From a virus (Duplodnaviria > Heunggongvirae > Uroviricota > Caudoviricetes): DNA of 46,604 nt. Shown here piece after piece: positions 1 through 46,604 of this stretch. The notes below the pieces were generated by a model. It worked only from the letters and a program-made list of their open reading frames with translations. It made no database searches and was not told where the DNA came from. Where the stretch lies: IMG/VR virus record IMGVR_UViG_2565956727_000002. One strand, given 5' to 3'. The translations under genes were made by a program, and so were the position numbers. Numbering within the stretch: the first letter of the stretch is position 1; every line of letters starts with the position of its first letter.

Positions 1-1284
1 TTACAGACTTCTGGAAGGTTGCACAGCTCTTACAACACGCGGTTGATCTTCCGCAGCGTCTTCCAGCGCACTTAAATCACGGTCTTTCACTTCTGGCATT
101 TTCAGCGCAGAGATTAAACCAATCACTGAATATGCCATGATCATAATGGCGATCGGATACCAGGATTCCGTCATGGTGCAGAAAATACCCGCCAGGATAG
201 GACCAAAACCGGAAGCGATAAGACCACCAATTTCTTTAGAAATGGCCATCCGGGTAAAGCGGTTTTTACAGCCGAACATTTCTGCCATGGTAATGTTTTC
301 CAGAGCAAATAATCCCAGCACCGCACAGTTATGAATCACAATCAGTGCAACCATAATGGTGCTCGGGGCATAGCTTTTATCTACAATGATAGAAAGCATT
401 GGCCATGCCAGCACAATCGCGGAGGTATTCATAATAATATACGGGATCCGGCGACCAATTTTATCGGATAACCAACCAAGGAACGGAATGGTCATAAAGC
501 CGAGAATCGAACTAATCATCAATGCATCTGTTGGAATTGCTTTGTTAAACAATAACGTCTGCACTAAATAGCCTGCAAGGAAAGTCTGAATTAACCCGGA
601 GTTACCCGCCTGACCAAAACGCAGCCCTGTTGCCAGCCAGAAGGATTTGCTCTGGAACATGCTACCAGCAGGTGCAGGTTTTGCTGTGGGTTGGTTGCTG
701 TCATTAACCTTCTCAAAGACCGGGCTTTCTTTCAGATTCATACGTAACCAGATAGCAAAGACCATCACGACAACGCTCGCCAGGAACGGTATACGCCATC
801 CCCACGCCAGCAGTTCCTCTTTACTGAGAATGAAGAACATAAAGGCCCAGATTGCCGTTGCGCTCAAGGTTCCGCAGTTAGTTCCCATAGCTACAAATGA
901 GGAGATAATTCCGCGCTTACCTTTTGGTGCATATTCCGCCAGCATCGTACCGGCACCGGAAATTTCCGCACCTGCACCCAACCCCTGAATAATACGCAGC
1001 GTCACCAGCAAGATGGGGGCAAAAACACCAATCTGTGCATAGGTCGGTAACACACCAATTAAGGTGGTACAGATCCCCATCATGGTGATGGTAATAAAGA
1101 GCACTTTTTTACGCCCTATTCTGTCGCCCATTTTGCCGAAAATAAATGCTCCGACAATACGCGCCACATAACCTGCACCGTAGGTTCCCATTGCCAAAAT
1201 TAACGCCATTGCCGTTGATGATTCAGGAAAAAATATTTCATGAAACACTAACGCTGCGCCGAGCGAATATAACTGGAAATCCAT
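1..1284 (-). CDS. ydfJ: MFS family inner-membrane transporter (YdfJ-like); N-terminus appears short for an MFS protein, consistent with truncation by prophage insertion
   Basis: 427-aa ORF with multiple hydrophobic helices and the MFS loop motif G-x-x-GDRIGRKK near the N-terminus; recognised as YdfJ from memory of E. coli. Confidence 0.85.
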   Translation of the reverse strand: MDFQLYSLGAALVFHEIFFPESSTAMALILAMGTYGAGYVARIVGAFIFGKMGDRIGRKKVLFITITMMGICTTLIGVLPTYAQIGVFAPILLVTLRIIQGLGAGAEISGAGTMLAEYAPKGKRGIISSFVAMGTNCGTLSATAIWAFMFFILSKEELLAWGWRIPFLASVVVMVFAIWLRMNLKESPVFEKVNDSNQPTAKPAPAGSMFQSKSFWLATGLRFGQAGNSGLIQTFLAGYLVQTLLFNKAIPTDALMISSILGFMTIPFLGWLSDKIGRRIPYIIMNTSAIVLAWPMLSIIVDKSYAPSTIMVALIVIHNCAVLGLFALENITMAEMFGCKNRFTRMAISKEIGGLIASGFGPILAGIFCTMTESWYPIAIMIMAYSVIGLISALKMPEVKDRDLSALEDAAEDQPRVVRAVQPSRSL

Positions 1285-2069
1285 AATTCACAGGTGTTTT
1301 TTCCCATCCTGTGGTTTCCTTGGCGTTTTCTAGGTTTTTTCAGATAGTTGCATTTTTTAAAAAGCATCCTAAGTTCGATCTCAGTGTCTATCTGGGGCCT
1401 ATTTCTGTCCCATATATGCCCCAAAAAAACTCCCCAACAGATAAGTAGTTTTTTCATGGATTTATGCGTAAAATCAAGAACGGCTGGAAATCATTCAATA
1501 CTCACACTATCGAAAAATTTACCAGCCAACCGCAGCACGTTCTTGCATAAGGCGTGTCTGCGGTTTTTCAACTATTCAGATACATCACTCCCATCACATT
1601 CATTCCTCCGCATCAAAGGCATATAGGCTATATCACCTTGATATTTTTCTTTTTCAGATAAAAACTGTTATCTATGTATACTTTTAAACCCAATCCGTGT
1701 AGAGTCTCTGCATAAGATAGTTTGCAGTTGCCGCTTCAGCTTGCGCCATAAACCGCCTGATTTTTGCTGCCACCTGTTAGCATTCCTGTATACCTGAAAC
1801 GACAATGTTTATCTACGAACTTTAAGAACACCCAAGATAAAAATTGTCAACTATATCATATATAACACATTACTAATTCGAGGCTATATGAACAGCATAC
1901 TGATAATCACATCTCTCCTTATCATATTCAGCATTTTTAGTCATGCCCTAATAAAATTAGGGATTGGCATATCCAATAACCCAGACAAAACCGATGTATA
2001 AGTCAACATATCCTGAATCAGACATACAATATCGCAATGAAAATCAATAATATTTTAAGGAATATCTTC

Positions 2070-2303
2070 ATGAAATCAAAAGACACCCTAAAGTGGTTCC
2101 CTGCGCAGCTTCCTGAAGTAAGAATTATCCTAGGGGATGCTGTAGTGGAAGTAGCAAAACAGGGAAGACCTATCAATACCAGAACATTGCTTGATTACAT
2201 TGAAGGAAACATAAAGAAAAAATCATGGCTGGATAACAAAGAATTATTACAAACAGCGATATCAGTTCTTAAAGACAACCAAAATTTAAATGGTAAAATG
2301 TAA
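2070..2303 (+). CDS. ydfK: small cold-shock-induced protein YdfK/YnaE family
   Basis: ORF 2037..2303; internal ATG at 2070 preceded by AAGGAA gives a 77-aa product MKSKDTLKWFPAQLPEV... matching my recollection of YdfK. Confidence 0.75.
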   Translation: MKSKDTLKWFPAQLPEVRIILGDAVVEVAKQGRPINTRTLLDYIEGNIKKKSWLDNKELLQTAISVLKDNQNLNGKM

Positions 2304-2619
2304 TATAATAAACTTACTTTTTTATCATTTTTCCACTTTAACAACATTTTGCTCCACTTTTCCACGACCAAACAACTTGAAATCTGGTTAAAATAACACG
2401 CAACACTATTCTTCTTCCTTGAGTCCGCCCGGAACTCGAAAAACAAACCGAGTTAAAGCCATTTTTCACAAAATCGATTTTGGATCTCACCAAAATTACG
2501 GGGTTGCATACGCATTCGTTTATTTTCGAACGTGTACATACAAATATGCACAAAAATAATCATAATTATTTTCTGAGATGCATTATGATATGAACACCAA
2601 TTTCGTATAGAGTCTCACT

Positions 2620-3210
2620 ATGTCTCGAATTTTTGCTTACTGTCGGATATCAACGCTGGATCAGACCACCGAAAATCAACGCCGGGAAATCGAAAGTGCA
2701 GGTTTTAAAATCAAACCTCAGCAAATAATCGAAGAACACATTAGCGGCTCAGCAGCAACCAGTGAGCGTCCTGGTTTTAACCGGTTGCTTGCTCGCCTGA
2801 AATGTGGTGATCAATTGATTGTGACAAAACTGGATCGCCTTGGTTGTAATGCAATGGATATCAGGAAAACAGTGGAACAACTGACCGAAACAGGTATCAG
2901 AGTGCATTGCTTAGCATTGGGTGGCATTGACCTGACCAGTCCAACAGGAAAAATGATGATGCAAGTAATTTCAGCAGTCGCTGAATTTGAACGAGACCTT
3001 TTACTTGAACGCACTCATTCCGGGATAGTAAGAGCCCGCGGCGCAGGGAAACGTTTTGGTCGACCACCTGTGTTAAATGAAGAACAGAAACAGGTGGTAT
3101 TCGAACGAATTAAGTCAGGTGTAAGTATAAGTGCCATTGCCCGGGAATTCAAAACCTCGCGGCAAACCATTTTAAGAGCCAAAGCAAAACTTCAGACACC
3201 TGACATATAA
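2620..3210 (+). CDS. pin: serine recombinase, DNA invertase Pin/Gin/Hin family
   Basis: 196 aa; N-terminal catalytic motif YCRISTLDQ (active-site Ser), resolvase core and C-terminal HTH; typical size for Pin. Confidence 0.9.
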
Positions 3211-3481
3211 AAAATAATCTCGGTGTGAGATGCTTTACGTCTTCCAAGCCCCCTTCCTTGCCGTAAATGGAAAGATACATCTAATTATAGAATTTATATG
3301 TTTTACCCTACGGCAGTGCTGGCCATTCAATATCCGGTACTACTGATGTATTAACACGGTTCAGCAACACCCGATACTTTTTCCAGACTTCCAGCAACGA
3401 AGTTTCTTCCTCCGTTGCGATTTCCAGCTCAACAACAGTCTGAACGTACCAGGAACAGCCTCCTTCAGGGCTTGAAGGATA

Positions 3482-6400
3482 TCAATGTTCGCTTCCTGTT
3501 AACTGCCCGACAAGTGCAACCAGTTCGCTTACCTGATTTTCCAGAGTGCGGATCCGGGTGCCTGCTGTTGCCAGATTTTTACGTAGCGTTATGTTTTCCT
3601 CTTCCAGCGCGGTAACGCGACCATCTGTTTCACGGGCGACCTGAACAAGTAACCCCGTCACGGCGGCGTAGTCAACATTCAGATAACGTGTTTCTTCACG
3701 TAATTCATTGCCGTCAACCGTTGGTCCCTGCAACTCTTCACCGTAATGAGTAAACGATCCCACAGCTTCTGGTATCGCCTCCATTACTTCCTGTGCAATA
3801 ACGCCAGCATAAGGCATCCCGTTTTCCCTGAGCGTGTAGGTGTATCCGTTCATTTTACGGATTGCTTTCGTCGCGTCGCTGATAACGAGAATATCGTCTT
3901 TAAGGTCGCGGTCTGATGACTGATTCAGCGTTGTGCAATTAATAGCGCCATTTACATCAAACAACTGGCCTGCTGACGTTTTTTGCGCATAAAACAGATA
4001 CGCAGCAGACGTTCCAACCTCAAAAACGTTTTGTCGATCACTTGATCCCCATACTTTTGCGGCAAATGATAGTTCTGTATTACCTAAGTTCTGTAAAACA
4101 AAACGATTGCCAGTCCCTGTTTGTTTTGTAAGAGTTAAATCAACAGTTGAATTAACCTCATCCTTGTTGATAGTGAGCGCCTGCGCTTTAGCCCCGTTAA
4201 CAGCACCTGTTTTGAGTTGAACCGCGCCGTCATTACCATTTAACAGTATCTCAGCTCCGCTAAAGAAATTTTTTAGCGACAGCATCTTACTTACGCCGAC
4301 TGATGAACCCAACGCCCACGCGAGAGAATTACCGGTGCTATCAAACCCACGTACAAAGCAATCCATTTTGCTATAGTCTGACGTGCTTCCAAGGACATCA
4401 ATTCGCCCTCCGCCAGATTTTACCGGGTTAGATGTGGTTAATGACCTGACAGCAAGATCGGTAGATGAATTGAGATCGTCTACTGTTAGTAATTTCTTCC
4501 ATTCCTGCGTCGTTCCATTTTCAATTGTTCTTCCCCAAAAACCGGAATTGCGGCCTCCGAACTGCACAGCATAATTTTTACTAAATTGAACATGAATGCC
4601 GCCAAGAACCATAGAACCTGCCGGGCCGTTTGTACTGCCTGCAATTGGTATAAATTTATTAATGTTATCAGTATGCTGCGTGTTCCAGTCTCGTCCTGTT
4701 TTTGTAAGCAGTCCTAATGTCGTGTCGAGCGCTTCGGTTAAAGTAAGGTTTTTAAATTTAACTGCGCTACTTTCGCCAAGACTTAAGTTGTTTCGCGCAT
4801 CTTCTACTGTTGTCGCACCTGTACCTCCTTGCCCAACAGCTAATGGCAACCAGCCAGTGCCATTATGACAACCCCACAAACCAGATTTGGAAACCTGTAA
4901 GCGTGGTGCGCCTGAAGAATACGTAGAATATACGTAAGTTGTTTCTTTTCCCTCTTCAACCCTTTCTGTTGATACATCTCTCTTCCATTCAGACCAGGTA
5001 CCGCTTCCTCCTTCATATATTCGTCTATAAGTAATTCCCGGATTATTATAAGGGTAGTACACCTGAACGCAGGAAGAAGCAGTGTTGGCTCTCGTTTGGA
5101 GCACTATTAAAGCGCCCGCCAGACCGATTGGGTAATTTAATTCTTCTGTTGCGTAAGCGCTCGTTGGTTGTTGATAGAAACCAGAATATTCACCGGTAAG
5201 GGTGTTTAGGTCAGTATTAGCAAGGCCAGCTTTTTGCTCATACATTACCCGCAAGTTCGCACGTGCTTGCTCGATAGTTCTTCCACCAGTACCGCCCTGG
5301 GCTAAACCTAACGGAGACCATTGTCCAGAAGAAGAATCATAAACCCCCCAACTCCCGTTAGTATGGATTTCAAAGAAACGATCACCAGTTGGACCATACA
5401 TACGAGTTGTTGATTCATTTTGACCAAAGCGGCTTAATTCATCTCTGCGGGTATGACGTATCCATTGCGGGCCAGAACTTTGGCTGTAAATGTACGAATA
5501 CAATGATTTTGTATCTGAACCAACAAATAGACCGGAATATCTTTTTGTTGACACTTCTGATCTAACTATATAACCAGAAATAAGATTATCACCGGCACTA
5601 GACGCTACTGATGGATAACCTTTCGCTGAGATGTAAATCCTGACAAATCCAATATAACCTGATGGCTCAACAGAGATATCAGTGCAGGTCATGGCAACTT
5701 CACCAAGACCGATATTATCGCCAACAATTACTTGCGCCTGGTTGCGATAATTAAGTGCGTCCGCCGCAGATTTCGCCGCGTTTGTTTCACTGGATTTAGC
5801 ATTAGTTTCGCTGGCTTTAGCGTTGGTTTCGCTGCTCTTTGCTGCTGCCTCGCTATTTTTCGCGTTGGTTTCTGATTTTTTGGCTGCTGTCGCGGAGTTT
5901 GCTGATGCAGTTTGTGAGTCTGCTGCCGCCTGTGCGCTGTTATCCGCATTCGTCTCAGACGTTTTTGCGGCCTTCGCGGAATTTCCTGCCGCCGTTGCCG
6001 AGGAAGCTGCACTACTGGCACTTGATGATGCGTTCGTTTCTGATGATTTCGCTGCCTCTTTTGAGGCCGCCGCATCCCGGGCTGAGGTGGCAGCTTCTGA
6101 CGCTTTCGTGGTCGCGGTGGATGCAGAAGTGGCTGCAGATTTTTGTGACGCTGCAGCATTCGTTTCTGACGTTTTCGCCGCACCGGCACTGGTAGCCGCC
6201 GCGCTTTTTGAGGACTCTGCAGCGGCAGCACTTTTTGATGCTTCAGTAGCCTTTGTTGATGCCGTTCCTGCGCTGGAAGACGCTGACTGAGCCGACGTCG
6301 CGGCCTGCCCGGCTGATGTGCTGGCTGCACGTGCTGAGCCTGCAGCATCAGTCGCATGGGTTGCCGCCTCACGGGCTGATGTGCCGGCATCGCTGGCTGA

Positions 6401-6793
6401 CTTCTTCGCGGCTGCCGTGTCCTGTGCCACTGCGGACGCGTTACGCGCCACCTCTTCCACCATCAGTTCAAAGCGGCGCAGTGCCTCCGGACGGGCATCA
6501 TCCTCCGTCATGGCACCGAGAAAATCATTCAGCGTACCCGGTTGTGAGTCTTCATACACGGTGATGGTCCCGGCATGCGATGGCGGGAAGCCTTCCACCA
6601 TCAGAATAACGCTGTACTGACCGTACTCAACGTCCATGCTGTAACGCCCGGCTTCATCCGGATTTTCTGAGGCCACCGTGTTCACCACCACCGTGGTGCT
6701 GTTACGTTTTGCTTTCAGCTGGATTGTGCAGTTCTGTACCGGTTTACCTGCACCGTCTTTCAGTACACCTGAAATCTTTACTGCCATATTCAC
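3482..6793 (-). CDS. stf: side tail fibre protein (lambda Stf-like) with C-terminal intramolecular chaperone (peptidase S74-like) domain
   Basis: N-terminus MAVKISGVLKDGAGKPVQNCTIQLKA... is lambda Stf-like; long Ala/Ser/Thr-rich SETNA repeat region; C-terminal ~150 aa resembles the self-cleaving chaperone domain of endosialidase/T5 L-shaped fibre; true start probably at MAVK (6787). Confidence 0.85.
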   Translation of the reverse strand: MNMAVKISGVLKDGAGKPVQNCTIQLKAKRNSTTVVVNTVASENPDEAGRYSMDVEYGQYSVILMVEGFPPSHAGTITVYEDSQPGTLNDFLGAMTEDDARPEALRRFELMVEEVARNASAVAQDTAAAKKSASDAGTSAREAATHATDAAGSARAASTSAGQAATSAQSASSSAGTASTKATEASKSAAAAESSKSAAATSAGAAKTSETNAAASQKSAATSASTATTKASEAATSARDAAASKEAAKSSETNASSSASSAASSATAAGNSAKAAKTSETNADNSAQAAADSQTASANSATAAKKSETNAKNSEAAAKSSETNAKASETNAKSSETNAAKSAADALNYRNQAQVIVGDNIGLGEVAMTCTDISVEPSGYIGFVRIYISAKGYPSVASSAGDNLISGYIVRSEVSTKRYSGLFVGSDTKSLYSYIYSQSSGPQWIRHTRRDELSRFGQNESTTRMYGPTGDRFFEIHTNGSWGVYDSSSGQWSPLGLAQGGTGGRTIEQARANLRVMYEQKAGLANTDLNTLTGEYSGFYQQPTSAYATEELNYPIGLAGALIVLQTRANTASSCVQVYYPYNNPGITYRRIYEGGSGTWSEWKRDVSTERVEEGKETTYVYSTYSSGAPRLQVSKSGLWGCHNGTGWLPLAVGQGGTGATTVEDARNNLSLGESSAVKFKNLTLTEALDTTLGLLTKTGRDWNTQHTDNINKFIPIAGSTNGPAGSMVLGGIHVQFSKNYAVQFGGRNSGFWGRTIENGTTQEWKKLLTVDDLNSSTDLAVRSLTTSNPVKSGGGRIDVLGSTSDYSKMDCFVRGFDSTGNSLAWALGSSVGVSKMLSLKNFFSGAEILLNGNDGAVQLKTGAVNGAKAQALTINKDEVNSTVDLTLTKQTGTGNRFVLQNLGNTELSFAAKVWGSSDRQNVFEVGTSAAYLFYAQKTSAGQLFDVNGAINCTTLNQSSDRDLKDDILVISDATKAIRKMNGYTYTLRENGMPYAGVIAQEVMEAIPEAVGSFTHYGEELQGPTVDGNELREETRYLNVDYAAVTGLLVQVARETDGRVTALEEENITLRKNLATAGTRIRTLENQVSELVALVGQLTGSEH

Positions 6794-6798
6794 CCCAC

Positions 6799-6824
6799 AA
6801 AAAAGCCCGCCTGAACCGGCGGGC
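6799..6824 (-). terminator. putative rho-independent terminator downstream of lom
   Basis: GC-rich hairpin gcccgcc-tgaac-cggcgggc followed on the minus strand by a T-run. Confidence 0.5.
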
Positions 6825-6851
6825 TGTCATAACACTGTGTTACCTGGCTAA

Positions 6852-7451
6852 TCAGAATTTATAACCGACACCCACGATGAAACCGTCAGTGCGCCAGTCA
6901 CCACTGCCGGAGCCTTCATAAGCAATATCAATGGCCACGGATTCGGTCGGGTTAAACTGCACGCCAGCTCCCCACGCCAGAGACGTGTTGCTGTGGCGAG
7001 CGTCATCACTTCCGGTCAGCACGTCGTGCGTTTTCCCCTTGTTGTCAATTACGCGGAGATAATCCCCGGAGAAAGTCGACACACGGCTGTAAGCCACACC
7101 CGCCATCGCATACGCGCTGAACCATTCATTCACGCGCACAGACGGCCCCGCCATTACGCTGAACCAGCGGTTACGAACGGAATCTTCATGCCAGCGGGTA
7201 TCGCTGTAATGGGTCAGCTGGCGATTCTTGTCTCCTGCATAGCTGAATGACGTCACCAGCCCCAGCGTATCCGTAAACTCATAACGGTATTTCACGTTAA
7301 TCCCGTTCAGATCATCACTGCCGGGAACGTTGGTCCGGGCATGAAGATACCCCGCGCTCAGCGTGGACTGATGTTCAGACGCCCATGCAGGCGCACCGGA
7401 TACGGCCAGACAAATGGCTGCGGACAAAATGGCGGCACAAACTTTACGCAT
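6852..7451 (-). CDS. lom: outer-membrane beta-barrel protein Lom (Ail/Lom family)
   Basis: 199 aa with signal peptide, alternating beta-strand pattern and C-terminal aromatic residue (...GVGYKF); position between J and stf as in lambda. Confidence 0.9.
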   Translation of the reverse strand: MRKVCAAILSAAICLAVSGAPAWASEHQSTLSAGYLHARTNVPGSDDLNGINVKYRYEFTDTLGLVTSFSYAGDKNRQLTHYSDTRWHEDSVRNRWFSVMAGPSVRVNEWFSAYAMAGVAYSRVSTFSGDYLRVIDNKGKTHDVLTGSDDARHSNTSLAWGAGVQFNPTESVAIDIAYEGSGSGDWRTDGFIVGVGYKF

Positions 7452-7481
7452 AATTACCTCTCGCTTTTCTGCAATAAAAAA

Positions 7482-7505
7482 GGCGTCATTCCTGACGCCA
7501 TTTAT
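7482..7505 (-). terminator. putative rho-independent terminator downstream of J
   Basis: hairpin ggcgtca-ttcc-tgacgcc followed on the minus strand by TTTTTTATT. Confidence 0.45.
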
Positions 7506-7521
7506 TGGGGTTATAAATATT

Positions 7522-10500
7522 TCAACGAATACTGATGCCGGAAGCCGCTTTTTTGGTCACAATCACCGTACAGTCGGTGATATTGCCTGCCCCCTGATTG
7601 CCTTTCTGGAAAATCTTAAACTCCAGAGTGACGCTACCACCACCACTAGGCATATCAATAACTGCACTGTAACTACCGGGAATGGCCCCTTTAGTTTCTC
7701 TGGATGCGATTAATACGCCGTTTTTGCGAACTTCAAAACCATAACCCGTGTATCGCGTGCCTCCTGGGTTATTTCCGCTCCCCGGATCGTCATACGCTAT
7801 ACCGTTAAAAATAATGGGCGGAATAATAATCTGGCGGTCAAAGTTATGATCATCGCTGATGGTGACTGTAACCGTACCGTCTGGTGTTTCCGTGTTACCC
7901 CACGTACCGACTTTTTTCGGGAAGGCTTTTGATACAGCTTTAACGAAATCCCCTCTGACCTGGGTCGCCTCCAGCATGCCCTTAATCGTACAGTTCTGGT
8001 TAATCGTGACATTGTTGAGCGTTCCTGAGTTCGCATTCACACTGCCACTGATATCCGCATTTTTAGCGGTCAGCTTTCCGTCTGATGTCAGGGAAAATAC
8101 CGGAGGACTGCCACCACTGGTAATGGTGGGGGCCGTCAGGCGCTTCAGGAACACGTCGTTCATGAATATCTGATTGCCCTGCGCCACAAACATCGGCGTT
8201 TCATTCCCGTTTGCCGGGTCAATAAACGCGATACGGTTAGCGGCAACCAGAAACTGGCTCAGCTTGCCTTCCTCCGTGTCCTCCATGCTGAGGCCAATAC
8301 CCGCGACATAATGTTTGCCGTCTTTGGTCTGCTCAATTTTGACGCCCCACATGGCATTCCATTTATCGTTAGCGTCCTTCCACTCTTTCGAAAACTCATC
8401 CAGTCTGCTGGCGTTATCCTCCGTCAGCTCGACTTTTTCCAGCAGCTCCTTGCCGAGATGGGATTCGGTTATCTTGCCTTTGAAAAAATCCAGGTAACCT
8501 TCCGCATCATCGCTCGCCCGACCGACGGCCTCCACGAATGCCGATTTGCCAACGGTGTTCACACTGCGGATATAAAAGTAATAATCATGGCCCGGTTTGA
8601 TATTGATACTGGCGGCTATCCAGTACAGCCCCGTGCCAAGGTAGCGGGCTGTGGTTTCAACCTGCCTGATATCGGTAATCCGCGTTTCCGAGAACCAGAA
8701 CTCAAACTGTACCGTCGGATCATAAACCGCAAGATGCGGCGTGGCGGTTATCTGAAAATAGCCCGGCGTCAGCTCAATCCGCGACGGCGCTGCCGGTGCG
8801 GCAATCCGGAACGATACCGACGCCGGATCGCCCTGCTGCCCCCAGGCATTTGCCGCCCGGACTGTCAGCCTGTAGTTTCCCAACGCCAGTTGCGTGAAGC
8901 GGTATGTGGTTTCCGTCGTCCGGGCCGTGCTGACCAGCCGCTCACTGCCGTCATCCGCTGCCACGGTCAGGCGAAGCATAAAGCTCACGCCCTTCACCAC
9001 CTTCGGCGTGTCCCAGCGGGCCAGTACCTGATACTCCCCGCTGTCTGCGGTGACTTCGGCAGTCAGGTGCTGCACCGCTGGCGGCGTGACACCATTCACC
9101 GTGCCGCTCTGGTCGCCGTCAAAGTGCGCCCCGTTATCCACGATGGCCTCTTTTTCCGGTACATGCTGCACGGCGGTGATGGCATACGTGCCGTCGTCGT
9201 TCTCACGGATACTCACGCAGCGGAACAGGCGCTGGCGCAGCGTCGGCAGCTTCAGCCCCCACACGCTGTATCCGGCAACGCCGTCAGGAACACGGCTCAC
9301 TTTTACCTTCACGCCGTCGGTGACGGACTGGACCTCCACGCTGACCGGATTGCCACTTCCGTCAACCAGGCTTATCAGCGTGGTACCGGAGGATGGCAGA
9401 GTGATTTCACGGTCGAGCGTCAGCGTCCGGGTCTGGCTGTTTACCGCCAGCACGCGCCCGCCGATGCTGATACCGGCATAGTCATCATCACAGATTTCAA
9501 TAACATCGCCCGGCACATGGCGAAGCCCTTCTGCGCCCACGCTGAAGTCCACGGTCTGCGTTTCCAGCAGTTCTGTTTTAATCAGCCACAGCCCGGCGCG
9601 ATGTGCCTGCCCCCGGCTGGTACAGCCAAAGGCATCCATCTTCGTGACGTTACGACCGTAACGGGCAATGGCCTGCGTGTCCTCCACAAGCTCTGTCGCC
9701 GTCTCCCAGCCGTTATTCGGGTCAATCCAGTTCACCTCAACGGCATTATGGCGGTCCTTCAGGGCGCTGAAGCTGTAGCGGAACGGCGCGCCATCATCCG
9801 GCATCACCACATTACTGCGGTTATAGGTCCACACCTTATCTGATGGTCGGTCCTGCACGAACGTCAGCGTCTGCCCGTTCCATACCGGCATACAGCGCAT
9901 CGCCGAGCAGAAATCACTGAGCACATCCCACGCCTTGCGCTGTGTGGTCAGGCACGCATTACAGGTGATGCGCGGCTCCGTGCCGCCAAAGCCGTCCGGC
10001 ACTGACTGGTCGCAGTACTGGCCGATGACATACAGCGCCCATTTGTCCACATCCGCCGCACCAAGACGTTTCCCCATGCCGTAGCGCGGGTGGGTCAGCA
10101 TATCCCACAGACACCAGGCCATGTTGTTGCTGTATGCTGGTTTTAACGTTCCGTCCCAGATACCGCTGTATTGTCGCGTCTGCGGGTTATAGTTCGACGG
10201 CACCTGCAGAATGCGCCCGCGAAGATGATAATTACGACTCACCTGCTGGCTGCCGAACTGCTCCGAGTCCACCTGTACGGCGACCAGTGCAGTGTTCGGG
10301 TAGCACTGTTTCACATCGATGATTTCGGTGTATGACGACCAGAGCGTTTTGTTCTGCAGCTGGTCTGTAGTACTGTCCGGTGTCATCCTGCGCATCCGGA
10401 TATTGAACGGGCGCGGCGGCAGGTTATCCACCACCACCGAGGCCAGATACTGCGAGGTGGTTTTGCCCTTAATGGTGATGTCTTTTTCCGTCACCCAGCC

Positions 10501-10935
10501 ACCGTTACGCTGTATCTGAACCAGCAGGCGGACTTCCGACGGATTCCTGTCTCCCTTTGAGGTGGTTTCCACCAGTGCCTGTACACCGAAGGTAAAGCGC
10601 AGACGGTCGATGTTTGCCGACGTGATGGTCCGGGTGATCGGCGTGTCATATTTCACTTCCGTACCCAGCACAGTCTCGGAGCCGGAGGATTCAAACCCCT
10701 CCGGCGGTGACTGCTCCTGCTCACCTGCCCGGAACACCACCGTGACGCCGGAGATGTTGGTATTCCCCTCATTGTCCAGCACCGGCGTACTGTTCAGCAG
10801 CACGCTTTTTAATCCATCCACCGGACCTTCAACCGGCCCTTCACTGATGGCATCGATCACACTCAGCAGTTGCGTGGACTTCAGGTTGTCCTTCGCTTCG
10901 CGCGGGGTATGCCCCTTACTGCTGCCTTTACCCAT
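7522..10935 (-). CDS. J: tail tip host-specificity protein J (central tail fibre)
   Basis: 1137 aa, lambda J-like throughout (fibronectin-like repeats, C-terminal receptor-binding region); gene order I-J-lom. Confidence 0.95.
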
Positions 10936-10995
10936 TCCTCACGCTCCATAAACGACAAAACCTCCCGCAGGCGGTTTCACATAAAACATTTTGCA

Positions 10996-11667
10996 TCAGC
11001 GACCAATCACCACAACCTGACCACCATCCCCTTCGTCTGCCGTGCTGATCTCCTGAGAAACCACGCGTGACCCCACGCGCATTTCACCGTACAGAACAGG
11101 CAGAACATTGCCCTGGGCAACCATGTTATCCAGTGATGAAAAATAGGTGTTCTGCTTACCGTTATCCGTGCTGGTCGCTGTGGGCGTCCGGGCTTTCGGT
11201 GCCAGCATCTGCGCCACACCACCGAGCACCATACTGGCACCGAGAGAAAACAGGATGCCGGTCATACCACCGGCCCCAATGGCTGCCCCCCATGCTGTAA
11301 GGGTGGCTCCGGCGGTAAAGAATGATCCGGCAATGGCGGCTGCTCCCAGGACAATCTGGAATACACCACCTGACTTGGCCCCGGCGACTCTGGGAACAAT
11401 ATGAATCACAGCGCCATCAGGCAGAGTCTCATGTAACTGCGCCGTTAATCCGGACGTGCTGACATCCTGCCCGGCAATGCGTACCTGATACCAGCCGTCG
11501 CTCAGTTTCTGACGAAACGCCGGGAGCTGTGTGGCCAGTGCGCGGATGGCTTCAGCCCCCGTTTTCACACGAAGGTCGATGCGGCGGCCAAATCGTTGCA
11601 AATCCCCGTAAAGGCAGATGCGCGCCATGACCGGTGACGCCAGAGGGAGTGTGTGCGTCGCTGCCAT
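10996..11667 (-). CDS. I: tail tip assembly protein I
   Basis: 223 aa with N-terminal ubiquitin-like region and Gly/Ala-rich hydrophobic C-terminus; overlaps K by about 100 nt as in lambda. Confidence 0.9.
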   Translation of the reverse strand: MAATHTLPLASPVMARICLYGDLQRFGRRIDLRVKTGAEAIRALATQLPAFRQKLSDGWYQVRIAGQDVSTSGLTAQLHETLPDGAVIHIVPRVAGAKSGGVFQIVLGAAAIAGSFFTAGATLTAWGAAIGAGGMTGILFSLGASMVLGGVAQMLAPKARTPTATSTDNGKQNTYFSSLDNMVAQGNVLPVLYGEMRVGSRVVSQEISTADEGDGGQVVVIGR

Positions 11668-12308
11668 TTGTCGGTATACCTCTCTCGTTTGCTCAGTTGT
11701 TCAGGAATATGGTGCAGCAGCTCGCCATCACCACAGTAAATGGCGGCATGATTCGGCACCGATGAACCAAAACAGCACAGCAGCACATCGCCCGGTTGTG
11801 CTGATGACAACGGCACCTGATACAGCCCTGTGGCCTCCAGATTATCCAGATAGAGATTCTGACCGTGACGCCACCAGTCATCCCCGCGATGAAAATCCGG
11901 CATCTCAATCCCCGCCAGATGATAAGCATCCCGGAACAGCGTGTAACAGTCCGTCACCCCGTGCTCAAAGCGCCGCCCGGTGAGATGCGGCACACAGCGG
12001 AACTTGTGAATCGCCCCCCGGCAGACCAGCCACCACGGCAAATCACTCTGCACCTGCAGCCGCCGGTCAGCCTCACTCAGCCAGGGCAGACCACCGGGAT
12101 GACTGTGGACCAGTGCCACAATCTCACCCTGCATCTCTGCCTGCAGCCAGTCCTCCGGAGCCATCCGGAAATAATCCTCCGGCTCACCGGAAATATTCAC
12201 GCAGGGAAAATATCTTTCCCCCTCCGGCGCTCTCACCACGAAGCCGCACGACTCCGCTGGCGCACATCGCCGGGCGTGCGCCAGAATCGCTGATTCTGTC
12301 TCTGTCAT
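11565..12308 (-). CDS. K: tail tip assembly protein K (MPN/JAMM + NlpC/P60 domains)
   Basis: JAMM-like motif HSHPGG...SEAD followed by an NlpC/P60-like Cys/His region; ATG at 12308 lies 4 nt after the L stop; the classical 199-aa start would be the internal Met at 12164. Confidence 0.8.
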   Translation of the reverse strand: MTETESAILAHARRCAPAESCGFVVRAPEGERYFPCVNISGEPEDYFRMAPEDWLQAEMQGEIVALVHSHPGGLPWLSEADRRLQVQSDLPWWLVCRGAIHKFRCVPHLTGRRFEHGVTDCYTLFRDAYHLAGIEMPDFHRGDDWWRHGQNLYLDNLEATGLYQVPLSSAQPGDVLLCCFGSSVPNHAAIYCGDGELLHHIPEQLSKRERYTDKWQRRTHSLWRHRSWRASAFTGICNDLAAASTFV

Positions 12309-12312
12309 GGGA

Positions 12313-13011
12313 TTACTGCGAAAGTTTGTTAATGGAAAGGAAGCCGCCAAAGTTGCCGACGTTATTGCGAAACTTACAGCCGCTCAGGCATTTGCTGCAT
12401 TTATCCTTCGTGATATCGGAGGTCGGCTGGTCATATTCATCCGCGACCGCCGGACCGTGATAACCGCACTCATCACCGCGATAGGTCCAGGTGCAGGTAT
12501 TAGCCAGCATGATGCGCCCCGGAAAAACAGCGCCGTCCGTTTCCGTCGGCGTGGACAGTACAAAAGAGGCACTCACCGCGCTCAGTTCGCTGCACTGCTC
12601 GATGCGCCAGCGGCTGATCACCTCCTGCTCCGGATCGGCGTCACTGTTTCCGTTGACGAAGTTCACCGCATCCAGAAAACGGGCGTAAACCTTACGCCGG
12701 ACCACCGTTCCTCCGACCAGACTCTGCAGGTCTTCCGCCATCCCGGTGACCATGCCGTGCAGGTTAGAAACCGTCAGTGTCGGACGGGCAGCACTGCCTT
12801 TGCCGTTCAGTTCAAATCCCGTCCCCTGAATGGGATACGCCTGATACTGTCGCCTCTGCCAGGTGACCGGCTCACCTTTATCGTTCTGCTCATTACAGAA
12901 AAAATAACGTTCTCCACCGACCACTGTCAGATCGATTTCCCAGAGCACCACCTGGGCTGACTGAGTGAGGCGTGTCGTCTCATGATGTGTTTCCTGTGGA
13001 ATATCCTGCAT
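12313..13011 (-). CDS. L: minor tail protein L
   Basis: 232 aa with C-terminal Cys cluster (CSKCLSGC); lambda L-like. Confidence 0.9.
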   Translation of the reverse strand: MQDIPQETHHETTRLTQSAQVVLWEIDLTVVGGERYFFCNEQNDKGEPVTWQRRQYQAYPIQGTGFELNGKGSAARPTLTVSNLHGMVTGMAEDLQSLVGGTVVRRKVYARFLDAVNFVNGNSDADPEQEVISRWRIEQCSELSAVSASFVLSTPTETDGAVFPGRIMLANTCTWTYRGDECGYHGPAVADEYDQPTSDITKDKCSKCLSGCKFRNNVGNFGGFLSINKLSQ

Positions 13012-13020
13012 CAGAGACTC

Positions 13021-13350
13021 CTATGCCACGACCTGTTCAAAATCTGCCGTTATGGTTACCCACAACGCCCCCACGCTTGCCGACCATTTACGACAAACCA
13101 CCCTGATCGGCTTCCAGTCATAAGGTGGCGTCCACTGAAATGCGCGGACGCCACCGTGCCGTTCCAGAAAGGCTTTTAAAGATGGGTGTTCACATTTACG
13201 AACACGTATCGTCACGCTGTAAATCGACAACTGGTTATTCAGTCCCGCCGCACGACGCTGTTCATAACCATCGCCCAGCTTCACTGTCACCACTTTCGGC
13301 TCTGATACCACATTCATATCCGGGCGCACTTTCCAGTGAAACGTCTCCAT
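13021..13350 (-). CDS. M: minor tail protein M
   Basis: 109 aa, lambda M-like, directly downstream of the tape measure gene. Confidence 0.9.
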   Translation of the reverse strand: METFHWKVRPDMNVVSEPKVVTVKLGDGYEQRRAAGLNNQLSIYSVTIRVRKCEHPSLKAFLERHGGVRAFQWTPPYDWKPIRVVCRKWSASVGALWVTITADFEQVVA

Positions 13351-16300
13351 TACCGATATGCTCCACTTAACCGACCACCATCACGGGCCTGCTGTTGCAT
13401 AAAGTCCGCTGCCGCTTTTTTCCCAAGGTCATAAACCACCTTCAGGGCAGCCGGACCTATCTGCCCGTTCGTGCCATCGTTATTGATCTCGATGTTGTAC
13501 TGCGGGGCAAACATCGCCATACCTGAACCACCAATATCCGCCACAACCCCCAGCTTACCGTCAGCACCACGACGCAGTGGCAGAATGGCTTCAGGTCCAG
13601 CTTCCCCCATCACACCCGCGCCTTTTGCAAAAGCAAAAAACGTCGGACGGTTAACCACCGTGCCACTGTAACGACTCAAATCAGCAGACTGATAAATCCC
13701 CCCATTGGCATTCAGGGAAAGGCTGCTGAGATCAAATCCCAGTACACTGCCAATCCCTTTTATCGATTTCATCATGGTTGCCTGCGCCAGGATTTTCGCC
13801 ATATCTGACAGCACCGAAGAGGTGAAGGATTTGAAGTTGAGTTTGCCGGTAGTGACAAAAGTTGCCAGGCCATTTCCCATGTTGCTGAAGGCTGATGAGA
13901 ACACCTGTTCTGCTGTTCCTGCCGTATTGTCTGCATCCACGGTAAAATCCTGAAATGCACGCAGGACTCCGTTTTTCCAGTTACCCTGCACAACTTCAAG
14001 CTGTTGCCAGTAACGGCGATTCTCATTCAGTTGTCGGTTCAGGCTCTCCGTCAGCGCCTGCTCGGCCTTTCTGTAGTCATCCGTGTTATATGTCCCTTTC
14101 TGCTCACTATCCCGCCTCAACTGCTCCAGCTGTTGCTGGTATTTCTGGCGAAGACTCAGTTGTACCTGATATCGCTGCCGCTGCTGATCACCCATACCCA
14201 CCGTGGCGATATCCAGGTCATGTTGCTGACGCTGAGCGCGCTCTTCTTCAGCCAGTTGACTGGTCAGCTGAATTGTTTTTTTCTTCAGATCGTTGAGTGC
14301 CGTTTGTTTCTGAAGCTCCTGCTGTTTTACATCCAGCAGCGTCAGTGCCTGAATCAGTTCATCTTTACGGGCCAGCACACTCTTTTCATCTGCCGTCAGT
14401 TTTTTCCCGTCCAGATCGCTGATGCGCTGCTGCAGAGCCAGAAGCTGTTTATGCGCTTCTGTCATCTTTTCAGTGGCAATGCCTGCTGACTGTCTTGCAG
14501 CAGCAATCTGTCCTTCCACCTGTGCCTGTTGCTGACTGTACTGCAGCAATAACCGGGTGGCCTCATCATTACGGGTTTCGCGTGTTTTTTTCTTACCGGA
14601 TGCCAGGGCTTTCTCGTAACGTTCATTTTCACGTTGTATCGCCGCATCCCTGACAGCCTGGTCGGCGTACTGCATGGCATTAATACGCGCAATTTCACGC
14701 TGATGTCGTGCTGCTTCCGTTTCATTCATCCGGTTCAGTGCAGCATTTTCAGCATTACGTCGTTTCTGTTGCTCCTGATAATTCCGCTCTGCCTGCTCTT
14801 TTGCATCCTGCAAATCCTTCTGGCGTTTTTTCTCCTGAAGATCGTTAAGACGCTGCTGATCGTATTCAACCTGAGAAGATGATGCCGTCCAGGGGAGTCT
14901 TTTCGCCCGCGACACTTTCTCCTGTAAAGCGGTAATCTGTTCATCCAGCGAGTCTTCACGACCAATATTCATGGCCGCATCCCAGAAACGACTCCACAAA
15001 TCAGACAGATACTTCAGCGTACTGCCAAGCGCATTGAGGTTATTATCAATATCCGCAGTACGCCGACCGGTTTCCTCTGCCAGTGCAGACATGGCTATCC
15101 GTGCAGCATCACTGGACCGTCCCTGATCCCCAAGGACACGTATCTGCTCAAGCTGAGTGGCAGTAAGAAAATGCAGCTCATTGTCCAGAGCCTTCGCGGC
15201 ATTTACAGGATCATCCTTCAGCCGCTTAAACTGATTTATGGTATCGCTGACCGACTGGCCAACCGATCGCTCCATCTGTGCGGCAGCTCTCGCCACCATA
15301 CCGATATCGTTTCCACGAAATGCACCACTCCCCACCACCTGCGCCAACGCACCGGCTGCAGCATGTTGCGTGATACCATTCCCGGAAATAGCACGACTGA
15401 GCGTCCACAGCTGCCCGGCAGTGACTCCGGCATAATGCCCCGTCAGCGACAACTGGCGGTTAAATTCTTCCCCCTCCTTCTGACCGTCATACCAGGCTTT
15501 ACCCAGACCATAGACGGCCGCGGCAATACCGCCAATAACCCCGCCAAGCATCATGCCTTTCGGTGACATCAGTGTGTCTATCCATCCGGCACGGTTAGCC
15601 AGCGTTATCCCGGATCCCCTCAGCGCCCCTAAATTGCCGCGGGCCAGTTCACCTATCAGAACGCCTATCTCCTGGCGGGCTGCTGCACTTTTCAGACCCA
15701 GCGAATGCGTGGCTTTTCCTGCCTGCTCCATTTTGCGGATATACACTTCTGCAGCACTGCTTACCCCCAGCTGGGCTGCCTTGGCACGAAGCAACTCAGA
15801 AGATGAAAGATTCTGGCGGGTTGCCTGCTCTTTAAGCTGACGGATAAACGCCACTTTCTGTCGGGTAGCCTCTTCCTCAGCCTGTGTAAGAACACGGGTT
15901 TTCGCAGTAACCTCAGAAATCAGCGCCAGATAATCCTGCTGACCAATCCCGCCACTGTTTCTGGCCTGTCGGATCTGCTGCTGAATACGCTGTAATTCCT
16001 GCAGCCCCGCACTGGCCTGTTTCACACTGTCAATCTGACGATAAAACGCAGCAGCCGCTTTATCCTGAGCCTCCGCCAGAGCCATGGCCTGCGCCTGTTC
16101 CTCGCGCATTTTCTGGCTCAGCGCCTCCATGCGCTGGCGGGTTTTCTCCACCTCGCGGGCCATGCGTTCATGAGCCTGTGCGTTCTTCTCCACCGTCTGC
16201 GCATGGACGGATGCGGCTGTTGCAGCCGAAGAAGCCGCCTGCGTTGTCTGCCGGGCGGCCTGAGTCTGACGCTCCATAAAACGCTGCATACGGGCAGAAG

Positions 16301-16415
16301 ACCGTTCTGCATCGCTGGCTGCACCATTCAGAAGGTTTTTGATACGGGGAATTTCATTTTTAAACTCTGCCGCATCAATCCCCAAATCAATGACCAGGTT
16401 GGCTATCTGGTCCAT
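13350..16415 (-). CDS. H: tail tape measure protein (H-like)
   Basis: About 1020 aa, coiled-coil-rich; N-terminus MDQIANLVIDLGIDAAEF and C-terminus ...NNDGTNGQIGPAALK... resemble lambda H; start taken at internal ATG 16415. Confidence 0.9.
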   Translation of the reverse strand: MDQIANLVIDLGIDAAEFKNEIPRIKNLLNGAASDAERSSARMQRFMERQTQAARQTTQAASSAATAASVHAQTVEKNAQAHERMAREVEKTRQRMEALSQKMREEQAQAMALAEAQDKAAAAFYRQIDSVKQASAGLQELQRIQQQIRQARNSGGIGQQDYLALISEVTAKTRVLTQAEEEATRQKVAFIRQLKEQATRQNLSSSELLRAKAAQLGVSSAAEVYIRKMEQAGKATHSLGLKSAAARQEIGVLIGELARGNLGALRGSGITLANRAGWIDTLMSPKGMMLGGVIGGIAAAVYGLGKAWYDGQKEGEEFNRQLSLTGHYAGVTAGQLWTLSRAISGNGITQHAAAGALAQVVGSGAFRGNDIGMVARAAAQMERSVGQSVSDTINQFKRLKDDPVNAAKALDNELHFLTATQLEQIRVLGDQGRSSDAARIAMSALAEETGRRTADIDNNLNALGSTLKYLSDLWSRFWDAAMNIGREDSLDEQITALQEKVSRAKRLPWTASSSQVEYDQQRLNDLQEKKRQKDLQDAKEQAERNYQEQQKRRNAENAALNRMNETEAARHQREIARINAMQYADQAVRDAAIQRENERYEKALASGKKKTRETRNDEATRLLLQYSQQQAQVEGQIAAARQSAGIATEKMTEAHKQLLALQQRISDLDGKKLTADEKSVLARKDELIQALTLLDVKQQELQKQTALNDLKKKTIQLTSQLAEEERAQRQQHDLDIATVGMGDQQRQRYQVQLSLRQKYQQQLEQLRRDSEQKGTYNTDDYRKAEQALTESLNRQLNENRRYWQQLEVVQGNWKNGVLRAFQDFTVDADNTAGTAEQVFSSAFSNMGNGLATFVTTGKLNFKSFTSSVLSDMAKILAQATMMKSIKGIGSVLGFDLSSLSLNANGGIYQSADLSRYSGTVVNRPTFFAFAKGAGVMGEAGPEAILPLRRGADGKLGVVADIGGSGMAMFAPQYNIEINNDGTNGQIGPAALKVVYDLGKKAAADFMQQQARDGGRLSGAYR

Positions 16416-16724
16416 AACGCACACCTCCGGAAATACCTTCCCCAAGATGCATCAGTTCTTCGTCCGTTCGCTCCGGTATCCCGTTCTCTTCCGGTAAAAG
16501 GCTGAAATCAGCCACCGCAGCATCACTGCTGCCGGACACCATTCTCACGATCAATGCCTTCAGCGAGGCAAACTGCGCATCCATCCACACATCACTGAAG
16601 CTCTGCATCCGGAAATAATCGCCCCACTCACCAAGCTCAGTGGCCGACATTTCCGACAGCATCCGCCGCCAGTCTGCCCGCCTGAACTCCCGGGCAAGCC
16701 GCATGACAAACTGCATTTCCCGCG
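16387..16724 (-). CDS. T: T-frame segment of the tail assembly chaperone G-T (-1 frameshift extension of G)
   Basis: ORF in the -1 frame relative to G, open upstream of its first Met through the end of G; conserved G/T arrangement between V and H. Confidence 0.7.
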
Positions 16725-17114
16725 TCAGGACTTTTCCGGCGTCAGCACCTCATGCTCCAAATCCCCGGCATTCTCAATGGCTCCCATACCGCTCAGCGAC
16801 AGAACCATCTCCGCCCCCGCTCCCAGGGCATCATACGACCATGTTGTAATAACGGATGCGCAAAGCGTCTCAACATCCTGAGACTGTTCCGCATTCCACA
16901 GTGAGCGGGAAACCAGCCAGGCATTGATATCCATCCCCATCCGTAGAAAAGCAATCTGTCGTTCAGCCTCCGGCAGTTCTCCCTCTTCGGCATCAAACTT
17001 TGCCGTTCGCTGCTGAACAAACGCCAGATATTCAATTCTCTGCAGCCCGGACAGCTCACTGAGCACCACGGACTGCTTTTCATAATTAAACGTGCCCTGT
17101 TTCAGAAACATCAT
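16725..17114 (-). CDS. G: tail assembly chaperone G
   Basis: About 130 aa starting MMFLKQGTF..., preceded by GGTGGAG Shine-Dalgarno; lambda G-like. Confidence 0.85.
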   Translation of the reverse strand: MMFLKQGTFNYEKQSVVLSELSGLQRIEYLAFVQQRTAKFDAEEGELPEAERQIAFLRMGMDINAWLVSRSLWNAEQSQDVETLCASVITTWSYDALGAGAEMVLSLSGMGAIENAGDLEHEVLTPEKS

Positions 17115-17171
17115 GTTCTCCACCTGCAAAAAAGCCCCGGATAACCGGGGCAAATGATGAGTATCGTCCTG

Positions 17172-17915
17172 TTAACCTGCGGCGCTGACAGCCACCGTAG
17201 CCACTGCCACAAAATCGCCGTCAGAAGTCATGCCCACAATGCTGACACTGCCCTGCTTCACGCCTTTCACCGTGGCCACAAGCCCGTTCAGGGTCACCGT
17301 GGCAGTCTGTGGTTCTGTCGAATGCACACTGATCGCTTTGTCACTGGCTCCGTCAGGTTTTACTGTAAAGGTCAGCGTGGTGGTTGCTCCCACTTTTACA
17401 CTGGCAGATGCCGGTGCCACCGTCAGCCCGGTAACGCCCACGATTTCAGTGCCTTCCTCTGCCAGATACGGACGCCCCACACCGCTGATTTTCACTGTGC
17501 GGGTCATCACGTCTTTTGAGGCAATGGTTTTACCCAGTGAACTCAGCCAGCCACGGAAAACATCAACAGTACCGTTGGGATATTTGATACGAAAAGCGCA
17601 GACTTCACCGGAGTCGAACAACTGAACCAGTTTTTTCTGCCCGCTGTCCCCCGGACGCCAGGCCAGCGTCGCCGAAGTATCACCGACTGATTTCTGCCCC
17701 TGGGTTGTCGTTTTCCAGTCTGCATCTTCATCATCGAGATAAGTGTCATCTTCTGCATCAGCGGTCATTTCGCCAGGTTGCAGATCCTTCACCATCGCAA
17801 GACGCAGCCAGTCAGTGTCCGATAAAGGGTTCGCAAACGCATCGCCCTTGCCGGTATACATCCAGAACGTCGTTCCCGCACCTTTCGTTTTTGCCAGTGG
17901 ATTTGGTGTGGTCAT
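17172..17915 (-). CDS. V: major tail tube protein V with C-terminal Ig-like (Big_2) domain
   Basis: Start ATG 17915 preceded by AAGGAGG; MTTPNPLAKTKGAGTTFW... lambda V-like; Ig-like C-terminal domain. Confidence 0.9.
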   Translation of the reverse strand: MTTPNPLAKTKGAGTTFWMYTGKGDAFANPLSDTDWLRLAMVKDLQPGEMTADAEDDTYLDDEDADWKTTTQGQKSVGDTSATLAWRPGDSGQKKLVQLFDSGEVCAFRIKYPNGTVDVFRGWLSSLGKTIASKDVMTRTVKISGVGRPYLAEEGTEIVGVTGLTVAPASASVKVGATTTLTFTVKPDGASDKAISVHSTEPQTATVTLNGLVATVKGVKQGSVSIVGMTSDGDFVAVATVAVSAAG

Positions 17916-17925
17916 TACCACCTCC

Positions 17926-18327
17926 TTAATTCGTGTACGTGATCTGGTACGTGATTTCCGCCATCGCCCAGGTGGCCATCTCATTATCACGTTGATAGTT
18001 AAAACCGAGTGGGATCAGGGTGTCGATGAGTCCGGAAAGTGCTGGTACATCATTCAGGGCCGGGAAAATGGTGCTCTCCATCCACATATCCAGCTCTGAA
18101 TCCGGTGCCTGTGCCCGGATGAAGACAGCAATATGCAGAACAGCCTGCCAGTCATCTTCATCCGTCATTTTTCCGGTGTACTGAGCATCACTCAGCCACA
18201 CCGCCACGGCAGGCAGTTCCTGCGCATCAACAAATGCCGGAAGCCCGTCAAAAAACGTGGCGCTGTCTCCACACTGTTCCCGAAGGCGTGCCAGTACGAC
18301 CTGGCGGATTTGTGTATGTCGGTTCAT
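17926..18327 (-). CDS. U: tail terminator protein U
   Basis: lambda U-like (…ATFFDG…PAVAVWL…); start ATG overlaps the Z stop (ATGA) as in lambda. Confidence 0.9.
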   Translation of the reverse strand: MNRHTQIRQVVLARLREQCGDSATFFDGLPAFVDAQELPAVAVWLSDAQYTGKMTDEDDWQAVLHIAVFIRAQAPDSELDMWMESTIFPALNDVPALSGLIDTLIPLGFNYQRDNEMATWAMAEITYQITYTN

Positions 18328-18902
18328 CGGGTCAGCCATAACCTCAGTTGTTGTTTCAGTGCATACCCCAGCTGTTTCGGCATTTCCGCAGCAATGATGC
18401 GGTCGCGGGCATCTTCAAATGTCTGTGTCAGCGGTCCGGACAGCGGGATTTTCACCACATCAATGGGGTAACGATTTTTGCCATCAATACGCCGCATCAC
18501 ATGCCAGCGACCATTCGCCAGTTGCTGAATAAACGCATCCCGGAAAAGATATTTACCCACCTTCAGCACACTGCCACGGTACTGCAGTTTTCCACCACGC
18601 CGGGCCAGTCTGACCCGGGCTGTCCCCAGCTTAATGGCAGGCAGATTGCCCCGGTTAACGCGGATCCTGGCCGTCATTTTTCCTGACGGACTGGCTTTAA
18701 ACACCCGGACACGCTGACGTACCAGTTTCAGGGGGATCCCTTTCACCTGGTTATCTCCCGCAACGGTATTCCCGGCAACCTGCCGGGTGGCAACCGAGAC
18801 CGCTTTCTGTGCCACACGGTTTATCGCCCATGCGCTGGCCTGTGGCACCATACGGGTATCAAGGCTGTTCAGATTGCGGATGGCATTCTCAAGCCCCTTC
18901 AT
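18324..18902 (-). CDS. Z: tail completion protein Z
   Basis: 192 aa, lambda Z-like, in the conserved position upstream of U. Confidence 0.9.
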   Translation of the reverse strand: MKGLENAIRNLNSLDTRMVPQASAWAINRVAQKAVSVATRQVAGNTVAGDNQVKGIPLKLVRQRVRVFKASPSGKMTARIRVNRGNLPAIKLGTARVRLARRGGKLQYRGSVLKVGKYLFRDAFIQQLANGRWHVMRRIDGKNRYPIDVVKIPLSGPLTQTFEDARDRIIAAEMPKQLGYALKQQLRLWLTR

Positions 18903-18913
18903 CCCACACCTCT

Positions 18914-19189
18914 TTACTCAATAAAGATCATTGGCTTACCGTTAAAGCGTTCATGCCGTGTGACCGTCCATTGTTGTCCGTCATAAACAACGCGATCACC
19001 GCGCCGTGGGCGGTATCCCGAAGAAAACACCACCAGAGAGACCGCAGGTCCGGACAGAGCATTCAGCTCTGCCAGTGTTTCTCCCGGGATCACAGTCATA
19101 TCGACATCATTAATCGAGGCTGTCTTTCCCATCTTTCTGACCGTGATAGCATCCATACGCGCTGCCAGCCGGGAAAAGGGATCAGACAT
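18914..19189 (-). CDS. head-tail joining protein (FII-like)
   Basis: 91 aa, position between head genes and Z; ...RRGDRVVYDGQQWTV... resembles the FII head-tail connector family. Confidence 0.6.
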   Translation of the reverse strand: MSDPFSRLAARMDAITVRKMGKTASINDVDMTVIPGETLAELNALSGPAVSLVVFSSGYRPRRGDRVVYDGQQWTVTRHERFNGKPMIFIE

Positions 19190-19505
19190 TGAGTTTTACC
19201 GGCACTTCTTCTGCACTGGTTCCGGCATCTGCCCAGACAACCCCGACCAGCGGATCAGAGCCGCTGTTAGTCAGCTGAATTTTTCCGGACTTCAGATAAA
19301 CCTTCTTACCCGTTTTCATGTCATCCGTTTTCAGCTTAGGCAGCATAAACACACCTTCGGTCATGCCGTCGCCTGTTTCACCCTGTGGAATATCGGTCAG
19401 CGCCACCGCAAAAACATCGCCCACCTGCACCAGATCTCCGCTGCTGATGGCTGCACTGGCAACAATCGCCACCGTTTTTCCTTCTTCTACAAAATTCTTT
19501 GCCAT
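19182..19505 (-). CDS. small head-associated protein (DUF2190-like, putative head decoration/connector)
   Basis: About 107 aa starting MAKNFVEEGKTV...; Gly-rich beta protein immediately downstream of the capsid gene, as seen in many HK97-type head modules. Confidence 0.5.
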   Translation of the reverse strand: MAKNFVEEGKTVAIVASAAISSGDLVQVGDVFAVALTDIPQGETGDGMTEGVFMLPKLKTDDMKTGKKVYLKSGKIQLTNSGSDPLVGVVWADAGTSAEEVPVKLNV

Positions 19506-19591
19506 AACTGTCTCCGCACAGCCCCGTTCAAGGGCTGATTTCAGGTACAAAAAAAGCCCTTACGGGCCATCAGAGTTGTTGTCTGCGACGT

Positions 19592-21550
19592 TTACGCCGT
19601 ACATTTCACCAGACCGCGGTGATCAACTGGCGCGACACCGGCGTCAATACGCACTTTCGTTGTCACGCCATCCACACTGAAGCCCTCCATCTGATCAATA
19701 TATGGCGTATCCACACCGTTGAGATAAGCCACTTCAATCGTATCGGAGCCTTTTGACGCAGCCAGGTAGAAGGTGGTCTGGCTGTTATCATCAAGACGAG
19801 GCTCTGCAATAACGGTCGCAAAATCTTTCACCGGGTTAATAATACCGGCGTTAATGTCAGCCCCCTTGACACTTGAGGAGCGAATGACCTGGTTAGCAAC
19901 AGACTCCATCGCCGTCGGTACCAGTACGAACGCAGGACGAATATTCAGATGACGCTCCCCCTCTTTCTGAACGCGCATCAACTGGCGGGCTTTATCCAGC
20001 GATGCCACGTCCATTGCAGCGCTCTCCAGTACGTTTGCATGTTTCGCTTTATCGAACAGACTTACATTATCTGTGGAGATTTTCGGGTTAGACGTCAGAA
20101 TGGCATAAACCAGATCGGCAATAGTGGATTTCGCCGCACGGCCCAGTTTCATCGGGACATCGGTCAGCATATTCAGATCATCATTGATAATGGCCTGACG
20201 GGTGATACTGAACAGCTCGCCATAGGTCGCCAGTGCAATAGTGGCCTGTTTATCTCCGGTGGTGACGTATTTATATTCCGCCCCTTCACGCACCTGACGC
20301 AGAGCACTGAAGCCCCCCATACCCACACGATGGGCAATTTTAAAATCAGACAACTGACCTTTCCGCGTCCACTGTTCATAGGTTTCAGGGGCATCTTCCC
20401 AGCCCTGCAGAATGGCTTTGTTCGCAACATCCAGCAGAATATTACCGAAGTCAGACGTACTGTGTGTGAACGCCGCACCGACCATCTGCATCGGGTTATA
20501 ACCGGAAACCCCAATACCCCGTTCAGTTAGTGACATACGGGCATATTCACGCAGGGTCATCCCGTTGTAGACATTATCACGTTCGGTTTTTTCAAATCCG
20601 GCACGCGCCATCAGCGCCTGGCGAATCCCGTCCCCCACAAAATTACCGTTACCGGCATAAATATGAGCCGGGGTATTTTTATTGGATGGCGTGGACTCGC
20701 GCCCCATCTCGTTCAACAGCTTTTCACGGGCCTGCTCCAGCGAACATTCAGGATCGGCAAGACACTGAGCCTGCAGCGTCTGATAACGCCCGCCAAACAT
20801 GGCAAACAGATCACTAATACCGTTTACACGCGCTTTTTGCTCTGCCAGTACCTGCGCACGGATGCTGTTTTCATCCACCACGGGTGCTGCTGCCTGCACT
20901 GGCGTCCGGGAGGCTTCAGATTCATTATCCTGTACGCGTGGAGCACTGTTGCGTGGCGGAGTAATCATGTTTCGAATGGATTCCGGCATCTTTTTAAATT
21001 CCTCTGTACGTTTTGACTGAATACATGCCATTGCCTTAACGGCTGGCGTTACCTGATCAGCAAATCCATGTGCCAGACATTCGGCACCGGACATCCAGGT
21101 CTCATCCGCCAGCATGGCAGCAATTTCATCGGTGGTTTTCCCGGTTTTCTGTGCATAAGCGGGTAACAGAACCGCCTCAACTTTATCGAGCAGGTCGGCA
21201 TAGGTGCGCATGTCCTCCGCATCACCGCCCGTAAAGCCAAATGGTTTATGAATCATCATGAAGGTGTTTTCCGGCATAATGACCGGGTTTCCTACCATCG
21301 CAATGACCGACGCCATTGACGCCGCCACACCGTCGACATAAACGGTAATGGACGCACCATGTGTTTTCAGCGCATTAAAAATGGCGATGCCTTCAAAGAC
21401 ATCGCCACCCGGTGAATTAATATGGAGATTAATGTGGGTGATATCGCCCAGTGCATTCAGATCACTGATAAACTGCTTCGCTGTAACACCCCAGAAACCA
21501 ATCTCGTCATAAATATAAATATCCGCGTCACTCTGGTGACCAGCCTGCAT
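19592..21550 (-). CDS. prohead protease (ClpP/S14-like) fused to major capsid protein (HK97 fold)
   Basis: N-terminal ClpP-like region (…INSPGGDVFEGIAIFNALK…MMIHKP…) followed by a long capsid-like C-terminal domain; start ATG 21550 just inside the portal 3' end. Confidence 0.85.
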   Translation of the reverse strand: MQAGHQSDADIYIYDEIGFWGVTAKQFISDLNALGDITHINLHINSPGGDVFEGIAIFNALKTHGASITVYVDGVAASMASVIAMVGNPVIMPENTFMMIHKPFGFTGGDAEDMRTYADLLDKVEAVLLPAYAQKTGKTTDEIAAMLADETWMSGAECLAHGFADQVTPAVKAMACIQSKRTEEFKKMPESIRNMITPPRNSAPRVQDNESEASRTPVQAAAPVVDENSIRAQVLAEQKARVNGISDLFAMFGGRYQTLQAQCLADPECSLEQAREKLLNEMGRESTPSNKNTPAHIYAGNGNFVGDGIRQALMARAGFEKTERDNVYNGMTLREYARMSLTERGIGVSGYNPMQMVGAAFTHSTSDFGNILLDVANKAILQGWEDAPETYEQWTRKGQLSDFKIAHRVGMGGFSALRQVREGAEYKYVTTGDKQATIALATYGELFSITRQAIINDDLNMLTDVPMKLGRAAKSTIADLVYAILTSNPKISTDNVSLFDKAKHANVLESAAMDVASLDKARQLMRVQKEGERHLNIRPAFVLVPTAMESVANQVIRSSSVKGADINAGIINPVKDFATVIAEPRLDDNSQTTFYLAASKGSDTIEVAYLNGVDTPYIDQMEGFSVDGVTTKVRIDAGVAPVDHRGLVKCTA

Positions 21551-21563
21551 CCTGAACCAGGAA

Positions 21564-23072
21564 TTATTCTTCGGACTGGTCGTCGGTGTGCTGCGGCTCC
21601 TGTCGTTTCGTTGCGGCACTACTGCCTCCTTTATCACTGGCCGGATCGGTATCAAATACCAGATCCAGCTTGCGGTTTTCATCAATTTCGGCCTTGCGCC
21701 GACGTTTGACATCATCCGGATTACGACCACCAGCACGTACCCAGTCTGATTCTGTCGCCGCTCCACCACGAATCTGGATTTTCCAGGCCTCAGCCTCCTT
21801 AACAGGGTCAATCCACGGCATCACTGGTCCGGAATACACCGCGGTATACAGTGAAGAACGGTCAAGATCGCGGGGTAGCCTGATAACACCGGATGCCACA
21901 GCCTGTTTCAGCCATGCACGATACATCGGGCGGGTGACGGCACCAATAAACCAGTCCTGCAGGATCAGGTAGCCATCAGTGGATTCAACCAGCTCCTGAC
22001 GCTGGGCGCTGTAAGTGCCGTTATAGTTGCGCGCTGTACTGGAAAAACTCAGACGACTGCCCGCCGCCACGGCACGCAACTGACCATTACGAAAAGTTTC
22101 AAGGTTAGGATTGGGGCGATCCGACTTCACCATTCCGATTTCTTCGCCGGGTTTCAGATCGTCGTAAATAATGCCCGGCTGAATGGTAAGCTCACGTTCA
22201 TTCTCCTTTCTGCCATTACCATCCGGTTCATAGCTCTGCCCGTCGCCTTTCCGGATGTACATCCCCAGAGCAGCGGCGATCCTTGCTGCAGTCAGCTCAG
22301 AATCTTCATATTCTTTCAGGGCACTGAGGCGGATCAGCACACCGGACAACAAAGACGTCCCGCGCATCTGGTGCAGACGGCGAACAAATTTAAGATGCAG
22401 CATTCGCTCTGCATCCACTTCTTTGGTTTCCATCTGCCGTCCGGATACGGGACGGCTTTTATACACCAGATATTTTTCGGGACGCCCCCAGTCATCAACA
22501 AACACGCCCTGATTCAGCCTGTTGCTCTCATCACTGGTCATGGGAATAAAGTCCGGCTCGAGCGCCTCCAGCCAGAAATGAACACCGGCAGAAGGCGCCA
22601 GGCTGTTTATGCGCCCGGAAACCATCTGGGCAAACACCTCACCATCGCGCAGCCAGGTACGAAGCATCAGACGTTCCAGCATCGGACGGGTAAACTGCCC
22701 GGTGACTTCCGGGCTGACAGACCATTCACTCCATCGGGTGCGAATCTCCGCAGCCAGGTCACGGGCAATGGCCCCATTGCGTAATACCGGATGTGGCTCG
22801 ACAATAATCCCGTTTTTCCCCACCACCCGTTCTTCCAGCTTGTCAAATACACCAATAACCAGATCGTGGTTGTTATCAAGGTAACGGGCCTGCTCACGTA
22901 ACGACACGGCCCCGTACTGGCTTAACTGGTCGGCAGTTCGGTTCTCCCGTCGGGCTTTGTGTGTCCGCGTCGTTTTTACGGCCTCATAAGCCTGGATCAC
23001 CGCACGGGAACGCAGCCTTGCCGCTTTCCATCCTGGTGAAAAAACGCCAATCACATCATCAAGAATTGCCAT
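21564..23072 (-). CDS. B: portal protein (lambda B-like)
   Basis: About 500 aa downstream of TerL; start ATG 23072 overlaps the stop of the upstream small gene (ATGA). Confidence 0.9.
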   Translation of the reverse strand: MAILDDVIGVFSPGWKAARLRSRAVIQAYEAVKTTRTHKARRENRTADQLSQYGAVSLREQARYLDNNHDLVIGVFDKLEERVVGKNGIIVEPHPVLRNGAIARDLAAEIRTRWSEWSVSPEVTGQFTRPMLERLMLRTWLRDGEVFAQMVSGRINSLAPSAGVHFWLEALEPDFIPMTSDESNRLNQGVFVDDWGRPEKYLVYKSRPVSGRQMETKEVDAERMLHLKFVRRLHQMRGTSLLSGVLIRLSALKEYEDSELTAARIAAALGMYIRKGDGQSYEPDGNGRKENERELTIQPGIIYDDLKPGEEIGMVKSDRPNPNLETFRNGQLRAVAAGSRLSFSSTARNYNGTYSAQRQELVESTDGYLILQDWFIGAVTRPMYRAWLKQAVASGVIRLPRDLDRSSLYTAVYSGPVMPWIDPVKEAEAWKIQIRGGAATESDWVRAGGRNPDDVKRRRKAEIDENRKLDLVFDTDPASDKGGSSAATKRQEPQHTDDQSEE

Positions 23073-23284
23073 CAGAACCTCGCCAGCCGGTACCCGGGAT
23101 GCCCCCGTCGTCGTGTAATCAGAGCCGCAAGGCGGCGCTCCCACTCCTGCCGTCCCTGCCGGATCTCAGATAAGTTTTCCATGGTCATCTGCTGACCATT
23201 AAAGGTGACGGATTTTCCGTCCAGCACCGCCATTTCAGCTTCCGTATAACGCTGAATCATGGCTTCGATATCATTCTGGTTCAT
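23072..23284 (-). CDS. W: head-tail joining / head completion protein (W-like)
   Basis: About 70 aa between TerL and portal; C-terminus ...RRRGHPGYRLARF resembles lambda W; ATG overlaps the TerL stop. Confidence 0.7.
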   Translation of the reverse strand: MNQNDIEAMIQRYTEAEMAVLDGKSVTFNGQQMTMENLSEIRQGRQEWERRLAALITRRRGHPGYRLARF

Positions 23285-25380
23285 AACCATCCTCCGGAAG
23301 TCAGCCAGGGGTTAACATCGTCAGTTACTGTTTTCTTCCGTTTTTGTTTTTTAACAGGCGTGGATACCGGTTCCGGTGAGGATGACGGTTCGGTACTGTC
23401 CTGGACACACTCCAGCCAGGTCTCCCGGCTCGCCCACTCCGGTGCATCCGGCCAGCGGATCTTTTCGTATCCATGCAGAATGACCAGAGCCTCGGCATAC
23501 ACCATCAGGTCAAAAGCTTCGTTGGCACCGCGACCCGGCTTACTCCATTTCCCGTCACTGCTCCGCTCTTCATACGTCAGTTCGTCGTAAAACCAGCTCC
23601 CCAGCCAGTCAGGGAAATGCACATAGCCTGGACCTGGCGAGTCACGCCATAACGCGTTATTCACCCGGTCTTTCAGGGCATCCGTCTGAAGAAGCCAGAG
23701 CGGCACATCACCTGCGGCCTGCGCCCGGCGGCCCGTTCGTCCGGTGTTATCAGGGAATGTACGGCTGATCAGTTTTGCGCGCCGGATGCTGTCACCCTTA
23801 AACAGGTAAATACGTTTACCAAGGCCATCACGACGGCAACGACGCCAGAATTTATAGGCATTATCAGTGACCCCGTCTTCACCGCCGGAGTCCACCGCCA
23901 TAGCCATCAGTCGCATTTGTTGAGAAGGATCGGAGGCCAGCGGCCAGCTTTTATGAAAAACATCCGTCAGCAGGACATCCCAGTCTTCCGGATAGCTGGC
24001 CGGATCAATTCGCTGGCTCTCCCCGTCGCAGTCACTGCGCAATGACTGCGTGATGTTGTAACGATCAATAATCCAGCGTTCGCCACGACTGCCATAGCCC
24101 GTTACCTGAACCACAAAACGGCGATGACGTCCCGCCTGCACATCCACTGTCGCCACAAGGAAATTAACGCCATCCGGCACACTGCGGGAAGGAACTAGCT
24201 CTGCCCGCTGCTCAAGCAGTTCACTTTTTCGTTGCTCCATGCTGGCACGAGGAAGATAAGGCAATCCCCAGTCGGTGTTGATAACCGCCCTGAGTGTTTC
24301 TTCGCTTCCTGTCGCTTCATACTCCTGTTCTGCAGTCAGTAATTTGTAAACCAGTTGCGCCCAGGTCTGATACGCAGCAGCTGGCCCTTCCATCCAGAAA
24401 CTGGCGATACGGGAGCGGCGCGGTTCACCGGAAACGTTGCCGTTACGATCAATGACCTGACCTTCACGCAACCAGACTCCTGCACTATTGAGCTCACGCT
24501 TTTTCTCCGCAGTGATAATGCCGCTGCAGTGCGGGCAAAGTAGATACGCCGCCTCACTGGCTTTAAAGGGATCCGGTTCATTACGGTAGCCGGTCATGGC
24601 ATCCATGGCTGGCTGAAAATATTCACCGCAGTGCGGACATGACCAGTACCAGCGGCGGCGGTCACCACGATTGTAAAGGGAAAGAATACCAGTCGTCGGT
24701 GGCGCTTCATGAGGCGACTTACGTCGCCATTTGCTGTCGCAGATGTCACGTCCCGGCGAGCTCTCCACCAGAGTCATCCCGGCGGACATAAATGTGGTGG
24801 TACGTTTTGAGGCCAGGGAGAAACCATCACCCTCGCTGTCGATATTCTCCGGAAAACGGTCGTAATCGGTTAAGGCGACAAACCGGTAATCCGACGACGA
24901 CATAATGTTGACCGAGGGCCAACCAATTTTAAGGAACGAGCCATCCCTGAACGTCTTATCATGGACATTATTGTCGTTACGACGTGGACTCATTCTTTTC
25001 TTTACCGCCGCACTGCTTCTGAACGTTCTGTCGAGGCGCTTTTTAGAATGCTCGCGGGCCTTATCTTCGGTCATCTGCACAACGAGCATGTCCGAAGGAT
25101 CGCAAACGATGGTATAGACAATCCATCCATCGATCAGACCAATGGTCTTCCCTGTTCGCGCAGGACCAACAAAAATCACCGCATCGTATTCACGCGATGC
25201 CAGGCAGTTCATGGGCTCAATGATGTAGGGTGTCAGTTCAGGATCCCATGGCACCGAGTTACCAGCCCCCTTGGGAACACGCATGAATTTTTTAACAGCC
25301 TCCGAAATCGGCATGCGACGTGGTGGGGAAAATCCTGCCGATATGTCCCTTCCCAAATTTCGGGCTGATGAAAAACCCAT
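23281..25380 (-). CDS. A: terminase large subunit (lambda A-like)
   Basis: 699 aa; ATPase region (…VGPARTGKT…) and CPHCGE zinc-ribbon-like motif as in lambda gpA. Confidence 0.95.
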   Translation of the reverse strand: MGFSSARNLGRDISAGFSPPRRMPISEAVKKFMRVPKGAGNSVPWDPELTPYIIEPMNCLASREYDAVIFVGPARTGKTIGLIDGWIVYTIVCDPSDMLVVQMTEDKAREHSKKRLDRTFRSSAAVKKRMSPRRNDNNVHDKTFRDGSFLKIGWPSVNIMSSSDYRFVALTDYDRFPENIDSEGDGFSLASKRTTTFMSAGMTLVESSPGRDICDSKWRRKSPHEAPPTTGILSLYNRGDRRRWYWSCPHCGEYFQPAMDAMTGYRNEPDPFKASEAAYLLCPHCSGIITAEKKRELNSAGVWLREGQVIDRNGNVSGEPRRSRIASFWMEGPAAAYQTWAQLVYKLLTAEQEYEATGSEETLRAVINTDWGLPYLPRASMEQRKSELLEQRAELVPSRSVPDGVNFLVATVDVQAGRHRRFVVQVTGYGSRGERWIIDRYNITQSLRSDCDGESQRIDPASYPEDWDVLLTDVFHKSWPLASDPSQQMRLMAMAVDSGGEDGVTDNAYKFWRRCRRDGLGKRIYLFKGDSIRRAKLISRTFPDNTGRTGRRAQAAGDVPLWLLQTDALKDRVNNALWRDSPGPGYVHFPDWLGSWFYDELTYEERSSDGKWSKPGRGANEAFDLMVYAEALVILHGYEKIRWPDAPEWASRETWLECVQDSTEPSSSPEPVSTPVKKQKRKKTVTDDVNPWLTSGGWL

Positions 25381-25388
25381 TATTCCTC

Positions 25389-25916
25389 CTAGAGACTCTC
25401 TCCTTCCTCATCAGGAATTAATTCAGCAGCACAAGCCTCGTAGGATTTTTCCTGAAGAGTGTATCGCAGGTCATCAATGGCCTGCTGTACAACGCCGACG
25501 GCCTGAGGAGTCAGGGCGCAATCGCGTTCAAGAACATCCGGAATTGTCTCCAGAACCTGGACGACAGCCTTTCTCATGGACGAATAGACGATGACTACTT
25601 CATCAACGGGGATGAGTTTTCGCTGCTCCTTTTCCAGCTTGATCCTTTCATTTTCAGATTGGTACCAGTCCTTTCTCTCTTTCGGCTCCATACGGGATGG
25701 ATCATGAACAGAGTCTGCTGCCTCATGCTTCACACTAAACAGGGCTGGCCCGACATGCTGCAGGGCGTAAACGGGGTTCCCCCTGATAGTCGCAGCCACA
25801 GGAGTGTTGGCCGCGAGGAGCCGTTTTTTTACTGTGTCCCGGTGAAGCCCAAAGGCCTCAGCGATTTTAAAAACACTCCAGTAATAAGCATCACCGATCC
25901 CGCTCACATTTGACAT
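25389..25916 (-). CDS. nu1: terminase small subunit (Nu1-like)
   Basis: N-terminal winged-HTH-like region directly upstream of TerL; start at ATG 25916 (GGAG about 8 nt upstream); ORF track extends to 25946. Confidence 0.8.
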   Translation of the reverse strand: MSNVSGIGDAYYWSVFKIAEAFGLHRDTVKKRLLAANTPVAATIRGNPVYALQHVGPALFSVKHEAADSVHDPSRMEPKERKDWYQSENERIKLEKEQRKLIPVDEVVIVYSSMRKAVVQVLETIPDVLERDCALTPQAVGVVQQAIDDLRYTLQEKSYEACAAELIPDEEGESL

Positions 25917-26059
25917 AAGCAACTCCATCTGGCAGGTGAAAATCATGTTTATTTATATATTTCAATTAATTGCAAACTGGTCTAATGACAGGGAGAAAAA
26001 AATATTGTACAGGTGAAAAGAGAAATAACTTTTAATTATCAATAAATTACCAAACATGC

Positions 26060-26170
26060 TGCCGCCGCCATGGAAATGCAAAAACTAGCCTTTTTCCGCG
26101 ACGCTCCCGCCCCGTGGCAGGGGCCCCCACCGGGAGGACCCGACAGCCTGACAGCCTGACAGCCGTGATG
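26060..26170. promoter_or_regulatory. candidate cos / terminase recognition region
   Basis: Short GC-rich island directly upstream of the small terminase gene with a hairpin (gcccc-gtggca-ggggc) and three tandem gacagcc(t/g) octamers at 26142..26165. Confidence 0.3.
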
Positions 26171-26300
26171 AGCATCTGATACAGCGCTTTACATAATGGC
26201 ATAGGAATAATTCAGAAGGACATCACAGCATGCCCACACAAATTAGTGTGAGTGTCCTGTTTCTTCCTACGCACAGGACTGACGAGCATGAGGGGAAAAT

Positions 26301-26468
26301 ATGCGAACCATAAATGCCTCATCTTCAGCAATGCAACCGGCATCCGAACAGGACGATATTGTAAATTCACCTAATTACGAGGACATTGCAGTAGTTGAAT
26401 TGCAGCTCTGTATTAGCCTGACAGTGACAGAATGCGATATTGACTCTGTCACAGGTGAAATAGTTTGA
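26301..26468 (+). CDS. hypothetical small protein (about 55 aa), not in the ORF track
   Basis: ATG preceded by GAGGGG; MRTINASSSAMQPASEQDD...; contains an 8-bp inverted repeat near its 3' end. Confidence 0.3.
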   Translation: MRTINASSSAMQPASEQDDIVNSPNYEDIAVVELQLCISLTVTECDIDSVTGEIV

Positions 26469-26488
26469 ATGATTAGCAGTTATGGTGC

Positions 26489-26695
26489 TCAGTCAACCAC
26501 CAGGGAATAATCCTTCGAATTCTTATCGTGCTTCACCAACGCTGCCTCAATTGCCCTGAATGCTTCCAGAGACACCTGATGTTCTATACATGCAATTACA
26601 ACATCCGGGTAACTCATAGAAATGGTGCTATTAAGCATATTTTTTACACGAATCAGATCCAACGAGAGTTCATCAGCAGATTGTTCTTTATTCAT
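26489..26695 (-). CDS. hypothetical small protein (68 aa)
   Basis: ORF of 68 aa in the moron region between the cos region and gnsB; no recognisable motif. Confidence 0.4.
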
Positions 26696-26980
26696 TTTGT
26701 CGCTCCATGCGTTTGCTCGTCATCTAGCGGTTAAAATATTACTTCAAATCTTACTGCATAAAAGAGGAAAAGTATGAAAGTTTGAGTACATCGACCTTAC
26801 ATACATCTGTCGGTTGCATATCCCTCCTGGATGCCAGCAAGGCTCAATTTTGTTACGCAATCAACACTATTCATCAAAAACAGGCTTAATATTTGACATA
26901 AATCATCAACAAAACACAAAGAGGTCAGACCAGATTGAAACAATAAACACGATAATGCTAACTACGCGCCATCGTATCAC

Positions 26981-27328
26981 ATGGAAGGTTTACCAATGGC
27001 TCAGGTTGCCATTTTTAAAGAAATATTCGATCAAGTGCGTAAAGATTTAAACTGTGAATTATTTTATTCTGAGCTAAAACGTCACAATGTCTCACTTTAT
27101 ATTTACTATTTAGCCACAGATAATATTCACATTGTGTTAGAAAACGACAACATAGTGTTAGTAAAAGGACTCAAAAAGGTTGTAAATGTTAAATTCTCCA
27201 GAAACAAACATCTTATAGAGACCTCCTATAATAAGTTGAAATCAAAAGAAATCACATTTCAACAATACAGGGAAAATCTTGCTAAAGCAGGAGTTTTCCG
27301 ATGGGTTACAAATATCCAGGAACACTAA
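26981..27328 (+). CDS. DUF1398-like phage protein (YdfO/YbcV-like)
   Basis: About 110 aa; C-terminal ...[19 protein letters not shown]... recalls the DUF1398 family found in this position of lambdoid prophages. Confidence 0.45.
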
Positions 27329-27557
27329 AGATATTACTATGCCTTTGATAACTCATTACTATTTACTGAAAGCATCCAGAAAACTACACAGATCTTACCA
27401 CGCTAAACCATAACGTCCGGCTTCTCTCACTCCTGAGCCGGACTGCATTGGTTTAATAAAAACCATCAACAATTGTGATTTAGATATTCGGAACCATTCA
27501 AATATAACAAAACCCCGTAAAAACGAGGTTTATGGATAAATTTTATTATTGAATACA

Positions 27558-27734
27558 TCAGATTAAATTAATCTTGACATCATAGCTTTCAAGACCCGTC
27601 ATTTTTTCCCGTGCGGTAAACTGAATACTGGTAACTTCTTTCCCGGTCTTTTTCTTAAGTTCAATAATTTTTTTTGTTATATATTCAGAAATATCTGCTT
27701 CTGCTTTTGTTTTTAAGTTTTCAATATTCATCAT
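27558..27734 (-). CDS. gnsB: GnsA/GnsB family protein
   Basis: 58-aa ORF found by manual translation (below the ORF-track cutoff): MMNIENLKTKAEADISEYITKKIIELKKKTGKEVTSIQFTAREKMTGLESYDVKINLI, closely resembling GnsB. Confidence 0.8.
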   Translation of the reverse strand: MMNIENLKTKAEADISEYITKKIIELKKKTGKEVTSIQFTAREKMTGLESYDVKINLI

Positions 27735-27902
27735 TTCCTCTTTTAGTCTGTTATGACTTTCCAGTTACACAGTAAGTCGATTATATGGTGCAAACGTGTA
27801 AAAGATAAGATGAAACATCGCAATAATCAACATACGATAGTCTAAATTTTACACAAACAGACAAAGAGAATTTTCCTGAATTATCAATACAATAGCATCA
27901 AA

Positions 27903-28133
27903 TCAACTCAAGAGCCTTATTGCTGCTTCCAGAATTTCTTCTGAAGTAACATGTCGATCCGCGGCTACATAAATGACTTTATGATCTCCGGTCAGAGATG
28001 GAAACCCTGCGGCCATTACAGTAAGGTGTGTTTTTTCGCCATTTGGATATTCACGCATGATGGTGTTAACTCCAGTCATCGCTGGCACTACCACTGCTGG
28101 TTCAGAGTTAAAAAAAACTATGATTTTTTTCAT
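27903..28133 (-). CDS. hypothetical protein (about 76 aa)
   Basis: ORF starting MKKIIVFFNSEPAVVV...; no recognisable catalytic motif. Confidence 0.4.
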   Translation of the reverse strand: MKKIIVFFNSEPAVVVPAMTGVNTIMREYPNGEKTHLTVMAAGFPSLTGDHKVIYVAADRHVTSEEILEAAIRLLS

Positions 28134-28404
28134 GATGTTACCGTAGTATGTGAGTATCCATCGAATAGATACCAAGCAAAAAAGCTCCCGAAGGAGCCTT
28201 CATTTTCACTTTTTTAAATCCAACGACAGACGGCTGGCATTTAAGTATTGTGAAATATTATCAAATGTAATCATCATTGATTTACAAAAGATACATTTTG
28301 CCCCGAAAGGATTCATGTCAGAAACATCAAAAGATGATGTTCTATACTGGGAACCATGACAACACGGGCATCTAAAGTGAATATGGTTTGTAATATTGTC
28401 TACC

Positions 28405-28617
28405 TCAAAGCGCCACTACATGAACAGCGGCAGGACCTTTAGGTCCGTTCTCAATACCAAATTCAACTTCCTGATTCTCAGTTAATGTTTTGAAATCGTT
28501 GCTCTGAATTGCTGAGAAATGGACAAACACATCTTTGCTGCCATCTTTCGGCGTGATGAAACCAAAACCTTTTTCAGGGTTAAACCATTTCACTAAACCA
28601 GTCATTTTGTTAGACAT
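28405..28617 (-). CDS. cspI: cold shock protein CspI
   Basis: 70 aa with CspA-family RNP motifs (KGFGFI, VFVHF); sequence matches CspI as I recall it. Confidence 0.95.
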
Positions 28618-28979
28618 AATTATTACCTTTTGAAGAAATTAGCCCTTGGGCAGAATGGTCCGAAAAAAAATATCAGAGAGAAAAACCAACAAGGAAATCT
28701 CAAGAGGTACAAATAATAAAATTATAACAATGACTGCTTCAGATAAATTTGTAACAAACCAGAACACCATTAACGCATGATTAACCACCCATAGCAAGGA
28801 TTACTTTTGTAAAGAAAAACACAGCAATGAAAGAATAGCTTTATTTATTAATAAAACGTGTCATTCTGATTAAGACCTTTTATCTTACCCTTAAGATTTC
28901 AGGAATTTTGGCTCATGGAAGAGTCCTTTTTATTTAAATTTTACATTCCGCGATGTAAATGTTCCGATTTAATATTACC

Positions 28980-30003
<1,024 letters not shown>

Positions 30004-30007
<4 letters not shown>

Positions 30008-30315
30008 ATATATTTATGATGAGGACGCTCGTGCTTATTGGCAGGATTTTCAATCTTAAAGGAGTACTGATGCTGCAGATAAGACTCAACTTTTTCTGAC
30101 AATTTTTCTGCTACTTCCAGGAAGACTTGCCGGACGCTCCTTCTGGCTGCTGCCTCATAAAACTCCAGCGCAGCTCCTTCAACACGGTCCATGGCGACAT
30201 CCAGGTCAAAAATTTCACCGTCAAAGCGTTCCTTGTCCTGTAAGGCTACAGTTACCGTAACTTTATTCTCAAAATTACGGACTCCTTTCACAACCAGTTC
30301 ATAGTCTTGAGTCAT
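30004..30315 (-). CDS. DUF1327-like protein (YdfR-like) in the lysis cassette
   Basis: 103 aa between holin and endolysin; stop overlaps the endolysin start. Confidence 0.55.
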
Positions 30316-30319
30316 TGGA

Positions 30320-30535
30320 TTACTCTCCTCTCGCAGCCTTACGCCTGTCTTCTTTAATCTTGAAATAAAGATTTGTCAGATACGTCAGCAGGCCAAAAAC
30401 CAGGCTACCCAGCACACCGATTGCAGCCCACTGTGACGGAGTTACTTTATCGAGTAACTGCAATGCCCAGAAACCAGCATTACCCGCCGATGTGCCATAG
30501 GCAACACCTGTTGTTAACTTATCCATTGATTTCAT
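30320..30535 (-). CDS. pinholin, phage 21 S21 type, with dual-start motif
   Basis: [26 protein letters not shown]...[15 protein letters not shown]; two closely spaced Met codons (MKSM) typical of antiholin/holin dual start; two TM domains. Confidence 0.85.
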
Positions 30536-30754
30536 ATCCTCACCCCGATGTACACGGATGGTGCAATATGTTTGAAAAGATCGGAGTCTACGGGGTAGTT
30601 TTGACAGCACACGTTGTTCTCAACGGCGCTAAAAAAACATACACATTAAAAATGTGGGTAATTATTTTGAAAGAAAGTCATATATAAAATAATAATACGA
30701 GAAATGTTTTCATATTTAGTGTACTGTATACGGCCATTTATACAGGAAAAGCCT

Positions 30755-30925
30755 ATGTCAGAACGTAAAAACTCAAAATCACGCCGTAATTATCTCGTTA
30801 AATGTTCCTGCCCAAACTGCACCCAAGAGTCAGAACACAGTTTTTCAAGAGTACAAAAAGGTGCCCTTTTGATCTGCCCTCATTGCAACAAAGTATTCCA
30901 GACAAATCTTAAAGCTGTAGCCTGA
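30755..30925 (+). CDS. small zinc-ribbon protein
   Basis: About 56 aa with CxxC...CxxC (CSCPNC...CPHC); ATG 30755 with an upstream purine-rich stretch. Confidence 0.5.
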   Translation: MSERKNSKSRRNYLVKCSCPNCTQESEHSFSRVQKGALLICPHCNKVFQTNLKAVA

Positions 30926-31288
30926 TTGATTTTATTAGTAACAAGTATTTTTTATATTTTAATAATATATTTAAAGCAGATAATAAAAAACCCGCCTGAG
31001 CGGGTTTGAGATTGTGGTGCTTTTTGTGGGAGTCATCCACTTACGCACTTTGTTTTGCCATGCCAGCAGTTAGCTTCTGCTGTAAAACTATTCATGCAGC
31101 AAACCTGCACTTCACCACAATGGTTAGCATACTTTTCCTGATTAAGATTTTGCCAAATATGCTAGCCATTGTTTCATGTATTGGACCTCCTTACTTTTTA
31201 TTAAAGAGATCCAATATTCACTACTCTGTCCGTATCTCTACTCAGGCATCAGCCTTCTTCGTTATCGTATACAGACGAGCGATGAATT

Positions 31289-31504
31289 TTAATCAGTAAT
31301 GATGACATTTGCTGCTGCAGGACCTTTAGCACCACTCTCTATAGAGAAGGTAACCTTTTGACCTTCAAATAAGGTTCGATAATTATCATTCTGAATCGCA
31401 GAAAAATGCACAAACACATCTTTACTACCATCAACAGGAGAAATAAAGCCGAAACCTTTATCAGCGTTAAACCATTTTACTAAACCAGTCATTTTATTTG
31501 ACAT
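31289..31504 (-). CDS. cspB: cold shock protein CspB
   Basis: 71 aa with CspA-family motifs ([17 protein letters not shown]). Confidence 0.9.
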
Positions 31505-31804
31505 TCTACATTCCTTAACTTGAGCCTTTCGGCATAAATGGTTTGCATAACAGAAACGACTTCGTACTTAATTGGAGAGACTCAAAGAAGGAATAAGTGA
31601 ATAACACCTGAAATGAGAACTGCTTTAGTAAACTACTTCGTATATCGTCTGTTCTTCAAACCGACGCAATCATTAACGCATAGTTGAACATATGAAGCAA
31701 TGTTTATTTTAGACATCCAGCCATCTTCAACCCCATCAAAAAACTATAGCTTTCTTCAGGAACGTGTGTATAGTGCGCCAAGTTATCAGTATTAAGGAAT
31801 TTTT

Positions 31805-32017
31805 TTGTCCCGTAAAATGACAGGAATTGTCAAAACCTTTGACGGCAAAAGCGGCAAGGGTCTTATCACCCCATCCGATGGTCGTATCGATGTCCAGCTT
31901 CATGTTTCAGCGCTCAATCTCCGCGATGCAGAAGAAATTACCACCGGATTACGCGTGGAATTTTGCCGGATAAATGGTCTGCGTGGCCCTTCAGCTGCCA
32001 ATGTTTACCTTTCATGA
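31805..32017 (+). CDS. cspF: cold shock-like protein CspF
   Basis: 70 aa cold-shock-domain paralogue ([23 protein letters not shown]...); start is a TTG at 31805 or the ATG at 31817. Confidence 0.85.
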
Positions 32018-32309
32018 GCTATATTAAAGCTTTAATTTCAGGCCCCATCGGATCACACATGGAGAGTTTTTATGAATAACCCCGTCTGTCTTGATGACTG
32101 GTTGATTGGCTTTAAAAGCTTATGCTGTACTTTGGCCGTAATAGCTCTGCTAATAATATAATAAGCAGACTCATTGTGTTTAGGGACATTGTACTGGAAG
32201 AAAACATTTTAAACATCAGGCAAATAACCAAGTCACCAGCTAAATAATAAGTTAACAGACATGAGTCCCGGGATGAGATTCAACATTACCATTGCCCCAT
32301 TTAAAGCAC

Positions 32310-32345
32310 AAAACCCGCTCATCAGCGGGTTTTCTACTTTTTCTT
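32310..32345. terminator. bidirectional rho-independent terminator; candidate tR' downstream of Q
   Basis: hairpin aaacccgc-tcatca-gcgggttt flanked by T-runs on both strands, about 100 nt downstream of the Q stop. Confidence 0.5.
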
Positions 32346-32438
32346 AACGTCGGGTATACAAAGCCCATCGTTGAAAAAATTTTATCCATATTTTTTGAAA
32401 AATGCAAACATCATGTCGCCATCTTCAGCAAAAATCAT

Positions 32439-33191
32439 TTATCTCGTCACCTTCCTCAATTGCGCTTCCGCGTATGCTTCTTCCTGCCAGCACTTTGTTA
32501 CCAGTTTACCAATGACGTCCGCATACCCCTTATACCACTGATAATCGGTCAGGTCTGGTACCAGCTTCTGGACATGACGTCGTGCCAGCGTGGTCGGTAA
32601 ACGACTAAACCGGTTTCCATTACAACGCCCACAAATCTTATATACCGGTACGCCATGAAACCGGGTTCTTTTTTCATCCAGAACAATCCCTTTACCCTTA
32701 CACCCTCTGCACGCTGTGCTGACTTCGCCCTTACCATGGCAATGCTGACATAGTTCCTTCACCCATTCTTCCTTGATTACAGATTCCCCGCGTCTGTAGT
32801 GTTTCACCACTTCGCGCAATACATTATAAAATCCCGTACCTGAACAATGCTCACAGCGAGCCTTACTTGCCGCAGACCTGGAGTAATCAGCAAAGGCAAA
32901 ACTCACGAGGTAAGGAATAATCTGTAACCGGATTTCTTCACTCAATTTGTTCAATGTCGGGTTATCCAGTGCCATCGCGTAATTTAGCAGGCCTTCAATC
33001 GCAAACTGAGGGTCCTGAACACCAACTTTTGCCAGAAATAAGGCCAACCCAAGTGGTGCTTTCGACTGCACCATCCCCTGCGCTGCCATTACATCCGTAA
33101 TTGTTAAACAACCGGTGCCTGTCGCTGGAGCGTCATCGCTCAATTTTGGAGATTTTGGGGAGTAATATTTTGGTAAGGCTTCAAGGTTCAT
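32439..33191 (-). CDS. quuQ: late-gene antitermination protein Q (QuuQ/phage-21-type)
   Basis: About 250 aa with CxxC...CxxC zinc-binding motifs (CEHCSGTG...CQHCHGKG...CRGCKGKG); position upstream of the lysis genes. Confidence 0.8.
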   Translation of the reverse strand: MNLEALPKYYSPKSPKLSDDAPATGTGCLTITDVMAAQGMVQSKAPLGLALFLAKVGVQDPQFAIEGLLNYAMALDNPTLNKLSEEIRLQIIPYLVSFAFADYSRSAASKARCEHCSGTGFYNVLREVVKHYRRGESVIKEEWVKELCQHCHGKGEVSTACRGCKGKGIVLDEKRTRFHGVPVYKICGRCNGNRFSRLPTTLARRHVQKLVPDLTDYQWYKGYADVIGKLVTKCWQEEAYAEAQLRKVTR

Positions 33192-33261
33192 GCTCGTTCT
33201 CCACTTACGCCAGTACGCCAATTGCCAGCGCGCGATCGATAAAACGAAATATCAGCTCCAG

Positions 33262-34293
33262 TTAGGAGCCATACTTCTCTTCAAATGCCACTGTATCCGT
33301 ATGCAGCTCGTTGTGATGCTTTCTGCACAAAGGCAACACAAAGAGATCATGTGCTTTTGTTCCCATTCCGCCCTGCCCGTGACCAATCAGATGATGCGGA
33401 TCGTCGGCTGGCATACCGCAGCAAGCACACGGCTGTGTCTTAACCCAACGTGTGTATTTCTCCTTAACCCAGCGGCGACGTTTAGGCAGCTTCATGAAAG
33501 ATTCCGGAGACTCTGGATCAACGGTGATGCTTACCACCGTCTTTTCCTGTGGTGTTTTTTGTTGCTGGTGGGCGTAAGGCAACGGTGCAAGATTTTTTGT
33601 GCGTTGTTTCAATATGCTGGTGGCGGTCTGCTCTCCCGGTACGATGTCGCTTTCGCGGTACACCGAGCAGATTTTTTCCGCTGGTAATCCCAGCGAACGA
33701 CGCGATACAGCCTCAGGTAGTGCATCCACCACCTGATTGCAGACCGCCCACCAGGATAATTCAGCCAAAGATAATTCCCGCTCCTGCGTACCGCTTATTG
33801 CGTGACGGATGACGTCAATCACCCATGCTGTCAGATTTTGTTGAGCAAGCAGCTCCAGTGATTCCGATGTCTGGTCACGCAGTTGGTTGTCGCAGTGCCA
33901 ACACAACACCATTGCGCCGGTACCATAACGGTGAATGACTGTTTCAGAGTGATGGTAATCGCCATTAGGCCACTGGCAGGATGTAACATGACGTAATAGC
34001 CAGTCAGACAATGCGCCAACACCGCCAGCAGCACGAATCACCCGTTCGTTACTAAAAAACGGCAGCAATGTTTTGTCTTCCGCCAGCGGCTGGCGAACGG
34101 CAGGAACGACTCCGGATGGCAGATTACGCATGCTTTTTGGTTCCGGTTCCACCAGCACTCGAGGATTATGAAATATCTGTATGGATTCACGGCCCGGCTT
34201 AAGGACCACCAGCCCAAGCTCAGGCACCAGAACAGGTCTAAGTAATACCCGCACGTTACCTCCAGATCCGTTGCTGGAAAGTGCGGGACGCAC
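33262..34293 (-). CDS. DUF968 family protein with C-terminal HNH-like motif (YdfU-like)
   Basis: 343 aa; C-terminal ...CACCGMPADDPHHLIGHG...CRKHHNELH... HNH-like zinc-finger nuclease motif. Confidence 0.75.
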   Translation of the reverse strand: MRPALSSNGSGGNVRVLLRPVLVPELGLVVLKPGRESIQIFHNPRVLVEPEPKSMRNLPSGVVPAVRQPLAEDKTLLPFFSNERVIRAAGGVGALSDWLLRHVTSCQWPNGDYHHSETVIHRYGTGAMVLCWHCDNQLRDQTSESLELLAQQNLTAWVIDVIRHAISGTQERELSLAELSWWAVCNQVVDALPEAVSRRSLGLPAEKICSVYRESDIVPGEQTATSILKQRTKNLAPLPYAHQQQKTPQEKTVVSITVDPESPESFMKLPKRRRWVKEKYTRWVKTQPCACCGMPADDPHHLIGHGQGGMGTKAHDLFVLPLCRKHHNELHTDTVAFEEKYGS

Positions 34294-34534
34294 GTGGTGG
34301 GCGTTCGGAGTAAGGCAATCTGACTGAGATTATCCAGTGACGGTAGTCGAGGCTAAGGGCTTTCTTAACCTCGTATCCGCGCCTGCGGTAACACTGAATT
34401 ATCCATTCAGCCTGCTCTTCAGTGCATGGAGGGTGTTGGAACCATTCAGACTTGAATGCGTGAGAATACCGCTCGTGCGTGCAGACAAGAACGGGCGAAT
34501 TATCAGAATTGTAATATTTTACGTTGCGTGCCAT
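34256..34534 (-). CDS. hypothetical protein (92 aa)
   Basis: ORF with several Cys/His residues; overlaps the 5' end of the DUF968 ORF. Confidence 0.4.
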   Translation of the reverse strand: MARNVKYYNSDNSPVLVCTHERYSHAFKSEWFQHPPCTEEQAEWIIQCYRRRGYEVKKALSLDYRHWIISVRLPYSERPPRASRTFQQRIWR

Positions 34535-34600
34535 CGGTTTTCTCCGGTGGCACGGTGTTACTCAGCGGGAGTTCAGCCCCGCGCAAGATTGTAGATGAGT

Positions 34601-34852
34601 TTATTCTTCTGCAAAAGCTGAAAAGCCTGCTTTTATTCCGATCTCTTTCAGTGCCTGTAATGAAGTGACAAACTCACCTTCGCGCAAGATAAATCCGTCT
34701 GTCACTCGACCATCCACAAAATTAATTAACGCAGCCCCATTCTTTCGCAAACACATAATGCGGTAATGACTAACAAGATTTCCATTTTCAACGCACACAG
34801 CATAGAGGCCATCTTCACAAAAAATTTTACGCAGTTCTTCGATGTTCATCAT
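34601..34852 (-). CDS. hypothetical protein (83 aa), possibly Rem-like
   Basis: 83-aa ORF upstream of the hok locus, same size and position as rem in the K-12 Qin prophage; sequence identity not verified. Confidence 0.4.
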   Translation of the reverse strand: MMNIEELRKIFCEDGLYAVCVENGNLVSHYRIMCLRKNGAALINFVDGRVTDGFILREGEFVTSLQALKEIGIKAGFSAFAEE

Positions 34853-34964
34853 CAGAATCCTTCCGGATAATTAGCTCTCCCCTTTAAGGGACCATCCCTC
34901 TTATCCCTGCGCGCTACTTAAGTATTTTTGATTCTATTCCGGCACCGTCCAGAACTTCAAACGC

Positions 34965-34999
34965 GTTGAAAATAAAAACAAAAACCCGCCGAAGCGGGT
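34965..34999 (-). terminator. rho-independent terminator downstream of hok
   Basis: hairpin cccgc-cgaa-gcggg followed on the minus strand by TTTTTGTTTTTATTTT. Confidence 0.6.
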
Positions 35000-35068
35000 T
35001 AAGTGCGGGTGCGTTGAGGATGCCTGACACATCAGAGGTGGCGAGGGATTTCTCCCTCGCCGGGTCTC

Positions 35069-35224
35069 TTACTCCTCAGGTTCGTAAGCTGTGAAGACAG
35101 CGACCTCCGTCTGGCCGGTTCGGATTCGTACCTCGCAGAGGTCTTTCCTCGTTACCAGTGCCGTCACTATGACGGTTAAACAGATGACGATCAGGGCGAT
35201 TAACATCGCCTTTTGCTGCTTCAT
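35069..35224 (-). CDS. hokD: Hok-family membrane toxin (HokD/RelF)
   Basis: 51 aa MKQQKAMLIALIVICLTVIVTALVTRKDLCEVRIRTGQTEVAVFTAYEPEE, a canonical Hok toxin. Confidence 0.9.
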   Translation of the reverse strand: MKQQKAMLIALIVICLTVIVTALVTRKDLCEVRIRTGQTEVAVFTAYEPEE

Positions 35225-35281
35225 AGCCTGCTTCTCCTTGCCTTCCGGCACGTAAGAGGCTAACCTACATGTGTCTAGCAT
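35069..35281 (-). CDS. mokD: Mok-like in-frame N-terminally extended reading frame for hok translation control
   Basis: 70-aa ORF including the hok frame with a 19-aa N-terminal extension, as for mokC/hokC. Confidence 0.5.
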   Translation of the reverse strand: MLDTCRLASYVPEGKEKQAMKQQKAMLIALIVICLTVIVTALVTRKDLCEVRIRTGQTEVAVFTAYEPEE

Positions 35282-35420
35282 GAAATTGGCCTCAGATTAA
35301 TGTTAAGCGTCTTGCAGGACGCGTAATGTTAACTGGGGCTTTTCTCTATCTGCCTTTGGTGTTCATGCCCGAGGCAGATAGCCTCAAGCACCCGCAGCCA
35401 TTCTACTTAACTACCTTTAC
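35282..35420. promoter_or_regulatory. hok mRNA leader / putative Sok-like antisense RNA region
   Basis: Non-coding region upstream of mok/hok with an extended inverted repeat (tatctgcc...ggcagata); by analogy with hok/sok loci. Confidence 0.35.
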
Positions 35421-35876
35421 CTCGCCAATATGAAATCAGTCAGAAAGGCGATCCATAAGAACAATAGCAAGACAATAAATCGCCATTACAGCCGTAATAG
35501 CCAGCGCACATTTGAGAACCAGCACCACAACCTCCTGTATTGGACGTACACCAGTCCTGATAAATATGAGGCTGTCTCGTCCGTGATTCAATACAACTAT
35601 TGGGTATGGTTTCTCTGATTTTTCTGTGGAAATGGAGCTCAACCACTAGTCACCACCAGCACTTCTTTTAATACGCAAAGTCCGACGCAAGCCAACAGGT
35701 TCAATTTCATATATATGAATTTTAAGCAGTATTCACCTACACGATTATTAGCAATTTCCTGAATATATGATGGAGTGTCTTGACGATTTTAGACCAGAAA
35801 CGCCCTCCACGTATTTCTGAGCGTACGCAACATATGTTATGGCAAATGCGAGCATATGGTAGAGTCAAATAAGTAA

Positions 35877-35898
35877 GAGCCACCCGCAGGTGGCTCTT
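35877..35898 (-). terminator. putative terminator just downstream of the AIPR-like gene
   Basis: hairpin agagccacc-cgca-ggtggctct 5 nt after the stop codon, followed by T-rich sequence. Confidence 0.45.
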
Positions 35899-35902
35899 AC
35901 TT

Positions 35903-37678
35903 TTACTCTTGCAATTCGATGATCTGCTCTTTACCTAGTAGATGATTAATAATATTTAATACTTTTTCTCTGTTCTGGAAGAATCTTGCTATATAACTAT
36001 TGGGGAAGACTTCCTGTATGTGATTATAAGTATCAGAAGCCAGCTCTATACATTCCTCCAGTGAAACGTTTCGGCTATAAGAGAAGATGTGATTCTCCAC
36101 AGAGGAAACTTCTATTTTATTCATGAGTATGGATATTAAAACATAATTTCCATGAATCATTATTTGATGAATCTGCTTCTGATTTTCCATATCTACTGAT
36201 AGTAGTTTAACTATACTTTCTTGCAATATATCATTTGCTAATCTATAAGCATTTACTTTATTTATTATATCCAAACCGGTAGGACCATTTTCAGCTGGGA
36301 ATACTTTTTCATAAAGACCTCCCCAGCTTTCAAAAAAACGTCCTCTATTTAGTTTTAAGGAAGATATCAATGTTTCATCTTTAGAGGCACACACTAATGC
36401 GTTTAAAGCATCATCAATATCAATGGTATTACCACCTGTCTGGCTGGAGTCTTCTTGCCTGAGTAGTTTGTAGCTATATCCGCCAATAAAGTTTATTTCT
36501 CTTTGTATTCTTTGTTGCTCGGGCCTCTGTGATGAGAAATCTCTTCCAGTAACCCTGTTTTGTGTATTGTTGAATTTAGTGACAGAGGTTAAAAAATCTT
36601 CTTTTGCTGCACTGATAAATCTAATGCTCACCTTGATTAGATCTTTTTTTTCTTCGGGTAAAGAGTTGAACACTTCACCAATAGTGCTTACAGTTTGAGC
36701 TCCATTTATTATACTCAGACTTTTAAAACTAAATAGCCCGTACTTCCTGCTTGTACTTAAGTTGATCATGCTTTCTTCTACATCACTATATACAGCAGTT
36801 ATCCCATTGTTATAGTACCAAAAATTCTCCGGCTTTTCACTTAATGTTTTCTTTATCCCAGAGTTTATGGATGAATTACCGAGGACACTTCTTATATTTT
36901 TCTCGAACAGAGAGTACTTGTACTTTTCCCACCAGTCGTATAGGATCCTTGCGGATATTGTTCCGTATATTGCTTTATAAGGTTCTGCTATCTCTCCATA
37001 ACTTTCAAGGTGAACATTGCTAACATTTATAGATTTTGATCGATCATTAGAAAGACCATCCATTATCACTTGTATACCTGCCGGCTCGAATAGCACTGAA
37101 TACTCATCTCTATTCTCTATATCTTTAAATAATAGAGACCGATTCTGAACCTTTTCCCAAAACTCTATGTCTGATTTTACTTCCTCGCTTGGCTCATGAA
37201 CCCCTGTATATATAAATACACATATACATTTATATGTAAATCCTGAGATTGCTTCAATTATGGAGTCTTTGTTTCTTAAAAACCTTTCGTTAAATGTTGT
37301 AAAGTCGCTGGCTATTACTTTTGCGCATGCGTCTTTGAATCTTCCGAATTCTCTTGTGGTTATAGAACCGTCGCCATTTTTAATATATTTTGACTGAACT
37401 ATTACTATCTTTCTCGAATTTTTATTAACATAAACTGCATCTATCCCGCCATCATCTTTTCCATCGCAGACAGCATTAGCAGCTAACTCAGGGTCTGGTT
37501 CATCACCATACAAGCTGATTGCATGCGCAGCTACACAGCGTGTAATTAGAGTTTCTTTCCTATGCTCTCCTACGGAATTAATATCTTTCATATCAATAAA
37601 AGTTCCGTATATAGACTCTAATTGATTAGTTATGCGTACTAAACCTGCTGTTTGCGTGGCTTTGTCGTACTGGGACAT
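35903..37678 (-). CDS. putative abortive-infection / anti-phage defence protein, AIPR-like, with N-terminal PD-(D/E)xK-like nuclease motif
   Basis: 591 aa in a markedly AT-rich segment; N-terminal DGGIDAVYV...IVIVQSKY nuclease-like motif; central NGAQT motif characteristic of AIPR proteins; own terminator and about 290 bp upstream non-coding region. Confidence 0.6.
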   Translation of the reverse strand: MSQYDKATQTAGLVRITNQLESIYGTFIDMKDINSVGEHRKETLITRCVAAHAISLYGDEPDPELAANAVCDGKDDGGIDAVYVNKNSRKIVIVQSKYIKNGDGSITTREFGRFKDACAKVIASDFTTFNERFLRNKDSIIEAISGFTYKCICVFIYTGVHEPSEEVKSDIEFWEKVQNRSLLFKDIENRDEYSVLFEPAGIQVIMDGLSNDRSKSINVSNVHLESYGEIAEPYKAIYGTISARILYDWWEKYKYSLFEKNIRSVLGNSSINSGIKKTLSEKPENFWYYNNGITAVYSDVEESMINLSTSRKYGLFSFKSLSIINGAQTVSTIGEVFNSLPEEKKDLIKVSIRFISAAKEDFLTSVTKFNNTQNRVTGRDFSSQRPEQQRIQREINFIGGYSYKLLRQEDSSQTGGNTIDIDDALNALVCASKDETLISSLKLNRGRFFESWGGLYEKVFPAENGPTGLDIINKVNAYRLANDILQESIVKLLSVDMENQKQIHQIMIHGNYVLISILMNKIEVSSVENHIFSYSRNVSLEECIELASDTYNHIQEVFPNSYIARFFQNREKVLNIINHLLGKEQIIELQE

Positions 37679-37969
37679 CCTTTGCGCTCCTGAACATGTA
37701 ACAAAATATGATTCGCATTATAAGATTTTTTTAATGTTTAGCCGAAGAGTTTTTTGCATGAGTTATGACATAAGTTTAGTTCGTAGTTCTGCGATATAGT
37801 TTTCTCCTGAAAACAAAAAACATCTGGGGCATGAGGTGAGCTCCGAAAGTTGGACATCTCAACGATTATGTCAAGAGCGTCTACTGGGACGTGGTCTGTG
37901 TAAACGGTCACTCCTAGTACAAAGCAGACAACAATGCCAGTTTTAATCTAATCCTATACAACAGAAATG

Positions 37970-38425
37970 TCATTTCACATTTGAACTAATGCACTTTAAT
38001 ATCGTTACTTCAAAATGCTGAACATTTCCCTGATAAAACGCCAGTATGCGTTGCATCACTTCGCTCTTCCGGCACTCGCGACAGATTATGTTTAGACGAC
38101 TGTCGTAGCGACGTATTTCTCCGTCAGGTAATGACCAGATAAGGTCCGGATCAACCACAGCAGGTTTCTTCACCTTTGCCCTCGAGAGTTTTTTGCGGGC
38201 GTTTTGCCAGTCCTTACGCGCCTGTTCAGACGGGAATAACCCGTAACCAGAGCTGTATACATCGCCACTGGCAACCAGCTCTCTGGCCAGAACGCTCATC
38301 AGATATCTTGTTGCCCCAGTTTTAGTTTCCAGTTGTCGTAACGTCTCGCGCCCACTCTGGCGTACGAGTTCCACCACCTGCCCTTTAATTTTTTCCCGCT
38401 CTTCTTGTGTAAAAACTTTTGCCAC
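37970..38425 (-). CDS. hypothetical protein (151 aa)
   Basis: ORF between the replication initiator and the AIPR-like gene; basic, CxxC pair (CRECRK); function unknown. Confidence 0.45.
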   Translation of the reverse strand: MAKVFTQEEREKIKGQVVELVRQSGRETLRQLETKTGATRYLMSVLARELVASGDVYSSGYGLFPSEQARKDWQNARKKLSRAKVKKPAVVDPDLIWSLPDGEIRRYDSRLNIICRECRKSEVMQRILAFYQGNVQHFEVTILKCISSNVK

Positions 38426-38465
38426 AAGTCCTCCTGAACATTACTTTATGCCCTAAAATCAACAC

Positions 38466-39485
38466 TTATCCCCTGAAACCAGGCGGAATTTCTGTATCCG
38501 GTTCAGAAATATGATTCACACAACGCTGTACAGGTGAACGTCCCAGGCGGATGACCAGTTCGTCCCATTTTTCGCGGAGTTTTGACGGGCTCATGATGTT
38601 TTTTACCCAGAATTGATCTCGCTGTACCCGACCAAACATTTCGCAAATTTGTCTGTGGCTTCTGCCATCCAGCATCCGCATTGTGCGCACGTCATTGGCC
38701 CAGGCTGTCCAGTTAGGCTCTTTTGGTCGCATGATCTCTCCATCGTCGCTGGCAGCCTGTTCGTAAAGGTTCACGATCCGCCCCCAAATCCACTGCGCAC
38801 ACGCCAAATCCTCCCTGCTACCCCACTGGCGTTTTTTCGCACTAAACACAACCGCGTCGGGGTTCCGGGTTAAAAAATCCTGTTCAGCGGTCTGCGGGTC
38901 CGGTTGCGAAGCTTCCGGACGAAAAGTGTTTTTATTCTCTGTAGTAATCTCTGTTGTATTCTCTGTAAGATCATCAGGCCATTTTGACCCGATGACATTG
39001 GGTCGTTTTGAACCAATGGAGCGTTTCGTTTTGACCTCTTCCATCGTGTCATTTTGACCTGATGGAGCGGCGCATTTTAAACCGATGGATTCGCTCAATT
39101 TGCCACCATCTAAAAGCTCGCTCCCGTAGTTGATCGTGTAGAAATTGGTCATATCGCGCTTTGATTTATTGAGCTTTTCACAACGCAAAAGCCCCAGCGT
39201 TTTCAGACTTGCAAACGCGCGCTTTAACGTTGACTCTGACCAGAATGGGAACTGTTCCAGCCATTGTTCCGTTGTGTTGTAAATCCAGCGAACACCATCA
39301 CATTCCATGCCGGAATTGGTATCTCTCAACCAGTAATGCAACTGCTGCAACACAATGGCTTCATTTAAGCCAATCTTCATCGCAAGCTGTGTGTTTATAA
39401 CCAGTGGGCGTTCAGCAAAAAGAAGGCTCATAATTCCATCCAGCTTTTTGTTGGTATTGCTGTCGATACGCAAGTTTGAAAGCAA
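38466..39485 (-). CDS. putative phage replication initiation protein (O-like / YdaU-like)
   Basis: 339 aa; N-terminal winged-helix-like region, acidic linker and conserved C-terminal domain; position downstream of the cro/cII-equivalent genes. Confidence 0.55.
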   Translation of the reverse strand: MLSNLRIDSNTNKKLDGIMSLLFAERPLVINTQLAMKIGLNEAIVLQQLHYWLRDTNSGMECDGVRWIYNTTEQWLEQFPFWSESTLKRAFASLKTLGLLRCEKLNKSKRDMTNFYTINYGSELLDGGKLSESIGLKCAAPSGQNDTMEEVKTKRSIGSKRPNVIGSKWPDDLTENTTEITTENKNTFRPEASQPDPQTAEQDFLTRNPDAVVFSAKKRQWGSREDLACAQWIWGRIVNLYEQAASDDGEIMRPKEPNWTAWANDVRTMRMLDGRSHRQICEMFGRVQRDQFWVKNIMSPSKLREKWDELVIRLGRSPVQRCVNHISEPDTEIPPGFRG

Positions 39486-39933
39486 TTGCTTTTTCTATAA
39501 GTTCGTCAGTTTCACGATCCACTACGGCAGGATCAGCAAAAAGCAGTCCGGACTCCACCACATCGCCATATTCTTTGTTTAACCCGGCGATCATGTACGT
39601 GATGCTTTTTCCGTCACTAATTTCACGATACAACCTGAAATCATTAATCCGAATAGCCTCCATAATTGCAGGCACTAGCGCCGTGAACTTTTCACGCTTA
39701 TCCCTGGTGTCGATAACCTTCCAGCGTTCGAATATCTTCACTCGATTAACGCCAAGTGCTCGCTGATCAACCGCGCCACCTTCATCTGTGACACGCTGAA
39801 CATCGATGTTCGGGCGCTCTTTCAAAGCCCAGAATGCTTCAGTGATTAATATCGTCGCCTGCTCCTGTGTCATTCCTGGTCGACATATCCAGGCATCCAG
39901 AGCCTCACGAGCCTGTTCAGGAGTGATTTTCAT
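39412..39933 (-). CDS. YdaT-like protein (cII-position regulator / putative toxin family)
   Basis: 173 aa immediately after the cro-like dicC gene; architecture and the ...FERWKVIDTRDKREKFTALVPAIMEAI... segment recall Rac YdaT. Confidence 0.55.
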   Translation of the reverse strand: MKITPEQAREALDAWICRPGMTQEQATILITEAFWALKERPNIDVQRVTDEGGAVDQRALGVNRVKIFERWKVIDTRDKREKFTALVPAIMEAIRINDFRLYREISDGKSITYMIAGLNKEYGDVVESGLLFADPAVVDRETDELIEKAIAFKLAYRQQYQQKAGWNYEPSFC

Positions 39934-40147
39934 TGTTCAACCGCCCCGCCCGCTTCGTCTTACGATATTCATCATAAACTTTGGGATCATACTGAAGCTC
40001 CCCGCCAGATGCCTCCTGTAGACGCATCGCGCGACCTTCGGGAACTAAATCCCCTTTCCAGCTATAAAGCGAAGCCAAACGAATACCTGCTGCTTGTGCA
40101 AGTTTTGTTTTTGAACCGAAATACAAAAGAGCGTCAGTTTTAAGCAT
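39917..40147 (-). CDS. dicC: Cro-like transcriptional regulator DicC
   Basis: 76 aa divergent from dicA; matches DicC as I recall it. Confidence 0.85.
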   Translation of the reverse strand: MLKTDALLYFGSKTKLAQAAGIRLASLYSWKGDLVPEGRAMRLQEASGGELQYDPKVYDEYRKTKRAGRLNNENHS

Positions 40148-40161
40148 TTAAAACACCTTTA

Positions 40162-40228
40162 TTGTTAGTCATAACTAACAAGATAGATGTTAACAAAAAC
40201 ATAGTCAATACGATTTAGCATTAGCTAA
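40162..40228. promoter_or_regulatory. dicA-dicC divergent promoter/operator region with two palindromic operators
   Basis: Near-perfect palindromes TTGTTAGTCATAACTAACAA (40162..40181) and TTAGCATTAGCTAA (40215..40228) in the 83-bp intergenic region. Confidence 0.6.
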
Positions 40229-40230
40229 CT

Positions 40231-40638
40231 ATGGAAACAAAAAATTTAACTATCGGCGAACGCATCAGGTATCGTCGGAAAAACCTCAAACACACCCAAA
40301 GGTCTCTTGCTAAAGCCCTGAAAATCTCCCATGTGTCTGTATCACAATGGGAACGGGGTGATAGTGAACCTACAGGGAAGAACCTTTTTGCCCTCAGCAA
40401 AGTATTGCAATGCTCACCAACATGGATTCTATTTGGCGATGAAGACAAGCAACCAACACCACCTGTTGAGAAGCCAGTTGCCTTATCCCCCAAAGAACTA
40501 GAGCTCCTTGAGCTGTTTAATGCACTGCCAGAATCAGAACAGGATACCCAGCTCGCCGAAATGCGAGCTCGAGTAAAAAACTTCAATAAACTCTTTGAAG
40601 AATTACTAAAAGCCCGTCAGCGGACAAATAAAAGATAA
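40231..40638 (+). CDS. dicA: HTH-XRE repressor DicA
   Basis: 135 aa with N-terminal XRE-type HTH (…TQRSLAKALKISHVSVSQWERG…). Confidence 0.9.
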   Translation: METKNLTIGERIRYRRKNLKHTQRSLAKALKISHVSVSQWERGDSEPTGKNLFALSKVLQCSPTWILFGDEDKQPTPPVEKPVALSPKELELLELFNALPESEQDTQLAEMRARVKNFNKLFEELLKARQRTNKR

Positions 40639-40804
40639 CATCATCAATGAGTTATCTTTTACCACATCAATTATGTTAGCTATAGCATACAAAATCACTT
40701 GACCGATATGTTAGTCATGGCTAATCTTGTTTGCATCAACACACCGCACGGTGTTCTCAGCAAACAGTTCCGCTACCCCAGCGTTAAGGGGAAATGATGT
40801 CAGC

Positions 40805-40960
40805 ATGGATACTATCGATCTTGGCAACAACGAATCTCTGGTGTACGGCGTGTTTCCAAACCAGGACGGCACGTTCACCGCAATGACGTATACCAAAAGC
40901 AAAACGTTTAAAACCGAAAATGGTGCCCGTCGCTGGCTGGAAAGAAACTCAGGTGAGTGA
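40805..40960 (+). CDS. ydfA: small protein YdfA
   Basis: 51-aa product MDTIDLGNNESLVYGVFPNQDGTFTAM... from internal ATG 40805. Confidence 0.75.
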   Translation: MDTIDLGNNESLVYGVFPNQDGTFTAMTYTKSKTFKTENGARRWLERNSGE

Positions 40961-40961
40961 T

Positions 40962-41537
40962 ATGGATTTCGACACAATCATGGAAAAGGCTTACGAAGAA
41001 TACTTCGAAGGCCTTGCCGAAGGCGAAGAAGCTCTCAGCTTCAGTGAGTTTAAACAGGCACTCAGAATAAGAATGTGCTCTCACAATGACGCGGAGCACA
41101 AATATGAGAAGCAAAATCAGACCGCAGAAAATTTTGTTCTGGAACCCGGAGAAACGCTTTTCAAAATTCCCGTTACGTGCCCCATTTGCGGTTTTACATC
41201 AGAAGAACTTGACGACTCCTGTAACAATCAGGAAACAACCAAGTATGTCGAAGATGATACCGAGTGCGCACGAAGAACGATTATATCCACGAGTCCAAAC
41301 TCCAGGACCAATAAATCTCACTTTGAGAGGGTGATTAATCCACTCCCCCAAACCAATAAAAAAGATGCCGGAGGACAAAAAACCCAATGGAACAACGGGA
41401 TATCTGTCAAAAAAAGACGTTCCATTAAAGACAAACAACGCAGCGCCAACAACTGTAAGCGCTTTATACCAGTAATCAATTTTCATGTTCTTAAGCGGAT
41501 TTATTGGTGGTTGCGACATTGCTTAATGAATCCTTAA
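40962..41537 (+). CDS. YdfB/YdfC-like protein, here a single uninterrupted reading frame (about 191 aa)
   Basis: ATG 40962 with AGGTGAG upstream, overlapping the ydfA stop; contains CPICG zinc-ribbon-like motif; continuous frame where I recall two short ORFs in K-12. Confidence 0.6.
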   Translation: MDFDTIMEKAYEEYFEGLAEGEEALSFSEFKQALRIRMCSHNDAEHKYEKQNQTAENFVLEPGETLFKIPVTCPICGFTSEELDDSCNNQETTKYVEDDTECARRTIISTSPNSRTNKSHFERVINPLPQTNKKDAGGQKTQWNNGISVKKRRSIKDKQRSANNCKRFIPVINFHVLKRIYWWLRHCLMNP

Positions 41538-41796
41538 AACTGTGGTGATTTTAAGGATACCACCTCGCCTGACGTGGTTAAAAGCAGGCACACAACACGA
41601 AAGCGCACGGCGAAGTTCGTCTCACTGTACGGTGTCGTTAAATTTAATTCGACCGTGCGCTTCCGGTTGTGGCACCCCGCAAAATGGCGCGGCGGTAAGT
41701 ATGGCGGGGTTATTCCTTCCCCGTTGAGGACACCGAGTTGTCAGGTTGACCATACGCTTAAGTGACAACCCCGCTGCAACGCCCTCTGTTATCAAT

Positions 41797-41855
41797 TTTC
41801 TGGTGAAGTTTGGCGGTATCAGTTTTACTCCGTGACTGCTCTGCCGCCGTTTTTA
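41797..41855 (+). ncRNA. dicF: DicF small regulatory RNA
   Basis: Sequence TTTCTGGTGAAGTTTGGCGGTATCAGTTTTACTCCGTGACTGCTCTGCCGCC followed by a T-run, matching DicF as I recall it; terminator stem ggcgg/ccgcc. Confidence 0.8.
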
Positions 41856-42023
41856 AAGTGAATTTTGTGATGCGGTGAATGCGGCTAAGCGCACGCGGAA
41901 CAGTTAAAACCAAAAACAGTGTTATGGGTGGATTCTCTGTATCCGACGTTAATTGTTAACTGGTTAACGTCACCTGGAGGCACCAGGCACTGCATCACAA
42001 AATTCATTGTTGAGGACGCGATA

Positions 42024-42212
42024 ATGAAAACGTTATTACCAAACGTTAATACGTCTGAAGGTTGTTTTGAAATTGGTGTCACTATCAGTAACCCTGTATT
42101 TACTGAAGATGCCATTAACAAGAGAAAACAAGAACGGGAGCTATTAAATAAAATATGCATTGTTTCAATGCTGGCTCGTTTACGTCTGATGCCAAAAGGA
42201 TGTGCACAATGA
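42024..42212 (+). CDS. dicB: cell-division inhibitor DicB
   Basis: 62-aa product MKTLLPNVNTSEGCFEIGVTISNPVF... from internal ATG 42024 with GAGGA upstream. Confidence 0.9.
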   Translation: MKTLLPNVNTSEGCFEIGVTISNPVFTEDAINKRKQERELLNKICIVSMLARLRLMPKGCAQ

Positions 42213-42400
42213 ATTCAGCATTTGCGCTTGTTCTGACAGTTTTTCTTGTTTCCGGAGTGCCAGTTGATATTGCAGTCAGTGTTCACAGGACAATGCAGGA
42301 GTGTATGACTGCAGCAACCGAACAGAAAATTCCCGGTAACTGTTACCCGGTCGATAAAGTTATTCACCAGGATAATATCGAAATCCCGGCAGGTCTTTAA
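42209..42400 (+). CDS. ydfD: small membrane protein YdfD (lysis-associated)
   Basis: 63 aa MNSAFALVLTVFLVSGVPVD... with N-terminal TM helix; ATG overlaps the dicB stop (ATGA). Confidence 0.8.
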   Translation: MNSAFALVLTVFLVSGVPVDIAVSVHRTMQECMTAATEQKIPGNCYPVDKVIHQDNIEIPAGL

Positions 42401-42493
42401 AACAGTTCCGTAATAAATATCCGGTTTCATTCTTATATGCCAGCAATGGCAGGGATTTGTTCATCCTTAAATCTGTCATGAGGTTAAAACAAA

Positions 42494-44965
42494 ATGAGTA
42501 AAGTCTTTATTTGCGCCGCTATTCCTGACGAACTGGCAACAAGGGAAGAAGGCGCTGTGGCTGTAGCCACAGCCATTGAAGCTGGCGACGAACGCCGTGC
42601 TCGAGCAAAATTTCACTGGCAATTCCTGGAACATTATCCGGCTGCTCAGGACTGCGCTTATAAATTTATTGTCTGCGAGGATAAACCTGGCATACCCCGC
42701 CCTGCCCTCGATTCATGGGATGCTGAATATATGCAGGAAAACCGCTGGGATGAGGAGTCTGCTTCTTTTGTCCCGGTTGAGACTGAATCCGATCCGATGA
42801 ACGTCACTTTTGACAAGCTGGCCCCTGAAGTACAGAACGCTGTCATGGTTAAGTTCGACACATGTGAAAACATCACCGTTGATATGGTTATTAGCGCACA
42901 GGAATTGTTGCAGGAAGACATGGCAACATTCGACGGACATATCGTTGAAGCGTTGATGAAAATGCCAGAAGTTAACGCCATGTATCCGGAGCTTAAGTTG
43001 CACGCCATTGGGTGGGTTAAGCATAAATGTATTCCTGGTGCTAAATGGCCCGAAATTCAGGCAGAGATGCGCATCTGGAAAAAACGTCGCGAAGGTGAAC
43101 GCAAGGAAACCGGAAAATACACGTCTGTTGTTGATCTCGCCCGCGCCAGAGCCAATCAACAGTACACTGAAAATTCAACAGGAAAAATCAGCCCGGTCAT
43201 TGCTGCCATTCATCGCGAATACAAGCAGACATGGAAAACACTGGATGACGAACTGGCCTACGCTCTCTGGCCTGGTGATGTGGATGCCGGAAACATTGAC
43301 GGCAGCATCCATCGCTGGGCAAAAAAAGAAGTTATCGACAACGACCGCGAAGACTGGAAGCGTATCTCGGCATCAATGCGCAAACAGCCTGATGCCCTTC
43401 GCTACGACCGCCAAACTATTTTTGGCCTTGTCCGTGAGCGTCCGATCGACATTCACAAAGATCCCGTAGCACTGAACAAATATATCTGCGAATACCTGAC
43501 GACAAAGGGCGTGTTTGAGAATGAAGAAACAGACCTGGGCACTGTTGATGTTCTCCAGTCATCAGAAACACAAACTGATGCAGTGGAAACTGAGGTATCT
43601 GATATCCCAAAAAATGAAACCGCGCCGGAAGCTGAACCATCTGTAGAGCGTGAGGGGCCGTTCTATTTCCTCTTCGCAGATAAGGACGGAGAAAAATACG
43701 GTCGCGCAAACAAACTTTCTGGTCTGGATAAGGCACTGGCTGCTGGCGCCACTGAAATCACAAAAGAAGAATATTTTGCCCGAAAAAATGGCACATACAC
43801 GGGCTTACCGCAAAATGTAGATACCGCTGAAGATTCAGAACAACCAGAGCCGATAAAAGTTACCGCTGACGAAGTAAACAAAATTATGCAGGCAGCCAAT
43901 ATCAGCCAGCCTGACGCCGATAAGTTGCTTGCTGCATCACGTGGTGAATTTGTTGAAGGGATTAGTGACCCGAATGATCCGAAATGGGTTAAGGAGATCC
44001 AGACCCGCGATTCTGTGAACCAGAACCAGCATGAATCGGAACGGAACTACCAAAAAGCGGAACAAAACAGTCCAAATGCGTTACAAAACGAGCCAGAAAC
44101 GAAACAGCCTGAACCAGTGGCGCAACAGGAAGTGGAAAAAGTCTGCACCGCCTGCGGTCAGACCGGCGGCGGCAACTGCCCTGATTGTGGCGCGGTGATG
44201 GGCGACGCAACATACCAAGAAACATTCGATGAAGAGTATCAGGTTGAAGTTCAGGAAGATGATCCGGAGGAAATGGAAGGCGCTGAACATCCACACAAGG
44301 AGAACACTGGCGGCAATCAGCATCACAATAGCGATAATGAAACTGGCGAGACGGCAGATCACCCAATTAAGGTGAACGGTCATCACGAAATCACATCCAC
44401 CAGCAGGACGTGTGACCATCTAATGATCGACCTTGAAACCATGGGAAAAAATCCTGATGCCCCGATCATCTCAATAGGTGCAATATTTTTCGATCCGCAA
44501 ACCGGAGATATGGGACCGGAATTTAGTAAGACTATCGATCTGGAAACTGCTGGCGGAGTCATTGATCGGGACACCATTAAATGGTGGCTTAAGCAATCAC
44601 GCGAAGCGCAATCTGCCATTATGACCGATGAAATCCCGTTAGATGATGCACTGTTACAATTGCGGGAATTTATCGACGAAAACTCCGGTGAATTTTTTGT
44701 TCAGGTTTGGGGAAATGGAGCCAACTTCGACAACACGATTTTGCGCCGTTCATACGAACGGCAGGGGATCCCCTGCCCGTGGCGTTACTGCAACGATCGC
44801 GATGTACGCACAATCGTTGAGCTGGGGAAAGCCATAGACTTCGATGCCAGAACGGCTATTCCATTCGAAGGTGAGCGCCATAATGCACTTGATGACGCCC
44901 GTTACCAGGCAAAATACGTTTCAGTTATCTGGCAAAAACTGATCCCGAGTCAGGCTGATTCTTAA
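42494..44965 (+). CDS. large prophage exonuclease (YdfE-like) with C-terminal DEDDh 3'-5' exonuclease domain and central zinc ribbon
   Basis: 823 aa; acidic central region, CTACG...CPDCG zinc ribbon, C-terminal DnaQ-like motifs (…MIDLET…, …GNGANFD…, …HNALDDA…). Confidence 0.75.
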   Translation: MSKVFICAAIPDELATREEGAVAVATAIEAGDERRARAKFHWQFLEHYPAAQDCAYKFIVCEDKPGIPRPALDSWDAEYMQENRWDEESASFVPVETESDPMNVTFDKLAPEVQNAVMVKFDTCENITVDMVISAQELLQEDMATFDGHIVEALMKMPEVNAMYPELKLHAIGWVKHKCIPGAKWPEIQAEMRIWKKRREGERKETGKYTSVVDLARARANQQYTENSTGKISPVIAAIHREYKQTWKTLDDELAYALWPGDVDAGNIDGSIHRWAKKEVIDNDREDWKRISASMRKQPDALRYDRQTIFGLVRERPIDIHKDPVALNKYICEYLTTKGVFENEETDLGTVDVLQSSETQTDAVETEVSDIPKNETAPEAEPSVEREGPFYFLFADKDGEKYGRANKLSGLDKALAAGATEITKEEYFARKNGTYTGLPQNVDTAEDSEQPEPIKVTADEVNKIMQAANISQPDADKLLAASRGEFVEGISDPNDPKWVKEIQTRDSVNQNQHESERNYQKAEQNSPNALQNEPETKQPEPVAQQEVEKVCTACGQTGGGNCPDCGAVMGDATYQETFDEEYQVEVQEDDPEEMEGAEHPHKENTGGNQHHNSDNETGETADHPIKVNGHHEITSTSRTCDHLMIDLETMGKNPDAPIISIGAIFFDPQTGDMGPEFSKTIDLETAGGVIDRDTIKWWLKQSREAQSAIMTDEIPLDDALLQLREFIDENSGEFFVQVWGNGANFDNTILRRSYERQGIPCPWRYCNDRDVRTIVELGKAIDFDARTAIPFEGERHNALDDARYQAKYVSVIWQKLIPSQADS

Positions 44966-45037
44966 TGTTCAACTGTCGCCGGTTGTGACTGGTATTCTGC
45001 AACCGGCGCTCGTCTGATGTAAGAGATAAAGAAATCG

Positions 45038-45289
45038 ATGAGCGAAGTAATCATGATTGTCTCTCCCGGCAAATGGGTATCCGAAGAGCAGTTAATTGCG
45101 CTGAAAGGAATAAAAAAAGGTACGTTAAAAAAGGCCCGGGAAAAATCGTTTATGGAAGGAAGGGAATATAAGCATGTCGCTCATGACGGTAGGCCATGGG
45201 ATAACAGTCCATGCTTTTACAACCTGGAAGAAATTGATCGCTGGATTGAGCGCCAGGCATCAGCGAGACCAAGACGTCATCTTACTTGA
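45038..45289 (+). CDS. xis: putative excisionase / small DNA-binding protein
   Basis: 83-aa basic protein immediately upstream of the integrase. Confidence 0.55.
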   Translation: MSEVIMIVSPGKWVSEEQLIALKGIKKGTLKKAREKSFMEGREYKHVAHDGRPWDNSPCFYNLEEIDRWIERQASARPRRHLT

Positions 45290-45308
45290 CTAAAAGCCAC
45301 ACTAACTA

Positions 45309-46604
45309 ATGAGAGAAGTTGAAATGAAATATCCGACAGGCGTGGAAAACCATGGAGGGAAATTACGTATCTGGTTTGTTTATAAAGGCGTAAGAGTCAG
45401 GGAAAATCTGGGGGTTCCTGACACAGCAAAAAACAGGCGCGTTGCAGGTGAACTACGCTCCTCTGTTTGTTACGCAATAAAAACTGGTGTTTTCGACTAT
45501 GCAAAACAGTTTCCCTCCTCACGCAATCTGGAAAAATTTGGTGAGGCCCGACAAGATTTAACCATAAAAGAACTGGCTGAAAAATTTCTGGCACTGAAAG
45601 AAACTGAAGTCGCCAAAACATCACTCAACACATACCGTGCCGTCATCAAAAATATCCTGAGCATAATCGGTGAAAAAAATCTTGCCTCATCGATTAATAA
45701 AGAAAAATTACTGGAGGTTCGTAAAGAGCTACTGACTGGATACCAGATCCCCAAAAGTAACTATATTGTTACACAACCAGGGAGATCGGCTGTAACTGTA
45801 AATAATTACATGACAAATCTTAACGCCGTGTTCCAGTTTGGTGTTGATAACGGTTACCTGGCAGATAATCCGTTTAAGGGGATCTCGCCATTAAAGGAAT
45901 CAAGAACCATTCCGGATCCTCTTTCGCGGGAGGAATTTATCCGTCTTATCGATGCGTGCAGAAATCAGCAAGCAAAAAATTTATGGTGTGTTTCTGTTTA
46001 TACTGGCGTTCGCCCTGGTGAGCTGTGTGCACTTGGATGGGAGGACATAGATCTGAAAAATGGAACAATGATGATCAGGAGAAATTTAGCAAAAGACCGT
46101 TTCACGGTACCAAAAACACAGGCGGGAACCAATCGGGTCATTCATCTTATTAAGCCAGCAATCGACGCTCTCCGGAGTCAGATGACATTAACGAGACTGA
46201 GCAAAGAGCATATCATTGATGTTCACCTCAGAGAGTATGGCAGAACAGAAAAACAAAAATGCACCTTTGTTTTTCAACCTGAAGTGTCAGCGAGAGTAAA
46301 AAATTATGGTGACCATTTTACCGTTGACTCAATAAGGCAGATGTGGGACGCAGCGATAAAACGTGCCGGACTCCGCCATCGAAAATCATATCAGTCGAGA
46401 CATACTTATGCCTGCTGGTCGCTGACAGCTGGTGCTAACCCGGCATTTATAGCAAACCAGATGGGCCATGCAGATGCGCAAATGGTATTTCAGGTATACG
46501 GAAAATGGATGTCTGAAAACAATAATGCACAGGTAGCTTTGTTAAATACACAGTTAAGCGAGTTTGCCCCAACCATGCCCCATAACGAATCAATGAAAAA
46601 TTAA
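45309..46604 (+). CDS. int: tyrosine site-specific integrase (lambda Int family)
   Basis: 431 aa; catalytic region with R...HxxR...Y pattern (…GVRPGEL…, …SRHTYA…, …VFQVYGKW…); stop codon is the last codon of the window. Confidence 0.9.
   Translation: MREVEMKYPTGVENHGGKLRIWFVYKGVRVRENLGVPDTAKNRRVAGELRSSVCYAIKTGVFDYAKQFPSSRNLEKFGEARQDLTIKELAEKFLALKETEVAKTSLNTYRAVIKNILSIIGEKNLASSINKEKLLEVRKELLTGYQIPKSNYIVTQPGRSAVTVNNYMTNLNAVFQFGVDNGYLADNPFKGISPLKESRTIPDPLSREEFIRLIDACRNQQAKNLWCVSVYTGVRPGELCALGWEDIDLKNGTMMIRRNLAKDRFTVPKTQAGTNRVIHLIKPAIDALRSQMTLTRLSKEHIIDVHLREYGRTEKQKCTFVFQPEVSARVKNYGDHFTVDSIRQMWDAAIKRAGLRHRKSYQSRHTYACWSLTAGANPAFIANQMGHADAQMVFQVYGKWMSENNNAQVALLNTQLSEFAPTMPHNESMKN

Follow-up and report, generated by a model that had tools for sequence, protein, structure and literature searches.

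What does an AT-rich segment within a Qin-like lambdoid prophage encode, and which partner benefits from it, the phage or its lysogen? The segment lies in a window (the whole stretch of DNA analysed) of 46,604 nucleotides, in which an earlier note had placed an insertion carrying a putative AIPR-family abortive-infection nuclease. The gene and the cassette around it are as follows.

35903..37678, minus strand: AIPR/AbiU1-family protein gene, 591 aa, ATG start and TAA stop.
35697..37918, no strand assigned: single-gene cargo cassette in the variable slot of a Qin-like prophage, 2,222 nt, 36.1% GC.

The 591-aa open reading frame exists exactly as the earlier note described it, and its protein is identical to RefSeq WP_000084874.1, annotated as 'AIPR family protein'. 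The AT-richness was also borne out; the cassette has 36.1% GC against 49.6% in the left flank, 46.4% in the right flank and 48.2% in the whole window, and it lies approximately 2 SD under the mean of 2.2-kb windows. The coding sequence itself has 35.3% GC and a GC3 of 30.6%, and the GC3 of the neighbouring genes is 48–52%. The cassette is not the GC minimum of the window, for the gnsB/cspI block near 26550–29100 goes down to 34.6%. Two small frames (37738..37911 and 35737..35883) were not counted as genes because they showed no family matches and their regions are absent from the Cronobacter and L015 copies. In addition, an Rfam scan of 34800–38200 returned the sok/hok element alone, with no match within the cassette.

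Judged from its sequence, the product of the cassette is an AIPR/AbiU-family protein. The membership first claimed from a motif held up in the profile search: Pfam AIPR (PF10592) matched residues 258–413 with an E-value of 4.5e-33 and 115.7 bits, against a gathering threshold of 25, over profile positions 1–158 of 308. All 38 aligned homologues matched the same profile. Among defence models, PADLOC AbiU (PDLC02357) matched residues 66–393 (profile positions 44–366 of 537) with an E-value of 6.9e-24, and PHROG 1841 ('Abi alpha-like') matched over the full length with an E-value of 7e-103. The AIPR/AbiU family comprises 4,876 clusters at 50% identity, mostly of approximately 560–590 aa with full-length matches, and the index of an assembly collection lists the exact protein in 1,836 blocks. 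The description of the gene as an uncharacterised anti-phage system stood only in part: the AIPR and AbiU matches agree with a defence role, but the family is catalogued in Pfam and PADLOC and the protein is in RefSeq. The gene adds little to the catalogue, as it is already annotated and can be found by standard defence finders.

Lactococcus lactis AbiU1 is approximately 590 aa long, similar to the protein here, and the PADLOC AbiU model was matched across both the nuclease domain and the AIPR core. The gene is also AbiU1-like in being a single-gene system on mobile DNA; it differs in that the copy here is Gram-negative and prophage-borne and has no AbiU2-like neighbour. PMC13099982 places AbiU in the PD-(D/E)XK superfamily, and lactococcal AbiU1, as cited there, is the only experimental anchor for the family. 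In the literature, we found no phenotype or biochemistry for an AIPR protein of E. coli or any Gram-negative bacterium, and no published mechanism for the AbiU/AIPR family. MzaE of the five-gene MZA system has the AIPR core in common (NCBIfam MzaE, E 8e-16; PADLOC MzaE, E 7e-15); however, the match is limited to the core, the MzaA–D genes are absent nearby (DUF977 and hokD are found instead) and the score of 57.6 bits compares with an equivalog cut-off of 1050, so identity with MzaE was rejected. The AIPR/AbiU protein is very probably a stand-alone anti-phage nuclease, and its domains were assigned as listed below.

37034..37561, minus strand: N-terminal predicted PD-(D/E)xK nuclease domain, about residues 40–215.
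37388..37465, minus strand: putative catalytic motif D72-GKD-D76-G-G78-I-D80 ... Q95-S-K97, from conservation and sequence.
36440..36907, minus strand: AIPR core with a ParB/Srx-like fold, residues 258–413.
36692..36706, minus strand: NGAQT motif at a strand-to-helix junction, residues 325–329.
35906..36418, minus strand: C-terminal mostly helical domain, residues 421–591, model pLDDT about 85–95.

Both motifs on which the nuclease proposal had been based, D...D...QxK and NGAQT, were found in the protein (DGKDDGGIDAVYV...IVIVQSK at residues 72–97 and IINGAQT at 323–329). The first is invariant in the 38 homologues and also in 101 representatives at 25–40% identity, and the second is invariant or nearly so across both sets. 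D80 opens strand 81–85 and Q95-S-K97 ends strand 90–97, with D80 and QxK invariant, and the predicted domain has the alpha-beta-beta-beta-alpha-beta core fold of the Mrr/FokI/MspJI type. At the sequence level, the 591-aa protein gave no Mrr_cat or Mrr_cat_2 match; Mrr_cat_2 appeared below threshold in six of the 38 homologues (best E 0.062), and a profile of the 38-sequence alignment found no match at E <= 10 among all PDB sequences. In contrast to MspJI, AspBHI, Mrr and the FokI cleavage domain, the nuclease here is accompanied by no SRA-like or other recognised DNA-recognition domain, and its partner is the AIPR core.

The core is conserved at N261-x-R263, N290-N-G292, N325-G-x-Q328 and N371-x-Q-N374; N290, N291, G292, N325, G326, Q328, N371, Q373 and N374 are invariant among the 101 representatives, and A327 and T329 are conserved at 90% or more in homologues. 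Around NGAQT, the model shows strand 322–325 followed by helix 327–339. The fold of the core is similar to that of ParB-N, sulfiredoxin or DUF262, and the link to ParB is one of fold only. Pfam gave no DUF262 match, and hhalign of the core against the DUF262 cargo of strain MB06171 detected no similarity; because, in addition, NGAQT is without the DGQQR/GxxR arginine, the protein was not filed as DUF262. Compared with GmrSD, BrxU and SspE (DUF262 + DUF1524), the domains come in the opposite order, the nuclease being N-terminal; the nuclease is of the PD-(D/E)xK type, whereas theirs is HNH/DUF1524; and their DGQQR corresponds to NGAQT, with the arginine missing. The C-terminal domain gave no convincing match against the PDB, and H509 within it is conserved in the closer homologue set. 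As the alignments extend over only about 60% of the PADLOC profile and, in the Pfam model, over its first half alone, this domain is divergent. A HEPN domain has been ascribed to AIPR (PMC3506569); it was rejected here, as the R-x4-6-H motif is absent from the protein and structural support was lacking.

This architecture gives some room, though we consider it unlikely, for modification-dependent (type IV-like) restriction in place of abortive infection. Here the ParB-like core would serve to detect modified DNA of a phage, and the nuclease would cleave that DNA directly and leave the cell unharmed, which would make the protein a domain-swapped analogue of GmrSD, BrxU or SspE. The nearest structural relatives of both domains act that way: MspJI and AspBHI are modification-dependent with a D...QxK site, and the fold here is Mrr-like, while the DUF262 proteins BrxU and SspE both detect modified DNA (BrxU mechanism, PMC8565348). 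Moreover, the same prophage slot carries a DUF262 protein in other strains. Against this, the protein itself shows no DUF262 match at the sequence level, the arginine of the hydrolysis motif is missing (NGAQT versus DGQQR), and neither an SRA-like nor another modified-base-binding domain was detected. The phages on which lactococcal AbiU1 acts are not known to carry hypermodified DNA, which also counts against such restriction. So does the effect of AbiU1 reported in PMC13099982, which is on phage transcription.

The surroundings of the cassette bear on whether the gene serves the phage or the lysogen. It is bounded by two conserved flanks.

35069..35428, minus strand: left conserved flank, complete hokD/sok locus with a promoter-like site, from Rfam and annotation.
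37970..38425, minus strand: right conserved flank, DUF977 (LygF) gene 3' of replication gene O, Pfam DUF977 E 4e-29.

The sok element (Rfam RF01794) scored 117 bits at 35219–35393, and the promoter-like site reads TTGGCG-17-TAGAAT at 35428–35400. The left junction falls at 35696 in all six sister loci and the right junction at 37919 in four of them (37903 and 38000 in the other two). Among 5,426 complete E. coli genomes, at least 618 have both flanks inside one matched stretch. Near-identical sister prophages hold unrelated genes in either orientation in this place, and, out of nine further cargo proteins that were scanned, seven matched PADLOC models, namely PDC-S06, PDC-S15, NsnA/PD-T4-2-like DUF262, retron RT-Toprim I-C, PD-T7-1 (twice) and PDC-S39. 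The suggestion of a defence hotspot was thus confirmed: with sharp common junctions, the same slot carries other defence genes in sister prophages. The hotspots of PMC9122126 likewise have conserved flanks around a slot with interchangeable unrelated defence genes, and AIPR-domain cargo is among their contents; the slot described here belongs to a Qin-like lambdoid prophage and lies between DUF977/O and hok/sok. We found no description of this slot in the literature.

It had further been proposed that the cassette was exchanged at the position where K-12 Qin carries relBE. The slot does exchange defence cargo, but a clean relBE-for-AIPR swap was rejected because the breakpoints differ: K-12 Qin diverges over 35239 to 39653 and is also without the hok 5' region, DUF977, O and part of ydaT. 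No terminal repeats or att-like sites were found at the cassette ends, and homologous recombination in the flanks is the simpler reading of the exchange. The AIPR gene stands solo, with no common neighbour in seven independent contexts, which include E. coli prophages, two integrase islets, Pectobacterium, Pseudomonas and Dickeya.

Expression signals were located on both sides of the gene.

37679..37969, minus strand: non-coding leader of 291 nt with a candidate promoter and RBS.
35871..35902, minus strand: perfect hairpin directly 3' of the stop, 14-bp stem and 4-nt loop.

The gene has its own upstream non-coding region, as had been claimed. Within it, an RBS (AGGAG, 37687–37691) lies 8 nt 5' of the ATG, and a perfect TATAAT at 37717–37722 is accompanied by a weak -35 (TCGGCT, 37740–37745, 3/6). 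The consensus promoter scan made no call on this site; we infer it to be a candidate promoter from its sequence. The stretch that is homologous at the DNA level to the Cronobacter and L015 copies starts at 37706/37707, near the predicted transcript start. In sister prophages the cargo can lie in either orientation, and this, together with the perfect -10 upstream here, supports independent expression. The hairpin, previously taken for a terminator, is strong (approximately -30 kcal/mol), and its G+C-rich core begins 6 nt past the TAA; however, the sequence after it on the gene's strand reads ATTTGAC (AUUUGAC in RNA), with just three T. As this tail contains no U-tract, the hairpin lacks the canonical form of an intrinsic terminator on that strand, and the terminator scan reported it solely for the opposite one.

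A part in the phage's own life cycle would make the gene no defence gene at all; its product might assist replication or recombination, act as a nuclease in host takeover, or be a regulator that binds DNA in the manner of DndB. Its place directly after the replication genes on the early-right operon strand fits such a part, as does a 38%-identical homologue that occupies the corresponding slot behind the replication genes in an unrelated lambdoid prophage of Cronobacter. In addition, DndB, to which the AIPR core is related, has a regulatory role (PMC3632139). We nevertheless regard it as improbable, because unrelated genes in either orientation fill the slot in near-identical prophages, indicating that its content is dispensable for the phage cycle, and most of this alternative cargo matches defence models. 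Close homologues are also found away from prophages, at chromosomal sites and in small integrase islets, and the invariant nuclease residues argue against a purely regulatory function. Least credible of all is the view that the gene is an inert passenger, or is decaying along with a degenerating prophage, and does nothing at present. The cryptic K-12 Qin, at least two pseudogenes in the prophage of the window (DUF1398, ydfB) and IS3 elements adjoining the gene in some strains might suggest this; against it, the 591-aa frame is intact, the same protein recurs in the 1,836 indexed blocks, every family-invariant residue is kept and the prophage retains terminase, integrase, lysis and replication genes.

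Our favoured explanation, which we consider probable, is that 35697–37918 is a horizontally acquired single-gene defence cassette whose AbiU1/AIPR nuclease protects the lysogen from other phages. It builds on the family membership, folds, nuclease-residue invariance, solo-gene status and hotspot context established here. Selection for the gene is suggested by the 1,836 blocks listed for the exact protein and by the 4,876 clusters of the family. The cassette would occupy a recombination-exchanged slot of an intact Qin-like lambdoid prophage, with O/DUF977 on one side and hok/sok-rem-ydfU-Q on the other. Its product would comprise an N-terminal Mrr/FokI/MspJI-type PD-(D/E)xK endonuclease with proposed catalytic residues D80 and Q95-x-K97, a central AIPR core with the predicted ParB/Srx fold and a C-terminal helical domain. 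The gene would have its own promoter and be transcribed in the lysogen, and the ParB-like core and the C-terminal domain may together form a sensor or switch that binds DNA, a nucleotide or a phage product. The sensor would license the nuclease domain to cleave DNA when another phage infects the cell; cleavage would then block phage transcription and replication, possibly at a cost to the cell, and the lysogen population and its prophage would be protected.

More tentatively, AIPR/AbiU may constitute a distinct and very widespread class of single-chain immune nucleases, and the hok/sok-DUF977 slot a new lambdoid defence hotspot. If so, a degenerate ParB/Srx-fold module that has lost the canonical arginine would control an Mrr/FokI-type endonuclease as its sensor or switch, and AIPR/AbiU would be the domain-inverted, nuclease-swapped counterpart of GmrSD, BrxU and SspE. 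The Qin-like hotspot would be previously undescribed, with at least eight exchangeable cargo types; its junctions are sharply defined, and the slot could be mined for more single-gene defence candidates, including the PADLOC candidates PDC-S06, S15 and S39. The E. coli copy, which stands alone behind a leader of its own and offers D80, K97, N325 and Q328 as clear mutational targets, is a convenient entry point, and this prophage gene would offer a tractable model for the mechanism of the family, a question since 2001.

The 591-aa protein encoded in the AT-rich part of the prophage belongs to the AIPR family. In a profile search, Pfam AIPR (PF10592) scored 115.7 bits (cut-off 25), and a check of defence databases returned PADLOC AbiU (E 6.9e-24, residues 66-393). 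The earlier note had recognised an AIPR-type abortive-infection nuclease in an AT-rich insertion, and both its observation and its interpretation were correct. PADLOC MzaE also matched, more weakly than AbiU; this identity was rejected because the NCBIfam MzaE score of 57.6 bits lies far under the equivalog cut-off of 1050. PHROG 1841 ("Abi alpha-like abortive infection mechanism") matched from end to end (E 7e-103). A word-indexed search yielded 1,146 homologues from Enterobacterales, Pseudomonas, Shewanella, Aeromonas and cyanobacteria, nearly all of ~590 aa with AIPR as the sole Pfam domain. When 1.84 billion cluster representatives were searched exhaustively, 4,876 relatives passed E <= 1e-3 and 395 passed E <= 1e-30; the majority were 550-590 aa long with full-length matches. 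Judged from these sequences, the family is large and its architecture is fixed. It is already known, being present in Pfam, PADLOC and PHROGs, and the protein is already named in RefSeq; our literature search found no experimental work on an AIPR protein from E. coli or another Gram-negative.

The gene lies in a cassette with the following features.

Features of the AIPR cassette (window coordinates)
35697-37918: cassette, GC 36.1%; flanks 49.6% and 46.4%, whole window 48.2%
37679-37969: 291-nt leader of the AIPR gene
37717-37722: perfect TATAAT in the leader, with a poor -35
35903..37678, minus strand: AIPR gene, ATG start, TAA stop, AGGAG 8 nt upstream of the ATG; GC 35.3%, GC3 30.6% (48-52% in adjoining genes)
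35871-35902: hairpin directly 3' of the stop codon, perfect 14-bp stem and 4-nt loop, ~ -30 kcal/mol

The reading frame and the gene's own upstream non-coding region were confirmed as claimed, and sliding-window GC was 0.33-0.38 at ~35600-38000 versus 0.45-0.54 on either side. The GC of the cassette was ~2 SD under the mean of same-size windows, making it the second most AT-rich block of the window. The slightly lower block (~26550-29100, GC ~0.35) is the gnsB, ynfN, ynfR, ynfQ and cspI moron region, which includes a DUF1398 pseudogene with an internal stop. A consensus promoter scan made no call for the TATAAT site of the leader. The hairpin that had been described as a terminator is present; it is not a canonical terminator because only three T follow on the gene strand, and it plausibly acts as one.

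The D...D...QxK motif, attributed in the earlier note to the PD-(D/E)xK type, mapped onto a nuclease fold as expected: in the model, strand 81-85 begins at D80 and strand 90-97 ends in Q95-S-K97. Residues D72, D76, G78, D80, Q95 and K97 were invariant in 38/38 closer homologues and also in 101 representatives only 25-40% identical to the query. A second model covering residues 236-591 (pLDDT 82) returned no nuclease-fold matches, indicating that the nuclease fold lies within residues 1-235. Sequence profiles supported a nuclease weakly (Mrr_cat_2, sub-threshold, in 6 of the 38 relatives), and a search of PDB sequences with the 38-sequence alignment gave no hit. In a 2026 structural study of Upx, AbiU-1 was independently assigned to the PD-(D/E)XK superfamily (PMC13099982).

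The fold comparison of the AIPR core gave modest but consistent scores.

Structures matched by the AIPR core, with score
PadC (ParB-like): 6.7
BrxU (GmrSD-family, DUF262): 6.6
Sulfiredoxin: 5.9
pNOB8 ParB-N: 5.7
KorB: 5.6
SspE (DUF262): 5.4
Dnd-associated DUF262 protein: 5.0

The ParB-like matches of the modelled core agree with Makarova et al. 2013, who assigned "AbiU1/AIPR/COG1479" to the ParB superfamily, as a domain that is frequently joined to other nucleases (PMC3632139). In the model, NGAQT falls where a strand (322-325) passes into a helix (327-339). DUF262 proteins have DGQQR at this point, and in BrxU that motif has been connected with nucleotide hydrolysis (PMC8565348). NGAQT keeps the glycine and the second glutamine but has threonine instead of arginine; we infer that the two motifs are equivalent. 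Neither the Pfam profile search nor hhalign of the AIPR core against a DUF262 cargo protein gave a sequence-level DUF262 match. Because of this and the missing arginine, the protein was not filed as DUF262. A confidently modelled helical domain makes up the C-terminal 170 residues; no convincing structural match was found for it. AIPR proteins were earlier said to carry a HEPN domain (PMC3506569), which we rejected for this protein as the arginine of R-x4-6-H is missing. Near residue 509 in the homologue alignment (A1), distant homologues show a HEPN-reminiscent R-x5/6-H (RKRHLIITH, RKYGLMIH) before a conserved HGN; the E. coli clade has KQIHQIMIH (window ~36152-36178), the arginine being lost.

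The 2.7 kb queried (35400-38100) was 100% identical to E. coli FREC5, whose annotation calls the gene product "AIPR family protein" (WP_000084874.1). The host element is an intact-looking Qin-like lambdoid prophage adjoining rspAB/ynfA, with terminase, lysis, Q, replication, dicA/dicC, exonuclease, excisionase and integrase genes. The full stretch occurred in 38 of 5,426 complete E. coli genomes, E24377A among them, and its flanks in 3,448. Across the assembly collection, 1,836 blocks contain the identical protein, and the neighbours DUF977, AIPR, hok and rem recurred in 8/8 places examined there. Some strains carry an IS3-family element next to or inside the cassette region; the annotation of NZ_CM129860.1 and NC_009801.1 (E24377A) shows AIPR, an IS3 transposase and DUF977 in one matched stretch. 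Homologues at 85-87% protein identity were located in small integrase islets of Cronobacter and a metagenomic contig, with DNA similarity limited to the CDS and 28 nt of leader. A 38%-identical homologue (L022/L023, 4001-5767) occupies the equivalent post-replication slot of an unrelated Cronobacter lambdoid prophage, between a replication gene and NinB, RusA and Q; the slot seems to be a recurrent home of the family. Further homologues lie in unrelated chromosomal neighbourhoods. No neighbour was common to all contexts examined; therefore, the single gene works alone or with host factors.

We compared the slot with phages Evi and mEp460 and four E. coli prophages carrying other cargo. Homology ended on the left at 35696 in 6/6 comparisons, and on the right at 37919 in four and at 37903 and 38000 in the other two. 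No terminal repeats were found at the cassette ends. A joined-flank search placed both flanks in one matched stretch in 618 genomes. The sister loci (L016-L019, L027-L029, L003 and L004) hold at least eight other cargo types.

Other cargo of the slot and PADLOC matches
AAA ATPase, 798 aa: PDC-S06 (E = 0)
FRG-domain protein, opposite strand: PDC-S15
DUF262 protein: NsnA / PD-T4-2_A
Ec67-type retron RT: RT-Toprim I-C
DUF4209 / DUF7380 protein, opposite strand, ATCC 25922: PDC-S39
PD-T7-1, phage mEp460: PD-T7-1
PD-T7-1-like protein: PD-T7-1
Acetyltransferase and HTH regulator, phage Evi: no match for the acetyltransferase; HTH_VI/RmrA-type models for the regulator

The suspected defence hotspot is thus genuine, with unrelated cargo between shared flanks, most of it with PADLOC matches. 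PADLOC lists PDC-S06, PDC-S15 and PDC-S39 as no more than candidate systems; in the 60 genomes with the best matches, DUF4209/PDC-S39 was the cargo seen most often. Cargo lies in either orientation, implying that each cassette brings its own promoter. Our literature search found no description of this hok/sok-DUF977 prophage slot, and a recent survey reported no general enrichment of hok genes in the vicinity of defence systems (bioRxiv 10.1101/2025.08.07.668861).

The proposed correspondence to relBE of K-12 Qin was approximately right in position, but a clean relBE-for-AIPR exchange did not hold. The window matches K-12 Qin at 99% identity as far as 35238 (14 nt upstream of the hokD start) and from 39654 onwards; therefore, in K-12 the relE-relB-ydfV-flxA-ydfW block stands in place of the whole stretch made up of the hok 5' region, the cargo, DUF977, O and part of ydaT. 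As the homology ends inside the hok/sok element, K-12 hokD is without the native 5' leader and promoter region that this prophage has. Here the hokD locus is complete (35069-35428, minus strand), with an Rfam sok match (117 bits, 35219-35393) and a promoter-like TTGGCG-17-TAGAAT at 35428-35400. Just downstream of hokD (34979-35060, minus strand), Rfam isrK matched weakly, its 25.6 bits falling short of the gathering score of 50; this match probably reflects the hok 3' stem-loop or terminator and not an sRNA. Between the slot and the hok promoter, a 29-codon ORF, (M)LVLKCALAITAVMAIYCLAIVLMDRLSD (35436-35525, minus strand), is not annotated by PGAP; its GTG start follows a perfect AGGAGG (35531-35536) by 5 nt. 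Its product is a single hydrophobic helix, kept in 6/6 sister loci and phages with conservative or synonymous changes only. A Pfam and NCBIfam scan gave no match; the ORF may encode a small membrane peptide or be a type-I-toxin-like gene.

We propose that the AIPR gene's own promoter would drive its expression in the lysogen, that the ParB-like core together with the C-terminal domain would sense infection, and that the N-terminal nuclease would then cut DNA. The outcome may resemble the effect on phage transcription reported for AbiU1, as cited in PMC13099982. The main rival is direct, modification-dependent restriction, by which the nearest structural relatives of both domains act (MspJI and AspBHI; BrxU and SspE). 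Because the content of the slot is freely exchanged, the gene is unlikely to serve the phage's own life cycle, and its conservation makes an inert passenger unlikely. The gene is chiefly useful as a convenient entry point for experiments on the mechanism of this large family.

Follow-up and report, generated by a model that had tools for sequence, protein, structure and literature searches.

A loader-less lambdoid prophage replication module whose O-like initiator carries a DnaT-type tail, a candidate docking motif for the host DnaC-type loader

The module described here is best compared with the ori-O-P-ren region of phage lambda. In lambda, four iterons lie inside gene O, and the O protein's C-terminal domain contacts the helicase loader P. 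The ren gene follows P, and its product protects the phage from Rex exclusion; to our knowledge, Ren is not needed for lambda replication. The prophage module shares with this region the gene order (cro, a cII-like gene, O and then a ren homologue), the presence of iterons in the initiator gene beside an A+T-rich stretch, and homologous C-terminal domains in the two initiators. It differs in having no P gene, a DUF977 gene coming next after O, and in the N-terminal domain of the initiator, which is not a Phage_rep_O domain although it is predicted to form a winged helix.

An O homologue alone is encoded by phage LLS, for which E. coli K-12 is a host, and by 34 of 314 lambdoid phages; their replication “is not yet understood” (Zheng, Casjens et al. 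2025, PMC12315714), and the searched passages of that report offer no mechanism and do not contain the word DnaT. The present prophage likewise has one O homologue and neither helicase nor loader, as judged from the PGAP annotation, a Walker A scan of the window (the whole 46,604-nucleotide stretch of DNA that was analysed) and the genome of phage HannyBb. The mEp460 relatives named in the context of the same report carry O proteins of the same family as this initiator. The locus is an ordinary and widespread prophage module, and the O-only class to which it belongs has already been described. The O protein of LLS also ends in the IPxGFRG motif (...DTKIPEGFRG) but differs in its N-terminal and central domains (HTH_36 and Phg_2220_C), and LLS has no DUF977 gene.

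The last 21 residues of E. coli DnaT are nearly the same as the tail of this initiator. In E. coli dnaC lies directly after dnaT, and in many phage relatives a DnaC homologue likewise directly follows the tail-bearing gene. The initiator lacks both the N-terminal domain and the three-helix ssDNA-binding domain of DnaT but has a presumed origin-binding domain, by which it would be targeted to DNA with no need of PriA or PriB. A related combination is found in DopC, which contains an O-like N-terminal helix-turn-helix and a “DnaT C-terminal motif” (PDB code 2ru8), the match being to the extreme tail or to the helical domain (Brezellec et al. 2017, PMC5509034). DopC is a domesticated chromosomal gene paired with the lambda-P-like DopE, and no iterons were found there (PMC5509034). 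Rac-type modules have the same flanking genes (dicC, a ydaT-like gene and lygF/DUF977), but they encode a loader: in Rac-SA53 it is the P-like YdaV (PF06992), next to a YdaU with a DnaT domain and a TDW-type tail, while vB_EcoS-613R10 has a DnaC-like loader and an O protein with a GFRG tail.

The gene layout of the locus (Table 1) is as it had been given in the preliminary description: all genes lie on the minus strand, in the order dicC, YdaT-like, O-like, 151-aa gene and AIPR, and the replication module adjoins an A+T-rich AIPR cassette. Counted from an upstream TTG at 39485, the O-like open reading frame is 339 aa long (38466-39485, minus strand); the ATG at 39431 is the start of the O gene in PGAP and in three phage records and makes the gene overlap the YdaT-like gene by 20 nt. 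The 151-aa and AIPR genes are 291 bp apart. The G+C content is ~0.48-0.51 in the replication genes versus 0.34-0.38 in the AIPR stretch.

Table 1. Features of the replication module and the adjoining cassette, in window coordinates
Feature	Position	Strand	Basis
dicC, Cro-like repressor, 76 aa; first in the rightward-type early operon	39917-40147	-	Pfam P22_Cro 1.7e-11; PGAP name dicC
YdaT/cII-like gene, 173 aa	39412-39933	-	Pfam YdaT_toxin 2.1e-5; PHROG 163 “CII-like transcriptional activator” 7e-40
O-like replication initiator, 321 aa from ATG 39431	38466-39431	-	PHROG 391 “replication initiation O-like” 5.8e-93; PGAP “phage replication protein O”
N-terminal winged-helix domain of initiator, residues ~14-100, presumed iteron-binding domain	39132-39392	-	AF2 pLDDT ~67-75; Foldseek
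Five tandem 23-bp iterons, presumed origin, in disordered linker of initiator gene	38972-39087	.	Repeat search and sequence reading
A+T-rich stretch next to iterons, presumed unwinding region	38920-38968	.	Repeat search and sequence reading
C-terminal helical domain of initiator, residues ~183-295, homologous to lambda O C-terminal domain	38547-38885	-	BLASTP; AF2 pLDDT ~67-84
Disordered 21-residue C-terminal tail VQRCVNHISEPDTEIPPGFRG, matching extreme C-terminus of host DnaT	38469-38531	-	phmmer, NCBIfam
DUF977 / LygF / Ren-like gene, 151 aa	37970-38425	-	PF06163 4.2e-29; PHROG 142 1.2e-45
Variable cargo cassette between Ren-like gene and hok/rem region	35697-37902	.	Homology breaks; G+C 0.34-0.38
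AIPR-family, AbiU-like abortive-infection gene, 591 aa	35903-37678	-	Pfam AIPR 4.5e-33; PHROG 1841 6.9e-103; PADLOC AbiU 6.9e-24
Hairpin, 14-bp palindromic stem then T-rich run, directly after AIPR stop codon; probable cassette terminator	35871-35902	.	Terminator scan and sequence

The absence of a recognisable P-loop loader, noted earlier from the sequence, was confirmed. The Walker A pattern [AG]xxxxGK[STN] is found in none of the YdaT-like, O-like and 151-aa proteins; among open reading frames of at least 80 aa in the whole window it occurs only at 23281-25380, which is the terminase large subunit in the PGAP annotation, and at 28980-29477 and 29474-30007, annotated by PGAP as the lysis genes rzpQ and rrrQ. 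The PGAP annotation of the identical prophage of E. coli FREC5, fetched from the integrase to the tail-tube gene, contains no DnaB-, DnaC- or P-like gene, and the HannyBb genome, complete at 45 kb, has neither a helicase nor a loader gene. The loader absence is real and not an artefact of this prophage copy.

The preliminary description had offered loss of the loader upon insertion of the AIPR cassette as one explanation, and had proposed comparison with related prophages. Phages mEp460_ev081, HannyBb and PhiR42_1 lack the AIPR cassette and contain the same four genes, O and DUF977 being again separated by 40 bp. Of 5426 E. coli genomes, 1309 contain the loader-less set of dicC, YdaT-like, O and DUF977 genes and 38 contain the cassette, DUF977 being ~35 times more widespread. 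Homology to mEp460_ev081 ends at 35696 and resumes at 37903, that to HannyBb ends at 35594 and resumes at 38024, and in PhiR42_1 the right flank resumes at 38018. The cassette junctions (37903 to 38024) fall on the 3' end of the 151-aa gene, within it or downstream of it, and not between O and the 151-aa gene. Gain or loss of a loader block does occur among relatives: locus L282, whose O gene has 90% DNA identity to this one, carries DnaC-like and YdaW-like genes between O and DUF977. Loss of a DnaC- or P-like gene with this insertion is nevertheless refuted by the genome counts, the cassette-free phages and the junction positions.

A second proposal, that the 151-aa and AIPR genes act together as a two-gene defence system, would fit their common strand and short separation, and all five AIPR-cassette copies listed adjoin a DUF977 gene. 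The reading is highly improbable, since DUF977 is so much commoner than the cassette, no PADLOC model matched DUF977, and the AIPR domain (PF10592) matches the single-gene PADLOC AbiU model. The cassette also has its own low G+C content, a promoter-like site of its own and the terminator hairpin, and other cargo occupies the same slot, PD-T7-1 in mEp460_ev081 and a methyltransferase being the examples seen. The AIPR gene is, by its sequence, an AbiU-like single-gene cargo in a variable slot outside the replication module, and the slot after the Ren-like gene is marked as a site of defence-gene exchange.

The 151-aa protein is, by sequence, a homologue of lambda Ren. Its match to PF06163 (DUF977) covers the full profile (1-134 of 134), and lambda Ren falls in PHROG 142 too, at 1.6e-41. 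The protein is made of a predicted N-terminal winged helix, a conserved NIICRECRKSxxMQRxLAFY motif and a copy-specific C-terminus, hypervariable beyond AFYQGN. A Foldseek search with the AF2 model of DUF977 returned only generic winged-helix regulators, all with E > 0.02, and in the literature “LygF” was found as a Salmonella gene label only, with no function attached. The 151-aa protein contains no Walker A motif, no AAA+ fold and no Phage_lambda_P domain, DUF977 being the only domain found by Pfam.

As a non-canonical partner of the initiator, which the preliminary description had considered, the protein would replace the loader, for example as a helicase adaptor. In this initiator's family, loader-less modules always have the DUF977 gene ~40 bp after O, and the gene next to the initiator encodes a small winged-helix protein in several other loader-less modules, as might be expected of such a partner. 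The idea is very improbable because the protein belongs to the family of Ren, whose gene in lambda follows P, and has no P-loop or AAA+ fold, and because LLS and mEp460_4F5-type loader-less modules have no DUF977 gene. Moreover, the DUF977 gene is also found downstream of modules that encode a DnaC-like or P-like gene, so that its presence is independent of the presence of a loader. The preliminary description thus stood as a description of a loader-less module beside an AIPR cassette, and none of its three explanations survived. The homology and structure searches it had suggested identify the 339-aa reading frame as O-like and the 151-aa protein as a Ren-family winged helix with no loader domain, and the same gene set is found in relatives without the AIPR insertion. 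The module is very probably a complete, ordinary initiator-only lambdoid unit, unrelated to the insertion.

The initiator is similar to lambda O in its C-terminal part, with 34% identity over residues 147-294 (148 columns, BLASTP E 3e-28), and it matches both PHROG 391 and PHROG 277 (“O-like”). Its C-terminal domain is matched by 2911 representative proteins at E<=1e-3. Neither the full protein nor residues 1-110 gave a Pfam match, whereas lambda O matches Phage_rep_O (PF04492) at 5.7e-36. With the full-length model Foldseek found only generic winged-helix matches to the N-terminal domain, including the plasmid Rep-DNA complex 5kbj; it found none for the C-terminal domain, the quality of the AF2 model being moderate, with a mean pLDDT of 58.6. 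Built from 32 sequences with the tail left out, a profile of this C-terminal domain had no credible match in Pfam or among PDB sequences, the best being designed repeat proteins at E ~0.05, and it did not retrieve DnaT from the PDB sequences. The DnaT three-helix domain PF17948 has no match in the initiator, and the DnaT N-terminal domain is likewise absent. Only the tail of the initiator is DnaT-like.

The five iterons are spaced by 23-24 bp, three of them are internally palindromic, and their consensus on the coding strand is approximately CATCrGGTCAAAAyGrCCyGATG. The adjoining A+T-rich stretch is about one-third G+C and includes two TACAGAGAATA-type repeats 24 bp apart. The peptide TENTTEITTENK encoded by it is invariant among homologues that are only ~70% identical overall, which fits a constraint acting on the DNA. 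The layout is the same as in lambda, and the iterons probably constitute the origin.

The tail of the initiator differs from that of lambda O, which ends in ...NTDWIYGVDL, while the last ~25 residues of this protein are of DnaT type (...SEPDTEIPPGFRG). The three best phmmer matches of the tail among PDB sequences are all DnaT (2ru8, 6aep and 9zbt) and align end to end; 15 of 21 residues are identical to the C-terminus of E. coli DnaT, although the match taken alone is statistically marginal (E 0.016 versus PDB sequences). The NCBIfam DnaT model is matched only at positions 160-179 of 179, with 16 bits versus a cut-off of 201 bits. The IPxGFRG motif is retained in homologues whose 20 preceding residues differ completely. 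The pattern D..IP.GFRG with a stop after it was matched 120 times in viral contigs; 116 of these matches end open reading frames, mostly of initiator size (~260-400 aa). In bacterial genomes every true tail was found in Enterobacterales, either in DnaT beside DnaC or in prophage initiators.

The type of tail was compared with the gene that follows the initiator. A C-domain alignment search gave the best 80 loci, which were all of one subtype and unfit for covariation, and two unranked pattern-scan samples were used instead. The pooled set comprised 176 initiators, each 200 aa or longer, from 20 clusters of N-terminal domains, scored where at least 1 kb was available downstream (~140 modules); the sampled contigs are interrelated, and the counts that follow are of non-independent events. 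Initiators with the GFRG tail are followed by a DnaC homologue in 56 modules, by no loader in 44 and by a P homologue in none, while all 40 with a TDW or EAWEN tail have a P homologue next. The sample collected with a lambda-O C-domain motif, which is less biased, gave 23 DnaC, 14 none and no P for GFRG, and P for all 43 TDW and all 7 EAWEN tails. Tail and partner were never seen mismatched in the ~140 scored modules. Locus L338 had appeared as an exception, with a GFRG tail beside a P-like match, and was set aside when the match proved to be a 73-aa fragment and not a P gene. The codons of the tail lie directly beside the partner gene, and linkage alone could give some association.

Both types of tail occur within one N-terminal family, in which the partner switches along with the tail. 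Homology of L282 to this locus ends exactly at the stop codon of O, and a DnaC homologue, 50% identical to E. coli DnaC, starts 7 bp later. Loader-less initiators with the GFRG tail span nine N-terminal-domain clusters, and 72 of 74 further mEp460_4F5-type contigs without a loader keep the tail. Among the sampled initiators, a phage-encoded partner is absent only for the tail whose partner has a host equivalent. A few loader-less initiators end in a different tail, AW.GIWQQ..EQ, and the GFRG tail is accordingly not the sole route to doing without a loader.

These associations suggest that a DnaC-family loader docks on the DnaT-type tail. The N-terminal winged helix would attach the O-like protein to the five iterons in its own gene, as happens with lambda O, and in related phages the partner of the tail would be the DnaC homologue encoded directly after the initiator gene. 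In this phage the tail would engage the host DnaB-DnaC, and host DnaB would be loaded at the phage origin, so that, if the proposal is right, no loader is missing. For the whole explanation, an intact O-only module with a tail that engages the host DnaC-type loader, we estimate a probability of about 0.55; the recruitment step itself, in which the tail calls on a DnaC-type loader, here that of the host, is put at an even chance on the sequence comparisons. The reading implies that the tail would physically bind DnaC or DnaB-DnaC and that replication of the phage would depend on host DnaC.

What is reported for the corresponding part of DnaT points in another direction. The only reported effect of removing residues 154-179 of DnaT is weaker and less cooperative ssDNA binding (PMC4132743), and no paper was found that assigns a partner to these residues or that contains “PPGFRG”. 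In the preprimosome structure of 2026, DnaT is docked on PriA by its C-terminal domain and lies on PriB with its linker, and it is the N-terminal domain of DnaT, not the tail, that is suggested as a possible recruiter of DnaB/DnaC (PMC13377028). The tail could thus dock the initiator on PriA or PriB, or bind ssDNA, making the initiator an origin-tethered DnaT that feeds the host restart primosome; the DnaC-type neighbours would then reflect common descent of one gene block, co-inheritance being favoured by the adjacency of tail codons and partner gene. We regard this as unlikely. The initiator has the tail only and not the PF17948 domain. In Rac-SA53, YdaU does contain PF17948, yet it has a TDW-type tail and a P-like neighbour, which indicates that the partner goes with the tail rather than with the DnaT domain. 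As for common descent, mosaic junctions exactly at the O stop codon occur, yet tail and partner remain matched throughout the scored modules.

Loader-less lambdoid phages might instead rely mainly on recombination-dependent or other host-driven replication, the tail being a relic. The work on LLS ties its growth to RecBCD and Chi-dependent recombination, and recombination-dependent growth is named in its title (PMC12315714). This alternative is very improbable, as the iterons and the initiator are conserved and the tail is kept across the nine clusters of loader-less initiators despite the divergence of the residues before it, which argues for selection on the tail without any phage-encoded partner.

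Docking of the tail on a DnaC-type loader could be part of a more general rule, put forward here tentatively and with somewhat less than even odds, that the last ~7 residues of lambda-type initiators and of host DnaT are a portable address label that chooses the helicase loader. With the same reserve, IPxGFRG would direct the initiator to DnaC-family loaders, and NTDW or EAWEN-type tails to lambda-P-family loaders. Natural controls exist: the same initiator occurs both with a private DnaC and without one, and the same C-terminal domain occurs with the alternative tail beside P. One short, mutable motif is in this way a candidate answer to how O-only lambdoid phages replicate. If the address label is true, loader-less lambdoid phages would replicate by offering the DnaT label at their own origin to the host DnaB-DnaC. 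On DnaT the label would then supply the missing contact by which the PriA-PriB-DnaT preprimosome recruits DnaB-DnaC, and the dnaT-dnaC operon would be the rear half of such a phage module in domesticated form.

The genes of the replication module and the features around it are collected in the table. In PGAP and in three phage records, O starts at the ATG at 39431; the protein then has 321 aa, and its gene overlaps the YdaT-like gene by 20 nt. In some E. coli genomes these two genes are called as a single 448-aa protein (PF06254 plus O; proteins P0002-P0004), which may reflect a frameshift, a sequencing error or a true fusion. A motif scan found no Walker A motif in any of the three module proteins, and only three ORFs of the window contain one: the terminase large subunit and the lysis genes rzpQ and rrrQ (PGAP match). 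E. coli FREC5 carries a full-length prophage at its Qin site that is identical to the window. The annotation of this prophage, covered from the integrase up to the tail-tube gene, shows no DnaB-, DnaC- or P-like gene. The complete genome of the related phage HannyBb likewise has no helicase or loader gene. The ORF map, the Walker A scan and the FREC5 annotation thus confirm that a loader-less replication module adjoins the AIPR insertion, so the preliminary description was accurate in its observation, while its explanations proved wrong.

Features of the replication module and its surroundings (window positions unless residues or another locus are named)
Feature	Position	Strand	Remark
Exonuclease gene	42494-44965	+	leftward early operon
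dicC/Cro-like gene	39917-40147	-	
YdaT/cII-like gene	39412-39933	-	
O-like ORF	38466-39485	-	
Five 23-bp iterons	38972-39087		23-24 bp spacing, in linker-coding DNA
Initiator winged helix	residues ~14-100		AF2
Initiator disordered linker	residues 108-175		AF2
Initiator helical domain	residues ~183-295		AF2
Initiator disordered tail	C-terminal end		AF2
151-aa ORF (DUF977)	37970-38425	-	
AIPR gene	35903-37678	-	291 bp beyond the 151-aa ORF
Cargo slot	35595-38023		
Cargo slot, phage locus L001	2993-4936		
Cargo slot, phage locus L002	3789-5000		

One of these explanations was that a loader had been lost on insertion of the AIPR cassette, a stretch with a G+C content of ~0.35, compared with ~0.5 before it. 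Of 5426 complete E. coli genomes, however, 1309 have the 37700-40150 stretch (coverage of at least 80%) and only 38 the AIPR cassette. The related phages mEp460_ev081, HannyBb (from bird faeces) and PhiR42_1 have the same four genes, with O and the 151-aa gene likewise 40 bp apart, and lack AIPR. Homology of the window to these phages ends at 35594-35696 and 37903-38024, the right-hand break lying at, or within, the 3' end of the 151-aa gene, and as a result DUF977 proteins are alike over residues 1 to ~135 and then diverge completely. Four of them (P0122, P0125, P0136 and P0197) are near-identical up to ...AFYQGN and continue into unrelated C-termini of 4-45 residues; in one DUF977 protein this end is a Hok-domain fusion (PF01848). 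The downstream cassette has its recombination junction within the last codons of the DUF977 gene (37970-38030). Cargo is exchanged at the slot flanked by the Ren-like gene and the hok/mokW-rem region; the slot is occupied by an AbiU-like AIPR gene in the window (PADLOC 6.9e-24), by PD-T7-1 in mEp460_ev081 (PADLOC 4e-157), and by a methyltransferase fragment with a 228-aa ORF in HannyBb. The AIPR cassette has its own promoter-like site and a strong terminator hairpin. The breaks, the varying slot contents and the cassette's own signals indicate that no loader was lost by the insertion and that AIPR is independent cargo rather than a functional partner of the 151-aa gene. In E. coli E24377A (NC_009801.1, 1768543-1772255), which also has the AIPR cassette, an IS3-family element splits the 37700-40150 homologue into two pieces, and this copy of the module is probably inactivated.

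The 151-aa protein had also been considered as a non-canonical loader partner. It matches the whole PF06163 (DUF977) profile (4e-29) and PHROG 142 (1e-45), the same PHROG as lambda Ren (1.6e-41), with which it has in common the motif N[IL].x[KR]ECR[KQ]SxxM[KQ]R[IV]LAxY. Its AF2 model shows a confident N-terminal winged helix (pLDDT >90, residues ~10-70) and nothing like an AAA+ fold. In lambda, ren occupies the same position, right after the replication genes, and the position of DUF977 is unchanged in loader-less modules, in those with a DnaC-like loader (vB_EcoS-613R10, phage locus L282) and in one with a P-like loader (Rac-SA53). Judged from its sequence, this is a Ren-family gene; its family, the missing AAA+ fold and its presence whatever the loader rule it out as a loader. 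Many lambdoid modules, whether or not they encode a loader, have small winged-helix proteins after their replication genes. These come from several unrelated families, including PHROG 142 (Ren/DUF977), PHROG 630 (YdaW-like) and PHROG 1324 (PerC-like); examples are Rac-SA53 'ydaW' (L011, 3925-4686), L008 2159-2647 and the first downstream ORFs of loci L095 and L114.

The module is therefore intact and of a known, common kind, and we place the probability that it is complete and unrelated to the insertion at about 0.9. The locus belongs to the O-only lambdoid class, which is very common in E. coli. Zheng, Casjens and colleagues (2025, PMC12315714) report that LLS, and 34 of 314 lambdoid phages, have an O homologue alone, and describe the replication of these phages as 'not yet understood'. 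Unlike LLS, the window phage has a recombination function of its own, since it carries an 823-aa RecE-like exonuclease gene (PGAP 'exonuclease'), which is kept in mEp460_ev081, HannyBb and PhiR42_1.

The initiator matches PHROG 391 'O-like' (6e-93). Three of its five iterons are palindromic; the iterons are followed by A+T-rich DNA that contains two more repeats, the same layout as that of the lambda ori inside gene O. Residues 147-294 are 34% identical to lambda O 135-270 (E 3e-28), the alignment ending just short of the differing tails of the two proteins. At E<=1e-3 this widespread C-terminal domain matches 2911 representative proteins; it has no Pfam family or solved relative.

The last 21 residues of the initiator, VQRCVNHISEPDTEIPPGFRG, align end-to-end with the C-terminus of E. 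coli DnaT. The three best PDB-sequence matches of the tail are all DnaT, and the NCBIfam DnaT model is matched solely in its last 20 positions. The match is marginal on its own (E 0.016); it gains support from the retention, recurrence, ORF-end placement and Enterobacterales limits of the motif. IPxGFRG is kept in homologues in which the preceding 20 residues are unrelated, and it is also C-terminal in initiators with quite different N-terminal and central domains, such as the O proteins of vB_EcoS-640R1 (356 aa), vB_EcoS-613R10 (262 aa) and LLS. A scan of IMG/VR yielded 120 matches to D..IP.GFRG plus stop, 116 of them at the ends of ORFs that are mostly initiator-sized (~260-400 aa), and most fit the longer DnaT-like consensus [RK]D[VP]NxISxPDxxIPxGFRG. 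In species-representative bacterial genomes, ORF-end matches with this consensus are all in Enterobacterales, where they are either prophage initiators or DnaT proteins of 179-183 aa with DnaC next; matches from other phyla do not lie at ORF ends.

The tail type is associated with the neighbouring loader. In an unranked viral-contig sample drawn by a lambda-O C-terminal-domain motif, the tail and the next two ORFs were classified by BLASTP against E. coli DnaC, lambda P and P-like YdaV. GFRG tails were followed by a DnaC homologue in 23 cases, a P homologue in none and no loader in 14 (DUF977 first), while all 43 lambda-type TDW tails and all seven EAWEN tails had a P homologue. The two scans pooled gave 176 initiators (length at least 200 aa) from 20 clusters of N-terminal domains, scored where at least 1 kb lay downstream: GFRG tails had 56 DnaC homologues, no P homologue and 44 cases with no loader, compared with 0, 40 and 0 for TDW or EAWEN tails. 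Both tail types are present in one and the same N-terminal family, the partner changing along with the tail. Among 74 additional loader-less contigs of the mEp460_4F5 type, 72 keep ...YSQIP[AV]GFRG. The inspected neighbours in 'no loader' cases are Ren-like or other winged-helix proteins and, as named by eye from their sequences, methyltransferases, nucleases (RuvC-like or VRR-NUC-like), ParB-like proteins and antirepressors; there is no helicase or AAA+ protein among them. The sharpest case is L282, in which the O gene is 90% identical in DNA to that of the window over its full length; homology stops exactly at the O stop codon, and a DnaC homologue (50% identical to E. coli DnaC) starts 7 bases on. 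Conversely, Rac-SA53 YdaU has a true DnaT domain (PF17948), yet a TDW-type tail and a P-like neighbour, so the partner tracks the tail and not the DnaT domain.

Other arrangements were also observed. In Citrobacter sp. Cu233 (L338), a YdaW-like gene and a 73-aa ORF lie after an initiator with a GFRG tail; the similarity of this ORF to a P-like YdaV is limited to the C-terminal end of YdaV, and the ORF may be what is left of a loader gene that was replaced. Viral contigs L214, L259, L261 and L279 encode a second kind of loader-less lambda-O-domain initiator, with the tail ...AW.GIWQQ..EQ... and methyltransferase or antirepressor-like neighbours. In locus L227, the initiator combines the lambda-O C-terminal domain with a third tail (...LYLAAGGVDDGH), and its gene shares 19 nt with that of a 427-aa DnaB-like helicase. 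This P22-type initiator-helicase pair suggests a further tail/partner pairing.

A phage-encoded partner is missing only where the host encodes an equivalent of the tail type's partner, and the GFRG tail is also found on the host protein encoded directly upstream of dnaC. In the simplest reading of these sequences, IPxGFRG would be a docking motif for DnaC-family loaders, and loader-less modules such as that of the window would use host DnaB-DnaC. This agrees with dnaC being a domesticated phage gene (PMC5109545) and with the 'DnaT C-terminal motif' of the O-like protein DopC (PMC5509034). The odds that the tail recruits a DnaC-type loader appear about even. On the opposing side, a 2026 preprimosome paper favours the N-terminal domain of DnaT as the recruiter (PMC13377028), tail codons and partner gene are physically linked, the sampled contigs are mutually related and a few loader-less initiators end in AW.GIWQQ..EQ instead. 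The searchable literature contains no account of the tail-loader association or of a DnaT-type tail on these initiators, and the finding is valuable as a lead on the way in which DnaC is engaged by these modules and perhaps also by DnaT.

Follow-up and report, generated by a model that had tools for sequence, protein, structure and literature searches.

Rv2179c of Mycobacterium tuberculosis, the single-domain bacterial protein after which the Pfam family PF16473 is named, is an RNA-specific enzyme that was published as RNase AS. Two other DEDDh enzymes, DexA of phage T4 (227 aa; PDB 8KEL/8KEN), a DNA exonuclease (PMC12153337), and its E. coli homologue EcD (HAK9828821.1; residue A78 is given in PMC12153337, and the protein is compared here through that description), are standalone proteins. 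RecE of the Rac prophage has a PF06630 N-terminus, a long non-nuclease part (PMC11611040), a PD-(D/E)XK nuclease of 5'-3' polarity and an adjacent partner, RecT. According to PMC12315714, genes for DnaQ-type nucleases lie near int in lambdoid phages, and one class, labelled 'nuclease only, no SAP, no SSB, no anti-RecBCD' and rich in Chi sites, has phage Tritos as its prototype. The protein described here shares features with all of these systems. It is an 823-residue fusion that ends in a DEDDh 3'-5' exonuclease domain with an intact catalytic pentad, as judged from sequence, and is encoded in an operon of the type in which DicA represses the promoter dicBp (PMC10448788).

The intact ydfE gene and its surroundings

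The window, 46,604 nt of Caudoviricetes DNA (IMG/VR record IMGVR_UViG_2565956727_000002), contains at 42494-44965 an intact ydfE gene of the Qin prophage type. The gene is the last early-left gene ahead of xis and int in an intact lambdoid prophage of the Qin/mEp460/Tritos type, with the gene order dicC/dicA, ydfA, DicF RNA, dicB, ydfD, ydfE-type gene, xis, int. This order agrees with the placement in the dicB (early-left) operon that had been proposed in a sequence-only reading of this DNA.

41798-41849, + strand: DicF sRNA (Rfam RF00039, 70.2 bits), upstream in the same early-left operon
42024-42212, + strand: dicB, upstream of the ydfE-type gene
42209-42400, + strand: ydfD, immediately upstream of the ydfE-type gene
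42438-42451, + strand: putative weak hairpin of terminator type between ydfD and ydfE
42494-44965, + strand: full-length ydfE-type gene (823 aa, ATG start, TAA stop)
45038-45289, + strand: xis, immediately downstream of the ydfE-type gene
45309/45324-46604, + strand: int, downstream of xis

The ATG is preceded by GAGG 10 nt to its 5' side. The product is identical to RefSeq WP_023277790.1, labelled 'exonuclease', and matches PHROG 2082 from end to end. Its residues 1-256 are the same as those of ydfE of E. coli K-12 MG1655 (b1577, a pseudogene) at 256 of 256 positions, and beyond codon 256 the K-12 gene runs into IS2E, so the gene was correctly taken for a full-length version of the truncated K-12 ydfE. 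The K-12 gene occupies the same locus, 3' of dicB-ydfD, 5' of int and adjoining rspB, but YdfE of K-12 lacks the rest of the N-terminal module, the linker and the nuclease domain, all of which are present in the 823-residue protein. Homologues at 88-94% identity carry the Pfam domains PF27430 (YdfE_N) and PF27432 (YdfE_C); these families are assigned here via the homologues, the protein itself being placed by its identity with b1577.

The gene is widespread and already annotated, with Pfam and PHROG families. Of 5,426 complete E. coli genomes, ~4,800 have it, often more than once, and near-identical copies are present in the isolated phages HannyBb, PhiR42_1, Tritos and mEp460_ev081; the Tritos gene shows 99.1% DNA identity and has the same context. 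Database records call it 'exonuclease', '3'-5' exoribonuclease' or 'exodeoxyribonuclease VIII', of which the last is wrong. A literature search for 'ydfE' as a whole word returned incidental mentions only, and the main text of PMC12315714, which treats the Tritos class, is silent on domain architecture, on the cassette shared with RecE and on the N-terminal module.

Expression from dicBp is plausible. In K-12, a transcript past ydfD was not detected (PMC10448788), and the hairpin at 42438-42451, a candidate terminator, is consistent with this lack of ydfD-ydfE read-through; both observations count against the lytic-phase role proposed below. So does the fact that lysogens can dispense with the gene, K-12 having a truncated copy and PPompW_EH1846 a frameshifted one. 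In this functional mEp460/Tritos-type lambdoid phage, the early-left operon holds no other nuclease-type gene, and no gene for an annealing protein (recT or another SSAP) was found between it and int or among the upstream early-left genes. The latter include a 205-aa ORF that has no Pfam match and falls into a PHROG of unknown function. Chi sites number six on one strand of the window and two on the other, where fewer than one per strand is expected, a modest enrichment.

Architecture of the 823-residue protein

In the predicted structure, the protein comprises three parts, namely a folded N-terminal module, an acidic linker with conserved islands and a zinc knuckle, and a C-terminal DexA-like DEDDh domain.

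42494-43528, + strand: N-terminal module, aa 1-345, with a confidently predicted fold
43226-43513, + strand: helical subdomain, aa 245-340, shared more widely than any other module
43529-44413, + strand: acidic predicted-disordered linker, aa 346-640 (~295 aa), pLDDT <50 over most of its length
43649-43798, + strand: conserved island 'GPFY...GRANKL...EEYxARK', aa 386-435, dN/dS 0.05
43901-44374, + strand: cassette common to Rac RecE, aa ~470-627 (RecE ~450-592), ~85% DNA identity
44144-44188, + strand: CxxC-x7-CxxC zinc knuckle, aa 551-565, CTACGQTGGGNCPDC, Cys pairs 551/554 and 562/565
44414-44953, + strand: DEDDh (DnaQ-like) 3'-5' exonuclease domain, aa 641-820, Pfam PF16473

Within the N-terminal module, an alpha/beta subdomain (~1-100), a helical part (~110-205), a disordered loop (~224-235) and a second helical part (245-340) are predicted; residues 1-345 matched no known fold in a structure search. 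The 245-340 subdomain is also seen in relatives with a RecE-type N-terminus and, weakly, in Rac RecE itself (278-340). The GPFY island accompanies the YdfE-type N-module with either type of C-terminal nuclease, and the cassette shared with RecE contains the DADKLLAASRGEF island (471-510) in addition to the zinc knuckle. Every folded or island segment is under purifying selection (dN/dS 0.05-0.16), while the linker segments (dN/dS 0.64-0.90) are evolving under relaxed constraint, and the natural variant P0121 is missing the whole linker.

All four cysteines of the knuckle are kept in the relatives P0123, P0124, P0151 and P0203 and in Rac RecE despite changed flanks. A zinc ribbon had been noted ahead of the nuclease, and the CxxC...CxxC motif is indeed there; it does not form a packed domain directly before the nuclease but lies ~75 residues upstream, in the predicted-disordered linker, with an AF2 pLDDT of ~64. 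The ribbon was rejected as a family-defining element, as many relatives with a DEDDh fusion lack the motif.

The protein is large and, as had been observed, strongly acidic, with a net charge of -66. Such a polypeptide, produced from an early phage gene, could in principle be a DNA mimic that sequesters host restriction or defence nucleases. Searches of Pfam, PHROG and PADLOC and a fold search with the N-module turned up nothing resembling ArdA, Ocr, KlcA or another mimic. The predicted-disordered, weakly constrained linker segment 371-640, which P0121 does without, contributes -31 to the net charge, about half of it, and an enzymatic role is favoured by the catalytic site, which is intact and conserved. 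The earlier suggestion of an anti-restriction function is thus not upheld, and we consider this explanation very improbable.

The DEDDh domain and its probable substrate

The C-terminal domain scores 225.4 bits with PF16473 (Rv2179c-like), whose cutoff is 27, at E=5e-67 and over profile positions 2-177 of 177, and contains DLET at 646, NFD at 744 and HNALDD at 796. Among 89 diverse relatives, the Exo I residues D646 and E648 (D-x-E) are conserved in 99% and 96%, the Exo II aspartate D746 in 98%, and the Exo III residues H796 and D801 (H-x4-D) in 100% and 98%; they align with D7/E9, D119 and H186/D191 of DexA, respectively. The DnaQ-like exonuclease recognized from the DLET...HNALDD motifs is therefore corroborated by the profile match and by a DexA-like predicted fold, and the possibility that its catalytic residues are unconserved, which had been named as grounds for dismissing it, is not borne out. 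The domain has a dN/dS of 0.16 and an AF2 pLDDT of ~96. An internal start at M644 yielding a standalone DEDDh protein was considered and rejected, there being no Shine-Dalgarno sequence at a useful distance, and the NrnC-like diDNase family (PMC11706625) is a separate DEDD subfamily of no relevance here.

In a sequence/profile search of the PDB with this domain, DexA was the only solved structure detected. It belongs to the same DEDDh subfamily and aligns at five of the five catalytic residues, although identity is only ~22-28%. The predicted fold is RNase H-like, and Foldseek likewise placed DexA (8KEN/8KEL) on top, with E~1e-9 and a target TM of 0.65-0.72, followed by RNase T, Orn, REXO2 and ERI1. 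Rv2179c is in the same Pfam family by HMM, but no direct sequence or profile similarity to it was seen in the PDB search, even at E<=10. With DexA as the nearest characterised relative, and with part of the scaffold common to a DNA exonuclease, DNA is, by analogy, the more likely substrate of the DEDDh domain. PF16473 is named after an exoribonuclease, which speaks against the DNA reading, and sequence alone cannot decide between DNA and RNA.

An RNA 3'-5' exonuclease resembling Rv2179c/RNase AS, which would remove poly(A) or trim operon transcripts such as the DicF precursor, is suggested by the Pfam family name and the NCBI product names ('3'-5' exoribonuclease'), by the presence of RNase T, Orn and ERI1 among the structural neighbours and by the proximity of the gene to an sRNA that needs 3' processing. 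Against it, the PDB search that detected DexA missed Rv2179c, RNase T and Orn are active on DNA too, and the scaffold is shared with RecE, a DNA exonuclease. In K-12, whose ydfE is truncated, the enzymes credited with DicF processing are RNase E and RNase III (PMC10448788). We regard an RNase function as unlikely.

The similarity to DexA and EcD also raises the question of prophage defence, in which an HREX-like enzyme would degrade the modified DNA of superinfecting T-even phages. EcD is reported to digest 5hmC T4 DNA, and its leaky expression is already enough to protect E. coli (PMC12153337); the domain belongs to the DexA/EcD family, with DexA as its closest structure, and the same operon encodes the lysogen-protective DicB (PMC6832061). 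The tryptophan implicated in recognition is missing, however. DexA W152, which is needed for activity on T4 DNA, corresponds to C766 in the gapless local alignment PWRYCNDRDVRT vs PCKFWNQRDIRT, which is anchored by the conserved P762 and R772/T773; 48% of the relatives have W in this column. With Cys at the W152 position, the reported mode of 5hmC recognition is not expected. DexA D90, a tetramer-forming residue, aligns with D718 and is thus kept here but lost in EcD (PMC12153337), and DexA S87 is replaced by P715. The D169 column of DexA holds A780 in the MAFFT alignment, where a 4-residue length difference also allows D782 or D784. In addition, the early operon that contains the gene is under repressor control (PMC10448788), the product is a large fusion where DexA and EcD stand alone, and the only PADLOC match is to a generic Cas-associated DEDDh profile (E=1.7e-5). 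A defence role consequently appears decidedly unlikely.

Relation to RecE and a possible role in phage recombination

Rac RecE occupies the equivalent operon position, has the same zinc knuckle and, like the ydfE-type product, includes a long non-nuclease part. In BLASTP, residues 262-627 of the query align with RecE 278-592; the overall figure is 39%, the stretch ~470-627 lies well above it, and nothing is aligned past RecE residue 592. The partial NCBIfam RecE match, the common central cassette, the position of recE in Rac and the 'exodeoxyribonuclease VIII' label in PhiR42_1, Tritos and others would all fit a canonical recombination exonuclease equivalent to RecE/ExoVIII. The RecE equivalog NF007259, however, gives only 280 bits where its cutoff asks for 1269, and the match is confined to profile positions 271-600 of 877, a non-catalytic region. 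Pfam detects neither a PD-(D/E)XK nuclease domain nor the PF06630 Exonuc_VIII N-terminal domain in the 823-residue protein, which instead has a YdfE-type N-terminus and a DEDDh domain of the opposite, 3'-5' polarity, with no RecT or other SSAP. The sub-cutoff score and the missing PD-(D/E)XK and RecT refute membership in the RecE/ExoVIII group, leaving this explanation next to no probability.

Among the relatives, N-modules and nuclease domains have been shuffled. This diversity was obtained from a representative search; the general homologue search was saturated by E. coli copies at 88-94% identity and the viral-contig locus search by 99% identical copies. PF06630 was found in P0123, P0126, P0133 and P0137. 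In the handful of loci concerned, relatives with PD-(D/E)XK are followed by RecT and those with DEDDh never have RecT next to them. Phages Tritos and Evi also have the gene in last position before xis/int, as do four further, divergent DEDDh-fusion contexts, and an SSAP accompanies none of them. A recombination function, as put forward in the sequence-only reading, retains the lambdoid recombination-nuclease position and the RecE-shared cassette in its favour; because of its opposite polarity class, the lack of PD-(D/E)XK and the lack of an annealing partner, the protein cannot work like RecE/RecT or lambda Exo/Bet.

The best explanation, to which we give an even chance, is that the intact ydfE product acts on DNA 3' ends as an exonuclease of the lytic phase, within a recombination module made up of a nuclease only. 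Judging from the gene context, it would be made upon loss of the DicA/CI-like repressor, during lytic growth, and would take the place of the RecE-RecT module as a nuclease alone, trimming linear phage DNA at its 3' ends, with host RecBCD/RecA supplying the strand-exchange steps. The N-module and the linker islands would most likely tether or regulate the nuclease via a partner. An anti-RecBCD gene is absent from the phage and its DNA is enriched in Chi, observations that may be cited beside the RecBCD/RecA proposal. As PMC12315714 notes, however, exonucleases of 3'-5' polarity usually inhibit homologous recombination and do not promote it, and one would not by default expect a pro-recombination role.

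A more far-reaching version, which we offer as a long shot, would treat RecE-type scaffolds as interchangeable 'end-processing platforms'. The DEDDh version would then stand for a separate, annealase-independent strategy of phage recombination, in which 3' tails on linear phage DNA are blunted or trimmed by the tethered 3'-5' exonuclease, allowing host RecBCD to load and to act at phage Chi sites and so aiding the formation of the concatemers that packaging requires; the N-module, conserved but structurally novel, and the linker islands would serve for recruitment to a host or phage partner.

The main value of the comparison is a correct annotation for a gene that is common in E. coli genomes and lambdoid phages. 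Tests of the function of the protein are sharpened by three points: a DexA-like DEDDh domain on a partly RecE-shared scaffold, no annealing protein alongside it, and no tryptophan of the kind implicated in 5hmC recognition. If, to speculate, a nuclease-only module cooperates with RecBCD and Chi, this would bear on recombination and concatemer formation in the large class of lambdoid phages without Red/RecET-type systems.

The exonuclease gene and its locus

The window prophage is intact and lambdoid, adjoins rspB, and in its structural region is nearest to phages mEp460, Tritos and HannyBb. The ORF listing of the window contains one 823-aa reading frame, with GAGG 10 nt upstream of the ATG, that encodes a strongly acidic protein (net charge -66); the copy in E. 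coli LH13-b is 100% identical. Upstream lie dicC/dicA, ydfA, the DicF RNA (Rfam), dicB and ydfD, and downstream xis and int, in agreement with the early-left dicB operon location proposed in the sequence-only reading. That reading also took the N-terminus for that of YdfE, truncated in K-12; indeed, identity to K-12 MG1655 ydfE (b1577), an annotated pseudogene whose reading runs into IS2E, is 100% over residues 1-256.

Features of the window
42494-44965 (+), ydfE-type exonuclease gene
42438-42451 (+), weak hairpin resembling a terminator, with a 5-bp stem followed by GGGATTTGTT, in the 93-nt ydfD-ydfE spacer, from a consensus scan
44977-45008 (+), perfect 9-bp inverted repeat (CGCCGGTTG / CAACCGGCG) with a 14-nt loop and no T-run, between the exonuclease gene (12 nt past its stop) and xis
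40920-41537 (+), 205-aa ORF with a YdfB-like start and a CxxC, full-length match to phrog_35040 (unknown function)
41199-41519 (-), 106-aa ORF antisense to the 205-aa ORF, hydrophobic by eye, no match in PHROG or Pfam
28378-28763, 31273-31665 and 35219-35393 (-), two cspA-type thermoregulator 5'UTRs (cold-shock gene morons) and the sok antitoxin RNA (hok/sok), from Rfam
21727, 29582, 34149, 34206, 35653 and 44397 (-), Chi (GCTGGTGG)
33564 and 33616 (+), Chi (GCTGGTGG)

In K-12 (PMC10448788), dicBp is repressed by DicA, and ydfE, with an uncharacterised product, is counted in the dicBF operon; no transcript beyond ydfABC-dicFB-ydfD was detected there. Upstream of the ydfE-type gene, the consensus scan found no promoter-like site. 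Since no K-12 transcript was seen past ydfD, no promoter was found and a hairpin intervenes, we can only infer that the gene is expressed after repressor loss, possibly with antitermination. The repeat beyond its stop (RNA fold -18.9 kcal/mol, z = -2.3) may act in processing or attenuation. The ydfB-ydfC segment departs from K-12; in LH13-b, the identical strain, PGAP calls ydfB a pseudogene and annotates nothing else in this segment. A 2-bp indel separates the window from LH13-b somewhere between dicA and dicB.

The gene is already known: it is extremely common and annotated, Pfam and PHROG each have families for it, and its nuclease class has a recent literature. Megablast matched it in 4,800 of 5,426 complete E. 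coli genomes (coverage at least 80% in 3,537 of the 4,800), at a median of 2 and a maximum of 10 places per genome. Thirty deposited phage genomes carry it, including the isolated HannyBb, PhiR42_1, Tritos and mEp460_ev081, and a single 90%-identity protein cluster has 23,183 members. Product names are 'exonuclease', '3'-5' exonuclease' and '3'-5' exoribonuclease (domain-containing protein)', as well as 'exodeoxyribonuclease VIII' in several phage records. Close homologues bear precomputed Pfam PF27430 (YdfE_N) and PF27432 (YdfE_C), so the N-module is an already curated family. In phage PPompW_EH1846 (L006 3001-5468) the annotation gives the copy as frameshifted.

Domain anatomy and the nuclease active site

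A full-length AlphaFold2 model, with a 150-sequence alignment as input, has three parts. In the N-module an alpha/beta and a helical subdomain are followed, after a short loop, by another helical subdomain (245-340). A separately built model of aa 1-370 agrees with this fold.

Model confidence (AlphaFold2 pLDDT) and dN/dS from a codon comparison with the 87%-identical phage Evi copy, one pair only
N-module, aa 1-345: confident fold, pLDDT mostly >90
Linker, aa 346-640: predicted disordered, pLDDT <50 except weak islands and the zinc knuckle (~64)
DEDDh domain, aa 641-820: very confident, pLDDT ~96
aa 1-200: dN/dS 0.06
aa 245-340: dN/dS 0.09
'GPFY...GRANKL...EEYxARK' island, aa 386-435: dN/dS 0.05
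DADKLL island, aa 471-510: dN/dS 0.10
Zinc-knuckle segment, aa 546-580: dN/dS 0.25
DEDDh domain, aa 641-823: dN/dS 0.16
Linker segments 341-385, 436-470 and 581-640: dN/dS 0.64-0.90

These values indicate that selection acts on the folded parts and the short islands and is far weaker on the acidic spacers. An anti-restriction function, as suggested earlier, or DNA mimicry has the acidity of the protein in its favour and nothing further; about half of that acidity lies in the weakly constrained linker. We consider such a role most improbable.

The exonuclease motifs seen in the sequence-only reading are DLET (aa 646) and HNALDD (aa 796), with NFD at aa 744; the CxxC-x7-CxxC ribbon occupies aa 551-565. 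PF16473 (Rv2179c-like 3'-5' exonuclease domain) matches residues 642-813 over its entire model (E=5e-67), and PHROG 2082 'exonuclease' matches end to end. In an alignment of 89 domain sequences from 50%-identity cluster representatives plus one T4-type DexA, conservation is 96-100% at D646, E648, D746, H796 and D801, the aligned counterparts of DexA D7, E9, D119, H186 and D191; the reading, which turned on these residues, therefore stands. The gene is real, intact, selectively maintained and was correctly described. Its product has a modular scaffold with a conserved DEDDh active site that is intact, and its predicted identity as a catalytically competent exonuclease is close to certain. As in the DEDDh family generally, it would hydrolyse the 3'-terminal nucleotide by a two-metal-ion mechanism. 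The domain is widespread, occurring in 1,583 phage records, T4-like dexA included.

Sequence searches of solved structures with the single protein, with the isolated domain and with a family profile found DexA (8KEL/8KEN) and no other; Rv2179c gave no match there even at E<=10. Foldseek with the DEDDh domain placed DexA at the top (E~1e-9); next came RNase T, oligoribonuclease/REXO2, ERI1 and Cap18. DexA is a 3'-5' DNA exonuclease (PMC12153337), so the Pfam-derived 'exoribonuclease' label is not a substrate assignment. From its nearest relatives and its scaffold, the protein would probably act on DNA rather than RNA, and an RNase role appears unlikely. EcD, a standalone E. coli DexA homologue, sets a precedent for HREX, a reported defence activity on 5hmC T4 DNA (PMC12153337). 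However, C766 aligns robustly with DexA W152, a residue needed for activity on T4 DNA, the D90 equivalent missing in EcD is kept (D718), and the gene lies within a repressed early operon; by these comparisons, HREX-type defence against T-even phages is quite unlikely. The counterpart of DexA D169 is ambiguous in the alignment.

The RecE-like cassette and module exchange

By BLASTP against Rac RecE only residues 262-627 align (with RecE 278-592), weakly at first and very strongly from ~470, the zinc knuckle being almost identical; at DNA level, identity to recE is ~85% over nt 1420-1867 of the gene. In contrast, the first 260 residues and the nuclease domain are not in common. The protein scores 280 bits with the NCBIfam RecE equivalog (cutoff 1269), and RecE/ExoVIII membership was refuted on four defining features. 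Rac RecE (L004 2642-5239) has the same CxxC-x7-CxxC knuckle at residues 517-531 (CNACGQTGGDNCPDC), upstream of its nuclease domain; in a 2023 recombineering review (PMC11611040), the N-terminal region of RecE is given as 'of unknown function' and zinc is nowhere mentioned.

A search for representative relatives gave 11,627 matches at E<=1e-3. Pfam and PHROG scans followed, and phmmer was used to build a matrix for each segment in turn. Judging from these sequences, N-terminal and C-terminal modules shuffle freely.

Module combinations among representative relatives
RecE-type N-terminus (PF06630) with DEDDh: P0123, P0126, P0133, P0137
YdfE-type N-terminus with PD-(D/E)XK: P0139
YdfE-type N-terminus with a third C-terminal module (PHROGs 'exonuclease', no Pfam match): P0136, P0152, P0233
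YdfE-type N-terminus with an uncharacterised C-terminus: P0130

In P0121, a 99% identical natural variant of 527 aa, residues 1-340 run almost straight into the DEDDh domain and the whole disordered linker is missing. The helical subdomain 245-340 is the most widely shared piece, and the GPFY island accompanies the YdfE-type N-terminus. The zinc knuckle, limited to relatives with the RecE-like cassette, where its four cysteines are invariant, is missing in many DEDDh-fusion relatives; by sequence it is real, yet no defining element of the family.

Annealing partners, Chi sites and proposed role

In six distinct contexts (window/Tritos, phage Evi, L008, L090, L091/L092 and L093/L094), the DEDDh fusion is encoded by the final gene of the early-left region, ahead of xis/int. 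The genes between repressor and fusion are small, at most 163 aa in the five other contexts, the largest in the window being the 205-aa ORF, which has no Pfam match. No RecT or other annealing protein was matched among these genes in the six contexts. In both PD-(D/E)XK versions examined, a RecT gene is immediately next: recT after Rac recE, and a PF03837 protein (E=2e-36; L009 3530-4354) after P0139. Downstream of a relative that joins a YdfE-type N-terminus to the third, uncharacterised module (phrog_7838, 'exonuclease') comes a Sipho_Gp157 (PF05565) gene (L095 7223-7717). The type of C-terminal module seems to predict the downstream partner gene, and in this small sample, where the pattern is clean, the ydfE-type gene does not encode one member of an exonuclease/annealase pair.

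According to a 2025 lambdoid phage survey (PMC12315714), DnaQ-like 3'-5' nucleases occur in or near Rec modules, often beside int; Tritos is its prototype of a Chi-rich class with 'nuclease only, no SAP, no SSB, no anti-RecBCD', and it remarks that 3'-5' exonucleases usually inhibit recombination. This view is compatible with an annealase-free locus. Of the eight Chi sites in the window, six share a strand and two lie on the opposite one (<1 per strand expected from base composition); one of the eight is within the exonuclease gene. This fits the Chi-rich, anti-RecBCD-less class of that survey.

To a known family, this analysis adds a precise domain map and the cassette shared with RecE; it corrects two labels, ExoVIII and 'exoribonuclease', finds the tryptophan of 5hmC recognition absent and links nuclease type to RecT presence. 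The gene occupies the lambdoid recombination-nuclease position, without an annealase, in phages without anti-RecBCD genes. We regard the overall explanation as evenly balanced and its specific biological role as tentative: from its context, the protein would process 3' ends of linear phage DNA in the lytic phase, as a nuclease-only alternative to RecE-RecT for which host RecBCD/RecA would supply recombination.
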